Below are positions 1 through 64,000 of a DNA stretch of 64,000 bases, piece after piece. How positions within the stretch are numbered: the stretch's first letter is position 1; the number at the start of each line of letters is the position of its first letter. The stretch lies in IMG/VR virus record IMGVR_UViG_3300028591_000071; one strand, 5' to 3'. The notes beneath the pieces are model-generated. The model had not been told where the DNA came from, did no database searches, and was given only the letters and a program-made list of their open reading frames with translations. The DNA is from a virus (Duplodnaviria; Caudoviricetes). The position numbers and the translations under genes are program-made.

Positions 1-2
1 GA

Positions 3-3000
3 ATTTGGTCCAAGGCACTTGATGTCACCAATTCTGAGGGAGAAGTTGTTCAAGAAATGCTCAACGGCTACGCATATATGTTTTATGCTACAAGGCCGAT
101 GCCCTATTCAAAGTTTCTCGATTTCTTCAAGAGGGCAGGAGTTCCTGTTTATTCAACAAAAATGAAGAAAAACGAACCCGATTTAACATCAAAGAAACGC
201 GAAAAGTTGTATCTTGCGGTAACACCACAGGAACAGTTTCTTATTTCAACAGGAAAGCGTTTCTTCAAGGGATATGATGATTATGACCAAGTTCTCCGTC
301 TTATATTCGACTTGGAATCCACGGGTCTTAATACAAAGAAAGACCGAATTGAACAGTTCGGTATTAGGTTCAATCGGCCGGTAAAATATCGTGGAGAATA
401 TATAAACTTTGAAAAGATTTATACAACGGAAGGCGAAACCGAGGAAGAAAAGAATGAATCAGAACTTAAAAATATCATAACATTCCTCAAGGTAATCCGT
501 ACTTTTAAGCCCGATGTAATTACGGCCCATAACGGAGAGGCATTCGACTGGAACCTCATTTTCGGCGCGTGTGAGCGTCTTGGGTATGACCTTTCAGAGA
601 TATCTAAGAAGTTTTTTAACGGAAAATCACTATACAAAGACCCCAAGGAGTCAATACTTAAACTCGGCGGGGAAATAGAGACATACAACAGGACGATTGT
701 ACCTAACAGCATAGTAACCGATTCCCTTCACGCCGTAAGGCGTGCTCAGGCGTTGGATTCAAATATGCTGTTCTCAAATTTGAAATATGTGACGAAATAT
801 TCCAAAATCGTCAAGCCTGACCGTGTATATGTTCCGGGTGACCGTATTTCAGAGATTTGGAATGACAAAGAACATCTGTTCGCCTTCAATCAAAAGGATG
901 GAGATTGGTATATCTATGACCCGAATTATATTCCGAATGGAGAATACAAAAGAGGCAAAGACGGAGACTCATTCACGCTTTATACCAAACATATAGTCGA
1001 GGATGATTATATACTTGTGAGCGGAGAATATATCGTTGGCCGTTATCTTCTTGATGACTTGTGGGAGTGCGACAAGGTTGAGCACCGATACAACACTCCG
1101 AACTTCCTGATTTGTAAAATGCTTCCCGTTCCGTTCCAAAGGTGCTGTACGATGGGTACTGCAGGACAGTGGAAGGCGTTGATGCTTGCTTGGAGTTACG
1201 AAAACAATCTTGCGATTCCCCCGTTTGGAGAGAGCAAGACCTTTACGGGCGGACTTTCCCGATTATTGAGGGTAGGATTTGTTGATGATGTAGCAAAATT
1301 TGACTACAACTCACTTTATCCTTCAATCATTCTTACTTGGGGTATCAGCGACCCGAAAGACCTCATGCATACGATGTTGTATTTCCTTGAGCATGTTCTT
1401 ACACAACGAGAGAAGTATAAGAAACTCAAAAAGGCGGCGAGCAAGAAGAAAAATGCTGCCACAACAGCCGAGGATAAGATGAAATATGCTGAAGAGGAAT
1501 CGGCAAATGACAAAAAACAGTTGCCTCTTAAAATCCTCGGTAACTCGTTCTTCGGTTCATACGGAGCGCCGAATGTGTTCCCGTGGGCGTCCATTGACTG
1601 TGCAGAAAGGACTACTTGTACGGGTAGAATGTCATTGAGGTTGATGATTTATTGGTTCAACAATCTTGGTTATCAGCCGATTGTCGGTGATACTGATGGT
1701 TTTAACTTCAAACTTCCATCAACATACAGATATACTGATGAAAACCCGTATATCAGCCCGGGGCTTTCCCGCGAAACAAAAAAAGATGAGAAGTATGTTG
1801 GATTCAAGGCGGATGTTGCAGAATTCAACGACCTGTTCATGTGTGATAAGCACTATACCGATAATGCTGTCAATAAAATGGGACTTGGTATTGATGAAAT
1901 AGTTGCTGCAACCATCAACTTCTCAAGGAAAAACTATGCGGACTACTTCCCTGAAGAAGATTTTCCTAACGACATCAAGATGGTTGGAAACACAATTAAA
2001 TCCAAGAAGATGCCTGAGTATATTGCGAAGTTCCTTGAACGCGGAATACGCCTCCTGGAGCGGAAGAAAGGACAGGACTTCATCAATGAATACTACTCGT
2101 ATATTGATAAGATTTACAATTACCAGATTCCGTTGAAACAGATTGCAACGAAAGGCAAAGTGAAGAAGACGATTGAGGAATATAAGAAAGATTGTGAGAC
2201 CATAACAAAGGCGGGCCGTCCGAAGTCAAGGCAAGCGTGGATGGAACTTGTAATAAAGGAAAATATTGATGTTGCAATGGGTGAGACTGTTTATTATGTG
2301 AATACAGGTAAATCGAAGTCTCAGGCTGATGTGAAGAAAGTAACACACTATTACAAGGATGACGGTCTGTTTGGAGATAAGAAAGATTTCAAGGTAGCAC
2401 TTGAAAAGGAGTGGAAACAAGACACCGTTGACGGAAGACTCGCAGAAGCAAGCAAGAAACTATCTCTTACAGAATGGGTTAAGAGACATCATCCCGAGGT
2501 AAAGGTAGAAGAAGAGATTATCCTTAATTGCAAATTGGTTCCGAGGAACATAATTGATTCCGAAAACGATTATCTGTGTGAGGAAGGAGAAGAGTATAAT
2601 GTGGCAAAGTACATTTCAATGTTCAACAGCCGTATCACTCCTCTTCTCGTATGCTTCCACCCTGATATAAGGAACAAAATCCTCATAACAAACCCGGAGG
2701 ATAAGAGTTACTTCACATATGAGGAATGCGAACTCTGCAGCGGCTTCCCTAACAAGGAAAGCGACCAAGACACATACGAACAGTTGATGACGATGGACGA
2801 TAAGGAAATCCGTTTTTGGAAAAGCCATCCTCAATGGAAAATTCCGTTTCTCAAGGAATGCAATATGGATTGGGATAAGATTGTCGCCGACTATGATGAA
2901 AGAATGAAGCGTGAAAAGGAACTTGGAATAGAACGGATTCGTGAAAAGGTTGAACTTTTCCTCGCAAATATGACACCGGACATGATTGAAGATTTGGAAG

Positions 3001-3164
3001 ATGGAATCTTATCACCTGAGCTTCTTAAAATTGTCGATGTTGACCCGAAGACAGGTAACCTTGTTTCAAAAGAATATCCTGACATTGTTATTGTTCATAT
3101 TTATGACCTTTATGATAAATTGGAAGAGGCCATAGAAGAAGAACAGGCAGAGGATGGGCAATAA
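3..3164 (+). CDS. Family B DNA polymerase (gp43-like), N-terminus lies before the window
   Basis: Exonuclease motifs IFDLESTG and HNGEAFD; polymerase motifs KFDYNSLYPS, KILGNSFFG, GDTDG. The frame is open from nt 3, upstream of the ATG at 57. Confidence 0.95.
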   Translation: MWSKALDVTNSEGEVVQEMLNGYAYMFYATRPMPYSKFLDFFKRAGVPVYSTKMKKNEPDLTSKKREKLYLAVTPQEQFLISTGKRFFKGYDDYDQVLRLIFDLESTGLNTKKDRIEQFGIRFNRPVKYRGEYINFEKIYTTEGETEEEKNESELKNIITFLKVIRTFKPDVITAHNGEAFDWNLIFGACERLGYDLSEISKKFFNGKSLYKDPKESILKLGGEIETYNRTIVPNSIVTDSLHAVRRAQALDSNMLFSNLKYVTKYSKIVKPDRVYVPGDRISEIWNDKEHLFAFNQKDGDWYIYDPNYIPNGEYKRGKDGDSFTLYTKHIVEDDYILVSGEYIVGRYLLDDLWECDKVEHRYNTPNFLICKMLPVPFQRCCTMGTAGQWKALMLAWSYENNLAIPPFGESKTFTGGLSRLLRVGFVDDVAKFDYNSLYPSIILTWGISDPKDLMHTMLYFLEHVLTQREKYKKLKKAASKKKNAATTAEDKMKYAEEESANDKKQLPLKILGNSFFGSYGAPNVFPWASIDCAERTTCTGRMSLRLMIYWFNNLGYQPIVGDTDGFNFKLPSTYRYTDENPYISPGLSRETKKDEKYVGFKADVAEFNDLFMCDKHYTDNAVNKMGLGIDEIVAATINFSRKNYADYFPEEDFPNDIKMVGNTIKSKKMPEYIAKFLERGIRLLERKKGQDFINEYYSYIDKIYNYQIPLKQIATKGKVKKTIEEYKKDCETITKAGRPKSRQAWMELVIKENIDVAMGETVYYVNTGKSKSQADVKKVTHYYKDDGLFGDKKDFKVALEKEWKQDTVDGRLAEASKKLSLTEWVKRHHPEVKVEEEIILNCKLVPRNIIDSENDYLCEEGEEYNVAKYISMFNSRITPLLVCFHPDIRNKILITNPEDKSYFTYEECELCSGFPNKESDQDTYEQLMTMDDKEIRFWKSHPQWKIPFLKECNMDWDKIVADYDERMKREKELGIERIREKVELFLANMTPDMIEDLEDGILSPELLKIVDVDPKTGNLVSKEYPDIVIVHIYDLYDKLEEAIEEEQAEDGQ

Positions 3165-3197
3165 AAGAAAAACGGAGATTTAATCTCCGTTTTTTTC
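3165..3197. terminator. Bidirectional intrinsic terminator between convergent genes
   Basis: AAAAACGGAGATT-T-AATCTCCGTTTTTTT hairpin with A and T tracts. Confidence 0.7.
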
Positions 3198-3821
3198 GTT
3201 TGCGTTACCGACTTTTTGTAAGTTTGCCTTGAATACATTTCCCTTACTATCTACAACTGATATCGTGCCCTTTTGCAGTAGGATTGATTTCAGCGTGTTC
3301 TCGTTTATCGGTTGTCTTTCAAAATATTCTCTTATGCACTCAGAAACAATTGCCTTAATGACACCATAGTCAATACCTGCTCCGCCATATTGAGGATGTT
3401 GATATGATGTTTGCTCAGTTACCTGTTGCTTCCTCCCTCCTGACAATGGCTTTGGCGTTATGTTCATTCCACGAAGGACTGATGCATTTGAATCAAGTGC
3501 CGATACATCAATGCGGTTTTCCAACATTGACTTCTTAATATTATCAGGCATTTCGCTTCTCTCGTATGCAGCATCTGAATAACGGATGTCTCCTGATGGG
3601 TAAGATGGCTCGTTGTTATCGTCATCATATTCTGCGGAATACATTCTATCCCACATGTTAGCATCCTTATCGAAATCTTCAACTCTTGGACCGCCGCCCA
3701 TCATTCCTTCATTGACCCTTCCTCTTGAAACATTCATCTGAGGGGCCCTGTCTTCCATACTGCGAATAGTTTCAGAACTGTTCGCAATAATCTGCGCTAA
3801 TTTATCTTTTGAAATTGGCAT
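3180..3821 (-). CDS. Hypothetical protein, late operon
   Basis: 213-aa ORF in a tightly packed operon; contains VIKAIVSECIREYFE motif. Confidence 0.8.
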   Translation of the reverse strand: MPISKDKLAQIIANSSETIRSMEDRAPQMNVSRGRVNEGMMGGGPRVEDFDKDANMWDRMYSAEYDDDNNEPSYPSGDIRYSDAAYERSEMPDNIKKSMLENRIDVSALDSNASVLRGMNITPKPLSGGRKQQVTEQTSYQHPQYGGAGIDYGVIKAIVSECIREYFERQPINENTLKSILLQKGTISVVDSKGNVFKANLQKVGNANEKNGD

Positions 3822-3822
3822 A

Positions 3823-4668
3823 TTAATCCTCTTCTTTTTCGTCTTCGTCGTTATATAAATTGTCCATCCTGTTCATCATATCGTTGAACTTTGATGTAAC
3901 CTCTTCCTTATTTTCCGTCCCGTTCTTAATATCTTCCTTGCTCACAGGCTCTGTCTTCGCCGTTAGTTTTTCAGCTTCGCCATTGTCTGTTTTCTGAACA
4001 GGTGGTTGATTGCCCGTAATCTTCTCCTTTGAAATCGGTTTGGTTTCAGGTGCAGTCATCTTATTATCAATGTAAGCAGGTTTGTTCGTATTGTCAACAT
4101 TTCCGCTCCTTGAATTTGCTGCTGATGTAAAATTTTCTCCGTTATTCGTGTTTGGAACCTGGCTCTTCTGAGTAGGGGCGACATCAGTTTTTGAAAGAGG
4201 ACCCTGCGTGATTGGATTTGTTTCGGTTGCCACCTGCACATCATCATCCGCAAACGGAGTTATAGCAAACAACTTTGTCATTCCCTTATCACCGTGGGTG
4301 TTAAGCCCAAGATTGACTAGGGCATCTCTATAATCCTTGAACGATTTTGTTCCGTTCGCCCAAGAATATATGTTATCAACAAGGAATAGTTTCCATTTAG
4401 GTATTTTCCTCGGATTAGGTGGATTTGTCAAACCTCGTTTGCTTGAACCCGCAGTTTGATATGCCCTGACAGCCTTTTTACCGGATTTAGTTAAGCCGAA
4501 AGCGACGGGAAGGATATAACGCTCGTTTTTACCCTTTCCGCCCTTCTTGTCGTTGTATGAAATCCTGACCCTTAAAACATTGTTGATGGCTTTCTTGATG
4601 TCATCATCTCTGTTGGCCTTTATTTCATTCAGTAACGATTCTTTAACTATGTTTCCGAATAACGCCAT
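3823..4668 (-). CDS. WYL-domain-like protein with low-complexity C-terminus
   Basis: VRISY...ERYILPVAFG...VRAYQ...WKLFLVDNI matches the WYL pattern. Confidence 0.6.
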   Translation of the reverse strand: MALFGNIVKESLLNEIKANRDDDIKKAINNVLRVRISYNDKKGGKGKNERYILPVAFGLTKSGKKAVRAYQTAGSSKRGLTNPPNPRKIPKWKLFLVDNIYSWANGTKSFKDYRDALVNLGLNTHGDKGMTKLFAITPFADDDVQVATETNPITQGPLSKTDVAPTQKSQVPNTNNGENFTSAANSRSGNVDNTNKPAYIDNKMTAPETKPISKEKITGNQPPVQKTDNGEAEKLTAKTEPVSKEDIKNGTENKEEVTSKFNDMMNRMDNLYNDEDEKEED

Positions 4669-5039
4669 TATACCCTAATCTGTCCGTCAGCAACATTAAG
4701 AGATGTATCTACGAGGTGTGCGCCATACTCGAATTCTTCGTTATAAACAGAAATGTTTTTCAAGAATATGCGTCCACCAATGCCATTTCTTCCTTCAATA
4801 TCATAAAGACCACCACCGTTATCTGATGTGTCGAAATTTGAGTAATCTATTGAAGATGGCTTGTTACAGTCAGGAACTGAATGCGTGTGTCCTCCGTGTC
4901 CTGTTCCCTTACCCTGAGGGTCGCCTGTTGCCAATGCATCAGGATGTACGGCTGAATATTCATCAACCCTGGTGTAATCGTTTCTTACAAGAGCTTCGTT
5001 TCTTGCTTCAATACCTTTCTTTTCAAGACATGTTTGCAT
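4668..5039 (-). CDS. Hypothetical, probably virion protein
   Basis: 123-aa Gly/Asp-rich ORF; its stop overlaps the next gene's start. Confidence 0.75.
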   Translation of the reverse strand: MQTCLEKKGIEARNEALVRNDYTRVDEYSAVHPDALATGDPQGKGTGHGGHTHSVPDCNKPSSIDYSNFDTSDNGGGLYDIEGRNGIGGRIFLKNISVYNEEFEYGAHLVDTSLNVADGQIRV

Positions 5040-5061
5040 AATATTTTATGTTTTTTAATCC

Positions 5062-5685
5062 TTATTGATTTAGGAAAACTCCACCGTCGGCCTTTGGAAG
5101 CCCATTCGCTGAAGATGCTCTCTTCATTCCTTCGGGTTTGTTATCCATTACGCTTTTATCGTTTGCTTTCGCAGCATTGTATTGTTTTTCTGCAGTATCA
5201 ATGCTGTTCCAGTTATTTTTCATTCTATTGACGGTATTTAGAGCCTTTTGTTTTATTTCAGGAGTTCCACCTGTAATAGCCGTCTTCTCTGCTGCGCGTT
5301 TCCTGCACAATGCGGTCTTTGTTGCTCCGTATGATTTGCCATCCTTTCCGCCGAAATTCAGGTTCTTTAGTCTTGCGTTACCATGTTCTTTCTCTTCACC
5401 GAGATATTCTTTATCCCAATCACGTTTTGACATTTCCCTGACGGTTATAGGCCCCATTCCATGAAGTTTTGCATTACCACGCCAGTTGTTCGTCATATCA
5501 TGTGAATAGTCATCGGTAGTTGTCGGCTGTGCATAATCGTTGTCCATACCGCCATCAGAACTTACCTCTGTGGAGAATATATCGCCCATGTCGGGTTTCA
5601 TTGCAAGCCCGTCAAGATATGAGCAGTCCCCTCCACAAATTTCGTCGAGTTGTTTCTGTGACAATATGATGGTTTTTTTACTCAT
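5062..5685 (-). CDS. Hypothetical protein with N-terminal KKTIILSQKQLDEI motif
   Basis: 207-aa ORF, translationally coupled to the upstream gene. Confidence 0.8.
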   Translation of the reverse strand: MSKKTIILSQKQLDEICGGDCSYLDGLAMKPDMGDIFSTEVSSDGGMDNDYAQPTTTDDYSHDMTNNWRGNAKLHGMGPITVREMSKRDWDKEYLGEEKEHGNARLKNLNFGGKDGKSYGATKTALCRKRAAEKTAITGGTPEIKQKALNTVNRMKNNWNSIDTAEKQYNAAKANDKSVMDNKPEGMKRASSANGLPKADGGVFLNQ

Positions 5686-6056
5686 TAGTCCTGTGTTGCT
5701 CTATATTTGTACTTATTGCAGCATTCAAGCATTTCATCAAGAATGTTCGTTAACCCTCCTTCCTCTTCTGAACTTGCTGATTTCTTCATGTTAAGGACAT
5801 CTTTTTCAAATTCCTTTAGCATTGGAATCAACTCCTTTGAATTTGGAAGCATCGGTAATAGTTTTCCAAGAGGAAAATGCTCGCCAGACATTCCCATACA
5901 GCATTCCATAAAGCGGTCTTCGCATTCGTGAATGCTATCCTCAATCTCATCACAGAGTTTATGTTCGGCATTGCTCTTTGTGTTCCAATGTATCTCCTTG
6001 ACCCTGATTAGGTAGCCGTGAAGATTGCACGCAAAATTTATATACTCGCTTTTCAT
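5685..6056 (-). CDS. Ferritin/Dps-like phage protein (DUF5856-type)
   Basis: IHWNT...EHKLCDEI...DRFME helical bundle pattern; late motif at 6083-6090. Confidence 0.65.
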   Translation of the reverse strand: MKSEYINFACNLHGYLIRVKEIHWNTKSNAEHKLCDEIEDSIHECEDRFMECCMGMSGEHFPLGKLLPMLPNSKELIPMLKEFEKDVLNMKKSASSEEEGGLTNILDEMLECCNKYKYRATQD

Positions 6057-6090
6057 AACCTACATTTTACATTTTTACAAATATAAATAG

Positions 6091-6119
6091 TTGACAAAGC
6101 AAGTTTTTGCCGTTATATT
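6091..6119 (+). promoter_or_regulatory. Sigma70-like promoter TTGACA-N17-TATATT, back-to-back with a late promoter
   Basis: TTGACA 6091-6096, TATATT 6114-6119. Confidence 0.55.
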
Positions 6120-6153
6120 GATTTCAAATAAGAGTTTCAAAAAACTAAATCAA

Positions 6154-6852
6154 ATGAAAGAGAATTTTATCCATGTTTGCTTCGTGATTGACGAGTCGGG
6201 AAGCATGACCGGGACAGAATCCGATGTTATAGGCGGTTTCAAGAAAGTAGTTGACGAGCAAAAAGCAAACTCCGCAGGAACATGTTCAGTTTCTTATTAT
6301 ACCTTTGACAGCAAGGTAAAACAACTTTATTTAGGAAAAGACATCAATGATGTTGAGTACATTGACGGAAAATACAATCCAGGAGGATGCACCGCATTGT
6401 TTGATGCCGTAGGAACGGCAATCGATGAGGTTGGTAAATGGCTCGACGCAATGAAGGAAGAGGATAAACCAGAAAAAAATCTCATCGTAATCATGACTGA
6501 CGGCGGGGAAAATTCATCCGTAGAGTACAGTGCGTCAAAGGTTAAGGAAATGATTAAGCACCAGGAAGATAAATATAATTGGTCATTTGTTTATATGGGT
6601 AGTGACCTTACGGATGCAACAGACGCAAATACACTTGGATTTTCAGTCAGAGCATATTCAAACAAAGCTGACTATATGAAGAATTATGAAATCATAAATA
6701 GTGCCGTTAGTGGATATAGAGGGGCATGCGGTCCTGCAGGTGCAAAGGGTGCAGTACTTAATGATGTGCTGACAGCACAAGCGACAATGCTAACGGAAGA
6801 ATATGCTTCAGACCTTGGAATAAATGCGGACGACCTTCTAAAACAAGCATAA
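6154..6852 (+). CDS. von Willebrand factor A domain protein
   Basis: MIDAS motif DESGSM, TALFDAVG, IMTDGGENSS; ATG 6154 preferred over TTG 6091, which lies in the promoter. Confidence 0.9.
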   Translation: MKENFIHVCFVIDESGSMTGTESDVIGGFKKVVDEQKANSAGTCSVSYYTFDSKVKQLYLGKDINDVEYIDGKYNPGGCTALFDAVGTAIDEVGKWLDAMKEEDKPEKNLIVIMTDGGENSSVEYSASKVKEMIKHQEDKYNWSFVYMGSDLTDATDANTLGFSVRAYSNKADYMKNYEIINSAVSGYRGACGPAGAKGAVLNDVLTAQATMLTEEYASDLGINADDLLKQA

Positions 6853-6871
6853 GATAAAAAAACAATATAAG

Positions 6872-8107
6872 ATGGCAGATAAGAAGATAAAAGTTTTAGT
6901 TGTCCCATCAGACACGTTCGGTGTGGGGTTATATAGGTCGGTTAGCCCTCACACCCAACTTGACAAGTTATATGGCGATGATTTTGATGTTGAGATAAAT
7001 TATAATCCACCATGGTCAAATCATGAGTTCTTCGATAAATATGACATAATCCATATCCACAAAGGACTTTATGAGAACATGGAGGCGTTTTGGGCTTTCT
7101 TGGCGTATTGCAAGGAACATAACATAACCACCGTCATGGATATTGATGATAATTGGGATGTTGGGCCTCAACACCCTCTTTATGTTACGAACAAAGCAAT
7201 GAAGGTTCCTGAGAAGATTATTGAGAACATCAAGAAATTTGACTATGTTACGACCACAACTGAGATATTCGCCAACAAGATAAGGAAATATAATCAGAAT
7301 GTGTTAGTTTTTCCTAATGCAATAGACCCCGAAGAAGGCCAATATCAGCCAATCAAGAACCCTTCAGATAGGATTCGTTTCGGTTTCGTCATGGGTTCGG
7401 CACATGAAAAGGATATGCAACAAATCAAGGGTGTATTTGATTCACTACCACCTGATGTAATGAATAAGATACAGGTAGTACTTTGCGGATACGACCTTCG
7501 CGGAACAGTTAATATCGTAGATAAACAGGGTAACATGGTCGGTCAACGTCCAATTAAGCCCGAAGAGTCCGTTTGGCACACATACGAGAAGATTGTCACA
7601 GGAGACTACAAGATATGTTCAGAGCCATACAAAGAGTTCCTTCACAAGTTCATCAAAGGCGTTCAGTGGCCAAACGCAGCAAACGAGATGTACAGGAGAG
7701 AATGGACAAAGGATGTAACAAACTTTGCAGAACATTATAGGAACATTGATGTTCTCCTCGCGCCACTTGACTGCAACCCATTTAACGAAGTTAAATCTGA
7801 GTTGAAATTCGTTGAAGCGGGATTTACCAAGACTGCGTTGATTTGCAGTAATTTTGGCCCTTACACAATATGCAGTAAGCCGCTTATAAAGTTCGGCGGA
7901 GAGATTGACCCTGAAGGTAATTGCTTGCTTGTGGATGATTCAAAAAAACATAAACTTTGGAAAAAATACATTTTGAAGTTGGTTGAACATCCAGAATATA
8001 TTGACATATTAAAGGAAAACCTCTATAATACAGTAAAAGATAAGTACGACATAAGGAATGTAACCAAGTTACGCGCTGAGTGGTATAAGTCTATTTGTAA
8101 AAAGTAA
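6872..8107 (+). CDS. GT-B fold glycosyltransferase (GT4-like)
   Basis: MDIDDNW, VFPNAID, DVLLAPL...FNEVKSELKFVEAG motifs. Confidence 0.85.
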   Translation: MADKKIKVLVVPSDTFGVGLYRSVSPHTQLDKLYGDDFDVEINYNPPWSNHEFFDKYDIIHIHKGLYENMEAFWAFLAYCKEHNITTVMDIDDNWDVGPQHPLYVTNKAMKVPEKIIENIKKFDYVTTTTEIFANKIRKYNQNVLVFPNAIDPEEGQYQPIKNPSDRIRFGFVMGSAHEKDMQQIKGVFDSLPPDVMNKIQVVLCGYDLRGTVNIVDKQGNMVGQRPIKPEESVWHTYEKIVTGDYKICSEPYKEFLHKFIKGVQWPNAANEMYRREWTKDVTNFAEHYRNIDVLLAPLDCNPFNEVKSELKFVEAGFTKTALICSNFGPYTICSKPLIKFGGEIDPEGNCLLVDDSKKHKLWKKYILKLVEHPEYIDILKENLYNTVKDKYDIRNVTKLRAEWYKSICKK

Positions 8108-8128
8108 GTCATAATGTTTTAGTTTTTG

Positions 8129-8159
8129 TCCCGCATGTGTCAGTCATGCGGGATTTTTT
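8129..8159 (+). terminator. Intrinsic terminator
   Basis: TCCCGCATG-N7-CATGCGGGA followed by T6. Confidence 0.75.
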
Positions 8160-8197
8160 GTGCTGTTAGGTGCTATTTATAAAGAAAAAACTGCATT

Positions 8198-8755
8198 ATG
8201 AATCATCTTGACAATTATGACTACGGGTCAATAACAGGATTCGTTTCAACAACGAAACAGATAAACAATCATATGGACGCCTTCAGGGAGGCAAACAAAG
8301 CGGCTCTTGATAGAAATACTGCTGCAATCAACCATCAGACAGATGTGTTGGAGCGTGTTTTCACCGAGCATACCAATAGGACTGAGGCAATCATCTCTGC
8401 ACAGACCGTAAATCAAAACATTCAGGCCGAGAAGACGAGAACAAACTTCACCACGCTCTTCCATAAGTTGATAGATACCGTCAAGGGTATATTCAGCAAG
8501 GACAAGACCGACGAGGTAAGCGGAACCACCACATTCTATGAAATGGTTCAGGCAGAGAACGACCAGACTCAGGCTTACATGAGCGGACAGACATCAACCC
8601 TTAACGCCGCACTTAACAACATAAAGTCACAACTTGAAAATGTTAAGCGGGCGATTGACCAAAATACAAGTGGAGATTCAGTTAATACTGATATAATCAA
8701 AAGGGCTATTGATGGCGTTGTAATCAATATCGAAAACAATTACCACAATATTTAA
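8198..8755 (+). CDS. Hypothetical coiled-coil protein, late-type promoter
   Basis: 185-aa helical ORF; CTATTTATA at 8173; terminator at 8778-8804. Confidence 0.8.
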   Translation: MNHLDNYDYGSITGFVSTTKQINNHMDAFREANKAALDRNTAAINHQTDVLERVFTEHTNRTEAIISAQTVNQNIQAEKTRTNFTTLFHKLIDTVKGIFSKDKTDEVSGTTTFYEMVQAENDQTQAYMSGQTSTLNAALNNIKSQLENVKRAIDQNTSGDSVNTDIIKRAIDGVVINIENNYHNI

Positions 8756-8853
8756 TACCATAAACACAACACTTCATCCCGCCATTAAAAATGGCGGGTT
8801 TTTTGTTTTATCGGCATTTTTTTGTATATTTTACATAAAGACAATATTGCATT

Positions 8854-9432
8854 ATGAACCAACTTTCACAAACACAGGCGAATGTAGAATGGACGAAATT
8901 CTACGGAAAATTTGATGAACTTGGCTTAACCAAGTTTTATGATATGGATAAACTGCAGGAGGAAATGATTGAATCTCCCTGCACTACAAACGAAGATGCG
9001 GGAACCGCTTATAAGGGTGCTCTTCTCATGCACATTATTATGGTAATGGGTCTTTCTCAGCGTATTGCAAAGATGATTTCAGGAACATTCTCAATTGACG
9101 AAAATTCGCTGATGAAGGTATGTATGCTCATGCATCTTTCAAAGCGCCACATGTTCGAGGAATCGACGAATGATTGGGATATCAAAAGAGGTTATCCGTT
9201 CAAGTTCAAGGAAACGGGAGGAGTACTCAGTACGGGAGAAAGAAGTATTCTTGAAGCGATGAACAACGGTGTTAAATTCACACAGGAAGAGTTTGAAGCG
9301 ATGCGTGCGATGGATAACGACGATGCTTCAAAGAAACCGTTCCAAGGAATTATGACAACCGTTATCCGTCAGGCGAATGAACTCGCATATTCAATCGAAA
9401 AGGAAAGATATAAGAAGATAAAGAATCAGTAA
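8854..9432 (+). CDS. HD-domain-like protein with degenerate HD motif
   Basis: AYKGALLMH...CMLMHLS...TGERS pattern typical of phage HD proteins, but HD is replaced by HL. Confidence 0.6.
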   Translation: MNQLSQTQANVEWTKFYGKFDELGLTKFYDMDKLQEEMIESPCTTNEDAGTAYKGALLMHIIMVMGLSQRIAKMISGTFSIDENSLMKVCMLMHLSKRHMFEESTNDWDIKRGYPFKFKETGGVLSTGERSILEAMNNGVKFTQEEFEAMRAMDNDDASKKPFQGIMTTVIRQANELAYSIEKERYKKIKNQ

Positions 9433-9932
9433 TGAAAGTTAAATTCAAGAAATTAAGGGAGAATGCTAAACTCCCAACCAAGGCACACGATGATGATTTC
9501 TGTTATGATGTATATGCTTGTGACTGTGAGGAAGTAGCACCGAATGTCTATAAGTATCCGCTCGGTTTCGCATTACAGATTGATGAAGATGAAAGAATGT
9601 CATTTCCGGAAGGAATACCTCATCTAACTAAGGAAATATGCATAAACATGAGCCATAGGGCAATCCTTTCCATTGATTTCCGTCCGAGAAGTTCAGTGTG
9701 GAAGACAGGAATGGTTCTCTGCAACTCTTGCGGAACCGTTGACAGGGGATATACCGGAGAGGTTTGCGCATTTTTCTATCATGTAATGCCCGATATGCCA
9801 AAATATGAAGTTGGCGACAGGGTGGCACAGATGAAGATTGGATTCACCGTGCCGATTGAATTTGTTGAGGTTGAAGAACTTGATGAAACAGAACGCGGAG
9901 ACGGAGGATTTGGAAGCACGGGTAAGAAATAA
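9432..9932 (+). CDS. dut: dUTPase (trimeric)
   Basis: RPRSS, GTVDRGYTGE, GDRVAQ, RGDGGFGSTG motifs. Confidence 0.95.
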   Translation: MKVKFKKLRENAKLPTKAHDDDFCYDVYACDCEEVAPNVYKYPLGFALQIDEDERMSFPEGIPHLTKEICINMSHRAILSIDFRPRSSVWKTGMVLCNSCGTVDRGYTGEVCAFFYHVMPDMPKYEVGDRVAQMKIGFTVPIEFVEVEELDETERGDGGFGSTGKK

Positions 9933-10067
9933 AAACGGAGCAGTTATCTGCCCCGTTTTTTTTTGGAACTATATACCTGTTGTCCACAAAAGTAATGTAA
10001 CTAATTGAAAATAATACAAAAAAGTCCGGAATTATCCCTTTTAGTGTTGCAAGAATTATGGATTTTT

Positions 10068-10150
10068 ATGGATGAATTTTGTTTCCGCATGAACCATCGC
10101 AAGGTTGAGGACGGATTTGCAAGCCTTATGAGATTGTCTGTTGTGGTAAA
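10068..10150 (+). pseudogene. IS1595 transposase C-terminal remnant
   Basis: MDEFCFRMNHRKVEDGFASLMRLSV resembles the IS1595 YLDEFxFRxNxR signature. Confidence 0.7.
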
Positions 10151-10285
10151 AATAAAAAACCCCACATTATATAGGGCGCGAATACGCCCGCCAATAATAG
10201 GGGTATATGCAAATATACTATAAATATTCCTTATTTCCAAATAATTCAAAAAAAAAAGGAACTATTTATAGATAAATGCAAATAT

Positions 10286-10741
10286 ATGATTAACCCTTCA
10301 GAAACAGATACAGTATCTGCCAATTTTATCATAAAAGACCCTCGTAATGACATCCCACAGAATATTAGTGGAGATAAGATTGCCATGCCTGCCACATCCT
10401 CAAATTATGGTGCAGACTATGTTTCAGAATGTAAACAAACAATCCAACTTAATGAATCTGACTTAAGAATGATGGTTCAAGAATGTGTAAGAAGAATTAT
10501 AACTGAAGAATCATACAAGCCTATAGCACACAATAAAACTATCAAACTACCCAATGGTGTGGAGGTAAAGTCTTTAGTTACTTTATCTGACGGTGCTGGT
10601 AGGTTTGATATTTATGAGGATGATGGCTGTTATGTGGTGAGAAACAGGAATCGTGATGGAGACAAAGACAGCCATCCGTGGTACATCTTTCCTGAACTAC
10701 TGTCTGCACTTAAGAAACTACCTAATCTTCCACTACGGTAG
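10286..10741 (+). CDS. Hypothetical passenger protein with LNESDLRMMVQECVRRII motif
   Basis: 151-aa ORF; late motif CTATTTATA at 10262. Confidence 0.75.
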   Translation: MINPSETDTVSANFIIKDPRNDIPQNISGDKIAMPATSSNYGADYVSECKQTIQLNESDLRMMVQECVRRIITEESYKPIAHNKTIKLPNGVEVKSLVTLSDGAGRFDIYEDDGCYVVRNRNRDGDKDSHPWYIFPELLSALKKLPNLPLR

Positions 10742-11153
10742 TTTTTCTATTACCAATCTCTTTGTTCTCTTTCTCATTGACCTTGAAGAAATATTGAGCT
10801 AGTATTTCTGACTCTACTATTTTAGGGTCTTCATTCTCTTCACATGTGTATAGTGCAAGATAGTCAGGTTTATATTTGCTTATCTTGGGGAACTTATCAT
10901 GTTCATGTGGGCGGTCATCAAAATCATCTGACTTCCCAAGATAAACTAAAGAATGATTGCACTTCATCCAACTATTCCCATTGTCAACAATACCTTCAAC
11001 CTTTGCAATGCACTTTGAGAAAGAATAGATTCCTTTCCCACCAGTTGTATCTAACGGTTCATCAAATGAAAACCCCTCAATAGAGTATAGTTGAAACTTT
11101 TTCCCACACATTGTGTAAGTGCGACCTTCAAGTTTTTGGGGAATGAATGACAT
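10722..11153 (-). CDS. Small GIY-YIG-like nuclease
   Basis: KGIYSF...LVYLGKS...R...H...E...N; Bacteroidetes -7 element TATATTTG on the minus strand at ~11171-11178. Confidence 0.65.
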   Translation of the reverse strand: MSFIPQKLEGRTYTMCGKKFQLYSIEGFSFDEPLDTTGGKGIYSFSKCIAKVEGIVDNGNSWMKCNHSLVYLGKSDDFDDRPHEHDKFPKISKYKPDYLALYTCEENEDPKIVESEILAQYFFKVNEKENKEIGNRKTTVVED

Positions 11154-11258
11154 AATTGTTGCTTTTTGGGCAAATATAATGAAAAACCACAGAAGATATA
11201 ATCAACTGTGGTTTTGTATATTCATATTGTGGACAACAGGTATATAGTTCCTTTTTTT

Positions 11259-11927
11259 TTATTTTATTGTCGTTATGTAGTTCTTAATAGCGTTTGCGAC
11301 CGCTTCTTTAATTATTCCTTCATTTATTTCAGGATGATTTCGTTTGTATTCACCAAGCGCTGCCGCTACTAATTGTCCGTCGGCTTTGCTCATAAGCCGT
11401 CCGTTTGTTACCTGTGCTTGAATGTCGGCAACAGGCCTCGCTTGTTTTGGCTGAAAACCTCTTTTAGTCGCTGCAGGTTGTGCTTGTGGAGCGGTTTGTG
11501 CCACATCGGGATTTCCTGTAGGTTCAATTTGATTCTGTTGCTGTGGTACGGATTGTCCCTGTGTGTTCTGTTGCCTGCCTTGAGTTGTTTGCCCAGCCTT
11601 ATCCCTTGTCCACTGCCTTGCGTTAGCATTTCTTGTTACAGTATTATTATATCGTTGAGCGGCATATTCTTGTCCATTAAGATTTCTGAATTCATCTCCG
11701 TTATTGTATTTGGAGTATGGGTCGTAATTCATATTTTGATATCTCTGATAATTTCTTCCGGCATTGAAATCTCCCTTGAAATTATTCCACTTATTTCTCG
11801 CCCATTGATAAGCGTTTCCAAGGGTATGTCCAAGACCCTCGTCTTCCATTGCTTCGTTAATGGCTTCAATTATACTTTCTTTTATGATGCGATTAAGTCT
11901 TTCTTCGCTTATAACAACTTTTGCCAT
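11259..11927 (-). CDS. Putative internal head protein
   Basis: N-terminal KVVISEERLNRIIKESIIEAINE and C-terminal INEGIIKEAV motifs; late motif at 11948. Confidence 0.75.
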   Translation of the reverse strand: MAKVVISEERLNRIIKESIIEAINEAMEDEGLGHTLGNAYQWARNKWNNFKGDFNAGRNYQRYQNMNYDPYSKYNNGDEFRNLNGQEYAAQRYNNTVTRNANARQWTRDKAGQTTQGRQQNTQGQSVPQQQNQIEPTGNPDVAQTAPQAQPAATKRGFQPKQARPVADIQAQVTNGRLMSKADGQLVAAALGEYKRNHPEINEGIIKEAVANAIKNYITTIK

Positions 11928-12018
11928 ATTACCACATTTTTATACAAATAAATATCTTGGAAGACCAAAATAGTTGACTTTATGCCGTTATTTTTTATTT
12001 TTCTAATAAAATACTACT

Positions 12019-12240
12019 ATGGAGAAAGCGGATATTTCCAAAGTGTCACTCGGTGACCTTGTCAATTACGAAAAACTTATCAAAAGCGTAATACTGAGTT
12101 ACGAAAACAGCATAAAGATGTATGACGGTTCAATTAAGACCGATAATATTGAATATCAGAAATATGAGAGACTTAACAAGATATATAAGAAAATCCTTGT
12201 TGAGTCAGAAAAAAGGATTTTGGAAACATGGGAAAAGTAG
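12019..12240 (+). CDS. Hypothetical protein
   Basis: 73-aa ORF heading an operon. Confidence 0.65.
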   Translation: MEKADISKVSLGDLVNYEKLIKSVILSYENSIKMYDGSIKTDNIEYQKYERLNKIYKKILVESEKRILETWEK

Positions 12241-13232
12241 GAACCAACCTGAAATTACTTATACATTCCCTCTTCTACGGAATGAAATCTGCCGACGACC
12301 TGATGCAGACTCAGGCGAGCGACGGAGATTCCATCATTGTTCAGCAACAAATTGGCGGAGGCGGAGTATTCGCAGATATGCTTGAGCAGAAACTGACTAA
12401 GGAAGTCGAGGAAATCCGCGACAAGCATTACCGCGTTCTTAAGGAGGCCGATAAATATTCAGCAAAGGATATGACGCTTGAAGAAGTTGAAATAATAAAC
12501 GAAAGCGGACAGCCCGAGACCGTTCTTGTGTTTTCAGGAAATGTGAAAAAAAAGACAAAGGAAGACTTTATGAAGCATGCATCCGTTTTCGAGAAAGAGG
12601 GTAACTATCTTTTAAGGGTTATTCAGGACAACAAGCAATACGAGAAGCAGTCAAGTTTCAACAATGTGTACATCCCAACCGGCCTTTACGACTATGATGT
12701 TCTTTTGACGATAGAACGAAACGGGATAATCCCAAGGTTCGAGATAGAGAAATTCGTGAAGAAGATTGTTGTCAGGAATAAGATTGGAACAGACCGTGCC
12801 GAGGTTGATTTATATCTTCCGTCAGAAGCCGGTCAGTTTTCAAAGACTGACGCAATTCTAATTTCAAACCTTTTTGCAATGTTTGAGTCTAAGAACTTGA
12901 AATCGGACATAACGGATTTTTGTGGGATACAATGGAACTGCGATAAAGCGTGGAACGCGGATGACCTATGCTTATTCAAATATGACGATGTTAAGCCGTT
13001 GGAGATAAATGTCTTTGACGGAAATTTCGTTATCACATTTGATTGTCATATAGTAGAAGACGGGACTGACATAACAGAAAAGTTTAAGACAAAAGACCTC
13101 GACGAAAAATATGAGAAGAAGGCAACCAAGCAGAAAGCCACGGACCTTTTCACGGCGAAGAGAAGAATAGACAGGGAAGAAAAAGAGGAGATTGATTTGA
13201 ATAACATGGGCGACACAACGCTTCAATTATAA
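12228..13232 (+). CDS. Hypothetical protein
   Basis: 334-aa ORF. Confidence 0.8.
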   Translation: MGKVGTNLKLLIHSLFYGMKSADDLMQTQASDGDSIIVQQQIGGGGVFADMLEQKLTKEVEEIRDKHYRVLKEADKYSAKDMTLEEVEIINESGQPETVLVFSGNVKKKTKEDFMKHASVFEKEGNYLLRVIQDNKQYEKQSSFNNVYIPTGLYDYDVLLTIERNGIIPRFEIEKFVKKIVVRNKIGTDRAEVDLYLPSEAGQFSKTDAILISNLFAMFESKNLKSDITDFCGIQWNCDKAWNADDLCLFKYDDVKPLEINVFDGNFVITFDCHIVEDGTDITEKFKTKDLDEKYEKKATKQKATDLFTAKRRIDREEKEEIDLNNMGDTTLQL

Positions 13233-13243
13233 AATTAGAAAAG

Positions 13244-13837
13244 ATGAAGATAGCAATAGATTTGAATGATGTTGTGAGAGATTTCTCCAACAATTTTGTG
13301 AGATATTATATTGAAGGGTACGACCATGAGTTTGACCTTTCAAACTTTGAGTTTTGGGACCAAGACCCTCAGGCAGTGTTTCCATTTAAGAGCAAACAGT
13401 CATATTATAATTTCGTTTATAATGATTTTGCTTTTGAACTTTATGGGAAGTGCGGATTCTGTACAAAGAACATAGTGCCAGAATTGAACGATTGGACCGA
13501 AAAAACAATAAAGGAACTTGATGTTGATGAGGACATTGAAGTTATGTTCGTATCTCCGTTTGAATATGGCCTGTCAATTGGCAATACCTATTATTTCATT
13601 TCAAAGATGGGAACGAAGGTAAGGGAAGTGTATCTTCCAACAGATTCAACTACGATATGGGATAAGTGCGATGTGCTTATCACTGCAAATCCGAAACTTC
13701 TCGCGTCAAAGCCTGAAGGTAAGGTAAGCATAAAAATAAAAGCCGATTATAATGGTGAATCAGAAGCGGACTATACATACAAAGACCTTAGTTCGTTCAT
13801 TACTAATACGGAAAACTTAGAAAAATTGATTGGCTGA
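13244..13837 (+). CDS. HAD-superfamily 5'(3')-deoxyribonucleotidase-like protein
   Basis: N-terminal IAIDLNDVVRD (variant DxD motif); DVLIT...KADYN. Confidence 0.65.
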   Translation: MKIAIDLNDVVRDFSNNFVRYYIEGYDHEFDLSNFEFWDQDPQAVFPFKSKQSYYNFVYNDFAFELYGKCGFCTKNIVPELNDWTEKTIKELDVDEDIEVMFVSPFEYGLSIGNTYYFISKMGTKVREVYLPTDSTTIWDKCDVLITANPKLLASKPEGKVSIKIKADYNGESEADYTYKDLSSFITNTENLEKLIG

Positions 13838-13838
13838 T

Positions 13839-14204
13839 ATGATTAGGAAACAAACACAGAAATACATAAAGTTTGATAAACGAGCTTTTGTAATTGACCT
13901 TGATGCGTTCAAGGCCGTATGCACTCCGTCAACAAAGGAACTTGGGACAAGAGAGTATGAAATATCACAGATATACGAGAGTGCTGATAACGGAGAGTTA
14001 AATCTTTCGCAAAAAGTCGAACACGAGACGAAGGGCAACGGAAATCCGCAAAACGACATGATTGTTTATGATGTTGTGAAAATGCTCATTGTTTCATTAC
14101 TTGAAAACGACAAAATTGAAGCCGAGTTCGAATATGACTTTGGAACGGTATTCGCAATAAATACCCTGCTATCATGGGGAGTATTAAAGGAAATAAATGA
14201 ATAA
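13839..14204 (+). CDS. Hypothetical protein
   Basis: ATG directly after the upstream stop. Confidence 0.75.
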   Translation: MIRKQTQKYIKFDKRAFVIDLDAFKAVCTPSTKELGTREYEISQIYESADNGELNLSQKVEHETKGNGNPQNDMIVYDVVKMLIVSLLENDKIEAEFEYDFGTVFAINTLLSWGVLKEINE

Positions 14205-14215
14205 TAGATAGAAGT

Positions 14216-15310
14216 ATGACTAAAGAAGAAAAAATCAAAGTGGTTGAAGAGAACATAGAAAGAATCGAGAAGAATGATTTTTCAATCTATTTCTTTGTTC
14301 TTGACACGAAGGGAAATCCTTCAAGTGCTCTTGAGTACATTTACGGAACTGCACTTGAACTTAGCAAAGCCGGATACAATGTCAAACTCCTTCACAATGA
14401 AAAGGATTTTGTTGGCGTAGGAGATTGGCTTGGAGAGGAATATGCAAACCTTCCGCACGCAAATGTAGAAAAGGAAAATGTTGAGATAACGGCAAGCGAT
14501 TTCTTGTTTATTCCTGAAATTTTTGCCAATGTCATGATGCAGACCATAAAACTTCCTTGCAAGAGGGTTATTTTGGTTCAGAACGCTGATAACATCACTG
14601 AGTTCATGCCCGTTTCTCAGGATTTGGACAGACTTGGAATCACAGATGCTATTGTAACTACGAAGTTGAACGAGGAAAAACTTACCACATATTTTCCTGG
14701 AGTAAGAACGCACCTTGTTCAGCCTGCAATCAAGAGCATGTTCCACAGAGATGATAAACCACAGAATCTTATTATCAATGTCGTTGCAAAGGACCAGACA
14801 ATCGTCAACAGGATAGTGAAGCCGTTCTATTGGAAGAATCCTGTTTATAAGTTCGTATCGTTCAGAGACCTCAGGGGCGTTACTCAGGAAGTGTTTGCAG
14901 AAGCGCTCAGGGATGCAGCCGTTACGATATGGGTTGATGACGAAACCCCATTCGGATATACGCTATTGGAAAGCCTTAAGAGCGGAAGCATCGTTCTTGC
15001 AAAGGTTCCTGACAAGCCGACAGATTGGATGCTTGATGCAGATGGCAATCTTTCTGAATCAATCATATGGTTCGACGATGTTGATGCTGTTTCAGACATG
15101 ATTTCTTCAGTGGTCAGAAGTTGGACAAGGTTTGAAATTCCAAACGAAATCTATGAGGCGCAGAAAGCATTCGACGACCTATACACCGAGGATGTTCAGG
15201 CGAACATAATCAAACAAGTTTACGGGAAGGAATTGATTGAAAGAAGGCTCAATGATTTCAAGGAAGTACTTGCCGAGTTGAAAAATAATAATGAAGAAGA
15301 AAATGACTAA
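14216..15310 (+). CDS. GT-B fold glycosyltransferase-like protein
   Basis: DFLFIPEIF; ETPFGYTLLESLKSG resembles the GT4 E-x7-E region. Confidence 0.7.
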   Translation: MTKEEKIKVVEENIERIEKNDFSIYFFVLDTKGNPSSALEYIYGTALELSKAGYNVKLLHNEKDFVGVGDWLGEEYANLPHANVEKENVEITASDFLFIPEIFANVMMQTIKLPCKRVILVQNADNITEFMPVSQDLDRLGITDAIVTTKLNEEKLTTYFPGVRTHLVQPAIKSMFHRDDKPQNLIINVVAKDQTIVNRIVKPFYWKNPVYKFVSFRDLRGVTQEVFAEALRDAAVTIWVDDETPFGYTLLESLKSGSIVLAKVPDKPTDWMLDADGNLSESIIWFDDVDAVSDMISSVVRSWTRFEIPNEIYEAQKAFDDLYTEDVQANIIKQVYGKELIERRLNDFKEVLAELKNNNEEEND

Positions 15311-15313
15311 GAG

Positions 15314-16072
15314 ATGAAGGATATAACTTTTATTTTCCCGTTATTTGAATTGAACACAAAGGAAAAAGTCGAAAGGTTAAACGCGGCGGTTAAGAGTCTT
15401 GGAAAGTCAGCAAAGAACATTATCTTCGTAGGCTCAAAGGAAGACTTGGAGGCTGCCCCTAATAAAGGCGACAAACTTGAAAATACAACAGAAGATTTTT
15501 CATACGCCAATCAGGTTATGCTTGCAGTAAAGGTCGTTAAAACGAAATACTTCAGCGTAATAGAACAAGATGATGAAGCGAATGAAAAGTGGTTTAATTA
15601 TCTTAACGAATATTTCAAGACCGATAACGATGAGATTTTTGCTTATCTTCCGCTGACAGAAATTGTTGATAACACTGATGGCAAAACCATTGGATATGCA
15701 AACGAGCCGTTTTGGGCCACATCATTCTCTGAGAATGTAGGATTCTTGGACCTACCGTCAATGGAGGATTATGTTGGATTCAATGTATCCGGTGCAGTAT
15801 TCAAGACGAGTGAATTCTTGGCACTTGGCGGCCTCAAGACTTCAATGAAACTTACATTTTGGTATGAATTCATACTTAGGGCCCTTTACAAGATGAAGAA
15901 GATGTTCGTTGTACCGAGAGTCGGTTACTATCATAAAATAAATGTGGATGACAGCCTTTCAAGCAAGTATGCCGCTTCAATGTCAGAGAAAGAGGCAGAA
16001 TGGTGGCTTGAACTCGCAAAGAAGGAGTATTTCTTCCCACAAGACAGAAACAAGACATACGAAGAAGAATAA
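15314..16072 (+). CDS. GT-A fold (GT2-like) glycosyltransferase
   Basis: ITFIFP start, TKYFSVIEQDD, GAVFKT..FLALGG, VPRVGYYH. Confidence 0.7.
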   Translation: MKDITFIFPLFELNTKEKVERLNAAVKSLGKSAKNIIFVGSKEDLEAAPNKGDKLENTTEDFSYANQVMLAVKVVKTKYFSVIEQDDEANEKWFNYLNEYFKTDNDEIFAYLPLTEIVDNTDGKTIGYANEPFWATSFSENVGFLDLPSMEDYVGFNVSGAVFKTSEFLALGGLKTSMKLTFWYEFILRALYKMKKMFVVPRVGYYHKINVDDSLSSKYAASMSEKEAEWWLELAKKEYFFPQDRNKTYEEE

Positions 16073-16205
16073 GCACAATGCAAATGGGGGATTTCGTATC
16101 CCCCTTTTGGACATCATTGGTAAGGCTCTTCTAAAGGGTGTTTTGAGGAAAGTGCGCGTATCGCGCAGATAGGATGTTCGCGGAGTGGAATAATACCGCG
16201 TTCTA

Positions 16206-17174
16206 ATGGCAAAAAGAGGAAGAAAACCGAAAGAGGAAAGGAAAGGTTATTTTTACGAAGAAGAAGAAAATGCAATAGTAAGATATGTAAACGAAACGGA
16301 CGAATCGGAAAAGAATAAGATATTCAATACAATTTTGTATCCCGCATTGACGAAGATGATTGAATCAATTATAAGGAGATATAAATTGTTTGTTCCAGAC
16401 GAGGAGTTTGAACAGAATTTTAATGATACGATTTCATATCTGTTGACGAAGATAAAACATTTCAGGCCAGTCATAACTGCTTATTTCCCGTATGAAGGTA
16501 ACACAGACGGGATTAATTTTGTTGAAATGAGCAAGGAAGAATTCTCGAAGAAAAGGAGAGATGCCACGAAAGACGACCCGAAATATATAAAAGTAGTAAG
16601 AGGTGATTGGAGAGAAGGACTATACCCAGTAGAAATACAGGTAATCGAAGGAATATTGGAAAAGGAACCCAATTTTTGCGGTCCCCCATTCCGTCTTTAC
16701 AAACTTGAAACAAAACATTATAAGGCATATTCATACTGCGGAACCGTATGCAAAAATTACCTAATGTATAAATGTACGCAGTATAACAAGAAAAGAATGA
16801 GAAATACTCCTTATGATGAAGTGTTTGAAGAAATAAGTAACAGCGAGAGATATACGACTGAGGAAGAAAGTTACTCAACTGTGGCGGAAAGGCTCGTCAA
16901 GGATATATCAAACGAAATAGAGAGGATGATTGAACACCGCGAAGAAAATGAATTATCGGAAGATGAGGTAATCGTAGGAAATGCGTTGGTAAATCTGTTA
17001 CGGAATTGGGAAGACGTACTTCCGTCAGGCGGGAGCAATAAGTTACAGAAAAGTTCGGTCCTTTATTTTTTAAGGGAAGAAACAATGATGACGACAAAAG
17101 AGGTCAGGGATAACATGCGAAAATTCAAAGCGGCCTTTGGGGTATTAAAACAGATGGAATTAGACGATAGATAA
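16206..17174 (+). CDS. Putative late-transcription sigma factor (gp55-like) with an internal insertion
   Basis: LTKMIESIIRRY...ISYLLTKIKHF...KAYSYCGTVCKNYL resembles sigma region 2 of T4-like late sigma factors. Confidence 0.6.
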   Translation: MAKRGRKPKEERKGYFYEEEENAIVRYVNETDESEKNKIFNTILYPALTKMIESIIRRYKLFVPDEEFEQNFNDTISYLLTKIKHFRPVITAYFPYEGNTDGINFVEMSKEEFSKKRRDATKDDPKYIKVVRGDWREGLYPVEIQVIEGILEKEPNFCGPPFRLYKLETKHYKAYSYCGTVCKNYLMYKCTQYNKKRMRNTPYDEVFEEISNSERYTTEEESYSTVAERLVKDISNEIERMIEHREENELSEDEVIVGNALVNLLRNWEDVLPSGGSNKLQKSSVLYFLREETMMTTKEVRDNMRKFKAAFGVLKQMELDDR

Positions 17175-17208
17175 TTGACTAATCTCTATTTATTTGAAAA
17201 GAAAAGAC

Positions 17209-17598
17209 ATGGAAACAAAAAGATATAAGGTCAAACTGAATTCCGTAGAAAAAATAGAGGAATTGCTTCAGGAAATATATGACCAAGCGTGCAGGCAAAT
17301 AAACGCAATCGAAAACGAAATAAATAAATTGACAAACTCAACGAATCTTGGGTCCGATGAAATAACAATGGAAGACAAGGCCAAATATTCAAAGGCTATC
17401 CATGATTTTGTGGGGGACAAGACAAAAGCAATCTCACAGAAATTTGAAGTTGCCAAATTCATGGGTGAACTTATCAAGAAAAGCGGCGATGCTGCTGCAG
17501 TTGTCAATGATAAAAATTTTGCAAAGAGAACATCGTTGAACTTGGATGAGATAAGGGATGCGATGAATGACGATACAGAAACATATAATTTGAAATGA
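17209..17598 (+). CDS. Hypothetical late protein
   Basis: ATG 17209 after late motif at 17186. Confidence 0.75.
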   Translation: METKRYKVKLNSVEKIEELLQEIYDQACRQINAIENEINKLTNSTNLGSDEITMEDKAKYSKAIHDFVGDKTKAISQKFEVAKFMGELIKKSGDAAAVVNDKNFAKRTSLNLDEIRDAMNDDTETYNLK

Positions 17599-20210
17599 AC
17601 GCAAATTCACCAGCCAGAGTAATTAGCATGATAGATGCTATGAGAACGCTCACGGAAAATTTTCCGATGAGCATTCTTGATATTAGGCAAGGTACAACAT
17701 ATACATCTATCTTCATGTTCCTTATAGATGTTCTTCAGGCATGTGGTGTCAATATATATGATATTGTCAGCAGATTGTTTGAATCGGTATATGGGATAGG
17801 CGTGAAGTTGGATGGTGGAATCGCAACAATTTATGACACTATTGACAAGATAGACATAAATGAACAGAGCAAATTGCTTCAGGTGATAGAGGATGGAATA
17901 AAGGACATCATATTAGCCCTTCTTACAAGCATATTCACCTGTTCGGCGAATCCTGTCATACCTAATTGGTGTATGGACTATTCGGAAGGGTTGGATGAGC
18001 CCGACTTATCAAAATTTAAAACTTACATTGATAACGCAAAATCGCTCGCGAACGAATGCTGTGGCATAGAAATACCCGTTGGACTTTTTGATTTTTATGG
18101 GGCTATGTCGGTGAATCCATTTTCGGAAGAAGGCAAACTTTATTTCAATATAGAAGGCGGGGATAAATTTTACGAGAAAAAGACGCAGAAAATAGTCATT
18201 GGATATGAAACCAATCCCGATGATAAGGTACAGAAGCCAAAGGACAAGAAATATGTAAAATTATATCTCGATTTCGGCGAGGGGCATGATGATGCAACCA
18301 ACGAATACAGGCTTACGGCGGAAGATGAATTGGTTTTTTGCTTAAGCGAACCGATAGAAGACACCCTTTATATAGTTGCGAATTATAGAGATGCTGATAA
18401 TATGTTCAGAACGGAAAGGTTTGAAATCAGACCTGGTGAAACAAAGAGCAATGTCTTCTTTATAAGTCCAACGAGTCCATTAATAAGAGACGGGGAAAGG
18501 GTGAAAGAATATTTAATCAACGCTGCCGCATCAACGGTTTCCTATCGTAATTCTGACACGGGAAAAATATTTTCAAAAGACGACATTGTCATTTATTGGG
18601 ACAGGGAAATGTCAAAAGACGTCATAAATTATTGGCATTCCGTTGAAAATGATTCCCTGACATCTGAAGAGGGCATACAATGGTATGAGATTTCAAAAGA
18701 TACCGAGGAATATGATGAGTTCAGTTTATCTGATTTTGGAACAGAAACTGAAATGGATTTCCTATATTATGAGGAAGTTGAGAAAAGGGATGAGGTTGCC
18801 ATAAGAGTTCCGGAAGTCCCTACAAATCCCACGGAAGATGACCCTGATTACATAGTATGTTACGAAGGACTTGACCCTAACACGATGTATAGGACCAATG
18901 ATATGGATGCATTTTTATGGTACATCTATAACAGGTCGAATTATGAGCCACAGTATGAAGACAACAAGAATGTATGGGACAGTAGGTATAGTGCAAGAAA
19001 AAAAGGTATTGAAAGAGAGGGGGACACTGAATGGAACTGTTGGCTGAACAGCAAGATAGACGAAAACGATACGTTCAAATTATATGAAGACTGTGAAAGC
19101 GAGAATCCACAAAAAGAAGTTGAAAACCCGGAGATATACCCAATTATTCATCTTGAAAGAAATAACGATTCGATAAGGGTGTTATTCTCATCACAAACAT
19201 ATTTCAAGCCGAAATGGAAAAAAGATGAGGAAGATATTGACGGAAAGGTATTCAAATATTACAGGTTTAATGAAAATCTTTATCGTTTCAACAGGGATTA
19301 CCTGAACAACATACAGATACTCAATCCCAAAAGAATACTTTATGGAATGGTTGATTCGCTTCTTAATGGTGCCCTGACGGCCTTCCTTAGTGTAAGGCCC
19401 AACATCACCAAAAAGAAAACCGAAACCATGTTGTCACTGGCAATAAAAAAATATATTGAAGCCGAAGACGCCGAGGTTGAAGACTGTTATTTCACCTTCT
19501 CCAACGAGGAATTTGATGAAATGCTTAATGAGATGTTATTGGCAAGGTATTCGGCAACATATATGGGCGGAGAAGCAAACCTGACGAAAACCCATGACAT
19601 AATAGAATATATAAACACTATTGACCAAGTAAATTTCACTTCTTCATCAGACGGCGAGATAACGAAGATAAACAAAATAGTAACGGAAGTTACAACAACA
19701 CCATCGGTAGAAGGGTCAATAGATTACGGGATTGAATTTTCAGTAGACAAAGGGCTTTGGAACAGGTTGGTGTGGGCTATGGCCCTTCCTATGATTGAGG
19801 CTTTGTTTACACCAAAGGTTGTCCTGTTGTTCTTGATAAATTTCAGAATAATGGGAATAGCGAATTATCATGACCTTCTTGACAATGAACAGTCAAAGAT
19901 AATCACGATTATAACCAATAAGATTTTCGTACTGGTACGTTCAATCATTTCATTTATAAAAGATAAGATAGCGGAAATCTTGTTTGACATGGCGGTTGAA
20001 AAAATGGGGCCGCTTGTTGCTGATTATCTGCTTATCATATTGAAGGAGAGGATGGATGCGTGGATAGGTCTCCTTAAATCAGCGTTAAGATGCTTGAGAC
20101 TCAACATAATCGGATTCAGAAGGAACAAAGAAATCGGTGCAATTGATGATGTTAATTATGCGGATATAATAAACGACCAAACAAGGCCGGAAACAAAGGA
20201 CGAGTGTTAA
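17595..20210 (+). CDS. Large structural (baseplate/tail-region) protein, function unknown
   Basis: 871-aa acidic ORF in a late operon leading to a gp5-like gene. Confidence 0.6.
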   Translation: MNANSPARVISMIDAMRTLTENFPMSILDIRQGTTYTSIFMFLIDVLQACGVNIYDIVSRLFESVYGIGVKLDGGIATIYDTIDKIDINEQSKLLQVIEDGIKDIILALLTSIFTCSANPVIPNWCMDYSEGLDEPDLSKFKTYIDNAKSLANECCGIEIPVGLFDFYGAMSVNPFSEEGKLYFNIEGGDKFYEKKTQKIVIGYETNPDDKVQKPKDKKYVKLYLDFGEGHDDATNEYRLTAEDELVFCLSEPIEDTLYIVANYRDADNMFRTERFEIRPGETKSNVFFISPTSPLIRDGERVKEYLINAAASTVSYRNSDTGKIFSKDDIVIYWDREMSKDVINYWHSVENDSLTSEEGIQWYEISKDTEEYDEFSLSDFGTETEMDFLYYEEVEKRDEVAIRVPEVPTNPTEDDPDYIVCYEGLDPNTMYRTNDMDAFLWYIYNRSNYEPQYEDNKNVWDSRYSARKKGIEREGDTEWNCWLNSKIDENDTFKLYEDCESENPQKEVENPEIYPIIHLERNNDSIRVLFSSQTYFKPKWKKDEEDIDGKVFKYYRFNENLYRFNRDYLNNIQILNPKRILYGMVDSLLNGALTAFLSVRPNITKKKTETMLSLAIKKYIEAEDAEVEDCYFTFSNEEFDEMLNEMLLARYSATYMGGEANLTKTHDIIEYINTIDQVNFTSSSDGEITKINKIVTEVTTTPSVEGSIDYGIEFSVDKGLWNRLVWAMALPMIEALFTPKVVLLFLINFRIMGIANYHDLLDNEQSKIITIITNKIFVLVRSIISFIKDKIAEILFDMAVEKMGPLVADYLLIILKERMDAWIGLLKSALRCLRLNIIGFRRNKEIGAIDDVNYADIINDQTRPETKDEC

Positions 20211-20211
20211 T

Positions 20212-20604
20212 ATGAATATTTCAAATATCGTTGATTTTTTAACAAGTAAACTTAATAATACGGAGGCTCCTGCGAGCACTTTGTCCCCAATTCTGTTAAA
20301 GGCGGCATCATTTTGCCGTCCAGGGCTTTCCGCTTATAAGATAACGGCAAATATAATAGAAAATAACAAACTGATAGGTATTCCAACGGGCCCGAATCCG
20401 GATGGGAGTGAAAATATGATAAATCAATATACTTACAATGTTGTAAAATGTATCGTTGATGCCTTGCAAAATGATGCGGCAGTACATGTTTCCATCCCAA
20501 TGGAATCATTGCTGATACAAGCGACGGGAGGAAATGCCGGCGGCCCTGTAGTATGTGTAGGAACCAACCTATTGGATTCAATAAGCAAAGGCGTAATAAG
20601 ATAA
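20212..20604 (+). CDS. Hypothetical structural protein
   Basis: 130 aa, GGNAGGPV; operonic. Confidence 0.7.
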   Translation: MNISNIVDFLTSKLNNTEAPASTLSPILLKAASFCRPGLSAYKITANIIENNKLIGIPTGPNPDGSENMINQYTYNVVKCIVDALQNDAAVHVSIPMESLLIQATGGNAGGPVVCVGTNLLDSISKGVIR

Positions 20605-20608
20605 AGAT

Positions 20609-20791
20609 ATGGAAGCAAAAGACTGTTCCGAATTGACAAACTCTGAACTAAAATTGTACATACAATCACTTGAAAATGAATTTTCAGCGATAAAAGCGAA
20701 GATAAAATTGCTTTGTGAAGATATGGAGAAGATTGAATCGCAATACGAATTGGCACAGAACGAAATAAACTTAAGGAAAACGATATTCTAA
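20609..20791 (+). CDS. Small coiled-coil protein
   Basis: 60 aa; stop overlaps the next ATG. Confidence 0.6.
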   Translation: MEAKDCSELTNSELKLYIQSLENEFSAIKAKIKLLCEDMEKIESQYELAQNEINLRKTIF

Positions 20792-21684
20792 TGGACAATA
20801 GTGTTCTTGGCGTAAGATATGGTGAGGTTATAAGTATCGATGACCCGGCCGGCGCAGGAAGAATTGCGGTCAGGGTTACCGCATACGATAATAACCAGTT
20901 GGTAGAACGCGGGTATCTCGACGTGGATGCGTTTCCGTTGATGCCTAAAATGTTTCACGTAATGCCCAAAGTTGGTGAAGGTGTATTCGTGATATATAGC
21001 GAACTCGAAAACGAAGGTTCCATAAAATATTATATAGGGCCCGTCATTTCCCAATTACACAGGATGTATCGGGAGGAGTTTGCAAGTGGAGGAAGGGCTT
21101 ATCAGCCTGGAGGAAAAAACGATTTTGACCAAAATCCGAATCACGGGGATGCAATAGGTGCGTTTCCGGATGAAACCGACGTTGCTATTCTCGGAAGGAA
21201 AAATTGTGATATACAGATAAAGGATGATGATATAAGAATCAGGGCGGGTGTGAAATTAGCCAAAGATGATTCCAATTACGATTTCAAGTTTAACGGCTCT
21301 AATCCTGCTTTCATAAAATTAAAATACCATGAAATCCCGCTGTTAAGCAAAACACAAAGCACCGCAACGATATTGGCGGATAAAATATTGTTATCAGGCC
21401 GTCGTAACCCGGGAATAAAAGATACTCTTAATAAAGAAGAACTCATCACCGATGACGATATAATCGATTTCATTAAAAACGGTTATCGGCTTCCGTACGG
21501 CGAAAAACTTGTTAAACTCTTACAGGAAATGATTCGGGTATTCAAGGAGCATACCCACGATTTTATGGCAAAGACACCAAACAACAAGTTTGTCACGGAA
21601 ATTGATAGTTTGGACAAGATGTTTCTTTCCAAGGCGGATGACGGTGTGCCACCACTATTATCCGATACCGTCAGGATTAAATGA
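20791..21684 (+). CDS. Baseplate hub/spike protein (gp5/VgrG OB-fold N-terminus)
   Basis: VISIDDPAGAGRIAVRV...PKVGEGVFV, C-terminal HTH(D) metal-binding-like motif. Confidence 0.75.
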   Translation: MDNSVLGVRYGEVISIDDPAGAGRIAVRVTAYDNNQLVERGYLDVDAFPLMPKMFHVMPKVGEGVFVIYSELENEGSIKYYIGPVISQLHRMYREEFASGGRAYQPGGKNDFDQNPNHGDAIGAFPDETDVAILGRKNCDIQIKDDDIRIRAGVKLAKDDSNYDFKFNGSNPAFIKLKYHEIPLLSKTQSTATILADKILLSGRRNPGIKDTLNKEELITDDDIIDFIKNGYRLPYGEKLVKLLQEMIRVFKEHTHDFMAKTPNNKFVTEIDSLDKMFLSKADDGVPPLLSDTVRIK

Positions 21685-21710
21685 AAAGGCCCGCGTTTGC
21701 GGACCTTTTT

Positions 21711-21959
21711 TCATGCTGTTTTCAGTATGTTCTTTATCGTCTTGATATCCTTTCTAATGTTTTTTAATTGTGAACTTGTTTTGTCTTTTTTCTTGACGAA
21801 CTCGTTCTTATTCTTTTCAATCTGTCTTTTCATGGCTGCTTCTCGTTTGTTAAGATGCTCAAGCCATTCTTTCACCACTTTTAGGTCTGCTTCGCCATAT
21901 TCCCCCGACAAAACTGCAGACAACGATGTCTTGAAAACCATTTCATCCATAGGATTCAT
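21711..21959 (-). CDS. Small basic hypothetical protein
   Basis: 82 aa; late motif at 21968-21975. Confidence 0.65.
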   Translation of the reverse strand: MNPMDEMVFKTSLSAVLSGEYGEADLKVVKEWLEHLNKREAAMKRQIEKNKNEFVKKKDKTSSQLKNIRKDIKTIKNILKTA

Positions 21960-22014
21960 ATTTTACTATAAATAGCAAAGCCGCGATGTTTCGCGGCCTT
22001 ATTCGTCTTAACTA

Positions 22015-23637
22015 TTATTGGTATCTTTCGGTAACATCACTTACTACCTTGAACCTTAGGCATTCTTTGTAATATTTCGTTTCACGCCCTATATTCACTT
22101 TCAAGTCAACGTAATATGCATTAGGGATGAGGTCTTCGGTATATATCATAAAAAAGTTGTTAAGGAATGCTCGTTCAACCGGTTGATATCCGATTATTGT
22201 TATCTCCCTGTTCCCGTCCTTCGTATACAACCTATATTCCGCACTGTCAATGAGGTATTTCTTATCACTTTCATATTCCTTCACGAAGTCGGCTACCACT
22301 TCTCTCACTTCTCCCTGATGAAGATTCTCCCAATCGTTAATTCCATACACCGAAGGAATAACATTATCCTTCACAGAAGAATCTGAGCCAATCTTCAACT
22401 TATGCGATTTTGGCCTTGTCGAAAATTCAAGTTCAACATCATCCTCAGAAACGCCATTTATTGCCAAATTAGACCACTTATCGTAATAGATGGCCGCGGG
22501 TTCCAAGTCGAGTTCAGACGCATCTATACGGGCCTCGTATACGCCTTTGCTAACCTGTCTGACCGGTACATCCATTCCTTCTACGGAGCACGATGGTATT
22601 TCGTCAAGATTTATCGGTTGTCCGTCATCATAAGTGTAAAGATAAAGAGAATTTTCCCTACCAAGAGTAAATGATTCCCTTCCGTCAAGTATGTAATCTG
22701 AATACACCGCTTCAACATAAGGATGGAAGAATGTGTTGGTATTGTCATCAACGAATCCTACATATTCCTCAAAATCGGTGGTCATCTCTTCATATTTCGG
22801 TGCAAACGCAAGGCAAAGTCCGTTATTATGCTCTCCATTAACAATACTAAGGACATAATCGGTAATGTCCATTGCAAGATTTTCATCCCCGAAATCAAAA
22901 TGTTGTGATGCAATAACAATCGACTCTTCACCATCTAAATATTTCTGATACTCTTCCTTGATGGTTTCAAATAAATAAATCCCACCCTTCAGCGATTTCT
23001 CATCAAGTTTGATGTTGGTCTTTATGTTCTTTATATCATTGATAATCTCTTCACAGGTGACATTGCTTTCTTCTTCGAGTTCTTCTTCGTTCATTATCTT
23101 CGAATATTTCAACAGTTTCTTGTATATATGAATGAACTCCACCTTGTCGAAGATATCAGGCATTACAAGTTCCTTTGCAGGCTTATCCTCTTCTCTTTCA
23201 TAGTTCCAAGGAAGACTGTTCCTACAGAAAAACCAGTTCGAACCATCTTTCGAAAATGACTTATTGTTTCTTACCCAGAAATCACTTACGAAATCAAACC
23301 CGCGACCTTCATCAAAGTCATTGGGAAGTTTGAAAAGGATGAGGTCAAACGATGCCGCACGTTTTGTTGGCACATTCATTGATTGTATCAGTTTCTTTTC
23401 ATAAGGTATTCCCTCGATTGAGAAATAGTTCGTCATCCTGAGCGTGAATTTCAATTTATCTATATTTGCAAACGTTTTGTCCTCAATCAATTCCCTTATC
23501 TTACATTCATCGAAATGAAGCAAACCCCTCATTATCAAGTTTCCGTATCCTATATGCATGACAGGGTTCAATCCCATGTTCTGCATAGAATTTTCGACTA
23601 TGGTATTCGTCTTATCAAGAAAAAAGTGTCTAACCAT
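22015..23637 (-). CDS. Putative structural protein
   Basis: 540-aa beta-rich ORF; late motif at 23659. Confidence 0.6.
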   Translation of the reverse strand: MVRHFFLDKTNTIVENSMQNMGLNPVMHIGYGNLIMRGLLHFDECKIRELIEDKTFANIDKLKFTLRMTNYFSIEGIPYEKKLIQSMNVPTKRAASFDLILFKLPNDFDEGRGFDFVSDFWVRNNKSFSKDGSNWFFCRNSLPWNYEREEDKPAKELVMPDIFDKVEFIHIYKKLLKYSKIMNEEELEEESNVTCEEIINDIKNIKTNIKLDEKSLKGGIYLFETIKEEYQKYLDGEESIVIASQHFDFGDENLAMDITDYVLSIVNGEHNNGLCLAFAPKYEEMTTDFEEYVGFVDDNTNTFFHPYVEAVYSDYILDGRESFTLGRENSLYLYTYDDGQPINLDEIPSCSVEGMDVPVRQVSKGVYEARIDASELDLEPAAIYYDKWSNLAINGVSEDDVELEFSTRPKSHKLKIGSDSSVKDNVIPSVYGINDWENLHQGEVREVVADFVKEYESDKKYLIDSAEYRLYTKDGNREITIIGYQPVERAFLNNFFMIYTEDLIPNAYYVDLKVNIGRETKYYKECLRFKVVSDVTERYQ

Positions 23638-23898
23638 CTCATATATAATTGTTCTTGTATAAATAGTCGATGGAAACGAATATATTGCCTTAAAATTTCC
23701 TCACATTTGGTATCAACGAACTATTTATAGGTAGATTGGGAAATATGTTGCGAAATTAAATAAAACGGCACTGCCCTATTCTCGCTGTGAGGACACATGG
23801 TTAGCCGTCAAGGAGCCCCTATGTTGGCTCCTTGTTTTCGCGTCCACCCCAAAATTGACTTTTTTAGCATTTTTATTATATTCTTTTAAAGTCATTCT

Positions 23899-24357
23899 AT
23901 GAAAAAAATTAATAGTGAAGTAAAAATAGATTCTCCATTTTTCAAATCCAAATGGGGTACGATAGACAAGAAAAATCCTTCCATAATATATCTTGAAATA
24001 GGAACGTATATATCTCCGTCAAAAGAAAGTGACTATTCTTCAGCAATAAAGACAATTGAAAAGAATATGAAGTCAATTGTCGGAAATAGAATATATCTTT
24101 CACACGGTGACTACAAACCAAATTTCATATTCACCACGGATGTTGCCGATTCAAGGATATCTCCCGGAAAGAAATCTTATATGACATTCCAATTACACCT
24201 TCAACTCGCACCGCAATACATGCAGTCATATAAGGATAGCGGCGGAAATTTCAAATGCCTTATAAATGACTTATCTGAAAAGTGGAACCCATTTTACGGG
24301 GAATTATATAACGAGATAGAAAGCAACGGTTTCAATTGCTCCAAAACGAAGAACTAA
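23899..24357 (+). CDS. Hypothetical protein
   Basis: 152 aa; TTGACT/TATATT upstream. Confidence 0.75.
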   Translation: MKKINSEVKIDSPFFKSKWGTIDKKNPSIIYLEIGTYISPSKESDYSSAIKTIEKNMKSIVGNRIYLSHGDYKPNFIFTTDVADSRISPGKKSYMTFQLHLQLAPQYMQSYKDSGGNFKCLINDLSEKWNPFYGELYNEIESNGFNCSKTKN

Positions 24358-24381
24358 ACTATTTATGATAAACTAATTTGT

Positions 24382-24768
24382 ATGCAGGAATTCTTCATCA
24401 TAAAAGGTTCAACAAACCCGGCGCTTGTAATGGAACTTATCAACGACGGAAGGTATGACTTCCAAAAATCGTTGATAAACGACGCATTACAGGATAGCGT
24501 TGTCACATTCTCAATGGCCGACGAAGAGACAGGCCTTCTAAAGGTTGCAAAACAGAAAGCGGAAATAGTTCTTGCCGATGAAGAAAGTTGTGAGGAGCGT
24601 TACCTTCTCCGTTATAAATGGAAAGAGAAAGATGTAGCGAAAGAAGGGTTTTACAAAGGTTGGTTTGAAATAAAGTTCAACGGGGACATCAGTCAAAGCG
24701 GCGTTCAATTCCCTGAAGGAAACCTAAAAGTACCGATTGAAGAACAACTTAGAATTGTCGTAAAGTGA
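24382..24768 (+). CDS. BppU N-terminal-like baseplate protein
   Basis: FFIIKGSTNPALVMEL...YKW...G.YKGWFEI pattern; late motif at 24359. Confidence 0.55.
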   Translation: MQEFFIIKGSTNPALVMELINDGRYDFQKSLINDALQDSVVTFSMADEETGLLKVAKQKAEIVLADEESCEERYLLRYKWKEKDVAKEGFYKGWFEIKFNGDISQSGVQFPEGNLKVPIEEQLRIVVK

Positions 24769-24821
24769 GTGGCATAGCCGCTCATTTTTGTTTTACACAT
24801 ATTTTTTGTATATTGCAACTG

Positions 24822-25388
24822 ATGGATTTTTTAACAGATGAACAAATAGCGAAAAACAGAGAGAGAATAGCCGAACTAATACATTCGATTCCAAAAAGGG
24901 AAAATACGCATAAACTGCTATATTTCCTCGACCATAGCGGCTATTATTACCTATACGGTTCTTTCAGGCATCACAAGTACAAGGGAGGGTTAGCACAACA
25001 TTCTCTTGAGGTGTTGGATTATGCCTTAGAAAACAATGAAGGATGCAATAGGGAAAGCATTATACTCTCCGCACTACTCCACGACATTTGCAAAACAAAA
25101 TACGAGTTTCCTGAGGGTGTTGAGTTCCACGGCCACGGAACAAAATCTGTTGCAATACTCGACGACTTCATTCAATATCCTTTAACGGAAGAAGAGCATA
25201 ACGCAATAAGGTTCCATATGGGCTCGAAGTCAATGATGCACGATGAAAACGATGTCAAGAACTATGAGAATGCAAGGAAATCTGAGTTGTGGAAACTTAT
25301 ACATGAAGGAGACTGCATAAGCGCGGGCGACTACGACAGATGCATGCACGGAATAGTTAGGAAAGTGATTGGTATAACAAAAATATAA
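24822..25388 (+). CDS. HD-domain phosphohydrolase
   Basis: GGLAQHSLEV, LLHDICK, GHGTKS, AIRFHMG, GD; ATG 24822 follows the promoter. Confidence 0.9.
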   Translation: MDFLTDEQIAKNRERIAELIHSIPKRENTHKLLYFLDHSGYYYLYGSFRHHKYKGGLAQHSLEVLDYALENNEGCNRESIILSALLHDICKTKYEFPEGVEFHGHGTKSVAILDDFIQYPLTEEEHNAIRFHMGSKSMMHDENDVKNYENARKSELWKLIHEGDCISAGDYDRCMHGIVRKVIGITKI

Positions 25389-25412
25389 AACCGCCCGATA
25401 AGGCGGTTTTTT

Positions 25413-26120
25413 CTATGATTCCAATTCAGGAAATTTCTTTATAATCAAATTTCTAAGGTATTTTATTTTCCCTTCATAACCCTTGTCAGATGCGTAACGC
25501 TTTCCGAGTTCGTTTACGAATTTGCCGGGTGTCATAAGGTCGTCTATCGTTTTTCCGTCAACGAGATAATGGTTCTTTAGAAGTTTGATGTAGTCATCGA
25601 CGCTATCATTAGGGTCATCATATGTAACGACATCCTTTCCGTTATCATAAGAGCCGACAGAGAACACGCTGTTCGTTCTCCTCGCCCTCTTCGTGGCTCC
25701 GAAACAACTCTCCTGATGCGCTGCCGCCATGAGGAACGGAAGGTCAAATCCTTTTTCCATTGCCGCCCTCACGAGAGTTTCAGGTTTAAGACCCGTTGAT
25801 TCCATCGTGAATCCTTGGTTCTTAAGGGCAAACTCCATGTACTTTCTCACATCATTCACCTTCTTGGCGAATCCTGTGGTATCAATCATTTCTGTCTGTG
25901 CTATGTTCTTTAACTGTTCCTTTTGTTCATTCGGTATCCCCATCCTAGAGATTGCCGCAACGATAACCGCAGTTGATACTCCAAGAGCCAATGCTTTCTT
26001 AATTTTTTGCTTCATTTCGTCAAATGTTCTTGATTCATTTAACGACTCTTGCAAAATGTATGCCAAACGCTGCTCCATCAGCAGCGTTTTAAATTGCGAC
26101 TCTGTGAGTATTACCCTCAT
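25413..26120 (-). CDS. GH73-like glucosaminidase/peptidoglycan hydrolase with N-terminal VILTESQF motif
   Basis: AAAHQESCFG, NSVFSVG, RYASDKGYEGKI. Confidence 0.8.
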   Translation of the reverse strand: MRVILTESQFKTLLMEQRLAYILQESLNESRTFDEMKQKIKKALALGVSTAVIVAAISRMGIPNEQKEQLKNIAQTEMIDTTGFAKKVNDVRKYMEFALKNQGFTMESTGLKPETLVRAAMEKGFDLPFLMAAAHQESCFGATKRARRTNSVFSVGSYDNGKDVVTYDDPNDSVDDYIKLLKNHYLVDGKTIDDLMTPGKFVNELGKRYASDKGYEGKIKYLRNLIIKKFPELES

Positions 26121-27022
26121 TAGAAGATATTGGTTAGTTCAATCATTCCACAAATATCGTTACCGACGGTCTCTACTGAATAGGCCTTGTTTGATATTTG
26201 TTCCATTATTGCAGACAATTTTTCAGATGCTGCGGAATTGTTTTCCTTGATGAAATTTTCCTTTGCCTCAGATAGTTTATCCATGCAGGTTTTCTTGTAT
26301 TTCTCGAAAATAGATTCGCGGTCAATGCTGTTGCTTACCTCTCTAAGGGCGTCTGCTTCCCCCTCAGTAAGTTGTGACGAATATTTCTTGTTGAATTCCT
26401 CAACCATCTCAGCCGCGAGTTCTTCAAGATTCTTTGACTCGAAAACCGCTTCAACTTTTTCATTCTTTTCTACAGCCTCACGGATGATTTTTACTGCGTT
26501 ACTGTAATCTGCAATATTCTTATTGGTCTTCTTGTTTTCAGAAATGAACTTTATTGCGCCCGCAAGTTTTGTGTTCTCCGATGGAAGCACCGCGTTTCCT
26601 CCGATAAGGATATAACCTTCTGCAAGAACCCTACCAAGTTTCTTGCAATCGCCTTCTACGCTCTTTCTGTCAATTCCCCAATCGTTAGCGGCAACTTCGT
26701 TGATGAAGAAGTCCACATCTGAATCCGCGTTGACATTGCGTATGTTTTCATAAAGAGAATGAAGTGAAGAAAGGTTTTTGCTTGATTTGATTGTGCTGAT
26801 ATATTTGTTCATAACAGCCTTTCCTTCTTTTGTTTTGAACAATTCAGGAGATATAGCCTCAAAGCATTCCTTTATTGTGCCAAAATCCTTCAAAGAAAGG
26901 TCATTTGCCTTCGTACAAACAGAAATCATGTTAGCCCTCTTATCGCATTCTTCGTTCATTTTCTTGCGATAATCTTCAACCTCTTTAATGGTTTTTAATG
27001 AATTTATATGTTTTACAGACAT
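26120..27022 (-). CDS. Hypothetical head-module protein downstream of portal
   Basis: ATG 27022 follows late motif at 27039-27046; helical. Confidence 0.7.
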   Translation of the reverse strand: MSVKHINSLKTIKEVEDYRKKMNEECDKRANMISVCTKANDLSLKDFGTIKECFEAISPELFKTKEGKAVMNKYISTIKSSKNLSSLHSLYENIRNVNADSDVDFFINEVAANDWGIDRKSVEGDCKKLGRVLAEGYILIGGNAVLPSENTKLAGAIKFISENKKTNKNIADYSNAVKIIREAVEKNEKVEAVFESKNLEELAAEMVEEFNKKYSSQLTEGEADALREVSNSIDRESIFEKYKKTCMDKLSEAKENFIKENNSAASEKLSAIMEQISNKAYSVETVGNDICGMIELTNIF

Positions 27023-27050
27023 GTCAAATAATTTTCTTATAAATAGTTTG

Positions 27051-29189
27051 TTATTCCGATAATCCGTCATCAACGAGGCCTTCTTCCTTGGCTTCGCTTG
27101 AACCGCTTATAGCGTGCATGTTTTCAACCGCTTCACTTATAAGTTCCTCTCTTTCCAAAGAATCCTCATCAACGAGATTTTCAAATTTATCAAGGACTTT
27201 CCTTAGGTTTTCCTGTATGGTTACGCTCTTTCCTTCAAAATCATACGGTTCTTCAAGAAATCCGTCATCTTCTTCTTTCTTTGCTTCTGACAAAAGGTCA
27301 AAATACTCTTCTGTATAGGTCTTTGTAGCTTTCTTTTTGTATTCTTTGAGATTCGGCTTCTGTTTCATTATGAACTCCATGAGTGGCGTTCCATTGTCTG
27401 CGTCAGGGGCTCCGCCCATATCGGTTTCTCCTGTTTCTCCGCCCATGTCGGAACCGTCTTCAGTACCGGGCTCTCCGAGGTCCATATCCATGTCTCCACC
27501 CATGTCGCCTCCGCCAAGGCCACCCATCATGCCTCCGCCGCCACCGCCGCCGAGACCGTCGTCTTCGCCTTCGCCCTGTGCTTGTTGCTGCTGTGGCGAA
27601 TTCATTGCGTCATAATCTCCATAGATGCGGTCGGTCGTATCGAACATGCCCGTATGCTTGATGATGTTAGCCGTTGCTGCAAGTTCTGCTGCCATGGCCT
27701 TCTCAAGACGGATTTCGTTGAGCATATCCTTGATTTCAGAATCGCTCATCTTCATAATCTCCCTAAGAGCCTTGTGCATTGACATCATAGGGATGCCCGT
27801 GCCTGGGTCCGCAAGAGCAACCTGCATTGCATTAAGCCTCTTTGTAAGGTCATCAAGTTCCTGTGCTTCAATCTGTGTTGAAGGGTTATTGAGTGTAAGG
27901 GTGAAATTTCCAATCTCATCCGTAAGTCCCATGATGTAAAGATGAATCATCGCAATCTTGTTCAACTCCATTAGTATGAATTGCTGAATACGATTAATCA
28001 TCCTTGCGAAACGGACATCAATGAATGAAAGGTTCTGTCCCTTTCCGTTTGCTTCTTGGAAGTTAAGGAATGTTTTAGGAACACGCATTGCGGTCAAGAC
28101 TTTCAACTGCATGTATTCAACATCTTCCATCTGTACCTGACTGTTAGCAGCCTGAAGCGTTTCAATCGGGTTAGGTGCATCTTCCCTACGGACAGGAATG
28201 AAATAGTCGCTCGATACATCAAGGAAATTCTTCCTTAGGTCAACCTGTCCCGTCCCCGGGTCAATGATTGGCGTTCTCTTGAAGTTGTTTGCAATCTGAT
28301 TTACATATGCTTCAACATCTTGGTCGTCAATGTTTCCTACATAAATCTTATAAACACGCCTTTCAATCGCCTTGTCAAGTCTCCAAATGAGCATAGCGTC
28401 TTCCATCATGCTCCACATCCTCCAAGCCCTTCTTGCCTTATGAAGCATAGATACGCCGTAAGGAAGGAAGAACGAGTCGTTGAGTAATCTAAAGTGAGCA
28501 ACTTGCCAATTCCTGTAAGGGTTTTCTCCGTTATGGCCTCTCCAAATGAACTTAACCTCATCTGGTTTGATTTCTCCCGAGTTGGTCATCATTGAAGTGG
28601 TGTATGATGCACTATAGCCATTCTCGTCTCTATCAACTTCATAAACAGGCATCATCATCCATCCCATAACGCCATTATCCTTGCTTATGTTAAGCAATTC
28701 AAATGTGTTTCCGTATTTGCAAAGATGACGGGCTACCATAGGAAGCTCGGTGTAGATATGCAATCTGTTCACGAAAAGGTCTTCCAATATTGCCTTTGTT
28801 CTTTTTGAGCGGGAATAGATATTAAGCATCTTTCCCTTAGAGTTGATAGGACAAGTTTCTTCTGCAATGATATCAAGCGCGGTTCCAATTTCACAAGTCC
28901 CGTCCATGAGGTCAACATCACGGTACATAAGTTTAACCGCATTGTACCCTGCAAGGCTCTCCATTGCATTATCAGCCCCGGCCTTCTTCCATTGATATGC
29001 GAGATATTTCTGTTGTTTCAAAGACGCAAGTTTGCGCTCGTAATCTGCCTTATCTGTAGTCGTATATATAACCCTGTCTTGGTCTGATACAGTAGAAGGT
29101 GTGGTCATAACCGTCGCCGGAACATCTCCTCTGTTACTTCCCCTGAACCTGTCGTTCAATCTTTGAAATATGGTCCTGTTATCTGCCAT
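27051..29189 (-). CDS. gp20: Portal protein (T4 gp20-like) with acidic Gly-rich C-terminal extension
   Basis: MMEDAMLIWRL..A.ERRVYKIYVGN, DYFIPVR, MRVPK..L, DVRFARMINRIQ. Confidence 0.93.
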   Translation of the reverse strand: MADNRTIFQRLNDRFRGSNRGDVPATVMTTPSTVSDQDRVIYTTTDKADYERKLASLKQQKYLAYQWKKAGADNAMESLAGYNAVKLMYRDVDLMDGTCEIGTALDIIAEETCPINSKGKMLNIYSRSKRTKAILEDLFVNRLHIYTELPMVARHLCKYGNTFELLNISKDNGVMGWMMMPVYEVDRDENGYSASYTTSMMTNSGEIKPDEVKFIWRGHNGENPYRNWQVAHFRLLNDSFFLPYGVSMLHKARRAWRMWSMMEDAMLIWRLDKAIERRVYKIYVGNIDDQDVEAYVNQIANNFKRTPIIDPGTGQVDLRKNFLDVSSDYFIPVRREDAPNPIETLQAANSQVQMEDVEYMQLKVLTAMRVPKTFLNFQEANGKGQNLSFIDVRFARMINRIQQFILMELNKIAMIHLYIMGLTDEIGNFTLTLNNPSTQIEAQELDDLTKRLNAMQVALADPGTGIPMMSMHKALREIMKMSDSEIKDMLNEIRLEKAMAAELAATANIIKHTGMFDTTDRIYGDYDAMNSPQQQQAQGEGEDDGLGGGGGGGMMGGLGGGDMGGDMDMDLGEPGTEDGSDMGGETGETDMGGAPDADNGTPLMEFIMKQKPNLKEYKKKATKTYTEEYFDLLSEAKKEEDDGFLEEPYDFEGKSVTIQENLRKVLDKFENLVDEDSLEREELISEAVENMHAISGSSEAKEEGLVDDGLSE

Positions 29190-29327
29190 ATATTTTTATC
29201 TAATACAATTATTCAAAATAATATAAGGCATCAGCCCATAAAAGTGAACATAATACCTTATCTATAAATAGTTATGTGTTTGACTTTCGGGGCACAATAT
29301 ACTATATTAAAAATAAAATAGAACAAT

Positions 29328-29687
29328 ATGGATAATGATTTCAACAAACTCGTCGAGCAGTTTATGCTGATGGACAAGAAAACACTTGCGGAATTGCTTG
29401 CCCTTAAAGAACTTGCAAATAGACAGGATATTCCTGTTATTCCTACATATCCGACGGTTCCGTCAATTCCATGGCCGTATCCTGTGTGGCCAAATACCCC
29501 ATGCGACTGGCCATGGTGGCCTCGAATTTGGTACACAAATACGAGCAACGGGAAAGAGTATGAGAATTTCAGCCAAGCGGAATTAAACAGGCAAGATGTC
29601 GTTGAAAATACGAAAAGTAGTCCTGATATAAATGTAAGCAACGGATTCTGTGGAGGGTACAATTACGGAGGCATAAACATAAGTTAG
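29328..29687 (+). CDS. Hypothetical Pro/Trp-rich protein
   Basis: 119 aa; followed by a bidirectional terminator at 29688-29720. Confidence 0.65.
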   Translation: MDNDFNKLVEQFMLMDKKTLAELLALKELANRQDIPVIPTYPTVPSIPWPYPVWPNTPCDWPWWPRIWYTNTSNGKEYENFSQAELNRQDVVENTKSSPDINVSNGFCGGYNYGGINIS

Positions 29688-29722
29688 CAAAAAAAAGAGA
29701 GGGATGACCTCTCTTTTTCTTT

Positions 29723-30859
29723 TTATATCACATATATTCCAAGCGGAGTGTATCCGAGTATCTTGTTGTTGTTTTCAAGAAGTTCAGAGTTTTCCTTCAT
29801 AATATTTACAGGGCGCATTCTCTCAAGCCTCTTCATTAGCACATCCATTGCCGCATCATATTCTTCCTTTCCCTGTTGGATAAGCATCTGGTAATCCATT
29901 GTCATCTCGGCCTGAGGGATATTTACCTTTCCGCTGAATTTTCCACGGATTAGTCCGAGGGTTTGCTTTGCCTTGGCAACAAGGAGTTGACGAATGATTA
30001 CCTTTGCCGGCTCGTTCAAGAACAGATAGTCAACCTGAGACATAGGGATTTGGTCAGGACTTAAAATAACATCGTCAGCGTGATAACGCATGCACTCGTC
30101 TTCGCTTCCGTCAGATGTGTCATAATATGTGTACCATACCTCGCATCCAACAATTCCTATTCCGCCGTTCCTTATACCTGACCATCCGAATGAAATCTTG
30201 CTGCCCGGGGTTGACATAAGATGAATGAGGTGTGTTCCGTCAGGTCCTGCAGTAACCTTATAAGTAAGGTCTCCACGGAAGAGGCGACTCTTGAAATTAA
30301 GGTCAGATGCCATATACGCGACATCCATTGCCTGAGTTGTATAGAAGCCACCAAGACCGCCGCCGTAGCCGTATCCGGCTCCGACCTGGCCAAGACCGGG
30401 CATCCAACCAACACCTCCGCCCATATAATTGGCAAAAAGTGCGGTATCTGTCATAGGAGGATTGACATACATAACCTTGTTTATGGTTCTTCCGGAAGGT
30501 ACTACATATACCTGTTTTCCTTCTTCAACCGTGATAAAATCTTTCTTCAACTCCCAAGGTCCCTCCTGCTGAAGACCGACCTGTTTTGAGAACCAATATG
30601 AATATTCCTTTGCAAGGTCAAGGCTGCGGGTCATAAATCCCCAAGCAAGTTCCTTTGCATTTGCCACATTTTTTCCGTAAAAAGCCATCCAGTTGTTTGC
30701 AATAATCTCGTTCTGAACCCTTTCTGAATAGTCGCCAATCGCAACCTGCAACAAATCACACAATTGCTTATCCGTCAATTCAACAGATACGACCGGCGCA
30801 CCCAAAAGAGAGCGAACCCTGTCAAACAATTCTCTTACTTCCTCAGTTATCTTAGTCAT
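29723..30859 (-). CDS. Neck protein (T4 gp13-like)
   Basis: LGAPVVSVELTDKQL and AKAKQTLG.IRGKF. Confidence 0.8.
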   Translation of the reverse strand: MTKITEEVRELFDRVRSLLGAPVVSVELTDKQLCDLLQVAIGDYSERVQNEIIANNWMAFYGKNVANAKELAWGFMTRSLDLAKEYSYWFSKQVGLQQEGPWELKKDFITVEEGKQVYVVPSGRTINKVMYVNPPMTDTALFANYMGGGVGWMPGLGQVGAGYGYGGGLGGFYTTQAMDVAYMASDLNFKSRLFRGDLTYKVTAGPDGTHLIHLMSTPGSKISFGWSGIRNGGIGIVGCEVWYTYYDTSDGSEDECMRYHADDVILSPDQIPMSQVDYLFLNEPAKVIIRQLLVAKAKQTLGLIRGKFSGKVNIPQAEMTMDYQMLIQQGKEEYDAAMDVLMKRLERMRPVNIMKENSELLENNNKILGYTPLGIYVI

Positions 30860-30937
30860 ATGAATAGTCTAATTTATAGATAAATAGTTGCGTGTGCATC
30901 ATTTGTTGATTAGAAAATGATTTTGTATATTTGCCGT

Positions 30938-31393
30938 ATGGAACGAAGAAAATTTTTAAAGAGACTATTCGGCACGGCTGTTGCTGCAACCGCAGTTGCT
31001 GCAGTTCCGTCATTGGCGAAAAAATCAAGCGGAACATTCAAAATCGAAGATATTGCAGAGCAATGCACGGGGAACAAAGACTTGTGGTACTTGAAAAAAG
31101 GATGTTGGCTTGACAATGAATTGAAGAGAATCCTTGGTAACAGGGTTGTTGACAGGAAATATTTTTCTTATTATAACCCTAAAAGAGACATGCTGATTCC
31201 CGTTAAGGATGAATACACTAAAGAAGATTTTCAAGCGTTGTTGCTATTTGCCGAGGACGAGTACGATTTCAATTACTACTGCGCAGGAACAGCAAATGGA
31301 GGCGTTGAAACTGGGTTGTGCCGCTTTATCACCAACAGGACGGGCAACGCATATATTGTTGATTTTTTCAGTGCAAGGAATCCGAAAGAATAA
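30938..31393 (+). CDS. Protein with twin-arginine (Tat) signal peptide
   Basis: MERRKFLKRLFGTAVAATAVAAVPSLA; ATG 4 nt after TATATTTG. Confidence 0.7.
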   Translation: MERRKFLKRLFGTAVAATAVAAVPSLAKKSSGTFKIEDIAEQCTGNKDLWYLKKGCWLDNELKRILGNRVVDRKYFSYYNPKRDMLIPVKDEYTKEDFQALLLFAEDEYDFNYYCAGTANGGVETGLCRFITNRTGNAYIVDFFSARNPKE

Positions 31394-31394
31394 T

Positions 31395-31411
31395 TTGGCA
31401 CGATATTTGTA
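31395..31411 (+). promoter_or_regulatory. Sigma54-type -24/-12 promoter
   Basis: TTGGCACG-ATAT-TTGTA. Confidence 0.7.
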
Positions 31412-31422
31412 ATAATAAAGGC

Positions 31423-31791
31423 ATGCTTACAAGAAAAGAACTTATTGAAATTGGCGTAAATCCCGACAACATGACTTATCCCGACGGGGAAGAGAATGTC
31501 ATTGTCCAATGTTTTGGCTATGAAGATGGATTGCAGGAGAACTATGCAACGGGGGAGAAGGGCCCTATAAAAGAGGTTTACCCCGATATCTATCACCCAC
31601 GGAGGAATAGCGTTTATATGTGTACAGACGGGGATGTTCCATTTGAAACAGAAGAGGCGAAGAAAGATTGGGTGGCACACCTTCGTGATTCGGCGGAAAG
31701 ACTCAAAGTGATGGCATATTACCTTTCAAAGCAGGCGGATGAAATAGAAGAACTCGGCTATCCGAAGACTGATTGTTATTATCCGGAATAG
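31423..31791 (+). CDS. Hypothetical protein
   Basis: 122 aa; follows a sigma54 motif. Confidence 0.8.
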   Translation: MLTRKELIEIGVNPDNMTYPDGEENVIVQCFGYEDGLQENYATGEKGPIKEVYPDIYHPRRNSVYMCTDGDVPFETEEAKKDWVAHLRDSAERLKVMAYYLSKQADEIEELGYPKTDCYYPE

Positions 31792-31792
31792 T

Positions 31793-31809
31793 TTGGCACG
31801 ATATTTGCA
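31793..31809 (+). promoter_or_regulatory. Sigma54-type -24/-12 promoter
   Basis: TTGGCACG-ATAT-TTGCA, exact consensus. Confidence 0.8.
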
Positions 31810-31821
31810 ATATAAAAAAGC

Positions 31822-32199
31822 ATGATGATTTTAACAGCACTTTTTGGAATTAAAGAAGCCATCTTATTCCTGATTGGAATATGTGTTTTTTCGTACTTCA
31901 TTGTCATGGCGATTAACAACGTATATGACAAAGAAGCAAAAAAGGCGATGGCCGCTCCGATTGAGACCGCAAAAGAGATGGGACTCAACCTTTTTCATAG
32001 GAAAGGGAAAGATGACGAAATTTCTGCCATCGGAAAAAACTATGCCTTTGTCATGCAATACAATTCGGCAAAGGGCAAGTACTATGCCTTCATCTACGAT
32101 ATGGAAAGCGGAAATTATAAGATGTCAATAGTATCAAGCGACTATAATGCGGTACTGAAGTCCGCTAAGGAACTTGTTGAAAACCTTGAAAAATTTTGA
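31822..32199 (+). CDS. Membrane-anchored hypothetical protein
   Basis: N-terminal hydrophobic helix. Confidence 0.75.
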   Translation: MMILTALFGIKEAILFLIGICVFSYFIVMAINNVYDKEAKKAMAAPIETAKEMGLNLFHRKGKDDEISAIGKNYAFVMQYNSAKGKYYAFIYDMESGNYKMSIVSSDYNAVLKSAKELVENLEKF

Positions 32200-32200
32200 T

Positions 32201-32449
32201 ATGAAGAAGATTATTTTACTTATTGTCGCGATGTTGGCGTTTTCCGCTTGCGATACAAGCATGATGTATGAGCCTGCAACTAACGAACGCGGGGTTACAG
32301 AACAATTGATTTCGTCCGATGTTGCATCAAGTATTACAAAGGTGACGGTAGAGGGGCACGAATACTTTGTGTTTAGGAATAAAGTTTACTGTGGAAGTTC
32401 GATTGCCGTCGTTCATTCAGAGTCGTGTCCTTGTCATAATAAAGAATAA
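32201..32449 (+). CDS. Small lipoprotein
   Basis: MKKIILLIVAMLAFSA-C lipobox. Confidence 0.8.
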   Translation: MKKIILLIVAMLAFSACDTSMMYEPATNERGVTEQLISSDVASSITKVTVEGHEYFVFRNKVYCGSSIAVVHSESCPCHNKE

Positions 32450-32450
32450 T

Positions 32451-32732
32451 ATGAAGAAGATTTTTGCACTTTTAGCAGCGATTATGCTGTTTGCCTCATG
32501 TTCGAAGAAAGACTATGAGGCGACGATAACCTATCGGATTTATTATCCGGGAAATACAGTTACGAGGTCATACACCATGGAGGCCACCGAGCACCCTGGA
32601 TACATCTTAGCATCAAACAGAGGTTCAAATTACCTCGTCATCGTGGCAGGAGGTTCTTTCTCCCATCAAGAAAAACTCGAAGACACATCCGCTCCGATTG
32701 AAGTTGTGTCTTTCACCAAGAAAAAGAAATAG
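32451..32732 (+). CDS. Small lipoprotein
   Basis: MKKIFALLAAIMLFAS-C lipobox. Confidence 0.8.
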   Translation: MKKIFALLAAIMLFASCSKKDYEATITYRIYYPGNTVTRSYTMEATEHPGYILASNRGSNYLVIVAGGSFSHQEKLEDTSAPIEVVSFTKKKK

Positions 32733-32733
32733 T

Positions 32734-32750
32734 TTGGCACGATATTTGCA
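32734..32750 (+). promoter_or_regulatory. Sigma54-type -24/-12 promoter
   Basis: TTGGCACG-ATAT-TTGCA, exact consensus. Confidence 0.8.
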
Positions 32751-32772
32751 GTAGTTTAAGAAAATAAAAAAC

Positions 32773-33015
32773 ATGGAAAAGAACTACATTATCAACGAAA
32801 CCCTTATTAGGGAAATGGCTAACGAGGGAAAAAGGATTACCGACGACAACGGTTATGTGTATAGCATCGACAAGGACGAAGATAATGGCTATTTGTATTT
32901 AGGTCGTTTTCTCCCTGGCGAAGGGGGGAACTGTCTCCCGTTTGGTAAACGCCTCAACGGAAAAACGATTGAGAAAATGATTGTTTATCTCGAAGACAAT
33001 TGGAATAAGGAGTAG
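32773..33015 (+). CDS. Hypothetical protein
   Basis: 80 aa. Confidence 0.7.
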   Translation: MEKNYIINETLIREMANEGKRITDDNGYVYSIDKDEDNGYLYLGRFLPGEGGNCLPFGKRLNGKTIEKMIVYLEDNWNKE

Positions 33016-33068
33016 GGGAGGTTTAAAAATTAAACTTTCCCAAGTATTTTGTATATTTGAGGCAGTCG

Positions 33069-33158
33069 AAAACACCACACAGGTTTGAATCCCGTATTGG
33101 CGGTCCCGGCCACTAAAGGGCAACGCCGATTGCAAGGTGATGCAGTGGTGTTTTTTTT
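33069..33158 (+). ncRNA. Permuted tRNA-like small RNA, copy 1
   Basis: 10-bp closing stem, T-arm-like hairpin (TTTGAAT loop), 7-bp acceptor-like stem, D-arm-like hairpin, T8 tail; TATATTTG promoter at 33052. Confidence 0.7.
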
Positions 33159-33190
33159 GTTTTTATAAGAAGTTTTTATATATTTGTAAC

Positions 33191-33541
33191 ATGAAAGAAG
33201 AAAGTAGACGAAGAATCGCGAGGATGTTCCTCGAAGAAAATTTTGGTAAAAACGGCAGTCTTGCAGTCAATGCCTATGGTTTGTATATTTCAATACCCAA
33301 GCCGTTTGAACTGTACAGGTCTTGGGACAGCATGAAAAAAGATGCCCATGGAAACGAAGCAAGGGCTTTCGAAGTGATGTATGCCCCATATGTCTCTTCT
33401 GCCGAACATAGAATGATAGCAGTATCCGACAACAAAGATGAACTCAATGAAATAGTCAACCAATGTTTTGATAAAGAAAGAATTAAACTTGGTCTTGTTG
33501 AGTTTGAAGAGTATAATGGGTATAAAGTGGCGTATGATTGA
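33191..33541 (+). CDS. Hypothetical protein
   Basis: ATG 4 nt after TATATTTG. Confidence 0.75.
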   Translation: MKEESRRRIARMFLEENFGKNGSLAVNAYGLYISIPKPFELYRSWDSMKKDAHGNEARAFEVMYAPYVSSAEHRMIAVSDNKDELNEIVNQCFDKERIKLGLVEFEEYNGYKVAYD

Positions 33542-34047
33542 TGAAGGACGAAAGGAATTTCATACACTTTTCAGACGGCAGCAGAATGTTTCATGCCTTC
33601 GGCAAAAAAGATGCGTGGTGCGTTTATTACGAGGCCAAAAGTTCAAAGCCGAAAGCAATGTTGGATAGGGAATATTTCAGTGTTCTAAAGTGGATGGCAG
33701 ACACATACGGAAAAGACAAAGTGTATTCCGACTTCGTTTCAATCTATGACACAACTAGTGATTGTTTCGACGAGCGCGTCATAGAACTGATAAAAGAAAA
33801 ATCAAACTCATACAAGGGCGGCGAAGTTCGGGCAGAGAAGTTATTTTGCATCCTATATATGGCAATGGTTTCCGAATACCATTATGTGTCTAAAAGAGGT
33901 GAACCAAGCAAGTTAAACAAGAAGGTGAAGAGACTTGCTGTACATCAGATACTTAATGACGGATATTCAGTGGATGATGCAGCAAATTTTAGTTACAGAA
34001 AAAACCCGGAAAAACTGAACGAGTTATGTAATCAATACGGATTTTAA
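33541..34047 (+). CDS. Hypothetical protein
   Basis: 168 aa, coupled to the upstream gene. Confidence 0.8.
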   Translation: MKDERNFIHFSDGSRMFHAFGKKDAWCVYYEAKSSKPKAMLDREYFSVLKWMADTYGKDKVYSDFVSIYDTTSDCFDERVIELIKEKSNSYKGGEVRAEKLFCILYMAMVSEYHYVSKRGEPSKLNKKVKRLAVHQILNDGYSVDDAANFSYRKNPEKLNELCNQYGF

Positions 34048-34050
34048 AGT

Positions 34051-34067
34051 TTGGCACGATTTTTGTA
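34051..34067 (+). promoter_or_regulatory. Sigma54-type promoter for RNA copy 2
   Basis: TTGGCACG-ATTT-TTGTA; predicted +1 near 34078. Confidence 0.7.
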
Positions 34068-34080
34068 AGATAAATAGACG

Positions 34081-34169
34081 AAGTTATTACACGGGTTTGA
34101 ATCCCGTATTGGCGGTCCCGGTCACTAAAGGGCAACGCCGATTGCAAGGAGATGCAGTGGTGATTTTTT
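34081..34169 (+). ncRNA. Permuted tRNA-like small RNA, copy 2
   Basis: 72-nt core differs from copy 1 at 3 positions; the closing stem is diverged but still pairs through G-U. Confidence 0.7.
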
Positions 34170-34246
34170 GTTTTTTGAAAAGAAGTTTGTATATTTGAAT
34201 CGTGGGAACTATTTATAGAACACACAACAGAACATAATATTCTTAC

Positions 34247-34350
34247 AGAGGTGAAGGGCTGCAAGAATAATACATATTAGAAATCCAGCGGATTGCAGTC
34301 ATAGTGCCCACCCTTCACTTTATGGTACGCCGATTGCGAGCCGCTTTTTT
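34247..34350 (+). promoter_or_regulatory. Structured leader with alternative terminator/antiterminator folds
   Basis: GAGGTGAAGGG/CCCTTCACTTT plus CTGCAA/TTGCAG versus AGCGGATTGCAGTC/GATTGCGAGCCGCT-T tract. Confidence 0.6.
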
Positions 34351-34375
34351 ATGAGAATTATTAACATTTGAAAAT

Positions 34376-35725
34376 ATGGATACACCAAAAAAACCCAACA
34401 TTAAAAATTTGCCCGAAGGATATGATATTAGATGGAATCCTGCCACATCAAAGTGGCAAATGTATTGCATTAAAGGGTTCTCCGAAAGGTATTTGTCTAA
34501 AAACAAAAATAAATTCATACCAAAGCCATCCATAGCAAAAACAAAAGTTGGAGGAAAGAAGGGAAAAAACGAAAGTATGCTGGACGCCAAGCGAATTGGC
34601 TACGATGAGTTTTATACAAGAAAAGAAGATATTGCTGAAGAAGTTACACAATACAAAGATTATTTTAGGGGTAAAACGGTCTATTGTCCATGCGACAAAG
34701 CATATAATCTTGGAATGAGCAATTTTTTTGTTTTCTTTGCAACATATTTCAAAGAACTAGGCATTGAAAAGTTGATATGTACGCAATACAACCCAGAAGG
34801 GCACGGAACTGTGAAATCAATAACAGCATGCACGGTGTCTGAATTAGAAAGTAGAGGTATAAAATGGGAGTGGCACGGAGAAAATGGCGGAGATAAGCTA
34901 CCAGATGAGAGTGAAATACCAATTGATTTTCTTATGGGGGATGGCTCATTTGATTCCGAAGAATGCAAAAAAATAATGCTCGGCGAAAGTGGCGATGGGA
35001 AAAATGTTATAGTTTGTACGAATCCACCGTTCAGCAAGTGGAAAGAGTTCATAAAACAGGTTATGGACTGCGGATGCGGTTTTCTTGTTCTTTCTAATCA
35101 GAATGCAATTACATATAAAGAAACATTCCAATATATAAGAGATAATAAAATGTGGATTGGATATAAGCCTCTTGGGAGTGAAATGTTTTTCCATATTACG
35201 GATGAATATAAAGAAGAAATCCGTAAAAAGAAGAAAGAGGGCAGTGGATGGAAAGTCATTAACGGAGAAATAATGGCGAGAGTTGCCGTTGCTTGTTGGT
35301 TTACAAACCTTTCAAACGAAAAAAGGGCCAATGAACTGTATTTGTCAGAAACATATAAGGATAACGAAGAAAAGTATCCGAATGTCGTTAATATGGCAAA
35401 CTGTATAGACATTGGGCATTGGAAAAAGAACGGAAAATGGGAAGGCAAATTGGATATGATTCCTAAAGATTATCCATACACTATGGCGGTCCCTATTACA
35501 TTTCTCGGTAAATATAACCCTGAACAATTTGAAATTGTTGGTTGTCCAGACGCTGATGTTCTGCCAGAAGGATGGAATGGTATGCCACAGTGGTTTATTG
35601 ATGCTTATTATAAGCAGGGAAACACTGGTTCTTATAAGGAAGGGAATCGCTTGGATGCTTTTGTTAAAGACGGGAAGGCGGTTGTCGCCTTCAAAAGACT
35701 TTTGATTAAACACAAGAAAATTTAA
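34376..35725 (+). CDS. EcoRI-family adenine-specific DNA methyltransferase
   Basis: DEFYT, VYCPCD, GDGSFDSEEC, TNPPFS, VPITFL.KYNPEQFEIVG. Confidence 0.9.
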   Translation: MDTPKKPNIKNLPEGYDIRWNPATSKWQMYCIKGFSERYLSKNKNKFIPKPSIAKTKVGGKKGKNESMLDAKRIGYDEFYTRKEDIAEEVTQYKDYFRGKTVYCPCDKAYNLGMSNFFVFFATYFKELGIEKLICTQYNPEGHGTVKSITACTVSELESRGIKWEWHGENGGDKLPDESEIPIDFLMGDGSFDSEECKKIMLGESGDGKNVIVCTNPPFSKWKEFIKQVMDCGCGFLVLSNQNAITYKETFQYIRDNKMWIGYKPLGSEMFFHITDEYKEEIRKKKKEGSGWKVINGEIMARVAVACWFTNLSNEKRANELYLSETYKDNEEKYPNVVNMANCIDIGHWKKNGKWEGKLDMIPKDYPYTMAVPITFLGKYNPEQFEIVGCPDADVLPEGWNGMPQWFIDAYYKQGNTGSYKEGNRLDAFVKDGKAVVAFKRLLIKHKKI

Positions 35726-35744
35726 CTTATAATATTAGTTTATC

Positions 35745-37172
35745 ATGGGAAAAGAAAATTTTAGAATTCAATTAGATGCTGAATGCGTTGCAAATCCGTT
35801 GGATATTCACGAAGAGACATTTACTCTCAGACAATTAAAAGAAGGGTATTTTGACAACTCCAAAAAATTATCTGGCGAGGTTGTTGCTATGGCTGGCAAG
35901 CTTAATGTACGGCCTAAGTTTCAGAGAGCGTATGTGGTAGAGGCAGATAAGGTGTGGAAGGCGAAACTCATAAACTCCGTGCTAAATCACAGGCCAATTG
36001 GCCTGATTTATTTTGGGGTAGTGAAAGATAAAAAATCCCCATATCTATACATTAACATTGATGGGCAGCAGAGGATTATCACTATTTGTGATTTTATTCA
36101 AGATGTTGGAGCAACTGCAATGCCATTCACAATTAAGGGTGTTGATAAAACTCTTTTTTTCAAGGAACTTCCACAATATTATCAAGACAGAATTCTTGAT
36201 TACGAACTGAAAGTTCAAATTTGTGAAGGCAGCGAGGAAGAAATTTACGAGTGGTTTGAAACAATAAATCAAAAAGCAACAATTCTTGTTCCACAAGAAC
36301 TTAGAAATGTTGCCTACGGTGGTCAATGGCTTGAAGATGCTAAATTTTATTTTTCCGCGACACGCTCAAGTGACAAAAAGGAAATAAATGACAGAAAAAG
36401 CCGTTATTATGGGCCTCTTTATAAAAGTAATGTTGACCCAGTTCGTCAGGAATGCCTTGAAATGGCATTAGATTGGGCTTCTTTTAAGGAAGCCTACGAT
36501 GACGCATTATTGGAAAATCCAGAAACGCCAAAAGAAAAGATTGCAGAAGAAATTGAGAAGAAAGCAAGTGAAGATGCGAGAATCAGGCTTTACATGTTAA
36601 ACCACAAAGACGATGAAGATGCATCTGAACTGATTTCCTCGTACAAGGAAAGAATTGATTGGATTCACGATGTGTTTTTCCACAATGGAATATATTCTCC
36701 TCAGACAATAAAGAGTCAGCCTTGGGGTAGGATATATGCTATGTATTCAGATATGGACCTTTCGGAAGAGGATAAATCACGAATTTCAAATAGATGCAAA
36801 GTTATTTGTGGTGGGGGTTCTGAACTATACAATAAGTCAACTGGTGTTTACGAATGGGTTCTTCGTGGCGAAAAGGATGAAGAAATTAAGACATATTTGC
36901 AGTACCGTGGATTTGAAGAGAAGGATAGGCGCAACATGTGGGAACAGCAGGGGCATAGAGACCCAATTGACGGAAAAGAATATCCGTTTGAAGAAATGGA
37001 TGGACACCATATCATTTCTTGGAAAGACGGAGGACCAACAGATACGGGAAATCTAGTAATGCTTTCCAAAAATAATCATCAAAAATTGCACAGAGGATTT
37101 TATGGAATACCCCCATCCGAACTAAGGGTTAAAAGGGATGAATACATTAAAGAATATTACTCTAAAAAATAG
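35745..37172 (+). CDS. DUF262 (ParB-like/GmrS) plus HNH endonuclease
   Basis: PKFQR, IDGQQR, FETINQ, C-terminal DGHHIISWKDGGPT..NL..L...H. Confidence 0.88.
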   Translation: MGKENFRIQLDAECVANPLDIHEETFTLRQLKEGYFDNSKKLSGEVVAMAGKLNVRPKFQRAYVVEADKVWKAKLINSVLNHRPIGLIYFGVVKDKKSPYLYINIDGQQRIITICDFIQDVGATAMPFTIKGVDKTLFFKELPQYYQDRILDYELKVQICEGSEEEIYEWFETINQKATILVPQELRNVAYGGQWLEDAKFYFSATRSSDKKEINDRKSRYYGPLYKSNVDPVRQECLEMALDWASFKEAYDDALLENPETPKEKIAEEIEKKASEDARIRLYMLNHKDDEDASELISSYKERIDWIHDVFFHNGIYSPQTIKSQPWGRIYAMYSDMDLSEEDKSRISNRCKVICGGGSELYNKSTGVYEWVLRGEKDEEIKTYLQYRGFEEKDRRNMWEQQGHRDPIDGKEYPFEEMDGHHIISWKDGGPTDTGNLVMLSKNNHQKLHRGFYGIPPSELRVKRDEYIKEYYSKK

Positions 37173-37203
37173 ATGCAATCGCGTCGAAAGAACCAAAGAA
37201 AGG

Positions 37204-37236
37204 AGAAAACGCATCCTAACAAGGGTGCGTTTTCTC
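37204..37236. terminator. Intrinsic terminator
   Basis: AGAAAACGCATCCT-AACA-AGGGTGCGTTTTCT. Confidence 0.7.
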
Positions 37237-37359
37237 GTTCTTGACAACTTTCTAAGAATCGCTATATTTATTATAGTACAGCATCCACCTAACCCGCATG
37301 GATGCGAAGGTAGGAAGACGGGTTACCTTAATAAAACAAACTAAAATAATTCCAAAGTT

Positions 37360-38736
37360 ATGGAAAACAATTTCTATTCGGGGCTCTCCCGAACATTTGA
37401 GGCGTACTTTCCGCAAGTCAAAGAAAGTGTAAAACAAACAATTGAATTCTTCAACGCCGAAACATTCGTATTACCAACACCAAAAGTAGATGACGAACAG
37501 TCAGCATTCGTATCGGACTATATTCCAAGAAGAAATGGCCGAAAGAAACATGTGTCTAAATTAGTGGGCAAATTCACTATTGAGGACGGGGATGAGGAAA
37601 ACATCTTGCCAAAACTCAAGTACGAAGTCCAATCAGGATGCGGTAAAAACCCGACATTTTATCTTGTAACAACGCCATTAGACGATGTAATCTACATCGG
37701 AACAACGGAGACGGGTAAAAGAAAAAAATCAGTGTCGGCATCAACGCTTACAGGTGGGCTTCTCCCACAACATGAAAACAGGCATGCGTATTGTGCCTAT
37801 CTTGGAATCATGTCGGTCGTAAAGAAATTTGGCCACGCACTCGTCTACGAAGTTGATACGCAGTACAGCAACACATTTTTAGACCAATATGGCTGCAAAA
37901 CCAAGATTTACCCGACGAACATCATCATCGACAATATCATCAACGAACTTTACGATGCTGCAGAACGCAACGGTAGTCTTATGATTTCATCAATGCCCGG
38001 ATGTGATGAAGAAACATCCGTTCAGGCTAAGACATCAATCTCCATTTGGAATAGCGTAAAGGCATTCTTCAATATGTACAAAAATGGGGCGTTAAATGTT
38101 AAAGGCAATCCATCAAACGGCGAAGAGATAAAGGTAGCAGTAATTGGAGACTATATGTCAATGGAGTTTTCAACCAATTTCAGCAAAAAAATACAGAGAA
38201 TGCGGAAAGAAAATGAGGAAGATAAAATAAATAACTTAATATCTGAAAAAGTAATTGGGCTATGTAACCCGAGTCGGGACAATGATAAATTTGCATTGAC
38301 AGATTGTAAAAAATCATTGATGCCATTTGCACCAATCGGACCGGAAAAAGAAATGGACGAAAATATAGGTGAAAAATACGGCAAAGAAACCAGAGATTAT
38401 GAATCAAAGATATACGCTATTATAAAGAAAAAATTTATAGCGTCCTATCTGAACATTGGTTGTGACATTCCGTTCAAAAATGAGGACAGTTATTCATCAA
38501 GTAGAGCAATAGTAACGTCACAAAAGAATAATAGCATGATTATTTTGTCGTTTAAAGGAGCTGAAGACCTATCATCCAAATCCGTCAATGAAATTGTAAG
38601 AGAAACAGAATTATTCTTAGGAATATGTATTCCCGACGCAAAAATAGTTGTTGATACAGCAATCACAATGGATGAGATAATTGCAATTGAAAACAAATTT
38701 AACTATGATGGATTAGGGCGACTTAAAATGAGATAA
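37360..38736 (+). CDS. Hypothetical protein
   Basis: 458-aa ORF, no recognised motif; terminator at 38738-38780. Confidence 0.8.
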   Translation: MENNFYSGLSRTFEAYFPQVKESVKQTIEFFNAETFVLPTPKVDDEQSAFVSDYIPRRNGRKKHVSKLVGKFTIEDGDEENILPKLKYEVQSGCGKNPTFYLVTTPLDDVIYIGTTETGKRKKSVSASTLTGGLLPQHENRHAYCAYLGIMSVVKKFGHALVYEVDTQYSNTFLDQYGCKTKIYPTNIIIDNIINELYDAAERNGSLMISSMPGCDEETSVQAKTSISIWNSVKAFFNMYKNGALNVKGNPSNGEEIKVAVIGDYMSMEFSTNFSKKIQRMRKENEEDKINNLISEKVIGLCNPSRDNDKFALTDCKKSLMPFAPIGPEKEMDENIGEKYGKETRDYESKIYAIIKKKFIASYLNIGCDIPFKNEDSYSSSRAIVTSQKNNSMIILSFKGAEDLSSKSVNEIVRETELFLGICIPDAKIVVDTAITMDEIIAIENKFNYDGLGRLKMR

Positions 38737-38813
38737 CAAAAAAGCGTGACTCTCAATGAGCCACGCTTTCTTTTTCTTTTACAGATATTGCTTAGCCTCT
38801 GAGATTAACAAGA

Positions 38814-39335
38814 TTATCCACCAATGGCAGAGTTCATTTCACCTTGGTATTGTTTATTTAACCAATCGGCAATCATCTTATACAAAGCACTTGTAGCATC
38901 AGATTCTTCTTGTACATTATATAAATAATCATATAGTTCTTTCACTTTCATTAAAGTGTCCTCACTTGGGCGTGCCCAAGTTTCACTTAGTATCTTCTTC
39001 ACGCTCTCAGCGACAATCTGCCTGAGAGTATTTTCACTCAATTTTACAGTATTCTCGTTGGTGGATTTTTTGCTGATAATCCTTACATTGTTCTTTCCTT
39101 GACGGCGTAAAGCATCAGCCTTTCTTTCTGCCGCTTCTCTTGTCTTGAATCCCTTATCGCCAACAATACTTCTGTTTGGGCCTTCGCCAATTGTGACAAA
39201 GAAATTCAGGTTTTCATCTTTTGGCCCGACATTTCCCTTCGGGTTTTTTGGGTCAGTAACCCTTTGGAACTTCAGAGCCTCAGCAACAATCTTCCTGATG
39301 GTATTCTCGTTTATCTTTACTACATTCTTTTTCAT
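38814..39335 (-). CDS. Putative internal head protein with two targeting-motif copies
   Basis: VKINENTIRKIVAEAL and VKLSENTLRQIVAESVKKILSE; late motif at 39353. Confidence 0.75.
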   Translation of the reverse strand: MKKNVVKINENTIRKIVAEALKFQRVTDPKNPKGNVGPKDENLNFFVTIGEGPNRSIVGDKGFKTREAAERKADALRRQGKNNVRIISKKSTNENTVKLSENTLRQIVAESVKKILSETWARPSEDTLMKVKELYDYLYNVQEESDATSALYKMIADWLNKQYQGEMNSAIGG

Positions 39336-39365
39336 AATAAATCGATTTTCTTATAAATAGTACAA

Positions 39366-39695
39366 TTATTTGATTAACCACATATAATCATTTTCTTCAT
39401 TGTCTTTCTCCAAATCATTGTATCCGTGCCGTTTATACCACGAATACGCGTTGCTTCCTATTTTCGCTTTAAGGCATATTTGCTTACAGCCAAACTTTTC
39501 AGCGATTTTGTCAGCCGTTTCAAGTATTTTATTTCCTAACCCTTCACCACGATGCTCTTTTGACACAAAGACATTTGAAAGGTACAAGGTGCTATGGTCA
39601 TCGTCATAAACATATACGGAAAACCTAAACGACTTATTTTCGCCGTTTATGTTCCAAACCATTCCCCAATCAGTTTTTTCTTTATCTATTGTCAT
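39366..39695 (-). CDS. GNAT acetyltransferase
   Basis: LSNVFV.KEHRGEGLG...AYSWYKRHGY. Confidence 0.88.
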   Translation of the reverse strand: MTIDKEKTDWGMVWNINGENKSFRFSVYVYDDDHSTLYLSNVFVSKEHRGEGLGNKILETADKIAEKFGCKQICLKAKIGSNAYSWYKRHGYNDLEKDNEENDYMWLIK

Positions 39696-39698
39696 ATT

Positions 39699-41072
39699 TT
39701 ACTTGATTAACCACCTGTAAGGGGCAAATTTGTCTTCTTTTTCCTTCTTGCTTTCGCCTGTATAAAACGGCATTGAGTAATTTCTCTTCGGTGTAATTGA
39801 AATTTCTGTGTTCACTTTTATATCATGTGTTTTCGTGCTTGCTGTAATAGTATTGCTTGCCACCCAAGATTTAAGAAGAACTTTATCCTTTTCCTTTGCC
39901 GCAATGAATTTCTTCATTGAATAGTTCATGACGAAGCAAGCCATTGCAAGGCAGGTAAGCGTATCATCGTGAGCGCCGTCCTGATGGTCGATTCTCGCAG
40001 CCGTTCCCTTGTAAATCCAAGTATCGAGTTCTGCGATAACACGCTTTGAACGAATCTTTATCTGATTGGTCTTTACCATATTTGCGAAGAAGGTAAGCAT
40101 TTGGAAACGGACGGCGTTACTATGGAATCCTGGAAGTTTCCCTTCGGCATTCGGCTTAAGCGAAGATGCTTCGATTTCCATGGTAAATTTGTTCAACTGA
40201 GGGTCATCATAGTAAAGATTCTTATACCCGAGCCTCTGCATCATAAGGATACAAGCATCACCCGTACCACCAATACAATCAACCGTACAGAACGCCTCGC
40301 CGTACATCATGCCATATCTGTAAGCAAGTTCACCGCAGTCGTCACCCGTAATCTTTCCGTGATATTCAAGAACCTGTTCAAGGATTGGCTCACCCGTCTC
40401 TTCGTCAATTCCGTCCATGTCAAGTATTTCAATGGCCGTTCTATCTGCAGCATCACCACGGGAGCAGTCGATACTCATCATATACCTATGCCCCGGAATC
40501 GGCTCTTTCCAAATCCATGTGTCGTCCATCATCGGGTCGGTGTACTTCGGGTCTCTTTGGTTGAGTTTCTGCTGCATTTCGATGTATTCAGGCTCAACGA
40601 CATTGGATGCAGACCCAAGGAATGATACATCCAACTCCTGTGCAATCTTTTGACTGTCGTTGTTGAACTGTTTGCACATCGTTACATACCAAGGGCTTCT
40701 CGGAGACCACCCGTCCTGTACCATCTGCTCCCAATGCTCTTCGTCGTACTTAATGTTTCCTTCCTTGTCAAGCGTCGGTTCTTTTTCAATAATCCAATCG
40801 CCCGTTTCGGGGTCTTTTTTCGTCCATTCAAGATGCTTGTTGTATCGAGGGTCTTGATACCACTTGAGTTTTACAAGTTCAAAGTTGTTCCAATCTTTCG
40901 TACCCTTTAACTCAGCCCTTCTGCATGTTTCATAATACAACATGTCTTTACCGTTGGGGGTTGAAATGAGTATTATATGGCCTCCTGTGGAAACAGTAGG
41001 CAATGCAGATGCATAAACATCTTTTCCGTTCTCAATAAACGCGGCCTCATCGAAGATTAGCCATTGAACTCC
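39699..41072 (-). CDS. gp17: Terminase large subunit, exon 2
   Basis: GVQWLIFDEAAF (Walker B), ISTPNG, nuclease domain SIDCSRG...HDD. Confidence 0.92.
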   Translation of the reverse strand, partial: GVQWLIFDEAAFIENGKDVYASALPTVSTGGHIILISTPNGKDMLYYETCRRAELKGTKDWNNFELVKLKWYQDPRYNKHLEWTKKDPETGDWIIEKEPTLDKEGNIKYDEEHWEQMVQDGWSPRSPWYVTMCKQFNNDSQKIAQELDVSFLGSASNVVEPEYIEMQQKLNQRDPKYTDPMMDDTWIWKEPIPGHRYMMSIDCSRGDAADRTAIEILDMDGIDEETGEPILEQVLEYHGKITGDDCGELAYRYGMMYGEAFCTVDCIGGTGDACILMMQRLGYKNLYYDDPQLNKFTMEIEASSLKPNAEGKLPGFHSNAVRFQMLTFFANMVKTNQIKIRSKRVIAELDTWIYKGTAARIDHQDGAHDDTLTCLAMACFVMNYSMKKFIAAKEKDKVLLKSWVASNTITASTKTHDIKVNTEISITPKRNYSMPFYTGESKKEKEDKFAPYRWLIK

Positions 41073-41320
41073 CTGTTAATCAATTAATTACGAAGTTTTT
41101 TATCATCGTACTCATATAATTTCTTATATGTTTGGCGTACATTTTCACATAAAGTGTTCCGCACTCTTGGATGGATTATATTTATTCACCATCTACGCTC
41201 TACGGTGTTTCTGAGCCTTTCGCAATCTCAGAACTTACCTCGGTATTGCCATATCCGTACTTTGCAGCAGAGACTTAGGGTTCACCGATTTTGCGGAATT
41301 TAAAGTCGGCAGAGTTGTTT
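41073..41320 (-). ncRNA. Group I intron (248 nt, no ORF, IA-like)
   Basis: 5' exon ends in U within P1 GUCGGU/GCCGAC; P3 UUCCGCA/UGCGGAA; P4 UCGGU/ACCGA; P7 G(A)GCGUA/UACGCC; P7.1; P9 GAAA hairpin; terminal G; splicing restores the frame. Confidence 0.93.
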
Positions 41321-41845
41321 ACCGACTCCACGAGATGCGTCAGGGCCCGAAGAACGGGCAACTACTTTACATCCGTTTTTAAGCACCAACTCTTTTGAGT
41401 TGCACACATCAAAGATTACATTCTTGTTTGGTGGAGGTGATAGTGGGTCTTTTGCGTTCTTAATGAATTCGTCTCCCCACATCCACAGCGGGAACTGTAG
41501 AAGAAAATCCCTTATCTTGAAAAGCATTTGCTGAGCAAGGTCTAGTGTGTTTCCAATTGCAAGAACTGTTTGCGGCGATTTTTTGTCTGCAAGACACATT
41601 TCACACGCAATAAATGCGCCGGCCGTGGTTGTGGCTCCGGCTTGTCTTGGCTTAGTTAGGACAGCATTATTTGCGTTTCCTAAAGTTTTACAAAGGTCTT
41701 GCTGCCTTGGAAATAACATAAATGGAACCATTGCCCTTTGTGTGTTATCAAATGTTTTAAGATAATGCTGAATCATATAAATACGACTCTTATCCTTCCA
41801 ACATTTTGCGAATTCAGACGATAAATAATCATAATCAATAATCAT
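41321..41845 (-). CDS. gp17: Terminase large subunit, exon 1
   Basis: LFPRQ (adenine binding), KPRQAGATT (Walker A region), ends DASRGVG. Confidence 0.92.
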
Positions 41846-41899
41846 ATCAATTGTCTTTTAACTATTTATAAATATATTAAATAGTAGTATTTGTAAAAA

Positions 41900-43519
41900 A
41901 TGCCCGCAAAATCAAATAAAGAAGAATTCATAAGAAGAGCAAAGTTAGTTCATGGAGATAAATATGACTATTCTAAAGTGAATTATGTAAATAATAGAAC
42001 AAAGGTCATAATTATCTGTCCTGAGCATGGAGAATTTGAACAAGTTCCCGATTCTCATTTAAGGGGGAGCGGATGCCCAATTTGTAGGTGGAAAAAAGCA
42101 AAAGAAAGTATTAGAAGAGCTCAGGGAATGACGACAGATGAATTTATAGAAAGGGCAAAGAAAGTACATGGAAATAAATATGATTACTCAAAAGTAAAAT
42201 ACGAAAATACAGAAACAAAGGTGTGTATAATATGTCCTAAACATGGCGAATTTTGGCAAACACCCCATCATCACTTAATGGGAATTGGATGCCCCCTTTG
42301 TGGCCAAAAGAAGTATGGAACAGAAGAGTTCATTGAACGAGCAAAGAAAATACATGGAGATAAATACGATTATTCAAAAACCAATTTTATTGGCAAAAAA
42401 TATAAAGTAATAATAACATGCCCAATTCACGGAGATTTTGAGCAATTACCGCTGAATCATTTAAAAGGATATGGGTGTCCAGAATGCGGTAGACATTTCG
42501 GAAAACAAGAAAAAGCGGTCCTTAAACTTCTTAAAGAAAAATATGAGCATGTTGAGTATCAATATACCAACAATACATTCTTAAAGGGATTAAAGAAAAA
42601 TCTTACATTGGACTATTTTTTGCCGGACTATAACATTGGAATAGAATATCAGGGGATACAACATTTTTATCCACAAAATGTTTTTGGCGGACAAAAAGCA
42701 TATGATGTTGTTTATGAAAGAGATTTTAGAAAATATCAACAATGCAAAGAACACGGAATTCAAATATTCTACATATCTTTCGAAAAGAAGATTCCTGAAG
42801 ATTATTTTGCCCCTGTGTATAAAACATTTGAAGATTTAGCAAATGCAATTGATATTTATATTAGTAAAAAAGACGAAAACAATATGAAGACACTTAACGA
42901 ATCCATTATAAGAAAAATCGTCGCGGAATCGCTGAAAAAAGCCCTTATGGAGAACATAGAGGGCGAATACAGGACAAAAGGCTCTCTCAATAAGAAGACC
43001 TTGGAGAAGAATGCAGGAAAATCTGCAGAGGAAATTATTGCCGACAGGAAGAAGAAAGCAGAAGAAGATGAACTCGCATCAAGATGGGAGGATACCGCAG
43101 AGGATGTCCTTTCAAGATGGAATGACGGGGATGAAAATGAATTTGACGACACAACAGCAGGCGGAGACTATAAGATAGATTTCTCCGACCCATATTTCTT
43201 CAAAGACGGACAGCGTTGTGACGCGGATGCAATAGGAAATTTCCATAATGATTTTGCAATCGTAAAGAAAGATGGGAAGTGCAATTATGTCAATTCAAAC
43301 GGTGAACTTCTTTCAGACGATTGGTTTGACGCATGCAACGACTTTGAAGATGGCTTTGGTCTTGTAGCGAAAGACAGGAAAAGAAACTTCATAGGAAGTA
43401 ACGGCCAGTTGCTGATGGACATATGGGCCGATAGAGCGGGAGATTTCATTGGTGGAACCGCCCCTCTCATTATCAACGGAGAACGCCACGAGGTTGATAG
43501 GAACGGAAACATACGATAA
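41900..43519 (+). CDS. Putative homing endonuclease (3 DUF723-like Zn repeats + PD-(D/E)xK/VSR-like domain) fused to a WG-repeat-like virion protein
   Basis: Three EEFI.RAK..HG.KYDYSK...C..HG.F.Q...H..G.GCP.C repeats; LDYFL...IEYQG.QH; internal MKTLNESIIRKIVAES at 42884. Confidence 0.8.
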   Translation: MPAKSNKEEFIRRAKLVHGDKYDYSKVNYVNNRTKVIIICPEHGEFEQVPDSHLRGSGCPICRWKKAKESIRRAQGMTTDEFIERAKKVHGNKYDYSKVKYENTETKVCIICPKHGEFWQTPHHHLMGIGCPLCGQKKYGTEEFIERAKKIHGDKYDYSKTNFIGKKYKVIITCPIHGDFEQLPLNHLKGYGCPECGRHFGKQEKAVLKLLKEKYEHVEYQYTNNTFLKGLKKNLTLDYFLPDYNIGIEYQGIQHFYPQNVFGGQKAYDVVYERDFRKYQQCKEHGIQIFYISFEKKIPEDYFAPVYKTFEDLANAIDIYISKKDENNMKTLNESIIRKIVAESLKKALMENIEGEYRTKGSLNKKTLEKNAGKSAEEIIADRKKKAEEDELASRWEDTAEDVLSRWNDGDENEFDDTTAGGDYKIDFSDPYFFKDGQRCDADAIGNFHNDFAIVKKDGKCNYVNSNGELLSDDWFDACNDFEDGFGLVAKDRKRNFIGSNGQLLMDIWADRAGDFIGGTAPLIINGERHEVDRNGNIR

Positions 43520-43615
43520 GCGTTAAAAATAGTATAATTCATGCGATGTTGATTTTTTCAGCATCGCATTTGTTTTTGTTCCTATTATTTTGTATATTAA
43601 TGTAAAACATTGACA

Positions 43616-44014
43616 ATGGATTATAAGGATATGACGGTCGAACAACTCGACAGGGAAAAGGAGCGACTTAAGAACAAATACAATGAGATAGAAGACCAAT
43701 GTGTCCACGACGGTCTCAATTGGGAAGAATTCTGCAAGAAGGCGAAGAAAGAAAGAGAAGGTCTCTATTTCATAGACAAATATAAGCGGCTCAGACAAGA
43801 CCCTGCCGTTGAATATGGTAAGGAGTGGAAGGGTGATACACTTACATTGGAAGAGTTCGTAAGAAAGTGTAAGAACAAGGAATTTGTTGACGAAGACGGC
43901 GTCGGATATTATGCGACGGAATCAGCAAAGAGCGATGTAAAGATATTCCCGTCAGATGTTGAAGAAAATTTAATAAGAGAGGATTTCTCTCATGTAATAT
44001 GGTTTGACAAATGA
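43616..44014 (+). CDS. Hypothetical protein
   Basis: ORF after a TTTG/TATATT promoter-like sequence. Confidence 0.75.
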   Translation: MDYKDMTVEQLDREKERLKNKYNEIEDQCVHDGLNWEEFCKKAKKEREGLYFIDKYKRLRQDPAVEYGKEWKGDTLTLEEFVRKCKNKEFVDEDGVGYYATESAKSDVKIFPSDVEENLIREDFSHVIWFDK

Positions 44015-44508
44015 AAATAGATTTAGAGACAAAGGTGACAAAGGAAATAGATGTCAAATACATCTGTATGAATGTTGGCCCAAGATATTGGGAAGATGGC
44101 GATGTCAACGGAGAAGAGGACATCTCATACGAAGAGCAGGAAAAAGGTGCAAAACCGAGGATGCCGATGGCCGTTGAAAATCCCGATTCAAAGCGGAAGG
44201 ACGAAAGTTACAGGTTTGCGGTAAAGATTGATGCTGAAACGGGAAATATTGTAGGATGGCCGGAGGGAGTTGAAGCAGACATACATTATAAGGTGTGCGA
44301 CGATGGAACTTATTGGCTTGAAGACGCCAAAGGAAACAAAATTCATGAGATAGATTCTTATGTTCCTGAACTTTGGGATTTTTATGATGACTCATATGGC
44401 GATTATATTATAATGACGGTCGAAGGCAACGGACATGTGAAAGAGTGGTATGATGAGTCGAAATTGAAGAGCAGGATTGATTTGTTTCTTAAGGAAGAAG
44501 GATTTTAA
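44011..44508 (+). CDS. Hypothetical protein
   Basis: 165 aa, HYKVCDDG.Y...GDYI pattern seen in phage proteins. Confidence 0.8.
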   Translation: MKIDLETKVTKEIDVKYICMNVGPRYWEDGDVNGEEDISYEEQEKGAKPRMPMAVENPDSKRKDESYRFAVKIDAETGNIVGWPEGVEADIHYKVCDDGTYWLEDAKGNKIHEIDSYVPELWDFYDDSYGDYIIMTVEGNGHVKEWYDESKLKSRIDLFLKEEGF

Positions 44509-44553
44509 TAGGAATGATATACCTGTCACACATAAGTAAAATTGTACACAATT

Positions 44554-45066
44554 ATGACGAAAGAAAAAGCAATTGAAGAACTTGGGTATGATATAATACC
44601 AACATACATCTGCGATATTTTAAAGGATGCCAATGTTAACATGAGTGTGAATGAGTGTTCCGTAACATATTTTGGCGAAAAGTTTGAACCATACGAAAAA
44701 CCGCTCGATGATTTTGCAAAGTGGCTCACGGAATATAAGAATATCAACAAGCCGGACAGACTCTCTGTATCTGATGTTGCAATCGTCAACTCAAACGAAA
44801 GATACTGTCATGGAGTTATTCAAGTTTTCAATGGGCTTAATGGTACAACTTTAGTCTCAAGGCAGTCCCTCAAACATGTTATGGATATCATTCAACACCT
44901 TGAAGACTATTTTGGCGCTCGTGCTTGGATTTCTCAAGTGTCGTATCACAGCGATTGTTTTTGTTACGCAATCTCCTTTGTATTCTGGGATGACTATTTC
45001 CATGTAATTCGTGACGGAATAAATGGGCAGTACGGAACATTCCGTCCACTCTACCATTGGGATTAA
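44554..45066 (+). CDS. Hypothetical protein
   Basis: ATG 44554. Confidence 0.7.
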   Translation: MTKEKAIEELGYDIIPTYICDILKDANVNMSVNECSVTYFGEKFEPYEKPLDDFAKWLTEYKNINKPDRLSVSDVAIVNSNERYCHGVIQVFNGLNGTTLVSRQSLKHVMDIIQHLEDYFGARAWISQVSYHSDCFCYAISFVFWDDYFHVIRDGINGQYGTFRPLYHWD

Positions 45067-45107
45067 CAAATAGGGTAAACATGTATATAAAAGAAAAAAC
45101 GCAGGTG

Positions 45108-46805
45108 CTATTCCTGCGTTTCTTTTTTCCATACGTACCTTATTAGACCGCAGTCCCAAATTCTGTCAAAGCCTATTTTCTTTGCCATCTCAGATTCTGT
45201 CATATCTTTTGTAAGTTCATACTTGTCCCCGTATTTTGCGATAATCCTGTCTTTGCGGAATCCGAACTTATGGAATCTTTGGCATCTGCCAACTTTATCG
45301 TTTATATAAGTATAACTTGGTTTTGTATATCCATCATTTTCAAACCCAAGGATTGTATAAACATTCTTATCTTCATTTATTGTCCACCTTCTGTCCGCAA
45401 ACGAAATTATTTCTGACGGGTCATGCTCTGAAACAAATCGTTTGAACAATTTTCCGCCAACACCTTGGCACACAAAGTTATAATCGCTTGCAAATCGTGT
45501 TAGTTCCCATATATTCTTTTCTGTGTTTCTTTTTTTAAACGACATAATAGCAATTAGTTTCCCATTAAAAAACGCCCCATATGATATGGTTGAACCAACC
45601 CATCCTTGTATGTGGTATCTGTTCAAGAAATTTTTCGCATCTTCAACACCGACTTCAGAGATAATGCATTTTCTACCCATTATTTTTGGCAAATCATATT
45701 GAAGTCCAATGATATGACCTATTTTGTTAAACACTATATCTTTTTTATGAACAAATTCGTCTTCAAAAATATGAATCAATTTTATTCCATTCTTTTTACA
45801 TTCGTTCGTCTTTGATACATGAAAAAATGGGGTCTTTTTGCCGCGCCATTCAGAGTGCCATCTTAGGCCGTCATATTCAATTCCAATATTTTTCTGTGGA
45901 ATAAATATATCAATTTCTTTTCCGTGTAATATGCTGCGATTTTTTTCGCAAAATACATTGTTTGACTCAAGAAAAGATAAAATTTCTTTTTCTGCTTTAG
46001 ATGTATATGATTTTTTTGTGTTTAAGTTTGTTTGTTCGGCTCGTTTCTTGCCAAATTCTCGTAGAGAATCTGATACGGTTTTATCGCCATATTTTTCCAC
46101 ATATTCTTTTTTAGTAATACCATGTTTTAATAAGTGGTGCCAATCTATCCTTGACAATTTTTTCCCACAAATTGCACATGTTACGAATTTTTTAGCATCA
46201 GTCTCTGTTTGTAAATCGAGAGTTTTATTTGCAAGTCTTAAATATTCTTTGTCTTCAGGATGTTCTAAAAGATATTTTTCTTTTGTAATTCCGTGTTCTT
46301 TAATGATATGATTTAAAAATGCACCACTTTTATTTTCAACATCAATAGTCTCCCAATTACAGTATGGGCACTTTTTAGAAATTTCAGTATTTTCTACCTG
46401 TATGATATCAAACCATTGTTCGTACCATTGATATCCGTTTTTTTTGAAAAAAGTAGTTCTCTTATAAAGAGACGGAACTTCAATACCCATCTCTTTTATA
46501 TAAGACGTGAGGGCGCCAGAAGAATTCAAATAATCCTTAAATCTTTTACCGGTGTTTTTTTCTATTGCTTCGTAGTGAAATCCGTTTTTTGGCGGATATC
46601 GTTTCTTTAGCTCTTCGTTATAATTCCATCCGTTGTCTATAACCTTTTTTGTTGGGCAAAAAATTGTAATTCCGTTTTCTAACAGAATACTTTTTACCCT
46701 ACGGTCACCGATTTTGAAATTTTTAGAAATTTCTTGTATTGTTTTTCTTTCCTCTTTGTACAGATTACAAATCTCAATTTTGTCTTTTTCGTTAAGTTTT
46801 CTCAT
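45108..46805 (-). CDS. Free-standing endonuclease-like protein (HTH, Zn fingers, VSR-like nuclease, C-terminal GNAT-like domain)
   Basis: CPYC/CAIC..H fingers, EIDIFIP...IEYDG.RWH, ELTRFAS...ADRRW...LGF...IWDCG; own late motif at 46824. Confidence 0.75.
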   Translation of the reverse strand: MRKLNEKDKIEICNLYKEERKTIQEISKNFKIGDRRVKSILLENGITIFCPTKKVIDNGWNYNEELKKRYPPKNGFHYEAIEKNTGKRFKDYLNSSGALTSYIKEMGIEVPSLYKRTTFFKKNGYQWYEQWFDIIQVENTEISKKCPYCNWETIDVENKSGAFLNHIIKEHGITKEKYLLEHPEDKEYLRLANKTLDLQTETDAKKFVTCAICGKKLSRIDWHHLLKHGITKKEYVEKYGDKTVSDSLREFGKKRAEQTNLNTKKSYTSKAEKEILSFLESNNVFCEKNRSILHGKEIDIFIPQKNIGIEYDGLRWHSEWRGKKTPFFHVSKTNECKKNGIKLIHIFEDEFVHKKDIVFNKIGHIIGLQYDLPKIMGRKCIISEVGVEDAKNFLNRYHIQGWVGSTISYGAFFNGKLIAIMSFKKRNTEKNIWELTRFASDYNFVCQGVGGKLFKRFVSEHDPSEIISFADRRWTINEDKNVYTILGFENDGYTKPSYTYINDKVGRCQRFHKFGFRKDRIIAKYGDKYELTKDMTESEMAKKIGFDRIWDCGLIRYVWKKETQE

Positions 46806-46920
46806 ATCTTTTTACAATATACAATAAATAGTTTAAAAAATCAATAACGCCAAAAACGGGCGCAAAAAAATTCACGCCGTTTTTTGGTGTTTCTGAAAAT
46901 AAAATTTGATTGTGAGAATA

Positions 46921-46950
46921 AAAAATGGGGCTTGAAACCAAGCCCCATTA
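46921..46950 (-). terminator. Terminator of the major capsid gene
   Basis: AATGGGGCTTG-GTTT-CAAGCCCCATT-TTT on the minus strand. Confidence 0.8.
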
Positions 46951-46981
46951 ACTATAATTTACTATTATTCAATAGTTTAGA

Positions 46982-48997
46982 TTAGCGAATCTCCTGAGGG
47001 TCCCACTGTACAAGACCATCAACCTTCACAGCACCGAAGAAGCGATTGTTCACACACTTCTTGGCATATCTCGTCATGATTCCCTTTACAGGTGCGAAGT
47101 TTTCAGGGTTGTAGATGGTAGGAGTCAACTGCATAGGGATATAAGGTGCATAGATGTAACCTGTGTCGAGGAGGCTCTTGCCCTTATGTCCGATGATGAT
47201 TGACCATGCAGGTGAATATGGGTCGCGATATACCTGATACCTGTTCTGGAGAGCACCGATGCGCTCAATACCCATGTTGTACTGGTCTGACTCAGCAGAA
47301 GCGTCACTTACATGGAAGTACTCAAGGTTGTCGAATACAGCTGAGATTTCAGATGAAACAACAATCCAGTTTGCACCACCACGAAGGGTTGACTTGTGAA
47401 TCTGTGCAGAAATCTGATTGACTCTTGTCATGAGTTCCTGATTCCAATCCTTCTGAGTGTAGTTGGTTGAGAAACCAGCCTGCCTTCTCCAACCATTGAC
47501 ATCCCAACGGAGCTGCCATGGAGCAGCCTTACGGAGGTCACGGAGGATTTCACGGTCGATTTCAGCAGCAATCTGCTCTGAAAGGAGAGCGGTGAGCTCA
47601 GCCTCAGCGTCAATATTGTGGAATGCTGAAACGTCCTGTGCAAGTTCAGGTGACCAAGTTGCACGGAGCTTACGCTCTTCAACTGATACGGTCACGCTGC
47701 TGAGGTTGAATGAAACCTCACCGATTTCGGTCTCAAGCTCGAGTGAGTCGTACTGTGACCATGCTACTGAGAACATTTCCTTAATCTCATCAGCGGTCTT
47801 CTTCTCAATACCTACATAACCGTCAAGGCTGATGCCCTGCTTCTTAGCAGGCTTTGCAAGGTCGAGGTCGATAAGGATGCTTCCGTCTGGTGCGCAGAGG
47901 TTGCTTCCGTATTCAACGATACCCTTACCATACTTCTGAGAAACAACGCGGAATGGGATTCCTTCGTACTTCTCGAAGCAAGCGTGCTCGTTGTCACCCT
48001 CGGTTCCGATAGCGTCCTTTGCAAAAACCTTAAGGGATGCGAGGAAACCTTCGGTATCCATTTCGTTTCCGTCAGGACCGGTAAGTTTACCTGCGTTGAA
48101 CTGTGAGAATCCCTTAACCTTAAGCATGACATTACGGAGAGTTCCATCAGCATAAACCCTGATGTTGTCGTCTGTAAGTTCAACTGGTTCGAAGTCAATC
48201 ATAGTTACAGGAGTTACATCCTCGCTTACGCGGATACGAATCTTACCCTTAGAGTTGTCATAAAGGAAGTCGTTATAGAAGAGGTCATAGAGAGTCCTCT
48301 TGTGGTACTTGGTAACTGAAGGCTTTACCTGACGGATGATTGCATCCTCCTTGTTCTGTGCCTTAAGATACTGAAGTGCTGAGTCGTAGTTGTCTACAGG
48401 GCCCTGTGCTGTTGCATAGGTTCCGTCAGCCTGCTGCTTGTTGTAATCGATAGTGGTTGAAGGGTCGATTTCGGTCCAAGTCTCACCACCGTCCTCACTG
48501 TACTCGAATACCATTCCGTTGACAACCTCATCAGGAAGATAGAAACGGTTGTACTTGTCACCATTGTGGCGGCTTGTACGCTCGTAACCCATCAAACCCT
48601 TATGACGGCCAACTGACTTGTCCTGTACGCGACCGTTCTCATCCAAGAACTCCCACTCACGCTCTGAGGTAACAGGAAGCATGAAGAACAAACGACCAAC
48701 AGGAAGGTTCATTGCCTGTACTGAAACGATGTCGTTAGCAAGAAGCTTGCTGAAAACACGACGGATGATAGGGAAAACAACAGTCTCGAATGAGCCGCTG
48801 CTATCAGTGTTAGTAGCCTCTGAGAGGAGTGCCTTAGCCTCGTTCTCGTAAAGAGTTGCTACATTCTCCTTAACGATACCCTTAAGGCCTTCGGTCATAC
48901 CGAGAGATGCCCAACGGTCGCTAATCTCTTTTCTAATTCTTTTCTGTTCGTTGAGCTCGATTGTGCCCACCTGACCAGATTTCAAAAATTCTTTCAT
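46982..48997 (-). CDS. gp23: Major capsid protein (T4 gp23-like), 671 aa with large central insertions
   Basis: ANDIVSVQAM, RKLRATWSPELAQD, EIDREI, YAPYIP, GIMTRYA. Confidence 0.95.
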   Translation of the reverse strand: MKEFLKSGQVGTIELNEQKRIRKEISDRWASLGMTEGLKGIVKENVATLYENEAKALLSEATNTDSSGSFETVVFPIIRRVFSKLLANDIVSVQAMNLPVGRLFFMLPVTSEREWEFLDENGRVQDKSVGRHKGLMGYERTSRHNGDKYNRFYLPDEVVNGMVFEYSEDGGETWTEIDPSTTIDYNKQQADGTYATAQGPVDNYDSALQYLKAQNKEDAIIRQVKPSVTKYHKRTLYDLFYNDFLYDNSKGKIRIRVSEDVTPVTMIDFEPVELTDDNIRVYADGTLRNVMLKVKGFSQFNAGKLTGPDGNEMDTEGFLASLKVFAKDAIGTEGDNEHACFEKYEGIPFRVVSQKYGKGIVEYGSNLCAPDGSILIDLDLAKPAKKQGISLDGYVGIEKKTADEIKEMFSVAWSQYDSLELETEIGEVSFNLSSVTVSVEERKLRATWSPELAQDVSAFHNIDAEAELTALLSEQIAAEIDREILRDLRKAAPWQLRWDVNGWRRQAGFSTNYTQKDWNQELMTRVNQISAQIHKSTLRGGANWIVVSSEISAVFDNLEYFHVSDASAESDQYNMGIERIGALQNRYQVYRDPYSPAWSIIIGHKGKSLLDTGYIYAPYIPMQLTPTIYNPENFAPVKGIMTRYAKKCVNNRFFGAVKVDGLVQWDPQEIR

Positions 48998-49035
48998 AAT
49001 TTTGTTTTATTGATTTGTCTTATTTTTAATTTTTT

Positions 49036-50748
49036 TTAGCAATTTAGTACTCTGTTCATGAAATCAATAGTCTTAAGAACTTCGTCTGACTTGTAAACCT
49101 TGTTCTCATTGAGTTCCTTTGTTCCGTTTGCGGTAACAGAGGCGTTGTTCAAATCAACATTGTTTGTATTGGTCTTCTTCAATTCCCTATTGATTGACTC
49201 ATAGAGGGTTTCTGACTGCTTTACCGTCTTTGCCTCGTTTGCGAAGCGGTTGACGATATCAACTTTCTCGGCCTTTGAAGTTGTATTCTCAAGGAAGAGT
49301 TTCGTAATCTTTCCGAGGTTTACATTCGTGATGTATGCCTCATTGAGATGCTTGCGGAGTTCAACGACTGCCTTCTTGAGTTCGCGGTTCTCAGCCTTGA
49401 TGGCCTTGAGTTCTTTACTCTCATTTACACCTTTGTAGCGTGGGTCAGGAGTACCTGTTACCTCAACGCCCTGTGATGCACTTCTCTGTGACCTTGCCTT
49501 CCTACCGTTTGAGTTAGGAATATGGCTTCCAACTGTGGTGTTTTGCTGTACGAATCCACCTACATTTGTTGCTTCGTCAACTTCTTTTTCACATGTGCAT
49601 TCTTTTCCGCACTTGCCGCACTTAGGGCAGCATTTCTCTTCTTCTTCGTCAACTGTCTTGTCGCCGAATGGGTCGCTCTTGTCCTTTGATGAGCCTGCCC
49701 ATGGTTTTTCTGTTCCCGTAGGAACACCTTTGTGCCAAGACTTGCCACTCTTAGAGGGTTCGTTATTAGAAAGTCCTTTAATAGGGTCTTTGTCTTGGTA
49801 GTTGTCCGTGTATCCAAGGTCTACCTCGAATAGGACCTCTTTGCTTTCTTTCATTGGCTTTTTCATTTTCTTGTTTTCAAATGCAAAGTTATTCATCTCC
49901 TCGCCTTCCAATTCATCGGAATCGAAACTGTCGTCGCCGAATTCATCGTCATCGAAATTGTCGAACTCATCTTCAAAAGATGTTTCATCGTCCCATGGCT
50001 GACTTCCATTAGGAATATCATCGATTTCTCCTTCGTCGTCCTCGTCGTCTGGTAAACCAGCAATGTCGAAACCTTCATTTAGTTCGGCTGAAGGGTCTTC
50101 CTCACCACCCATATCTTCCGTTGGCTCATCTCCGCCAAGGTCGATAACATACTCAGTGCCTGCCTGACCATCCTGTAATTGGATAGTATTTCCTTCTTTC
50201 TTGACAACAACTTGGTCGTCGTCCTTGAGAAGTTTATAAATCTTCACTACATTGTCGTAGTCATTCTCACCGGTGAGGTCATATGTATTGTCGCCTACCT
50301 GATAGTTTGAAAATTCATCCCATCCTTCTTCGCCTTCACCATCCTGAGGTTCTGCAGGCTCTTCGCCTTCGATACCCGCATCAACTGGTGCTTCCTCGGC
50401 TCCTGCCTGTGGCTGTTCTGCTCCCGCCTGCATTGCATTAGGGTCCTGTGCTCCCGCCTGTGGCTGAGGTCCTTCTATCTCGTCATTCTCGTCTTCGCTG
50501 ACATCTGATGAAGAACTTTCTTCGGAATCTTTTTCATTCTCATCTTCGGCGTCATTCTTTTCGTCATCATCGACAACCTCGTAGTCCTTTTCTTCCTCGT
50601 CTTCTACGCTCTCTCTGAGTGCGTCCTTAACGGCTTCATTAAGCATACTACCAAGTGTCTTCTTGCTCTCCTCCTTTATAGCGGAAACTATTGAATCCAT
50701 CTCTAAAAGTGCTTGAGCTGCTACGCCTTTATTATTCTTTACGCTCAT
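49036..50748 (-). CDS. Prohead core/scaffold protein
   Basis: Acidic, coiled-coil C-terminus, located between protease and capsid genes. Confidence 0.75.
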   Translation of the reverse strand: MSVKNNKGVAAQALLEMDSIVSAIKEESKKTLGSMLNEAVKDALRESVEDEEEKDYEVVDDDEKNDAEDENEKDSEESSSSDVSEDENDEIEGPQPQAGAQDPNAMQAGAEQPQAGAEEAPVDAGIEGEEPAEPQDGEGEEGWDEFSNYQVGDNTYDLTGENDYDNVVKIYKLLKDDDQVVVKKEGNTIQLQDGQAGTEYVIDLGGDEPTEDMGGEEDPSAELNEGFDIAGLPDDEDDEGEIDDIPNGSQPWDDETSFEDEFDNFDDDEFGDDSFDSDELEGEEMNNFAFENKKMKKPMKESKEVLFEVDLGYTDNYQDKDPIKGLSNNEPSKSGKSWHKGVPTGTEKPWAGSSKDKSDPFGDKTVDEEEEKCCPKCGKCGKECTCEKEVDEATNVGGFVQQNTTVGSHIPNSNGRKARSQRSASQGVEVTGTPDPRYKGVNESKELKAIKAENRELKKAVVELRKHLNEAYITNVNLGKITKLFLENTTSKAEKVDIVNRFANEAKTVKQSETLYESINRELKKTNTNNVDLNNASVTANGTKELNENKVYKSDEVLKTIDFMNRVLNC

Positions 50749-50861
50749 TTTAAAATCAGCAATTATTTCGGTTATTTTTAATAATAAATATCAGTATGTT
50801 TTGAAAAAAATCGTAAATGCCTACTAAAACAGGTGTTTATGGTTTCTATTTAAACCTTTTC

Positions 50862-51584
50862 TTAAAGAATTTGCCCCAAAATCTCATCTGCCCTGATGAA
50901 TCTTTCGTCCAAAACAGGCTTCTCTTCCTCTTTTGACTCAAGATATTGCCCCAATTCTTCCTTTCCGTTAGGGGAGATAAAGGCCCCCGGAGTACTAGGG
51001 TCACTAACCACATCCCAACAGACTATCTCATAATCATCAGCCACATAGAGTATTCCCATCTTGTTCGTAACGGTTCCGAGACCCCTTGATGAAACGCCTA
51101 TTTTATATCCTTGCAGCAAAAGGTTTGCTGTTTGGTCACCCTGACAGGATATGATTCCATGCTTCCTGAAGCCCGGGCTTGTTATGATTTCAAGTTTTCC
51201 TACAAGCGTGTGTCCTTCCCAATGGAGTTCTACAATGTTTATCGCAACGCGTGAAAGGTCTATTACTGATTCTGATGGGTGATTCAATTCTCCCATTGCC
51301 CTTTTCTCCTGAATCTTGGCCGCGTAGTTATTTACTTCCCTCTTAAGGATTTCCTCAGGATAAATTCTTCCGTTTGCGTTCTCAATGCCGTATTTTTGGA
51401 ATACCGCATCTACAACAAATGGGTATGGGCAATGAAACTCGTCTCCCGATGCGTTTTCGGCGTTGATTGCCTCAAACAACTTCTTATTGTTTCCGCATTC
51501 TGAGGAGATGAATCCGTCATGCTCTATAAGCAAGCCGGTTCCAGTCTGCCCCTTCTTTATTTCAACTAAATTTTGTCTGTCCAT
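50862..51584 (-). CDS. gp21: Prohead protease (T4 gp21-like)
   Basis: NANGRIYP, GELNHP, GVSSRGLG, WDVVSDPSTPGA. Confidence 0.95.
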   Translation of the reverse strand: MDRQNLVEIKKGQTGTGLLIEHDGFISSECGNNKKLFEAINAENASGDEFHCPYPFVVDAVFQKYGIENANGRIYPEEILKREVNNYAAKIQEKRAMGELNHPSESVIDLSRVAINIVELHWEGHTLVGKLEIITSPGFRKHGIISCQGDQTANLLLQGYKIGVSSRGLGTVTNKMGILYVADDYEIVCWDVVSDPSTPGAFISPNGKEELGQYLESKEEEKPVLDERFIRADEILGQIL

Positions 51585-51585
51585 A

Positions 51586-52746
51586 TTATAACTCCTCTGG
51601 GTGGATATAATCGTCTGTTATTATTCCCTTGTCTTTTTTCATCTTGTCCATCCTGTCAACGAACTTGTCGTATTCAGAATCATCCTTTGCCTTATTGCAA
51701 ATAAACGCCATGATTCTCCTTCCCTTCTTAGTTCCTGCAAGAACCTCTTTCATAAGGAAGTTGAATTTATCGGTCTCCAATGAAGACAATCTTTTAAATA
51801 AATAGGGTATATAGTCGAAACTTATGTCATTTAATGATTTTCTGACCATATTCCACATATGTCTTCCCAATCTCATGTCCCATGGCTCGGCCTTAAGGAA
51901 ATCAGACTTTCCGAGAACGGATATAGCCCTGTTTCTTTCCTTTGGAAGCCCGTGTGAAATGAATAAATCCATGAAGCCCCTTATCGTCTCGCAAAGCAAG
52001 AACGGGAATATGACCCCCTGCGACTCTATCCTGCATTTTGTTTCCTCATTTCCGAGGCGGAGTTCAAATGTTCCCATCTGCAGGTTGTTATCGTCGGTCA
52101 TTCCCAAATCTTCTTTCGTAAAGAGAAGATAATTGTTAAGGGCTGTTATTTCCGTGTATAGTTTTCTGAGTTCAGGATTTATCTCGTCAATTTGATGAAG
52201 GACGGATTCGTCGATTGAATATGATAAATCAAGGCCGATTCCCATACATACCGCATCCAAGAATCTTCTCTTATAAACCTCGCCCTTTATTGCCATCGCG
52301 TCTCCGAGGTCGTCGAATTCCATGTCTTCATCTCCGTCGGCGGGGTCTAATATGACTGAATCCCTGCTTGTGTCCACCTTGTCGGTAAGTGTTATGGAAA
52401 GGTCGACCGCATCTTCAGGAACCGCAAACAGGTCAATGATATAATTGAAGCATATCTTTTCGAGTTCGCTCCTATATGGCCTTTCAATTTCTTCACATTT
52501 GTGAATAAGACCAGCCAAAGCGGATTCAAGGGAAGTCTCATCAACTCCGTCGATTGAACCTATTTCTTTTAAGGCATCCTTTGCAGAATCGAATTCGGTA
52601 TTTACTACTTTCAATATATAAGGTATGTCATAGATATCCGGAATCGCCGGATTATTACCCAATGACGTGCGATGCTGTAAAACCGCCTGTCTTATATCAT
52701 CAGGTATTGTATCTAATAAAATTGATTCTGTAATCAAACGTTTCAT
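51586..52746 (-). CDS. Conserved-looking head-module protein, function unknown
   Basis: ATG 52746 (MKRLITES) just after late motif at 52753. Confidence 0.75.
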   Translation of the reverse strand: MKRLITESILLDTIPDDIRQAVLQHRTSLGNNPAIPDIYDIPYILKVVNTEFDSAKDALKEIGSIDGVDETSLESALAGLIHKCEEIERPYRSELEKICFNYIIDLFAVPEDAVDLSITLTDKVDTSRDSVILDPADGDEDMEFDDLGDAMAIKGEVYKRRFLDAVCMGIGLDLSYSIDESVLHQIDEINPELRKLYTEITALNNYLLFTKEDLGMTDDNNLQMGTFELRLGNEETKCRIESQGVIFPFLLCETIRGFMDLFISHGLPKERNRAISVLGKSDFLKAEPWDMRLGRHMWNMVRKSLNDISFDYIPYLFKRLSSLETDKFNFLMKEVLAGTKKGRRIMAFICNKAKDDSEYDKFVDRMDKMKKDKGIITDDYIHPEEL

Positions 52747-52804
52747 ACCTATATAAATAGTTAATATATAACAAAAATGGCCCACATTGCTGTGAGCCAT
52801 AACC

Positions 52805-53248
52805 TTATTTAAATGATTCCCGAAGTTGTTTCTTTGTCATAACAGTTCCTTCTACTCTCATTTTCTTTAATCTCGCTTTTTCTATGTCTTTCTTTGAATA
52901 AGACTTTGTTTCGGATATTCCATCACCTGATATTTCAACATCACCGCCAGTTCCTGTTGCTGCCGGGTTCAATTGATTCTGCATCGCCCTTTCAATTGTG
53001 TCACCCTTTCCGACTTCAACGTGCTGTGTCAATTTGGAATCGTCCGACCCGTTTTGTGAATTCGGGTTTGATATGTGTATAACAGGGTCTCCGAGTTTGC
53101 TTGCCTGATTGATGTCTGCCCTGTTCTGTGTAACGGTATTTACCATTCCTGCTATGGTATTTGCCGTTGACTGGAGCCCGACATTCACATTGTTCTCCTC
53201 ATTTAAACAACGGTCTAACTGCTTTGTATTAATTACAATCCTTTTCAT
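52805..53248 (-). CDS. Putative internal head protein
   Basis: MKRIVINTKQLDRCLNEE N-terminus. Confidence 0.75.
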   Translation of the reverse strand: MKRIVINTKQLDRCLNEENNVNVGLQSTANTIAGMVNTVTQNRADINQASKLGDPVIHISNPNSQNGSDDSKLTQHVEVGKGDTIERAMQNQLNPAATGTGGDVEISGDGISETKSYSKKDIEKARLKKMRVEGTVMTKKQLRESFK

Positions 53249-53249
53249 A

Positions 53250-53870
53250 TTATTTGAACTTTGGTGAATTGAATGGAGATTTCTTATTTAGTTTTCCGCC
53301 TTTCTTTTTCTCCACCGCATTATTCTTTTCATCTTCGGGTTGAGTTGTCAATAAGTTTTCGTTAATTGCCCTTAACTGACCTTTTCTGAAAATGACAGTT
53401 TCCATCATTGGTGCTGCATTCGGGTCTCCGCCTTCAGGACCATCCATAGGTGGCATTTCCCCGCCGTCTTCAGGCCCATTTGATTCGTCTCTTGAAATCA
53501 TACTTTCAATGTAACCCCTTGCCGCCTTCTTGTCTTCATCAGAAAGTTGGTTAAAGAGAGACATCGTGCTGTCATCACCTTCTCCGCCCTCAGGCTCGTT
53601 CATAGGCGGCTCGCCTTCCATTCCAGGGCCTCCTCCCATGTTTGGGTCAAGTTCTCCGTTTCCGTCAGGCGGTACATCTCCGCCCATTCCGTCCATAGGC
53701 GCTCCCGCAGGGTCTCCTTCAGGACCATTTGGGCCCATATCTCCCGCAGGAACATCAGAAGCACCGTCCATAGGTGCCGGAGCCGGTGCCCCGCCCATAG
53801 ATGGTGCTTCGTTATTGCTACCGCCTAACTTGAGGACTTTTCTCTCGTCCTCAAAGTTTTCAGTTACTCT
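53250..53870 (-). CDS. Gly/Pro/acidic extension, probably reached by -1 frameshift from the upstream gene
   Basis: The -1 frame opens at the A9 run and runs 206 codons to the stop at 53250. Confidence 0.7.
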   Translation of the reverse strand, partial: RVTENFEDERKVLKLGGSNNEAPSMGGAPAPAPMDGASDVPAGDMGPNGPEGDPAGAPMDGMGGDVPPDGNGELDPNMGGGPGMEGEPPMNEPEGGEGDDSTMSLFNQLSDEDKKAARGYIESMISRDESNGPEDGGEMPPMDGPEGGDPNAAPMMETVIFRKGQLRAINENLLTTQPEDEKNNAVEKKKGGKLNKKSPFNSPKFK

Positions 53871-55651
53871 TTTTTTTTATTCTCGCCCTCGATAGGGATA
53901 CCGGCCTTCAATTGGTACATGATGTCCTTGGTAACTGCATCAACCAACTGATTGAACGGGTCACCGTCACCAATCTTTGAGCCGAATGGCTCTTCGCTGT
54001 GAACGCTCTCGTCGTTCCAGTCTTCACCCCACTGATTCTTGTCTTCACCCGTTGTAGGGAGTTCCATTGGCTTCTTCCTGTAGCCAGGGTGCTTTCCGAA
54101 AACATGGAGTTCATCTTCTGCGAGAATCTTGCTAACAACAGACTCTACGATGCTGTTCATAATCTTCTGCTTTGCTTCCATCATTGGAGTTGGCTCCATC
54201 ATGCTGCCGTCACCGCACTCGTCAAGGTCGTCATCGTCTCCGAGGGTATCCTCGTCTCCGCCGAATTCACCTTCTCTTTCTCCCGAGAGGTCAGCACCGA
54301 ATTCACCTTCGTCGTCTGCGCCAAGGTCTTCGCCACCATCAGCGTCGAGTTCATCTTCGCCGCCGTCTGCGAATGACTCTGCGTCACCTTCGAAATCAGG
54401 TTCCTCACCTGCGATATCTCCGACAGGTTCCTCTTCGCCACCGTCTAATTTTGCACGGAGTGCGTCAAGTTGTGCCTGAAGGTCTTCAATCTGTGCCATA
54501 AGGTCAGCATCGTCGTCGCTTTCAACGCCGTCCTCTGCATCAAAGTCGTCTTCTGCGTCAAGTTCTGAATCAAAATCGGCAGCGCCGCCATCAACATCCT
54601 CAACACCCGCGTCAAGGTCTGTATCTGTTGCAGGGTCTTCGTCGTCTCCGCCGAAATCCTCTACATCAAAGTCATCTCCGCCTTCTGCAGGAACAGCCTC
54701 TGTGTCAACATCGGCCTCTGTATCAACAGGTGCTTCTACATCTTCCTCTCCGTCGAGTTCTTCTTCCTCATTTACATTCTTGTTGAATGGGTCGTTGTTA
54801 TGGTCGGTATCTGCCTCACCAACTCCTGCTGATGAAGGAAGTCCCTCTGAAGCCCAATCGTTCTCTTCCTCGTTGACCTTCTGCTGTCCATCCATTTCCC
54901 AACCGATTTCCTTAGGGTCGCGGCCCTTTCCGATGCCTTCGGTCCCCCAGTTCTCCGTGTTAGGGTGGAGAGGAGCGTCACCGATGTCTCCGGCCTCTTC
55001 CTTGAGCTGGTCTTTTGGATTGCCTTCACCCTGGTCGAATGGAGCAACTTTCTTATCAACACCATTGGTCTTTGAACCCTTGTATTCAGGGTCTGCCTTT
55101 GTTTCCTTTCCGCCTTCGTCACCCTTCTTGCCTGTCTCGGCCTCAGGATTCTTGCCGTCGTACATTACAACGTCCCCGTCGCGTGAAGCGCCAATTTCGC
55201 TTGACTCTTCCATCAACATTGAAACATTGTACATAATCTGACGTTGACGAGCGATTTCGTCGCGCATTGCGTCGGTTGCTTCCTGAAGTACCTGATGTGA
55301 CCTGAAAGGATTAAGTGATTCGATATTCACTTTCTGGTCATGCGCCTCATTGATGGAAGCCATTTTGAGTTCAAACTGCTTGAGGGCGTTTGCGTAACTC
55401 TTATATTCATAGTCGCCCTTGTTGCAGAACCCGCCAAGATACTCATAAGCCTCAGCGATAGTCTCCTTGCCCTTAGGAGCAGACTTAATATAATACTTGC
55501 TATTCTCCTTGATGATACCGTAAGTAACGCCGTCTGCTGCTACTGCGCGATGCTCAAGGGTGTGGGTTTTTAGGTTATTGCTCTCATTTAATTCCTTACC
55601 ATAGGTATAAAGGTCTTTCATTCTTGCGAGAGCTTCGTCAAAACTTGGCAT
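53864..55651 (-). CDS. Acidic scaffold-like head protein
   Basis: 595 aa, D/E/G-rich, many LxE/VxE sites; late motif at 55695. Confidence 0.8.
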   Translation of the reverse strand: MPSFDEALARMKDLYTYGKELNESNNLKTHTLEHRAVAADGVTYGIIKENSKYYIKSAPKGKETIAEAYEYLGGFCNKGDYEYKSYANALKQFELKMASINEAHDQKVNIESLNPFRSHQVLQEATDAMRDEIARQRQIMYNVSMLMEESSEIGASRDGDVVMYDGKNPEAETGKKGDEGGKETKADPEYKGSKTNGVDKKVAPFDQGEGNPKDQLKEEAGDIGDAPLHPNTENWGTEGIGKGRDPKEIGWEMDGQQKVNEEENDWASEGLPSSAGVGEADTDHNNDPFNKNVNEEEELDGEEDVEAPVDTEADVDTEAVPAEGGDDFDVEDFGGDDEDPATDTDLDAGVEDVDGGAADFDSELDAEDDFDAEDGVESDDDADLMAQIEDLQAQLDALRAKLDGGEEEPVGDIAGEEPDFEGDAESFADGGEDELDADGGEDLGADDEGEFGADLSGEREGEFGGDEDTLGDDDDLDECGDGSMMEPTPMMEAKQKIMNSIVESVVSKILAEDELHVFGKHPGYRKKPMELPTTGEDKNQWGEDWNDESVHSEEPFGSKIGDGDPFNQLVDAVTKDIMYQLKAGIPIEGENKKKE

Positions 55652-55718
55652 ATTGTTTCTATTTTTATTTCGAAATTATTTCGTTATTTTTCATATAAAT
55701 ATCGTTCAAAGTCAAAAA

Positions 55719-58700
55719 CTACGATAAACTATTCAATTTATCATATGTATCTGACATCAAAGTCGTAATTTTTTCTATATATCCTAATCTTCGGAGGCAC
55801 TTAAAAATAAGGTTTCCGTTTGTAATTTCTATCTCTTTATCGTTCAGACTGCTTTTCCTTTCCTTTTTTATCTCGTCGAAAAGTTTGTCAGCATCTTCAG
55901 ACACTTTCCTTATTTTATAATCGCTATCCGCTCCCTTATAAATAGTAAGAAGTTTGTCAATTTTATCAATGTATTCTGCCACCTTATTTTTAATAAGTGA
56001 CTTGTTTATCTTTGACTTAGATAACTTTTCCCTTTCAGGTTCCTTAATCCATTTGTCCTTGTCGAGAGAATAGACACCGGTTGACGCATGCTTCTCTTTC
56101 GTGTCCTGTACATATAGTTCAACTGGGAAGCCGAATATCTTAAGGTCTTTATGCTCGTCGTTCCAAAGTTTCTTCTGTGAATAGAAATAGTTATCAACGA
56201 AATCGGTTCTCTTATCAACCTTTGAATAATCCATAAGGACATGAAGGTCAATGTCCGAAAATTTCTTATTCCAATTGTAATTGGCGAGAGAGCCCGTCAT
56301 TATGATATCGTCAGGCTTGACCCAATCAACCCCAAGAAACTCGATGAAATCGTCTGCTATATCTAATAATTTCATTCTAATCCTCGAATCGAGTCGCCCG
56401 TCTTTCCAGAATTTGGGGTTGAGTTGCGTCTTTATGTTAAATGATGATAGGTCAATATCGTCAGGGTCTGTTGCTTCAGAAAGATTTTCTATTCCGTCAG
56501 GGTTACGCCTCTGCATGAGTTGAATGAGCCATTTTGAGTATTTACCCTCCTGAAGGATATCCTTTGAATCCTTCTTTGCATATTCAGTCCATTTCCTGAA
56601 ATAGACATTCCCCTTGAGGTATGCTTCAGATTCAATCTCTTCAAGACGCTCGTTATCCTTCACATCATCTTCTGAACTGAAATTAAGGTCAACGCCGTCA
56701 AGGTTCTGTGAGTGGTGAATCATCTCGTGCGCGTATGTGCGTAATATATCTTTAGGGTGTCTGTCCTTACAGAATATTACAATCGTTTTTGATTCAGGTT
56801 CATAATACCCTGTCTTTATGAAAAGTCCGTCCTGTTCATCCCAATTAAGTCTAATCTTCGGATATGGATATACATTGAGGCCGTCGTTCTTCATGAATTC
56901 GGCAATGGACCTCATCATAGGCGTATAATCATCTGCGGAATGCATTTCAATTGATTCATTTACCGCATGGAAATATTCATTGTTTCCGCCTTCTCCGCCA
57001 ATCTTATATTCATCTGCTTCAGGTTCTGCGCCTTCTGCCATTTCATGTTGAACAGAGCCAAACGGAACCTTCCTACCAAATTCATCATATTCCCAAGAGC
57101 CGTCTTTTCCCGGAATAAACTTGAACACATCTTCAAACTTAATTCCAAGCAGTTTTTCCAACTGGCCCTTTGTGAGATAGTCTCCGTCAAATTCGTTTGG
57201 CATGTTGTATCTTGAATATACGACGAAATTGTTTTTAAAAACGATGACAACAAATCTGCTGAGGCCATAGTAGTCGTATGGGAATTTCCAAGAGCCGGGT
57301 TTGTTTGTCCAAGACAAGTCGCTGTTTATAAGACCCATTTCGCCCATGTCATCCTCTTCTCCTGCGATATCGCATAGTTCTCCGAATTGGTTTGCATATT
57401 CCTGATTTTCCATCGCCTCGTCGTGCTTGTTGATGAGTTCTTCGTTCTCAACGAGGTAAACAGTCCCGTCTCCAATCAATCCATACCAAAGGTCGTCTGC
57501 ATATGAAATACACCATTCGCCATCGCAACGGGCATTCATTTCATCATAACTATCAATTCTTGTAACGGTGAACCCGTCTTTGAGCCTGACCATTTTTTCC
57601 GATGTGGAAAATTCAGTTCCTTCGAAATCGGGGACAAAAAACTTCTCTTTTAGTTCCTCAAAGGTTTTTCCTCCGAGATTAGGGTCGTTTATTCCTTGTC
57701 TTTCATAATAATTGCTGTTAGCAATCTTATATAATATCTTATTAAGTACGCTGTATTCATCCCTTGGCAGTCCCTCCTCAAAAAGAATCCTCATAACCCC
57801 AAGCATGAATCTTCCTCCGCAAACTCTTGCATAAGGAATAGCCTCATAGATTTCCATTACCTTATTTCTAATGTCTTGGAAGTCAGTGAGTCCGAATTTT
57901 TCCTTAATATATTTGTTTACCTTTCGGTCGTTTGAGTTTTCGTCAATCACTTCTTCTTCCATCATTCCACCACCGGTAACTGCATCCATGATTCCGGCAT
58001 TTACCTTGTTATGAACTTGGTCTTGTGCGGTTGGAACTTTTTCTTCCAGGAGATGCATCTGCATGAGTTGCTGATTATTTCTTGGCTTAAATGTTTGCAG
58101 ATAGTTTATGCCTGTCAATTCCTGTATCTGCTCTGCGTTCCACATGTTGTTATGATTTTCTCCGCCGAATTCGTGGTTCCATCTCGTAGTAACATTATCA
58201 GGAAGTCCGTCCGCCCCAACTATTAGGGCAATAAGTGAAAGCCCATATTCGTCAAGCGGGCAATTTTCGCCCTGTTCCCTAGGGACATTCTCGAATCCGT
58301 CACGCATCAAGATATACAACTTTCCTCCGTTACTGAGATATTGCGAATATTCCCATAATCCATTCTGTCCGCACACACACCAATCAGTATATTGGTCAAG
58401 CATATTAAGTATATTCCTTCCATTCGCATCAGGAGTAACCATTCCCTGATGATTAACGGTATCGTTAATTGGAACAACCTTATAATGATGGTTGCCTCCC
58501 CCATTGTATTGCGCTAATCGTTCTTTCGCTCCATTTACATACGCATCCATTTTCCCGGCAAATTTTTGCATAATCTCGCCGTAAGACATACCATTAAGGT
58601 CTTTATCCAATTCTTCTCCGTCAAGCATAAACTCAGGCATCTTGTCAATCATCTTCATCAACTTTGAGAACTTGATGATTCCGCCACCATTCATGTTTTC

Positions 58701-59105
58701 ACCGAAAGAATAAAATCCGAGGTCTTGGCAAAGAATCCTCGCTATTCCGACAATATATTTATCAGGGCCGTTTCCGTGTGATATTCCGACCTGCCCCTTA
58801 AGATTAAGGACAAGGAAGTCTATGAAACGGTTCATTCCGTGTTGGTTATTCTTAACCGAGACCCACGCACCTTGTTCCTGCCCTTCCGGGTTGCACATAT
58901 CATGTAACCAATTGGGCACATCTGAAAGCGGGGTCATTAAATATGGCTTACAATATGTTCTATTGCAATTATCGGCAATGATTTTCATCACCTTCTTCCT
59001 GTCAGTTCCCGTCTCCTCGTTCAACATCATGGACCATCTGCCCGTTTTACTGGTAGATTTTTCCAATTCGTTCCGCTGATTTTCCGTTATGTAAATGGTT
59101 TTCAT
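55719..59105 (-). CDS. Multidomain polyprotein: two related WC-motif domains, a zincin (HExxH) domain and a pol-beta nucleotidyltransferase
   Basis: TDWCVC and GEWCISY domains; AHEMIHH; TGSLANYNW...SDIDLHV...VELYVQD. Confidence 0.8.
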   Translation of the reverse strand: MKTIYITENQRNELEKSTSKTGRWSMMLNEETGTDRKKVMKIIADNCNRTYCKPYLMTPLSDVPNWLHDMCNPEGQEQGAWVSVKNNQHGMNRFIDFLVLNLKGQVGISHGNGPDKYIVGIARILCQDLGFYSFGENMNGGGIIKFSKLMKMIDKMPEFMLDGEELDKDLNGMSYGEIMQKFAGKMDAYVNGAKERLAQYNGGGNHHYKVVPINDTVNHQGMVTPDANGRNILNMLDQYTDWCVCGQNGLWEYSQYLSNGGKLYILMRDGFENVPREQGENCPLDEYGLSLIALIVGADGLPDNVTTRWNHEFGGENHNNMWNAEQIQELTGINYLQTFKPRNNQQLMQMHLLEEKVPTAQDQVHNKVNAGIMDAVTGGGMMEEEVIDENSNDRKVNKYIKEKFGLTDFQDIRNKVMEIYEAIPYARVCGGRFMLGVMRILFEEGLPRDEYSVLNKILYKIANSNYYERQGINDPNLGGKTFEELKEKFFVPDFEGTEFSTSEKMVRLKDGFTVTRIDSYDEMNARCDGEWCISYADDLWYGLIGDGTVYLVENEELINKHDEAMENQEYANQFGELCDIAGEEDDMGEMGLINSDLSWTNKPGSWKFPYDYYGLSRFVVIVFKNNFVVYSRYNMPNEFDGDYLTKGQLEKLLGIKFEDVFKFIPGKDGSWEYDEFGRKVPFGSVQHEMAEGAEPEADEYKIGGEGGNNEYFHAVNESIEMHSADDYTPMMRSIAEFMKNDGLNVYPYPKIRLNWDEQDGLFIKTGYYEPESKTIVIFCKDRHPKDILRTYAHEMIHHSQNLDGVDLNFSSEDDVKDNERLEEIESEAYLKGNVYFRKWTEYAKKDSKDILQEGKYSKWLIQLMQRRNPDGIENLSEATDPDDIDLSSFNIKTQLNPKFWKDGRLDSRIRMKLLDIADDFIEFLGVDWVKPDDIIMTGSLANYNWNKKFSDIDLHVLMDYSKVDKRTDFVDNYFYSQKKLWNDEHKDLKIFGFPVELYVQDTKEKHASTGVYSLDKDKWIKEPEREKLSKSKINKSLIKNKVAEYIDKIDKLLTIYKGADSDYKIRKVSEDADKLFDEIKKERKSSLNDKEIEITNGNLIFKCLRRLGYIEKITTLMSDTYDKLNSLS

Positions 59106-59176
59106 CAACGATAAATAGTTTTATAAACAAAAAGAGCCACCGAAGCGGCTCTCTTTTCGTTATTTGCAAGATTTGA

Positions 59177-59398
59177 TTATCCACCAATCTGTGCTCCGTT
59201 CTCTTCGAAGAACTTCTCAACATCAACAATCTCGAGCTGGTCGTGCCCAAGTGCCTTAGCACCCATGAACTCGATAAGCGGCTGCTCATCGTTCGTTCCG
59301 ACACCGCCGGCTGCGTCGATTGCCTTAGGCATGAGTCCTTCAAACTCAATTCCTTCGATGAAATCATAGTTCATCATTTCATGGTTTTCTGTAAACAT
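59177..59398 (-). CDS. Small protein paralogous to the N-terminus of the upstream gene
   Basis: YDFIEGIEFEGLMPKA...LGHDQLEIV. Confidence 0.75.
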   Translation of the reverse strand: MFTENHEMMNYDFIEGIEFEGLMPKAIDAAGGVGTNDEQPLIEFMGAKALGHDQLEIVDVEKFFEENGAQIGG

Positions 59399-59425
59399 AA
59401 TAGCTATTAGTTTTTTCTTTTATTT

Positions 59426-61015
59426 TTAGTCTTTAACAACTTCATATACTTTCTTTCCTTCTTCAACGGATTCTACTACATGATAACCTTCTGCAACATA
59501 ACTTACAGGACCGCCAGGTTCGCCGTATGTAACTGCGGGGTTATACTCGTAAAATTTACCGCCGTAAACTTTGATTTTTGCTGTTCCAGCAGTATAATTT
59601 GCGTCGTAGCAATTTAACAAGAACTTAAGGTTTCCATTAGCGTCCCTTTCTGCGGTTTCCGCGTTAAGCAGTTTGAATGTTCCGCCATATACATTGATGG
59701 TTCCGAGTAACGAATAAAGCGTGTGGGTGTAACCGCGATATTCGCCTGACATGAGGTTAACGACGGCATTTTCTCCATTTGAGAAAATAAGATATGCTTC
59801 GTGATTGTTTTCAAATACGCCACCGCCAACGGAGTCCATGATTGTGATTTCTGAAGCGCCGCCCCTTATGTAATATGAGCCAAGGTTTGAACTTTCCGCC
59901 CTTGTGTCGCCGCACCTCCAAGTATGTCCGTTAAGGTCGATAATTTCCTTTCCGCTTGCAAGTACAGAGTATGCACGACCCTTTGTCAGTTCAATATCAG
60001 TATCGAGGATAATCTTACCATTTGCAGGTGATGATGACATAAGTTTTGAGTTACTGTCCTGTGTCACATGGTATTCAGGGTAAGTAATAACACAACCGTC
60101 AGGGACAACCAACTCATCGACGAAATCGTTGATGTCAGTTCCGTTTACGAAGATATTTCCTTTCTTAAGGATAAGTTTGTTGGCGTGGAATCCATTCTTT
60201 AACACAAGCGTGTTTTCGCTTACGGTCGCAGTAAGAACATCATATTTTCCACCCACTTCAACAGTTGCGTTTGGCGCGTAGATTTCAGGGCTTGCAGTAA
60301 CTGCGGTAACGCCATCGCTGAGCGTCAATTTTTCCTCTCCAAGATAAGTGATTCCGCAATCATCTCCCACGAAGTTAACAGAAACGCTTACAGGCTGATT
60401 CGTATCTTCAACTGATATGGTTCCGTGTACATTAGGGTATTGTGAACTTTCCACCGGCAACGACTTTCCGCTTAGGTAAATGTCATTATATTCCCCCTTT
60501 AGATAAACACTTCCGCCATTTGATACAACCGACACATTTGTAGGCTCTTCACTAGTGTTGTAAATCATCAAAGACTTTCCACTAGACTCATTGGTGAATG
60601 TCGCCCCGTTTTGAACCGCTCCGGAAATCGCGCCAGTGCGCTTTGCTCCTTCTGGAACCGTTATGTTGTTAACAGAATCTGTGCTTGTTGAATACCTTGT
60701 ACTTCCTGATTCAGCCGTCATTCCCGCAGCGATATCTTCAGCCGCCTGTTCTTGTTCCGCTGTATTTTCAGTTTCTTCGGGTTTTACTACTTCATGTTTT
60801 GTTTCACCGCTTTCGGACCCGCCTGACTTTTCAAACAAAGCATTGATGCTTATCACTTCAAGTGCATCAGCACCAAGGTGTGCACTTTTAAATAAATGAT
60901 TGGATTTGGCATCTCCGCCATCGCCGGTTGAATATCCTTCCATCGCCTTCGGTGCAAGACCGTCGAATACTATGCCTTCGATGAAGTCATATTTTTTCAT
61001 TTCATTGTTAGCCAT
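59426..61015 (-). CDS. Putative virion surface/fibre protein with beta-helix-like repeats
   Basis: I.V.GG.F repeats, IILDTDIEL/IDLNGHT; late motif at 61047. Confidence 0.65.
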   Translation of the reverse strand: MANNEMKKYDFIEGIVFDGLAPKAMEGYSTGDGGDAKSNHLFKSAHLGADALEVISINALFEKSGGSESGETKHEVVKPEETENTAEQEQAAEDIAAGMTAESGSTRYSTSTDSVNNITVPEGAKRTGAISGAVQNGATFTNESSGKSLMIYNTSEEPTNVSVVSNGGSVYLKGEYNDIYLSGKSLPVESSQYPNVHGTISVEDTNQPVSVSVNFVGDDCGITYLGEEKLTLSDGVTAVTASPEIYAPNATVEVGGKYDVLTATVSENTLVLKNGFHANKLILKKGNIFVNGTDINDFVDELVVPDGCVITYPEYHVTQDSNSKLMSSSPANGKIILDTDIELTKGRAYSVLASGKEIIDLNGHTWRCGDTRAESSNLGSYYIRGGASEITIMDSVGGGVFENNHEAYLIFSNGENAVVNLMSGEYRGYTHTLYSLLGTINVYGGTFKLLNAETAERDANGNLKFLLNCYDANYTAGTAKIKVYGGKFYEYNPAVTYGEPGGPVSYVAEGYHVVESVEEGKKVYEVVKD

Positions 61016-61062
61016 AATGTTTTAAAGTTAGTGTTTTATACTAACCATAAATAGTCAGGAAA

Positions 61063-61785
61063 CTAGAAAGTTTTGAGCATGTGTCTCCTTAATATGTTCT
61101 GTGCTGTTCCCGAGTTCTTTTTTATGTCTCTCACCAATGCAATGTCCCTCGATGATGCCGCCGTCATCGCCGCATCACGTTCTTCATCACCCTTAAAGCC
61201 GCCCTTTGTTTTAGTAATCTTAGGATTTATATTCCTCGGGGCATCAAGCATGTGATACACAGTAACCCTTTCGGGCTCGATGCAGAGAATGTCCATCAAA
61301 TAATTCTGTGCCATTATATCTGCCCCCTGATAATCACCGACAATGAATTTTGCATTTGGATTTTCGTGGAGTGCAAAGTTTATAAGTGGTTCGTAATTGA
61401 ATTCGAATTCGTTTGCTGTTATATCCCTGTGGCCTGAAATAAAATAGGTATTTTCAACATCCAACGTGTCTTCTTCCGATTTATGCAGTTCTTCATAAAT
61501 CTTGTCAAGGTCCGCGTTACCTACCTTCTCATATTCATACTTTCCCTTTATCACCTTGTTCAGGGTCTTTCCCTGTGACGCATCAGTTCCGCCACCGACG
61601 AAGAGGACATAATCTTCAAATTTTACACCCGTATATTTGTATGTGGTTCCGTTGTTGAATGTTATGAACAGGTCGCCTTTGTTTTCGTTGTCGTATTCAA
61701 CCATCTCGGAGTATTTTATCATTGACGAATCATACCACACTTTTTGAGTTTTCGTTTTTTCTTCGTATATTTTTTTGAGTATCAT
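61063..61785 (-). CDS. KTSC domain fused to a SLOG-like domain
   Basis: DSSMI...L.ITFNNG.TY.Y..V...S.GK..N..IK (KTSC); FISGHR...IVGD..GAD..A...RD..M (SLOG-like). Confidence 0.65.
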   Translation of the reverse strand: MILKKIYEEKTKTQKVWYDSSMIKYSEMVEYDNENKGDLFITFNNGTTYKYTGVKFEDYVLFVGGGTDASQGKTLNKVIKGKYEYEKVGNADLDKIYEELHKSEEDTLDVENTYFISGHRDITANEFEFNYEPLINFALHENPNAKFIVGDYQGADIMAQNYLMDILCIEPERVTVYHMLDAPRNINPKITKTKGGFKGDEERDAAMTAASSRDIALVRDIKKNSGTAQNILRRHMLKTF

Positions 61786-61845
61786 GGTTTTTTATTTTAA
61801 TATAAGGTATATAGTTCGTCAAATCAATACGGCTGAACCCCCTTA

Positions 61846-61877
61846 TTTGCTTTTTAATCCATTTTTGTGTATATTTG
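61846..61877 (+). promoter_or_regulatory. Bacteroidetes primary-sigma promoter (similar ones at ~8801, 24786, 30902, 33156, 34167)
   Basis: TTTG-N20-TATATTTG. Confidence 0.7.
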
Positions 61878-61905
61878 CAAAGACAAGAAATTTTATTTTT
61901 AGCAT

Positions 61906-64000
61906 ATGGCAGAAAACGAAAATGCAAAACCTGATGTACAGGTTCCAACACCGCAGATGTCGGATGAATTGATTAATCTTTTGGATTTCATAAAGAAGGA
62001 TTTATCAAAAGAATTACCAACCCTCACGATTGACTTGAATTATTTCCTCCTTGGAGTGTTGTCACACAAGGATAATGATTTGTATGTCCGTCTTGAGAGT
62101 TGCATCATGTCATCAACGCTGTCGGCGATGTACAACACATGGTATCAGGTGGTTTCGACAAAACAGATTTCAGCGGTTAAGCCGAACAGGGTTCCTTCAT
62201 TTGACCAAAAGATGACCGAAATCCTTATTGCCGCCGAAAAGGAGGCGATTGATATGGAGAGTGAATTTATTACTTCCGAACATGTTTTTCTCGCCATCCT
62301 CGCCGACCTCGATGATTCCAATAAAATAAGGAAGGTATTCAATAAAGCGGGCATCACATACGGTTATATGCGAGGAAAGATGTCAGAGGGGCGTCCAATG
62401 GAAGTCAAGGAAGTTGGAACTATTCAACTTCCAAACGGAGACAATGCACAGGTAAGGATGATTCGGGTTAAAGACCCTGAAGACATCAAGCGTGCGATTA
62501 AGAAAATGACCGGCCACGATATCATGGAGGACATGATGGGTAATTCGGAGATGGTGCCCGGCATGTCAAGGAAGAAAAAAGGGAAAAGCCAATATATTGA
62601 GGAGTATTGCACAAACCTCAATAAACTTGCATCCGAGGGAAAGATTGAAAAACTCGTTGGAAGAGAGCGCGAGGTAAATGAAATCATCCGCATTCTCGGA
62701 AGAAAGAAAAAGAACAACGCAATCCTCGTCGGAGGAGAAGGTGTTGGAAAAACCGCGATTGGAGAATCTATCGCGTGGAACATCGTCCATGGAGATGTGC
62801 CCGAGTTCCTTGTTGACAGGAAACTCGTATCTCTTGACATGACCGCTCTTATGGCGGGAACGACCCTTAGGGGCATGTTCGAAGAGCGAGTAAAGGGCAT
62901 TCTCGACGATATTCGTGCAGATAATTCATACATCCTGTTTATGGATAATATCGGAGCAATCCTCGCCGATAAGGGAAAGAACGATTTTGAGATTTCTGCG
63001 ATGCTCTCCCGCGCTTTGGAAAATGGCGAGATTCAGGTTATCGGAACATCTGATTTTGCCTCCTACAGGAAGACTTTTGACAAAGACCCGAGCCTTGCTC
63101 GCCGCTTTCAAAAAATTATAGTTGAAGCGCCGTCAAAGGAAGATTCCGTAAAGATACTTGAAGGTATTAAGCCTGCATACGAAAAGCATCACAATGTAAA
63201 ATATGATGATGCCGCAATCAAAGCGTGCGTTGAACTTGCTGACAGATACATTTCCGAAAGAAACCTTCCGGACTCGGCCATCGACCTTATCGATGAGGCT
63301 GGCGCCCACGAGAGTTTGATTAACGAGCCAGAAAAGTTAAGAGAACTCCGTATAAAGATGCTTGAAGAAAAAGAAGAGGAATCCGCGCCGCTCATCGAAG
63401 AGTATAACGAACTCAAGAAAGAGTTTGACGAGGATAGAAAGGAGAATCCAATTATCGTTACGAAAGAGAATATCCTTGACATCGTTTCGATGAAAACTGG
63501 TATTCCGGTCAACAATCTTACATCTGATGACAAGAAGAAGTTGTCAAATATCAATGACAGAATCAAAGAGGGTGTAATAGGACAGGACGAGGCTATCGAT
63601 ACCATTTGCAAAGCCCTCAAGAGAAACCGTATCGGATTGCACAAGAGCGGCTGTATGTACAGTTGTATAGAAATCGGAAAGACAGGTGTTGGGAAGACGC
63701 TTATTGCCAAGAAACTCGCCAAAGAATTGTTTGGCGACGAGAAGGCCCTTGTCCGTTTTGACATGTCTGAATATTCCGATAAGGTTTCGGTTAACAAACT
63801 CATTGGCTCGAATCCTGGATATGTCGGTTATGAAGAGGGCGGACAACTCACGGAAGCAATTAAGAACAAAAAGCATTGCGTGCTTCTCCTTGATGAAATT
63901 GAAAAGGCCGACCCCGAGGTGTATAACATCTTCCTTCAGGTTCTCGATGAAGGATTCCTTACTGACAACTCAGGCATGCATGTTGATTTCAGCAATGTGA
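61906..64000 (+). CDS. ClpC/ClpA-family AAA+ ATPase, 3'-truncated and absent from the ORF track
   Basis: Clp_N (ITSEHVFLAIL), VGREREV, GGEGVGKT, LARRFQ, LPDSAIDLIDEA, VIGQDEA, GKTGVGKT, FDMSEY, GYVGY, LLLDEIEKA. Confidence 0.93.
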   Translation, partial: MAENENAKPDVQVPTPQMSDELINLLDFIKKDLSKELPTLTIDLNYFLLGVLSHKDNDLYVRLESCIMSSTLSAMYNTWYQVVSTKQISAVKPNRVPSFDQKMTEILIAAEKEAIDMESEFITSEHVFLAILADLDDSNKIRKVFNKAGITYGYMRGKMSEGRPMEVKEVGTIQLPNGDNAQVRMIRVKDPEDIKRAIKKMTGHDIMEDMMGNSEMVPGMSRKKKGKSQYIEEYCTNLNKLASEGKIEKLVGREREVNEIIRILGRKKKNNAILVGGEGVGKTAIGESIAWNIVHGDVPEFLVDRKLVSLDMTALMAGTTLRGMFEERVKGILDDIRADNSYILFMDNIGAILADKGKNDFEISAMLSRALENGEIQVIGTSDFASYRKTFDKDPSLARRFQKIIVEAPSKEDSVKILEGIKPAYEKHHNVKYDDAAIKACVELADRYISERNLPDSAIDLIDEAGAHESLINEPEKLRELRIKMLEEKEEESAPLIEEYNELKKEFDEDRKENPIIVTKENILDIVSMKTGIPVNNLTSDDKKKLSNINDRIKEGVIGQDEAIDTICKALKRNRIGLHKSGCMYSCIEIGKTGVGKTLIAKKLAKELFGDEKALVRFDMSEYSDKVSVNKLIGSNPGYVGYEEGGQLTEAIKNKKHCVLLLDEIEKADPEVYNIFLQVLDEGFLTDNSGMHVDFSNV

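What the first reader, a model, noticed from the sequence alone, without database searches (positions are those of the whole stretch)
34247..34350. Switchable attenuator leader of the methylase locus, complementary to the tRNA-like RNA
Seen: the leader can form fold A (GAGGTGAAGGG/CCCTTCACTTT and CTGCAA/TTGCAG) or a mutually exclusive terminator-like stem, AGCGGATTGCAGTC(34287-34300)/GATTGCGAGCCGCT(34332-34345), followed by a T tract. The 11-mer ACGCCGATTGC occurs in the leader (34327-34337) and in both small RNAs. RNA segments GG(U/C)CACUA (apical loop) and GAUUGCAA are complementary, in the correct antiparallel order, to the adjacent leader segments UAGUGCCC (one mismatch) and UUGCAGUC. Inference: the small RNA may act in trans as a bipartite antisense switch, conceptually like phage P1 c4, controlling methylase/nuclease read-through. 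The matches are short and could be chance.
Basis: partly seen in the sequence, partly recalled or inferred. Interest (0 to 1): 0.75.

Follow-up and report, generated by a model that had tools for sequence, protein, structure and literature searches.

The report
Phage attenuator leader with pairing loops
The stretch is a real, conserved, structured RNA leader ending in a transcription terminator in front of a phage's methylase/nuclease genes, but the neighbouring tRNA-like small RNA does not appear to control it.

Summary
The sequence features are all present at the stated coordinates. The window is part of a large T4-like phage from sheep gut, with Bacteroidota-type promoters. Positions 34202-34351 form an about 150-nt 5' leader between a host-type promoter and the EcoRI-like methylase / GmrSD-HNH pair.

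I found seven homologous leaders in six contigs. They sit upstream of three gene types: methylases, GmrSD nucleases and an IS1595-like transposase. All share one architecture:
- a short hairpin P1;
- a long hairpin P2 directly followed by a conserved U tract;
- two apical loops, L1 and L2, that are invariant or nearly so and complementary over 8 bp.

The P1 and P2 stems covary: 11 pairs change on both sides, matched by 0 of 500 shuffles. Before the terminator's 3' strand exists, the most stable fold pairs L1 with L2 in 7/7 members. The full-length optimum is the terminator in 6/7, with one tie. This supports a two-state attenuator.

The trans-antisense idea is not supported. The small RNA core is invariant while its proposed leader targets vary and are compensated in cis. 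Complementarity falls to background in relatives. Leaders occur in 13-, 33- and 38-kb stretches that lack the RNA. The shared 11-mer is above chance in this window but specific to one lineage.

What controls read-through is unknown, and no transcript-end data were obtained.

The parts
34167..34197 (+). Bacteroidota-type promoter of the leader: TTTG at 34167-34170, a 19-nt spacer, then a TAnnTTTG box at 34190-34197
   Evidence: Read. The consensus is from my own knowledge of Bacteroides promoters. An equivalent box lies upstream of all seven homologous leaders.
34202..34238 (+). Unstructured, poorly conserved 5' part of the leader (the transcript start is inferred, not mapped)
   Evidence: 42% mean pairwise identity in the flank; unpaired in the optimum fold.
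34239..34268 (+). Hairpin P1; its apical loop L1 (34249-34258) is identical in all seven homologues
   Evidence: fold; 84% of cells paired, 4 pairs with changes on both sides. L1 100% identical against 63% for the P1 stems. P1 alone is -6.0 kcal/mol.
34269..34286 (+). Linker between P1 and P2, variable in length and sequence
   Evidence: 56% identity; 11-nt insertion in the second L014 copy.
34287..34345 (+). Long terminator hairpin P2: outer 14-bp stem (34287-34300 / 34332-34345), 3x3 internal loop, inner 5-bp stem (34304-34308 / 34324-34328), and 15-nt apical loop L2 (34309-34323) that carries the complement of L1
   Evidence: 94% paired, 7 pairs with changes on both sides across the outer and inner stems. 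P2 alone is -24.0 kcal/mol. L2 is 93% identical across members.
34346..34351 (+). U tract directly after P2 (intrinsic-terminator tail)
   Evidence: Five or more T's follow the stem in all seven homologues.
34352..34375 (+). Short non-conserved spacer to the methylase start codon; too short for a full separate promoter
   Evidence: The spacer is 12-50 nt in the homologues, and only about 12 nt in the second L014 copy.
34327..34337 (+). The 11-mer shared with both small-RNA copies. It spans 2 nt of the inner stem, the 3-nt internal loop and 6 nt of the 3' arm
   Evidence: Conserved 10 of 11 only in L008 and not in the other five leaders.
34376..35725 (+). EcoRI-family adenine methyltransferase gene, first gene downstream of the leader
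   Evidence: Pfam PF13651, E 3e-80.
35745..37172 (+). GmrSD_N (DUF262) + HNH nuclease gene, second gene of the unit; a strong terminator follows at about 37200-37240
34076..34172 (+). tRNA-like small RNA, copy 2 (copy 1 lies at 33064-33160). A neighbour of the leader, not shown to be functionally linked to it

Best explanation
Positions 34202-34351 are a cis-acting transcription attenuator. It belongs to a small, previously undescribed family of leaders in large phages of gut Bacteroidota.

Proposed course of events:
1. Transcription starts at a host-type promoter (box at 34190-34197).
2. The RNA first forms the weak hairpin P1, which displays the invariant loop L1.
3. When the second invariant loop sequence L2 emerges, L1 pairs with it over 8 bp. 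This pairing is extended by a few pairs that hold part of the terminator's 5' arm.
4. Once the 3' arm is made, the more stable state is P1 plus the long hairpin P2 followed by U's, an intrinsic terminator. In that state L1 and L2 sit in two apical loops and could still touch as a kissing pair.
5. The downstream genes (methylase and GmrSD/HNH here; a GmrSD nuclease or a transposase elsewhere) have no room for a promoter of their own. They are therefore made only by read-through.

Shown: conservation, covariation of P1 and P2, the conserved U tract, the two-state energetics, and the position in front of genes.

Inferred: that termination really occurs at 34346-34351, and that the balance is set kinetically. 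Because both loops are invariant while the stems drift, I also infer an unidentified factor that reads L1 and/or L2. The adjacent tRNA-like RNA is not that factor.
For: Family and position:
- Seven homologues in six contigs: window, L001, L008, L009, L046 and two in L014.
- Each has its own promoter box and a co-oriented ORF 12-50 nt after the U tract.
- The downstream genes differ: methylases 95% and 47% identical to the window's, GmrSD_N+GmrSD_C nucleases, and an IS1595-type transposase.

Structure:
- In the MAFFT alignment of six members, 93% of cells are paired and 6 pairs change on both sides (matched by 2 of 500 shuffles).
- In the model-based alignment of seven members, 11 pairs change on both sides and covariation is 0.371 against 0.243 (0 of 500 shuffles). 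Slid controls give 32-43% paired.
- An eighth variant, in a DNA contig of run X5, keeps all 14 outer pairs, with G-C changed to A-U at 34288/34344.
- Identity by region: L1 100%, L2 93%, stems 63-75%, linker 56%, internal loops 37%.
- The U tract is kept in 7/7 members.

Energetics:
- L1xL2 duplex -15.0, P1 -6.0, P2 -24.0 kcal/mol.
- The nascent RNA cut after L2 has L1:L2 paired (7-8 bp) in its optimum in 7/7 members. That fold is 2.6-13.4 kcal/mol better than any fold with L1 free.
- The full-length optimum is P1+P2 with both loops free in 6/7 members, with a tie in one.

Other methylase homologues (L043, L044/L045) carry unrelated long leaders that also end in terminator-like hairpins.
Against: - No transcript ends are available. 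The one metatranscriptome holding this phage gave no contig over the leader, so termination is unproven.
- L1 and L2 never vary, so their pairing has no covariation support.
- The energy gap between the two states ranges from 0 to 14 kcal/mol among members, which is not what a finely tuned switch would show.
- Single-sequence fold energy is not exceptional (z -0.8 and -1.2).
- Only seven or eight sequences, from a few related phages; the best covariation figures come from an alignment fitted to the model.
- No effector has been identified.
- Close homologues of the same GmrSD (82%, 75%, 65% identity) and of the methylase (60-64%) lack the leader. The leader is therefore dispensable for those genes.
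Confidence: 0.6

Rival explanations
1. One reading: the tRNA-like small RNA (34076-34172 and 33064-33160) base-pairs in trans with leader 34293-34309. This bipartite antisense contact holds the terminator's 5' arm and so controls read-through, in the manner of P1 c4.
For: - In this window the small-RNA 3' part and leader 34293-34309 can form a -18.1 kcal/mol duplex. Only 0.14% of window 17-mers are as good.
- The 11-mer is shared, which is above chance.
- The RNA lies directly upstream of the leader in the window and in L008. A truncated remnant lies there in L009.
Against: - The small-RNA core is invariant, while the target segments vary and are compensated in cis.
- Duplex energy with the cognate RNA is at background level in L008 (-8.5, 25% of random sites) and L009 (-12.5, 4%).
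- Net cofold gain is -0.2 kcal/mol, worse than 99% of shuffles, because the RNA segments are paired within the RNA itself.
- Full-length duplex scores are not better than shuffles or decoys.
- The covariance model finds no small RNA in the 13, 33, 38 and 4.5 kb around four other leaders.
- The small RNA also stands in front of unrelated genes (L005, L010, window copy 1).
- There is no Rfam match to C4 or any other family.
Confidence: 0.05
2. The terminated transcript of about 150 nt is itself the product: a stand-alone small RNA whose loops act on something else. One example would be an RNA partner or antidote of the downstream nuclease, laid out like a type III toxin-antitoxin locus. Downstream genes would then be made by leak-through or from a weak promoter in the spacer.
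For: - It has its own promoter and a canonical terminator.
- The loops are far more conserved than the stems, as in RNAs that recognise a partner.
- The order of RNA, then terminator, then a potentially toxic gene resembles ToxIN-type loci (my knowledge).
- There are near-matches to the promoter box in the spacers of the window, L001 and L009 (read).
Against: - The spacer is only about 12 nt in the second L014 copy and is not conserved elsewhere.
- All seven copies sit immediately upstream of a co-oriented ORF.
- The downstream proteins are of three unrelated kinds, so a specific RNA-protein pairing is unlikely.
- There are no tandem repeats of the RNA.
- The two loops are complementary to each other rather than to any other site in the window.
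Confidence: 0.17
3. There is no switch. The leader is a fixed dampener and insulator: a partially efficient terminator, perhaps combined with a stabilising 5' structure. It keeps expression of risky accessory genes low and travels with promoter cassettes during modular shuffling.
For: - The gap between the two states varies from 0 to 14 kcal/mol.
- No effector was found.
- The region is a mosaic of terminator-promoter cassettes (families D2, D3, D12), like the PeSL cassettes of T4-type phages (PMC2839356, PMC4122927).
- The leader is more conserved than the genes behind it: leaders are about 85% identical while the L008 methylase is 47% identical.
Against: - A plain terminator does not need two invariant, mutually complementary loops 50-60 nt apart.
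- It also does not need a conserved upstream hairpin that covaries.
Confidence: 0.13
4. The element acts as DNA. The 9-bp inverted repeat (L1/L2) would be an operator pair, or a recombination or transposition site, of the mobile accessory cassettes.
For: - In L014 two copies flank the GmrSD-methylase cassette as direct repeats, and the second precedes a transposase.
- The same 9-mer inverted repeats occur in repeat elements of Prevotella/Segatella genomes.
- One recombination junction in L009 lies at the small-RNA copy of the shared 11-mer.
Against: - Compensatory changes in the P1 and P2 stems and the conserved U tract point to a single-stranded transcript, not to duplex DNA.
- The orientation is always promoter, then element, then gene.
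Confidence: 0.05

Closest known systems
Classical terminator/antiterminator attenuators (trp-, pyr- and bgl-type leaders)
   Same: A promoter-proximal leader. An intrinsic terminator lies just before the first gene. An upstream segment can pair with part of the terminator region. There is an early hairpin (P1) that competes with that pairing.
   Different: No sensor has been identified: no convincing leader peptide, tRNA, protein site or ligand pocket. The antiterminator is nucleated by pairing with the terminator's apical loop rather than with its 5' arm alone. The two states could therefore also coexist as a pseudoknot or kissing pair. There is no sequence relation to any Rfam family.
Lambda pR'-tR' unit (short 6S transcript; Q-dependent read-through)
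   Same: A constitutive promoter makes a short RNA of about 150-200 nt that stops at a strong terminator. The genes behind it depend on read-through (my knowledge).
   Different: No Q-like or N-like protein and no qut/nut-like site has been identified. Here the leader RNA itself has conserved, covarying structure.
Phage P1 c4 antisense RNA / ant control (Rfam C4)
   Different: Complementarity is neither conserved nor covarying. The RNA and the leader occur independently of each other. There is no match to the C4 model.
PeSL promoter-terminator cassettes of T4-type phages (PMC2839356, PMC4122927)
   Same: Repeated regulatory modules between accessory genes in a hyperplastic region of a T4-like genome. 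They are more conserved than the genes they flank and are associated with modular shuffling.
   Different: PeSLs are short units of a stem-loop plus an early promoter. This element is a 150-nt transcribed leader with two hairpins and complementary loops, located downstream of the promoter.
Type III toxin-antitoxin loci (ToxIN)
   Same: The order is promoter, structured RNA, terminator, then a potentially toxic gene.
   Different: There are no tandem RNA repeats. The downstream proteins are a DNA methylase, a DNA nuclease or a transposase, not an endoribonuclease.

Membership tests
Intrinsic (Rho-independent) terminator | G+C-rich stem immediately followed by a U tract | tested here: met
   The base of P2 is a 5-bp G+C-rich helix (34287-34291 / 34341-34345), followed by six T's. 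The U tract is present in 7/7 homologues. The simple scanner missed it because the loop limit is 8 nt.
Intrinsic (Rho-independent) terminator | Hairpin maintained by selection (compensatory changes) | tested here: met
   Seven P2 pairs change on both sides. Whole structure: 0 of 500 shuffles reach the observed values, and 2 of 500 on the MAFFT alignment.
Intrinsic (Rho-independent) terminator | RNA 3' ends at the U tract | tested here: inconclusive
   Only assembled contigs of one metatranscriptome were available, and none covers the leader.
Terminator/antiterminator attenuator | A conserved alternative pairing that excludes the terminator | tested here: inconclusive
L1:L2 (8 bp) is present in 7/7 members but invariant, so it gives no covariation. 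The nascent-RNA optimum uses L1:L2 in 7/7. L1:L2 could also coexist with P2 as a pseudoknot.
Terminator/antiterminator attenuator | Downstream gene depends on read-through (no promoter of its own) | tested here: inconclusive
   The spacers are 12-50 nt and not conserved, and the shortest leaves no room for a promoter. Weak promoter-like boxes exist in some spacers. No start-site data are available.
Terminator/antiterminator attenuator | An identified sensor (ribosome, protein, tRNA or ligand) | tested here: not met
   None was found. A 3-6 codon mini-ORF ending at the UGA in L1 is present in 6 of 7 members but absent in the window, where AUG is replaced by AUA.
P1 c4-type trans antisense control | Complementarity between the RNA and its target is kept or covaries in relatives | tested here: not met
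   -18.1 kcal/mol in the window against -8.5 (L008) and -12.5 (L009) with the cognate RNAs. The target changes are compensated in cis.
P1 c4-type trans antisense control | The RNA and its target co-occur | tested here: not met
   Leaders lie without the RNA in L001, L052/L053, L014/L015 and L046. The RNA lies without the leader in L005 and L010. Caveat: all of these are partial genomes.
P1 c4-type trans antisense control | Match to the Rfam C4 model | tested here: not met
   No Rfam match at the gathering threshold over the window, or at E up to 10 over 32900-34450.
Loop-loop (kissing) RNA element | Two hairpins whose apical loops are complementary | tested here: met
   L1 (10-nt loop) and L2 (15-nt loop) share 8 Watson-Crick pairs, worth -15.0 kcal/mol as a free duplex, in 7/7 members.
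Loop-loop (kissing) RNA element | Evidence that the loops pair in the folded RNA | not testable with these tools
   There is no variation in either loop, and no pseudoknot or 3D prediction or probing data.
Type III toxin-antitoxin | Tandem repeats of the antitoxic RNA and an endoribonuclease toxin | tested here: not met
   There is a single copy per locus. The downstream genes are a methylase, a GmrSD nuclease or a transposase.

The most novel reading that the evidence does not exclude
The invariant loops L1 and L2 are the receptor of a trans factor: a small ligand, a phage or host protein, or another RNA. The element would then be a new class of phage riboregulator, a kissing-loop or pseudoknot attenuator. 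It would gate potentially self-harming accessory genes (methylase/GmrSD nucleases, a transposase) to a particular time or cellular signal during infection of gut Bacteroidota. A second leader in the same window (37281-37329) has two hairpins with complementary loops. This suggests the design is used more than once.
Probability: 0.2. Interest if true: 0.7.

Novelty: new member of a known kind. Interest (0 to 1): 0.45.

Why it matters
Almost nothing is known about gene regulation in the large, uncultivated phages of gut and rumen Bacteroidota. This is a concrete candidate cis-regulatory RNA with comparative support. It has a defined architecture and clear mutational tests. It sits in front of phage-borne methylase/GmrSD cassettes, which probably serve in phage-phage or phage-host conflict. 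The analysis also removes an attractive but unsupported link between this leader and the neighbouring tRNA-like RNA. The function of that RNA therefore has to be sought elsewhere.

Tried and rejected
- BLAST of 33000-34400 against the phage and plasmid collections: no match.
- Rfam at gathering and permissive thresholds: nothing credible. ARAGORN: no tRNA.
- No whole genome is held for this window.
- Methylase-based locus search in IMG/VR: none. The small-RNA pattern in IMG/VR: none. Leader patterns in IMG/VR returned only one contig.
- The first genome contigs pattern found nothing. The second returned 27 loci, none a homologue. They are heptamer-type repeats in various bacteria and a Prevotella/Segatella repeat element that contains the same 9-mers. 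Four of those loci scanned have no Rfam family.
- Four of the eight metagenome pattern hits for the small RNA were chance matches (L003, L004, L006, L007).
- Laying public runs: the RNA run holds scattered identical pieces of the locus at depth 2-3 but nothing over the leader or the small RNAs. It shows neither transcription nor termination.
- Full-length duplexfold gives unrealistic interactions and no signal.
- Leader peptide idea: there is a mini-ORF in 6 of 7 members but not in the window, and its codons overlap the conserved P1/L1. It cannot be separated from RNA constraints.
- The short ORF starting at 34322 is not conserved (inspection).
- Methylase homologues L002, L043, L044/L045 and GmrSD homologues L047-L050 lack this leader.
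- Literature search for a described leader of phage GmrSD/methylase genes found nothing relevant.
- I did not run structure or complex predictions, because no protein question was open.

Full report
**Context.** Relatives lie on contigs of 124 kb and 375 kb. The DNA is held by sheep-gut metagenome runs. Genes in the accessory region 30900-34400 are preceded either by TTTG-N19-TAnnTTTG boxes, the Bacteroidota housekeeping promoter type (my knowledge), or by a sigma-54-like box. The finding lies between such a promoter (box at 34190-34197) and an EcoRI-family methylase (34376-35725). A GmrSD_N/HNH nuclease follows at 35745-37172.

**Observation.**
- RNAfold places the optimum of the full leader as a hairpin P1 (34239-34268, apical loop L1 34249-34258) plus a long interrupted hairpin P2 (34287-34345, apical loop L2 34309-34323), followed by six U's.
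- Single-sequence energies are unremarkable (z -0.8 and -1.2).

**Relatives.** The closest methylase (95% identity) lies on an ENA contig (L001) with a homologous leader.
- A metagenome pattern scan for the small RNA returned four true copies (L005, L008, L009, L010). Two of those contigs also carry the leader.
- A pattern scan of IMG/VR found the leader in one 38-kb viral contig (L011/L014).
- Homologues of that contig's GmrSD protein led to L046.
- A covariance model of six leaders found a seventh, much more diverged copy at L014 16498-16639 (69 bits, E about 1e-15).
- A contig of run X5 adds an eighth variant.

The genes behind the leaders differ:
- methylases 95% and 47% identical to the window's;
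- GmrSD_N+GmrSD_C nucleases (the N-terminus only in L009);
- an ORF followed by an IS1595-type DDE domain.

Other homologues of the same methylase and GmrSD families have ordinary short upstream regions or unrelated long leaders.

**Structure.** On the MAFFT alignment of six members (A3), the P1+P2 structure is 93% paired. It has 6 pairs changed on both sides (2/500 shuffles) and a covariation score reached by 1/500.
- On the model-based alignment of seven (A4) there are 11 such pairs, and no shuffle in 500 reaches the observed values. Sliding the partner columns drops pairing to 32-43%. That alignment is fitted to the model and leans towards it.
- Regional identity is striking: L1 100%, L2 93%, stems 63-75%, linker 56%, internal loops 37%.
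- The U tract is present in all members.
- L1 and L2 are complementary over 8 bp, -15.0 kcal/mol as a free duplex, against -6.0 for P1 and -24.0 for P2.

**Two states.** I cut each RNA just after L2, which is the situation before the terminator's 3' strand has been transcribed.
- At that stage the optimum pairs L1 with L2 (7-8 bp) in all seven members. This fold is 2.6-13.4 kcal/mol better than the best fold with L1 free.
- In each member the helix is extended by a few pairs that hold part of the P2 5' arm, though not always the same pairs.
- At full length the optimum is P1+P2 with both loops unpaired in six of seven members and a tie in the seventh. The gaps range from 0 to 14 kcal/mol.

The general two-state picture is therefore conserved, but its details are not. 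Because L2 sits in the terminator's loop, L1:L2 could also persist beside P2 as a kissing pair or pseudoknot. These tools cannot tell which.

**The small RNA as a trans regulator.** The small RNA folds as a four-way junction. Its core is identical in six copies from five contigs.
- Its proposed targets in the leader differ between leaders, and the differences are matched by changes in the leader's own partner strand. Examples are 34295/34337 G-C to A-U in L008, 34305/34327 U-A to C-G in L009, and 34298/34334 G-U to U-A in L014/L046. The small RNA stays constant.
- The restricted duplex is -18.1 kcal/mol in the window (0.14% of window 17-mers are as good). It is -8.5 in L008 and -12.5 in L009 with their own small RNAs (25% and 4% of random sites), and -11.4 and -9.3 for L001 and L014.
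- The window value arises because the small RNA's 3' part resembles the leader's own 3' arm.
- Allowing each RNA its own fold, the net gain from association is -0.2 kcal/mol, worse than almost all shuffles.
- The small-RNA model finds no copy in L001 (13 kb), L052/L053 (33 kb of a 375-kb contig with the same leader), L014/L015 (38 kb with two leaders) or L046.
- Conversely, the small RNA precedes unrelated genes in L005, L010 and window copy 1.

All these contigs are partial genomes, so absence is not proven. Even so, the covariation argument does not depend on it.

**The 11-mer.** In this window the 11-mer is beyond chance.
- It is kept 10 of 11 only in L008, the other leader that has a full small RNA directly upstream. 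It is lost in the other five.
- Three of its bases lie in the unpaired, most variable internal loop.
- In L009 the small RNA next to the leader is truncated exactly at this sequence, beside an inserted T5orf172-type gene.
- I read it as a footprint of recombination or gene conversion between neighbouring modules that share the short GAUUGC core, not as a pairing signal. That is inference.

**Mechanism and comparison.** The best-supported reading is a cis-acting attenuator. Its terminator is conserved, and its alternative state is nucleated by the L1:L2 pairing. The strict invariance of both loops, while the stems drift and covary, suggests that something reads them, but I could not identify it.
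- A mini-ORF ending at the UGA inside L1 exists in six of seven members but not in the window.
- The closest known designs are classical terminator/antiterminator leaders and the lambda pR'-tR' unit.
- The modular spread of the element resembles the PeSL cassettes of T4-type phages (PMC2839356, PMC4122927).
- It is not a member of any Rfam family and fails the defining tests for c4-type antisense control.

**Limits.** The analysis rests on seven or eight sequences from a narrow group of phages. There are no transcript-end data, and the default state (read-through or termination) cannot be decided in silico.

Noticed in passing
window 31396, 31794, 32735, 34052; also L001 5737, L008 2671, L014 12910, L043 109/2611/2822: The sigma-54-like box (TGGCACG, 4 nt, TTGYA) occurs four times in the window against 0.34 expected. 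It is conserved at equivalent intergenic places in related phage contigs. It always lies just after a stop codon and about 11 nt before an ATG or the small-RNA start, which implies leaderless transcripts.
   Followed up: partly
window 33064-33160 and 34076-34172; L005, L008, L009, L010: The tRNA-like four-way-junction small RNA has an invariant 74-nt core in six copies from five contigs. Only two loop positions and the closing stem vary. It stands before unrelated genes and has no Rfam or ARAGORN match. Its function is open.
   Followed up: partly
L009 (minus strand) about 305-389, beside the leader at 128-259: A truncated small-RNA remnant (last arm and closing strand only) follows an inserted T5orf172/GIY-YIG-like gene. 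The break lies at the sequence shared with the leader's 11-mer, which hints at a recombination or homing hot spot.
   Followed up: no
window 37262-37330: The leader of the 458-aa orphan gene has two small hairpins whose loops are complementary over 5-7 nt (about -8 kcal/mol as a duplex). This is the same design principle as L1/L2 but an unrelated sequence, with no U tract after it. A very stable terminator (37200-37240) precedes it.
   Followed up: partly
L017, L020, L025, L034, L037, L041, L042 (Segatella copri and uncultured Prevotella genomes): A multi-copy intergenic repeat element in the likely host group contains the same 9-mer as L1 and runs of its complement, arranged as hairpins and inverted ends. 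In four of these loci scanned (L017, L020, L025, L042) no Rfam family matches. The resemblance to the phage loops may be coincidence or mimicry of a host site.
   Followed up: no
L043 2600-2940; L044 2720-3000 (= L045 1006-1288): Methylase homologues (54% and 51% identity) carry different long leaders that also end in terminator-like hairpins just before the start codon. The L043 leader shares a stretch of about 17 nt with the window's P1-P2 linker (34271-34287).
   Followed up: no
L014 16498-17574: The second, diverged leader copy precedes an IS1595-type transposase that is split by an in-frame TAG (ORFs 16643-16945 and 17059-17574). This is either a pseudogene or a hint of stop-codon recoding in that phage. 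The two leader copies flank the GmrSD-Dam-like methylase cassette as direct repeats.
   Followed up: no
L014 10214-12907: An IMP-dehydrogenase/GMP-reductase-like gene appears to be interrupted by an intein (Hint and intein-splicing domains, with an endonuclease-sized insert).
   Followed up: no
L052 15790-17054 (375-kb contig): In this near-identical relative the methylase behind the leader is called as two ORFs (171 + 249 aa) and lacks its N-terminal part. It may be a frameshifted copy.
   Followed up: no
window 34237-34254 and homologues: A mini-ORF of 3-6 codons ends at the UGA inside loop L1. It is present in six of seven leaders (AUG in five, GUG in one) and is lost in the window (AUA).
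   Followed up: partly

Follow-up and report, generated by a model that had tools for sequence, protein, structure and literature searches.

A homing-type endonuclease fused in frame to a resident gene beside an ORF-less terminase intron in a giant rumen phage

We describe a giant T4-like phage from the rumen in which a homing-type endonuclease runs in frame into the resident gene downstream of it, beside a terminase gene (TerL) that is interrupted by an ORF-less intron. The window, the whole stretch of DNA analysed, is 64,000 nt long. Our preferred reading, to which we assign a probability of roughly 0.6, is that the nuclease cassette and the TerL intron form one mobile unit, which cuts near the intron insertion site and is fused through to the resident gene. 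A free-standing homing endonuclease cassette would have lodged between two genes, a resident late gene and the divergently oriented terminase gene. It comprises three zinc-ribbon repeats for DNA binding, a Vsr-like nuclease and a late-type promoter of its own, and would move as a single unit with the 248-nt ORF-less group I intron that TerL holds at a distance of 580 bp. During mixed infections, the nuclease would cut the terminase DNA of intron-less relatives, most likely where the intron inserts or close by, and repair from the donor would copy the intron and exon 1 along with proximal exon 2 and the nuclease gene. The carrier would be protected because the intron splits the nuclease target. 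Transcripts from the upstream promoter would yield a nuclease-WG fusion protein, since the stop-free frame runs via a four-codon linker into the resident gene. We infer the cleavage activity of the nuclease, its cut site, the use of the internal promoter and the fate of the fusion protein.

The nuclease and the interrupted terminase gene

41900..43519, + strand: fused ORF of 539 aa without a stop, comprising a homing-type endonuclease, a linker and a tagged WG-repeat resident protein
41921..42493, + strand: three zinc-ribbon repeats (DUF723/DUF4379, CapR-like), assigned by Pfam
42500..42871, + strand: Vsr-like or PD-(D/E)XK-type nuclease domain (residues ~201-324), assigned by PHROG, Foldseek and invariant columns
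41321..41845, - strand: TerL exon 1 (175 codons), which in trees moves with the nuclease and intron
41073..41320, - strand: ORF-less group I intron in TerL, inserted at ...SRGVG/GVQWLIFDE directly before Walker B, placed by four uninterrupted relatives
39699..41072, - strand: TerL exon 2

Positions 41900-43519 of the plus strand form a single frame of 539 codons with no internal stop. The original prediction had described codons 1-328 as three zinc-binding repeats and a nuclease without a stop, and Pfam, PHROG and Foldseek agree with this description: residues 1-328 contain three repeats of the C-P-x-H-G-x-F ... G-C-P-x-C type (residues ~8-63, 80-135 and 142-198), followed by the nuclease domain. 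Pfam matched this part to DUF723 (E 2e-10) and DUF4379 (E 3e-7). The repeats are modelled with confidence, their Cys and His residues are invariant among the fused copies, and their dN/dS is 0.03-0.17. Repeats of the DUF723/CapR type are the customary DNA-binding modules in phage homing endonuclease genes (PMC10448857), and the zinc ribbons here are a probable DNA-binding module. The nuclease domain matches PHROG 559, 681 and 9084, annotated as 'endonuclease/homing endonuclease' (best E 3e-62), and its fold resembles Vsr (Foldseek 1cw0_A, TM 0.53 by target). D238, E249-Y-Q251-G and H255 are invariant in 13 fused copies. The dN/dS of this domain is 0.05-0.28, and that of the whole nuclease is 0.03-0.28, with dS between copies of 0.2-2.9; the nuclease is under strong purifying selection. 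The module is a member of a very large family of free-standing homing-type nucleases. PDB sequence searches with the nuclease and WG parts returned nothing useful.

TerL starts at the ATG at 41845 on the minus strand and is separated from the fused ORF by a 54-nt spacer, so that the two genes diverge as predicted. The intron of 248 nt, a length that is not a multiple of 3, was delimited by comparison with four uninterrupted TerL genes. Splicing in silico gives a TerL of 632 aa that is 90% identical to uninterrupted relatives (L019); with these borders and this spliced ORF, the predicted ORF-less intron in the terminase gene proved to be real. The splice sites carry the expected signs, with the 5' exon ending in U and the intron ending in G (GUCGGU/AAAC...CAG/GG). 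P1 is formed by pairing of GUCGGU with GCCGAC, and its U-G pair is kept in 5/5 copies. Among these five copies, compensatory changes are present in 11 of the 69 consensus pairs. Rfam RF00028 scored 20.7 bits (E 0.0028) when searched against a 301-nt stretch alone, below its gathering score of 50, and no group I match came up when 10 kb were scanned with Rfam. Four sequencing runs cover the region, three of them RNA libraries. One RNA-library contig spans the unspliced intron; the contigs contain no spliced joint over 41073-41320 and mark no transcript ends, although contigs cannot show absence. Because only contigs were available and DNA carry-over is possible, they argue neither for nor against splicing or expression.

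Co-occurrence and probable joint movement of nuclease and intron

When the plus-strand nuclease is scored, nuclease and intron are both present in nine lineages (the window, L007, L013/14, L015, L016, L021, L022, the P0056 contig and L024) and both absent from eight (L005, L006, L009, L002-4, L017/18, L019/20, the P0034 contigs and L023); none of the 17 lineages is mixed. These states require five changes on the exon 1 tree, six on the exon 2 tree and seven on the WG tree, and the AU test rejects a single clade in each case (p 2e-4, 2e-7 and 2e-18, respectively). Five to seven independent sister pairs are available, all concordant for nuclease and intron (sign test on the five well-supported pairs, p 0.06). 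Sister pairs that differ at the site include L016/L006, window+L022/L005, L013/L002 and L021/L019-20. The genomes of L016/L006, window/L005 and L021/L019 have near-identical backbones, with the presence or absence of the module as the sole difference. The exon 1 sequences of the window, L015 and L022 form a 100/100 clade, while their exon 2 and WG sequences lie apart.

L016 and L006 are 96-99% identical outside the region. Toward the intron, their identity drops to 69%; exon 1 is at 70-92%, and the high identity returns abruptly where the WG gene starts. This profile outlines a conversion tract that takes in the intron and exon 1 together with proximal exon 2 on one side and the nuclease on the other. 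Since the divergent tract reaches ~400 nt beyond the intron into exon 2 and ends sharply at the far side of the nuclease gene, it is centred on TerL rather than on the intergenic site. Together, the co-occurrence and the tract support a co-mobile nuclease-intron unit, spread by collaborative or trans homing. The claim that the two act as one mobile unit thus holds up across 9 lineages with both, 8 with neither and 5-7 switches.

The cut could instead lie away from the intron. A possible but rather unlikely alternative is trans homing on the model of T4 MobE and the nrdB intron, in which the cut would fall close to where the nuclease gene itself inserted, or else within the 5' part of TerL, and the intron would be co-converted without protecting its carrier. 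A plausible target is the conserved ~40-nt intergenic segment that is shared by nuclease-free genomes and replaced by the cassette, since insertion destroys it. The intron, 580 bp away, is within the reach of co-conversion in T4, which extends up to 2 kb (PMC2790892), and related nucleases adjoin uninterrupted TerL genes in L002-4 and L023. Against this alternative, discordant states number 0 among the 17 lineages despite the 5-7 independent switches, and the position of the L016/L006 tract points to TerL as its centre.

The fused resident gene and its tag

41862..41874, no strand assigned: promoter-like motif CTATTTATA in the palindrome TATTTATAAATA, between the divergent TerL and nuclease genes
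42852..42860, + strand: promoter-like ATATTTATA in the last nuclease codons (I-D-I-Y-I), 23 nt upstream of the resident ATG
42872..42883, + strand: four-codon linker DENN, from the alignment of fused copies
42884..42955, + strand: tag helix of the resident protein, MKTLNESIIRKIVAESLKKALME (residues 329-352), with the (L/I)-x-E sites LNE and LME
43187..43516, + strand: WG beta-repeat domain, partial and beta-propeller-like (PF14903 and structure model)
50862..51584, - strand: gp21-type (S77) prohead serine protease (PF03420, E 1e-26)

The resident gene starts at the ATG at 42884 (M329, MKTLNES). This start had been predicted, and it agrees with the relatives that lack the nuclease: in about 30 of them the resident gene stands alone, encodes 206-221 aa and begins at a Met aligned to M329. 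The majority of relatives have the resident gene without the nuclease. Its WG domain was modelled with pLDDT of 85-92 and resembles BamB-like blades (Foldseek). At least 17 protein clusters, drawn from independent metagenomic assemblies, contain the same fusion at a length of 538-544 aa. The linker between the nuclease and the resident gene varies in sequence, but its length is fixed and a stop is never present, even over dS > 1 among fused copies. The fusion is old and has been kept over a long divergence. The stop-free linker and L024, in which the resident gene is absent and the nuclease still ends with the tag, hint that the fusion is not just a by-product.

The window contains 13 copies of CTATTTATA, against 0.6 expected, and the motif sits 15-29 nt upstream of several ORF starts. 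The palindrome TATTTATAAATA contains TATAAATA on both strands. A second promoter-like motif, ATATTTATA, differs from CTATTTATA by one base and lies within the end of the nuclease, where a late-type motif had been predicted; it is conserved in every fused copy (17/17), all of which encode AIDIYI (GATATTTATAT). The motif codon is I in 17/17 fused copies, E or D in the three nearest unfused homologues that share the tail, and E in the unfused nuclease of L024. We rejected the idea that IDIYISKK is the former promoter and 5' UTR of the resident gene: free-standing homologues end in AID(E/D)YI, so the last codons are the nuclease's own tail. The promoter-like motif arises in this tail, which near unfused relatives encode as AID(E/D)YI, solely through the E/D-to-I change. 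The embedded motif and the retained ATG probably still allow the resident protein to be made alone.

The tag helix has low pLDDT and is modelled as flexible. In the resident protein, E6 and E23 never vary, and each follows a hydrophobic residue (mostly L, I or V) and any residue. The tag is N-terminal in unfused relatives and internal in the fusion (residues 329-352), where it does not form a short N-terminal propeptide. Unrelated N-terminal modules are joined in frame at the same joint of WG homologues, and since some of these modules lack a Met, the tag must tolerate an internal position. The other N-terminal modules on WG homologues had no match in Pfam or PHROG.

These features bear on a doubtful proposal, whose packaging and injection part was made in the original prediction. 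In it, the tag, a helix of ~22 aa, would act as a T4-like signal for capsid targeting and protease processing: a position-independent joint for capsid loading and release by protease, captured by a homing endonuclease. Loaded into the head, freed at LNE or LME and injected, the nuclease would attack intron-less relatives, whether resident in the cell or co-infecting it, by cutting their terminase gene ahead of replication. Besides the gp21-type protease, the phage encodes a Gp23 capsid protein and a T4-type portal, and the capsid protein retains L-x-E/A (E followed by A) at residue 60, in addition to the two conserved (L/I)-x-E sites of the tag. In T4, gp21 cuts after L/I-x-E, and capsid-targeting sequences (CTSs) carried EcoRI and staphylococcal nuclease into heads (PMC9026906), as laboratory fusions that loaded nucleases into T4 heads (PMC9026906, PMC3012670). 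The internal proteins of T4 likewise bear a CTS that gp21 cleaves after L/I-x-E, and they are unrelated proteins with highly variable cargo behind a common short conserved leader (PMC9026906, PMC3012670), a pattern seen here too, where unrelated proteins share the tag with its L/I-x-E sites ahead of highly variable cargo. The flexibility of the tag region, its retention by the L024 nuclease without the resident gene and the stop-free linker over dS > 1 also fit this proposal.

Several observations speak against packaging. T4 capsid-targeting sequences are N-terminal, whereas the nuclease cargo here is upstream of the tag; unlike a T4 CTS, the tag of ~22 aa is helical and occurs in N-terminal, internal or C-terminal positions. 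Among other members of the nuclease family, 1/114 has a weak tag (P0092), so the tag is not general to the family. A nuclease made late inside the cell would be enough for homing, so it need not be packaged. Separate production of the resident protein is what the internal promoter suggests, and the function of the tag is itself presumed.

Domestication, in which the nuclease and zinc repeats would now be a working part of a two-part resident protein and no longer selfish, is in keeping with the strong purifying selection on the nuclease and the age of the fusion, but we consider it very improbable: near-identical backbones differ solely by the module (L016/L006, window/L005 and L021/L019), the resident gene stands alone in most relatives, and the module comes from a very large family of free-standing homing-type nucleases. 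An assembly or sequencing artefact, namely a stop codon missing before 42884, is rejected, because assemblies in ENA, JGI, Logan and NCBI show the same in-frame junction in 17 clusters or more, with dS between copies of 0.5-2.9 and linkers that differ in sequence yet are in frame in every case, and an RNA-library contig from another study is identical across the nuclease-WG junction (42823-43042). This recurrent open frame confirms the original prediction, in which a homing-type endonuclease continues in frame into a resident gene, here a complete one.

Relation to known homing systems

Megablast of positions 38500-47000 against GenBank phages gave no match; this collection is older than the paper on the gut jumbo 'Jug' phages (PMC12880540). 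A tblastn search with the WG protein found a weak Wolbachia phage match alone, and the identity of TerL to cultured phages does not exceed 24%, so no annotated relative was found.

Collaborative and trans homing are both documented (PMC2790892, PMC6083498, PMC10448857), and the layout of a nuclease beside an intron is already known from cyanophage S-PM2, T4 and ICP1. A close parallel is F-CphI of S-PM2 and the ORF-less psbA intron, in which a free-standing endonuclease adjoins the intron-bearing gene and is co-inherited with it (PMC6083498, PMC10448857). The collaborative-homing layout is also found in T3/T7-like phages and in the terminase of Vibrio phage ICP1 (PMC6083498, PMC10448857). In ICP1, as here, the interrupted gene is the terminase, and the homing endonuclease gene lies beside its N-terminal exon, together with an ORF-less intron (PMC10448857). 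The nucleases are of different types: F-CphI is Endo VII-like, the ICP1 enzyme is of the T5orf172 type, and ours is Vsr-like and carries DUF723 repeats. Unlike F-CphI and the ICP1 enzyme, the endonuclease of the present phage is stop-free and fused to its neighbour, and its cleavage at the insertion site is presumed.

The T4 nrdB intron, whose I-TevIII is defunct, also resembles the present case in that a neighbouring free-standing endonuclease, MobE, mobilises a self-immobile intron (PMC2790892). Flanks are co-converted in both, and the conversion tract is visible in progeny or relatives (PMC2790892). In contrast to the present locus, MobE nicks away from the insertion site, the nrdB intron retains a dead endonuclease ORF, and there is no fusion to a neighbour (PMC2790892). 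According to the accessible part of the report on Jug phages, group I introns split their terL genes; these large gut phages share with ours small ORF-less terL introns (~206 nt) and have many stand-alone endonucleases, and that part reports no pairing of a terL intron with an endonuclease and no fusion (PMC12880540).

What is new here is the long-kept fusion of a nuclease to a gene with a CTS-like tag. Fungal mitochondrial LAGLIDADG ORFs encode endonucleases within introns, which are translated as fusions to the upstream exon and freed by proteolysis. They share with our phage a homing endonuclease made as a translational fusion with a host protein, but they are intronic and joined to an upstream exon, whereas the present nuclease is free-standing and joined to a downstream gene.

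The pairing of an endonuclease with an ORF-less intron is a known way for self-immobile introns to persist. Of this pairing, the uncultivated jumbo phages of the rumen offer at this locus a natural record of unusual clarity, with 17 lineages, repeated switches and a visible conversion tract. If the tag is a capsid-loading signal, the fusion would be the first example from nature of a homing nuclease that travels in virions, a naturally packaged weapon between phages, and the tag would be usable as it stands to load proteins into phage heads. Less expected is a selfish gene that has long been fused translationally to its neighbour, with the neighbour's putative promoter in its own last codons. 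The locus shows how a mobile gene can settle beside another gene without silencing it.

The fused reading frame

The original prediction that a homing-type nuclease is fused in frame to the next gene is confirmed: 41900-43519 (+) is a single ORF of 539 codons with no stop inside. Its product is organized as follows.

Domains of the fused protein, in order
Residues 1-200 (+): three zinc ribbons (Pfam DUF723, E 2e-10; DUF4379, E 3e-7)
Residues ~201-324 (+): nuclease domain (PHROG endonuclease/homing endonuclease families, best E 3e-62)
Resident protein, part 1 (+): tag helix of ~22 aa, MKTLNESIIRKIVAESLKKALME
Resident protein, part 2 (+): conserved, poorly modelled charged stretch
Resident protein, part 3 (+): WG beta-repeat domain (PF14903)

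In an AlphaFold model of the fused protein, built on 13 fused homologues, the zinc repeats, nuclease and C-terminal domain were confidently modelled, and residues 326-366 and 401-423 had pLDDT <50. By Foldseek, the nuclease fold resembles Vsr (1cw0_A, TM 0.53 by target) and the C-terminal domain resembles beta-propeller blades. D238, E249-Y-Q251-G and H255 are invariant among fused copies. For the repeats and nuclease, dN/dS ranges from 0.03 to 0.28 (dS 0.2-2.9), and the enzyme is therefore kept by selection.

Residues 329-539 retrieved 38 homologues, approximately 30 of which are stand-alone proteins of 206-221 aa starting at a Met aligned with M329, as predicted for a resident gene beginning MKTLNES. 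When longer proteins were allowed in a search with the C-terminal part, the nuclease-WG fusion was found in at least 17 clusters from independent assemblies; the proteins are 538-544 aa long, except for a single copy of 502 aa with a deletion within the WG part, and their WG parts are from 100% down to 55% identical to that of the window. Every junction reads ...AIDIYI-x-x-K, four variable residues and M, with constant length and no stop in any copy. This recurrence excludes a missing-stop error, a check raised in the original prediction, and the fusion is real and old. Two nuclease allele types, ~55% identical to each other, have this junction in common and are shuffled relative to the WG alleles.

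The terminase intron and its co-inheritance with the nuclease

The divergent terminase gene (TerL) is split by an insertion.

Pieces of the TerL region
41300-41845 (-): TerL piece
41073-41320 (-): 248-nt insertion, from alignment with four uninterrupted relatives
39699-41003 (-): TerL piece

The insertion lies at ...SRGVG|GVQWLIFDE, immediately ahead of Walker B, and its length is indivisible by three. The 5' exon has a terminal U and the insert a terminal G; exon GUCGGU pairs with insert GCCGAC, with the U-G pair conserved in all five copies. RNAalifold gave 69 pairs, 11 of them with compensatory changes. The Rfam group I model matched weakly (20.7 bits, E 0.0028) when a 301-nt stretch was searched alone and gave no match in a 10-kb scan. 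Without the insert, TerL is a 632-aa protein with 90% identity to its uninterrupted 632-aa counterpart in the relative L019, and RNA-library contigs over the intron contain the unspliced form only. On these sequence features, we call the insert an ORF-less group I intron.

Nuclease and TerL state were compared between the loci (L numbers) of homologues with and without the fusion. TerL is interrupted in all lineages with the + strand nuclease (the window, L007, L013/14, L015, L016, L021, L022 and the contig of protein cluster P0056), and likewise in the more distant L024 (nuclease at L024:4001-5044, +; TerL exon 2 67% identical). In all lineages free of this nuclease (L005, L006, L009/12, L002-4, L017/18, L019/20, the P0034 contigs and L023), TerL is uninterrupted and 631-639 aa long. 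Mapped on maximum-likelihood trees, the carrier state requires five changes for exon 1, six for exon 2 and seven for WG, and a single carrier clade was rejected by the AU test (p 2e-4, 2e-7 and 2e-18, respectively). Carriers and non-carriers are paired as nearest relatives in L016/L006, window+L022/L005, L013/L002, L021/L019-20, and L007 with L017 or L009. All seven independent pairs are concordant, five of them being well supported (sign test on these five, p 0.06). Judged from these loci, the nuclease and the TerL intron travel together, which supports part of the original interpretation, namely that the nuclease is paired with an ORF-less TerL intron (concordant in all lineages compared).

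Between L016 and L006, identity is 96-99% in distal exon 2 and onward from the WG start, drops through 92, 87, 84, 72 and 69% toward the intron, and is 70-92% in exon 1. The window, L015 and L022 form a 100/100 clade for exon 1, yet lie apart for exon 2 and WG. Therefore, the moving unit reaches from the start of the resident gene, its right edge, across the nuclease gene, exon 1 and the intron, and takes in ~400 nt of exon 2. Because the conversion tract is centred on TerL and not on the intergenic site, collaborative homing, with the cut at or close to the point of intron insertion, is favoured over trans homing, in which the cut lies elsewhere and the intron is passively co-converted (PMC2790892). 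An alternative target is a ~40-nt intergenic segment (...GAAAAAGTTGATTTAATG...; L005:3110-3219 and L006/L009:7900-8000) that nuclease-free genomes share in well-conserved form between their TerL and WG promoters and that the cassette displaces; it may act in regulation or be a target of a nuclease.

The window also encodes a second endonuclease of homing type (45108-46805, -; 565 aa; PHROG 3339, E 2e-93) that shows weak MTES_1575 nuclease and ROS/MucR-like zinc motifs. L002, L005, L006, L010 and L023 carry this gene and L013, L015 and L016 lack it; the same head-gene block therefore contains a further mobile gene, distributed differently from the fused nuclease.

Putative promoter motifs and probable expression of the resident gene

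The window contains 13 copies of the motif CTATTTATA, where 0.6 would be expected; the motif lies 15-29 nt upstream of several ORF starts and is probably the late-type promoter core of this phage (sites include 8173, 10262, 39352 and 41862). The copy at 41862, part of the palindrome TATTTATAAATA within the 54 nt that separate TerL from the nuclease gene, would serve both directions. Unfused relatives have gCTATTTATAT 14 nt ahead of the resident ATG. In 17 of 17 fused copies, the last nuclease helix reads AIDIYI, encoded by GATATTTATAT 23 nt ahead of the ATG; the nearest unfused homologues (P0092, P0123 and P0099) have AID(E/D)YI without the motif, and the L024 tail is AIDEYI. P0092 is of a different nuclease allele type, and its tail is near-identical. 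Since free-standing copies have the same tail, it belongs to the nuclease, and the single-codon change in it looks like a promoter written into coding sequence. The resident protein would still be made alone, and the fusion protein would come from the upstream promoter.

In L003 (4056-4850, -), L023 (3086-4048, -), L002 and L004, where TerL is uninterrupted, a related DUF723 nuclease (45-49% identical) is encoded on the terminase strand immediately ahead of TerL; thus the same intergenic spot hosts a second endonuclease in opposite orientation without an intron. In L003 and L023, these genes tightly abut the TerL start with overlapping stop and start (ATGA in L023), and such tightness toward the downstream gene seems habitual in this nuclease family.

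The tag helix and the significance of the fusion

The phage encodes a gp21-type protease, a Gp23 capsid protein and a T4-type portal, and the tag has two conserved sites of the form hydrophobic (mostly L, I or V)-any residue-invariant Glu. T4 gp21 cleaves after L/I-x-E, and T4 capsid-targeting sequences, which are short N-terminal propeptides, have taken foreign nucleases into heads (PMC9026906, PMC3012670). Because of this gene set, these Glu sites and the T4 precedents, the earlier proposal that the tag may be a head-targeting signal, through which the nuclease could be packaged and injected to cut competing intron-less genomes, is reasonable as an analogy. The capsid protein retains L-x-E|A at residue 60; its first 100 residues (48698-48997, -), almost invariant across relatives, contain IELNE and L(L/I)xE|A at residues 57-60, which fits removal of a propeptide as in T4.

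In a 173-aa ORF (38814-39335, -), the tag is present at the N-terminus and again at residues ~103-123; the internal junction of this ORF, ...IISKKSTNENTVKLSEN..., is similar to the nuclease-WG junction ...YISKKDENNMKTLNES..., and the ORF looks like two tagged genes fused. In P0004/P0006, P0007, P0026, P0049/P0055 (L017:8001-9212), P0051 and P0052 (L023:4146-5585), WG homologues are preceded by modules of 100-270 aa that belong to no Pfam or PHROG family, the point of fusion being exactly the tag. Two have no Met at the joint, P0049/P0055 have none ahead of the tag, and a second module is inserted behind the tag in P0051. The tag-like end of the L024 nuclease has neither a Met nor a promoter-like motif.

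Some facts suggest that the fusion is more than a by-product: the linker has no stop or frameshift over dS > 1, at least five unrelated N-terminal modules occupy this joint, in frame, in other relatives, and L024 has no WG gene, yet its nuclease ends in a tag-like helix (...QPVKLNEQDLKKIINDTLKKLL) followed by a stop. Others suggest that it is not, since even a weak tag occurs in only one of 114 other members of the nuclease family and packaging is unnecessary for homing.

In cyanophage S-PM2 (PMC6083498) and T4 (PMC2790892), free-standing endonuclease genes next to ORF-less introns are an established layout; for ICP1 this arrangement has been explicitly reported at the terminase (PMC10448857), and gut jumbo phages commonly carry small terL introns (PMC12880540). 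The window likewise has a free-standing-type endonuclease gene beside an ORF-less intron, and the pairing is therefore of a known type. What is new here is the conserved translational fusion to a tagged neighbour, with a putative promoter embedded in it.
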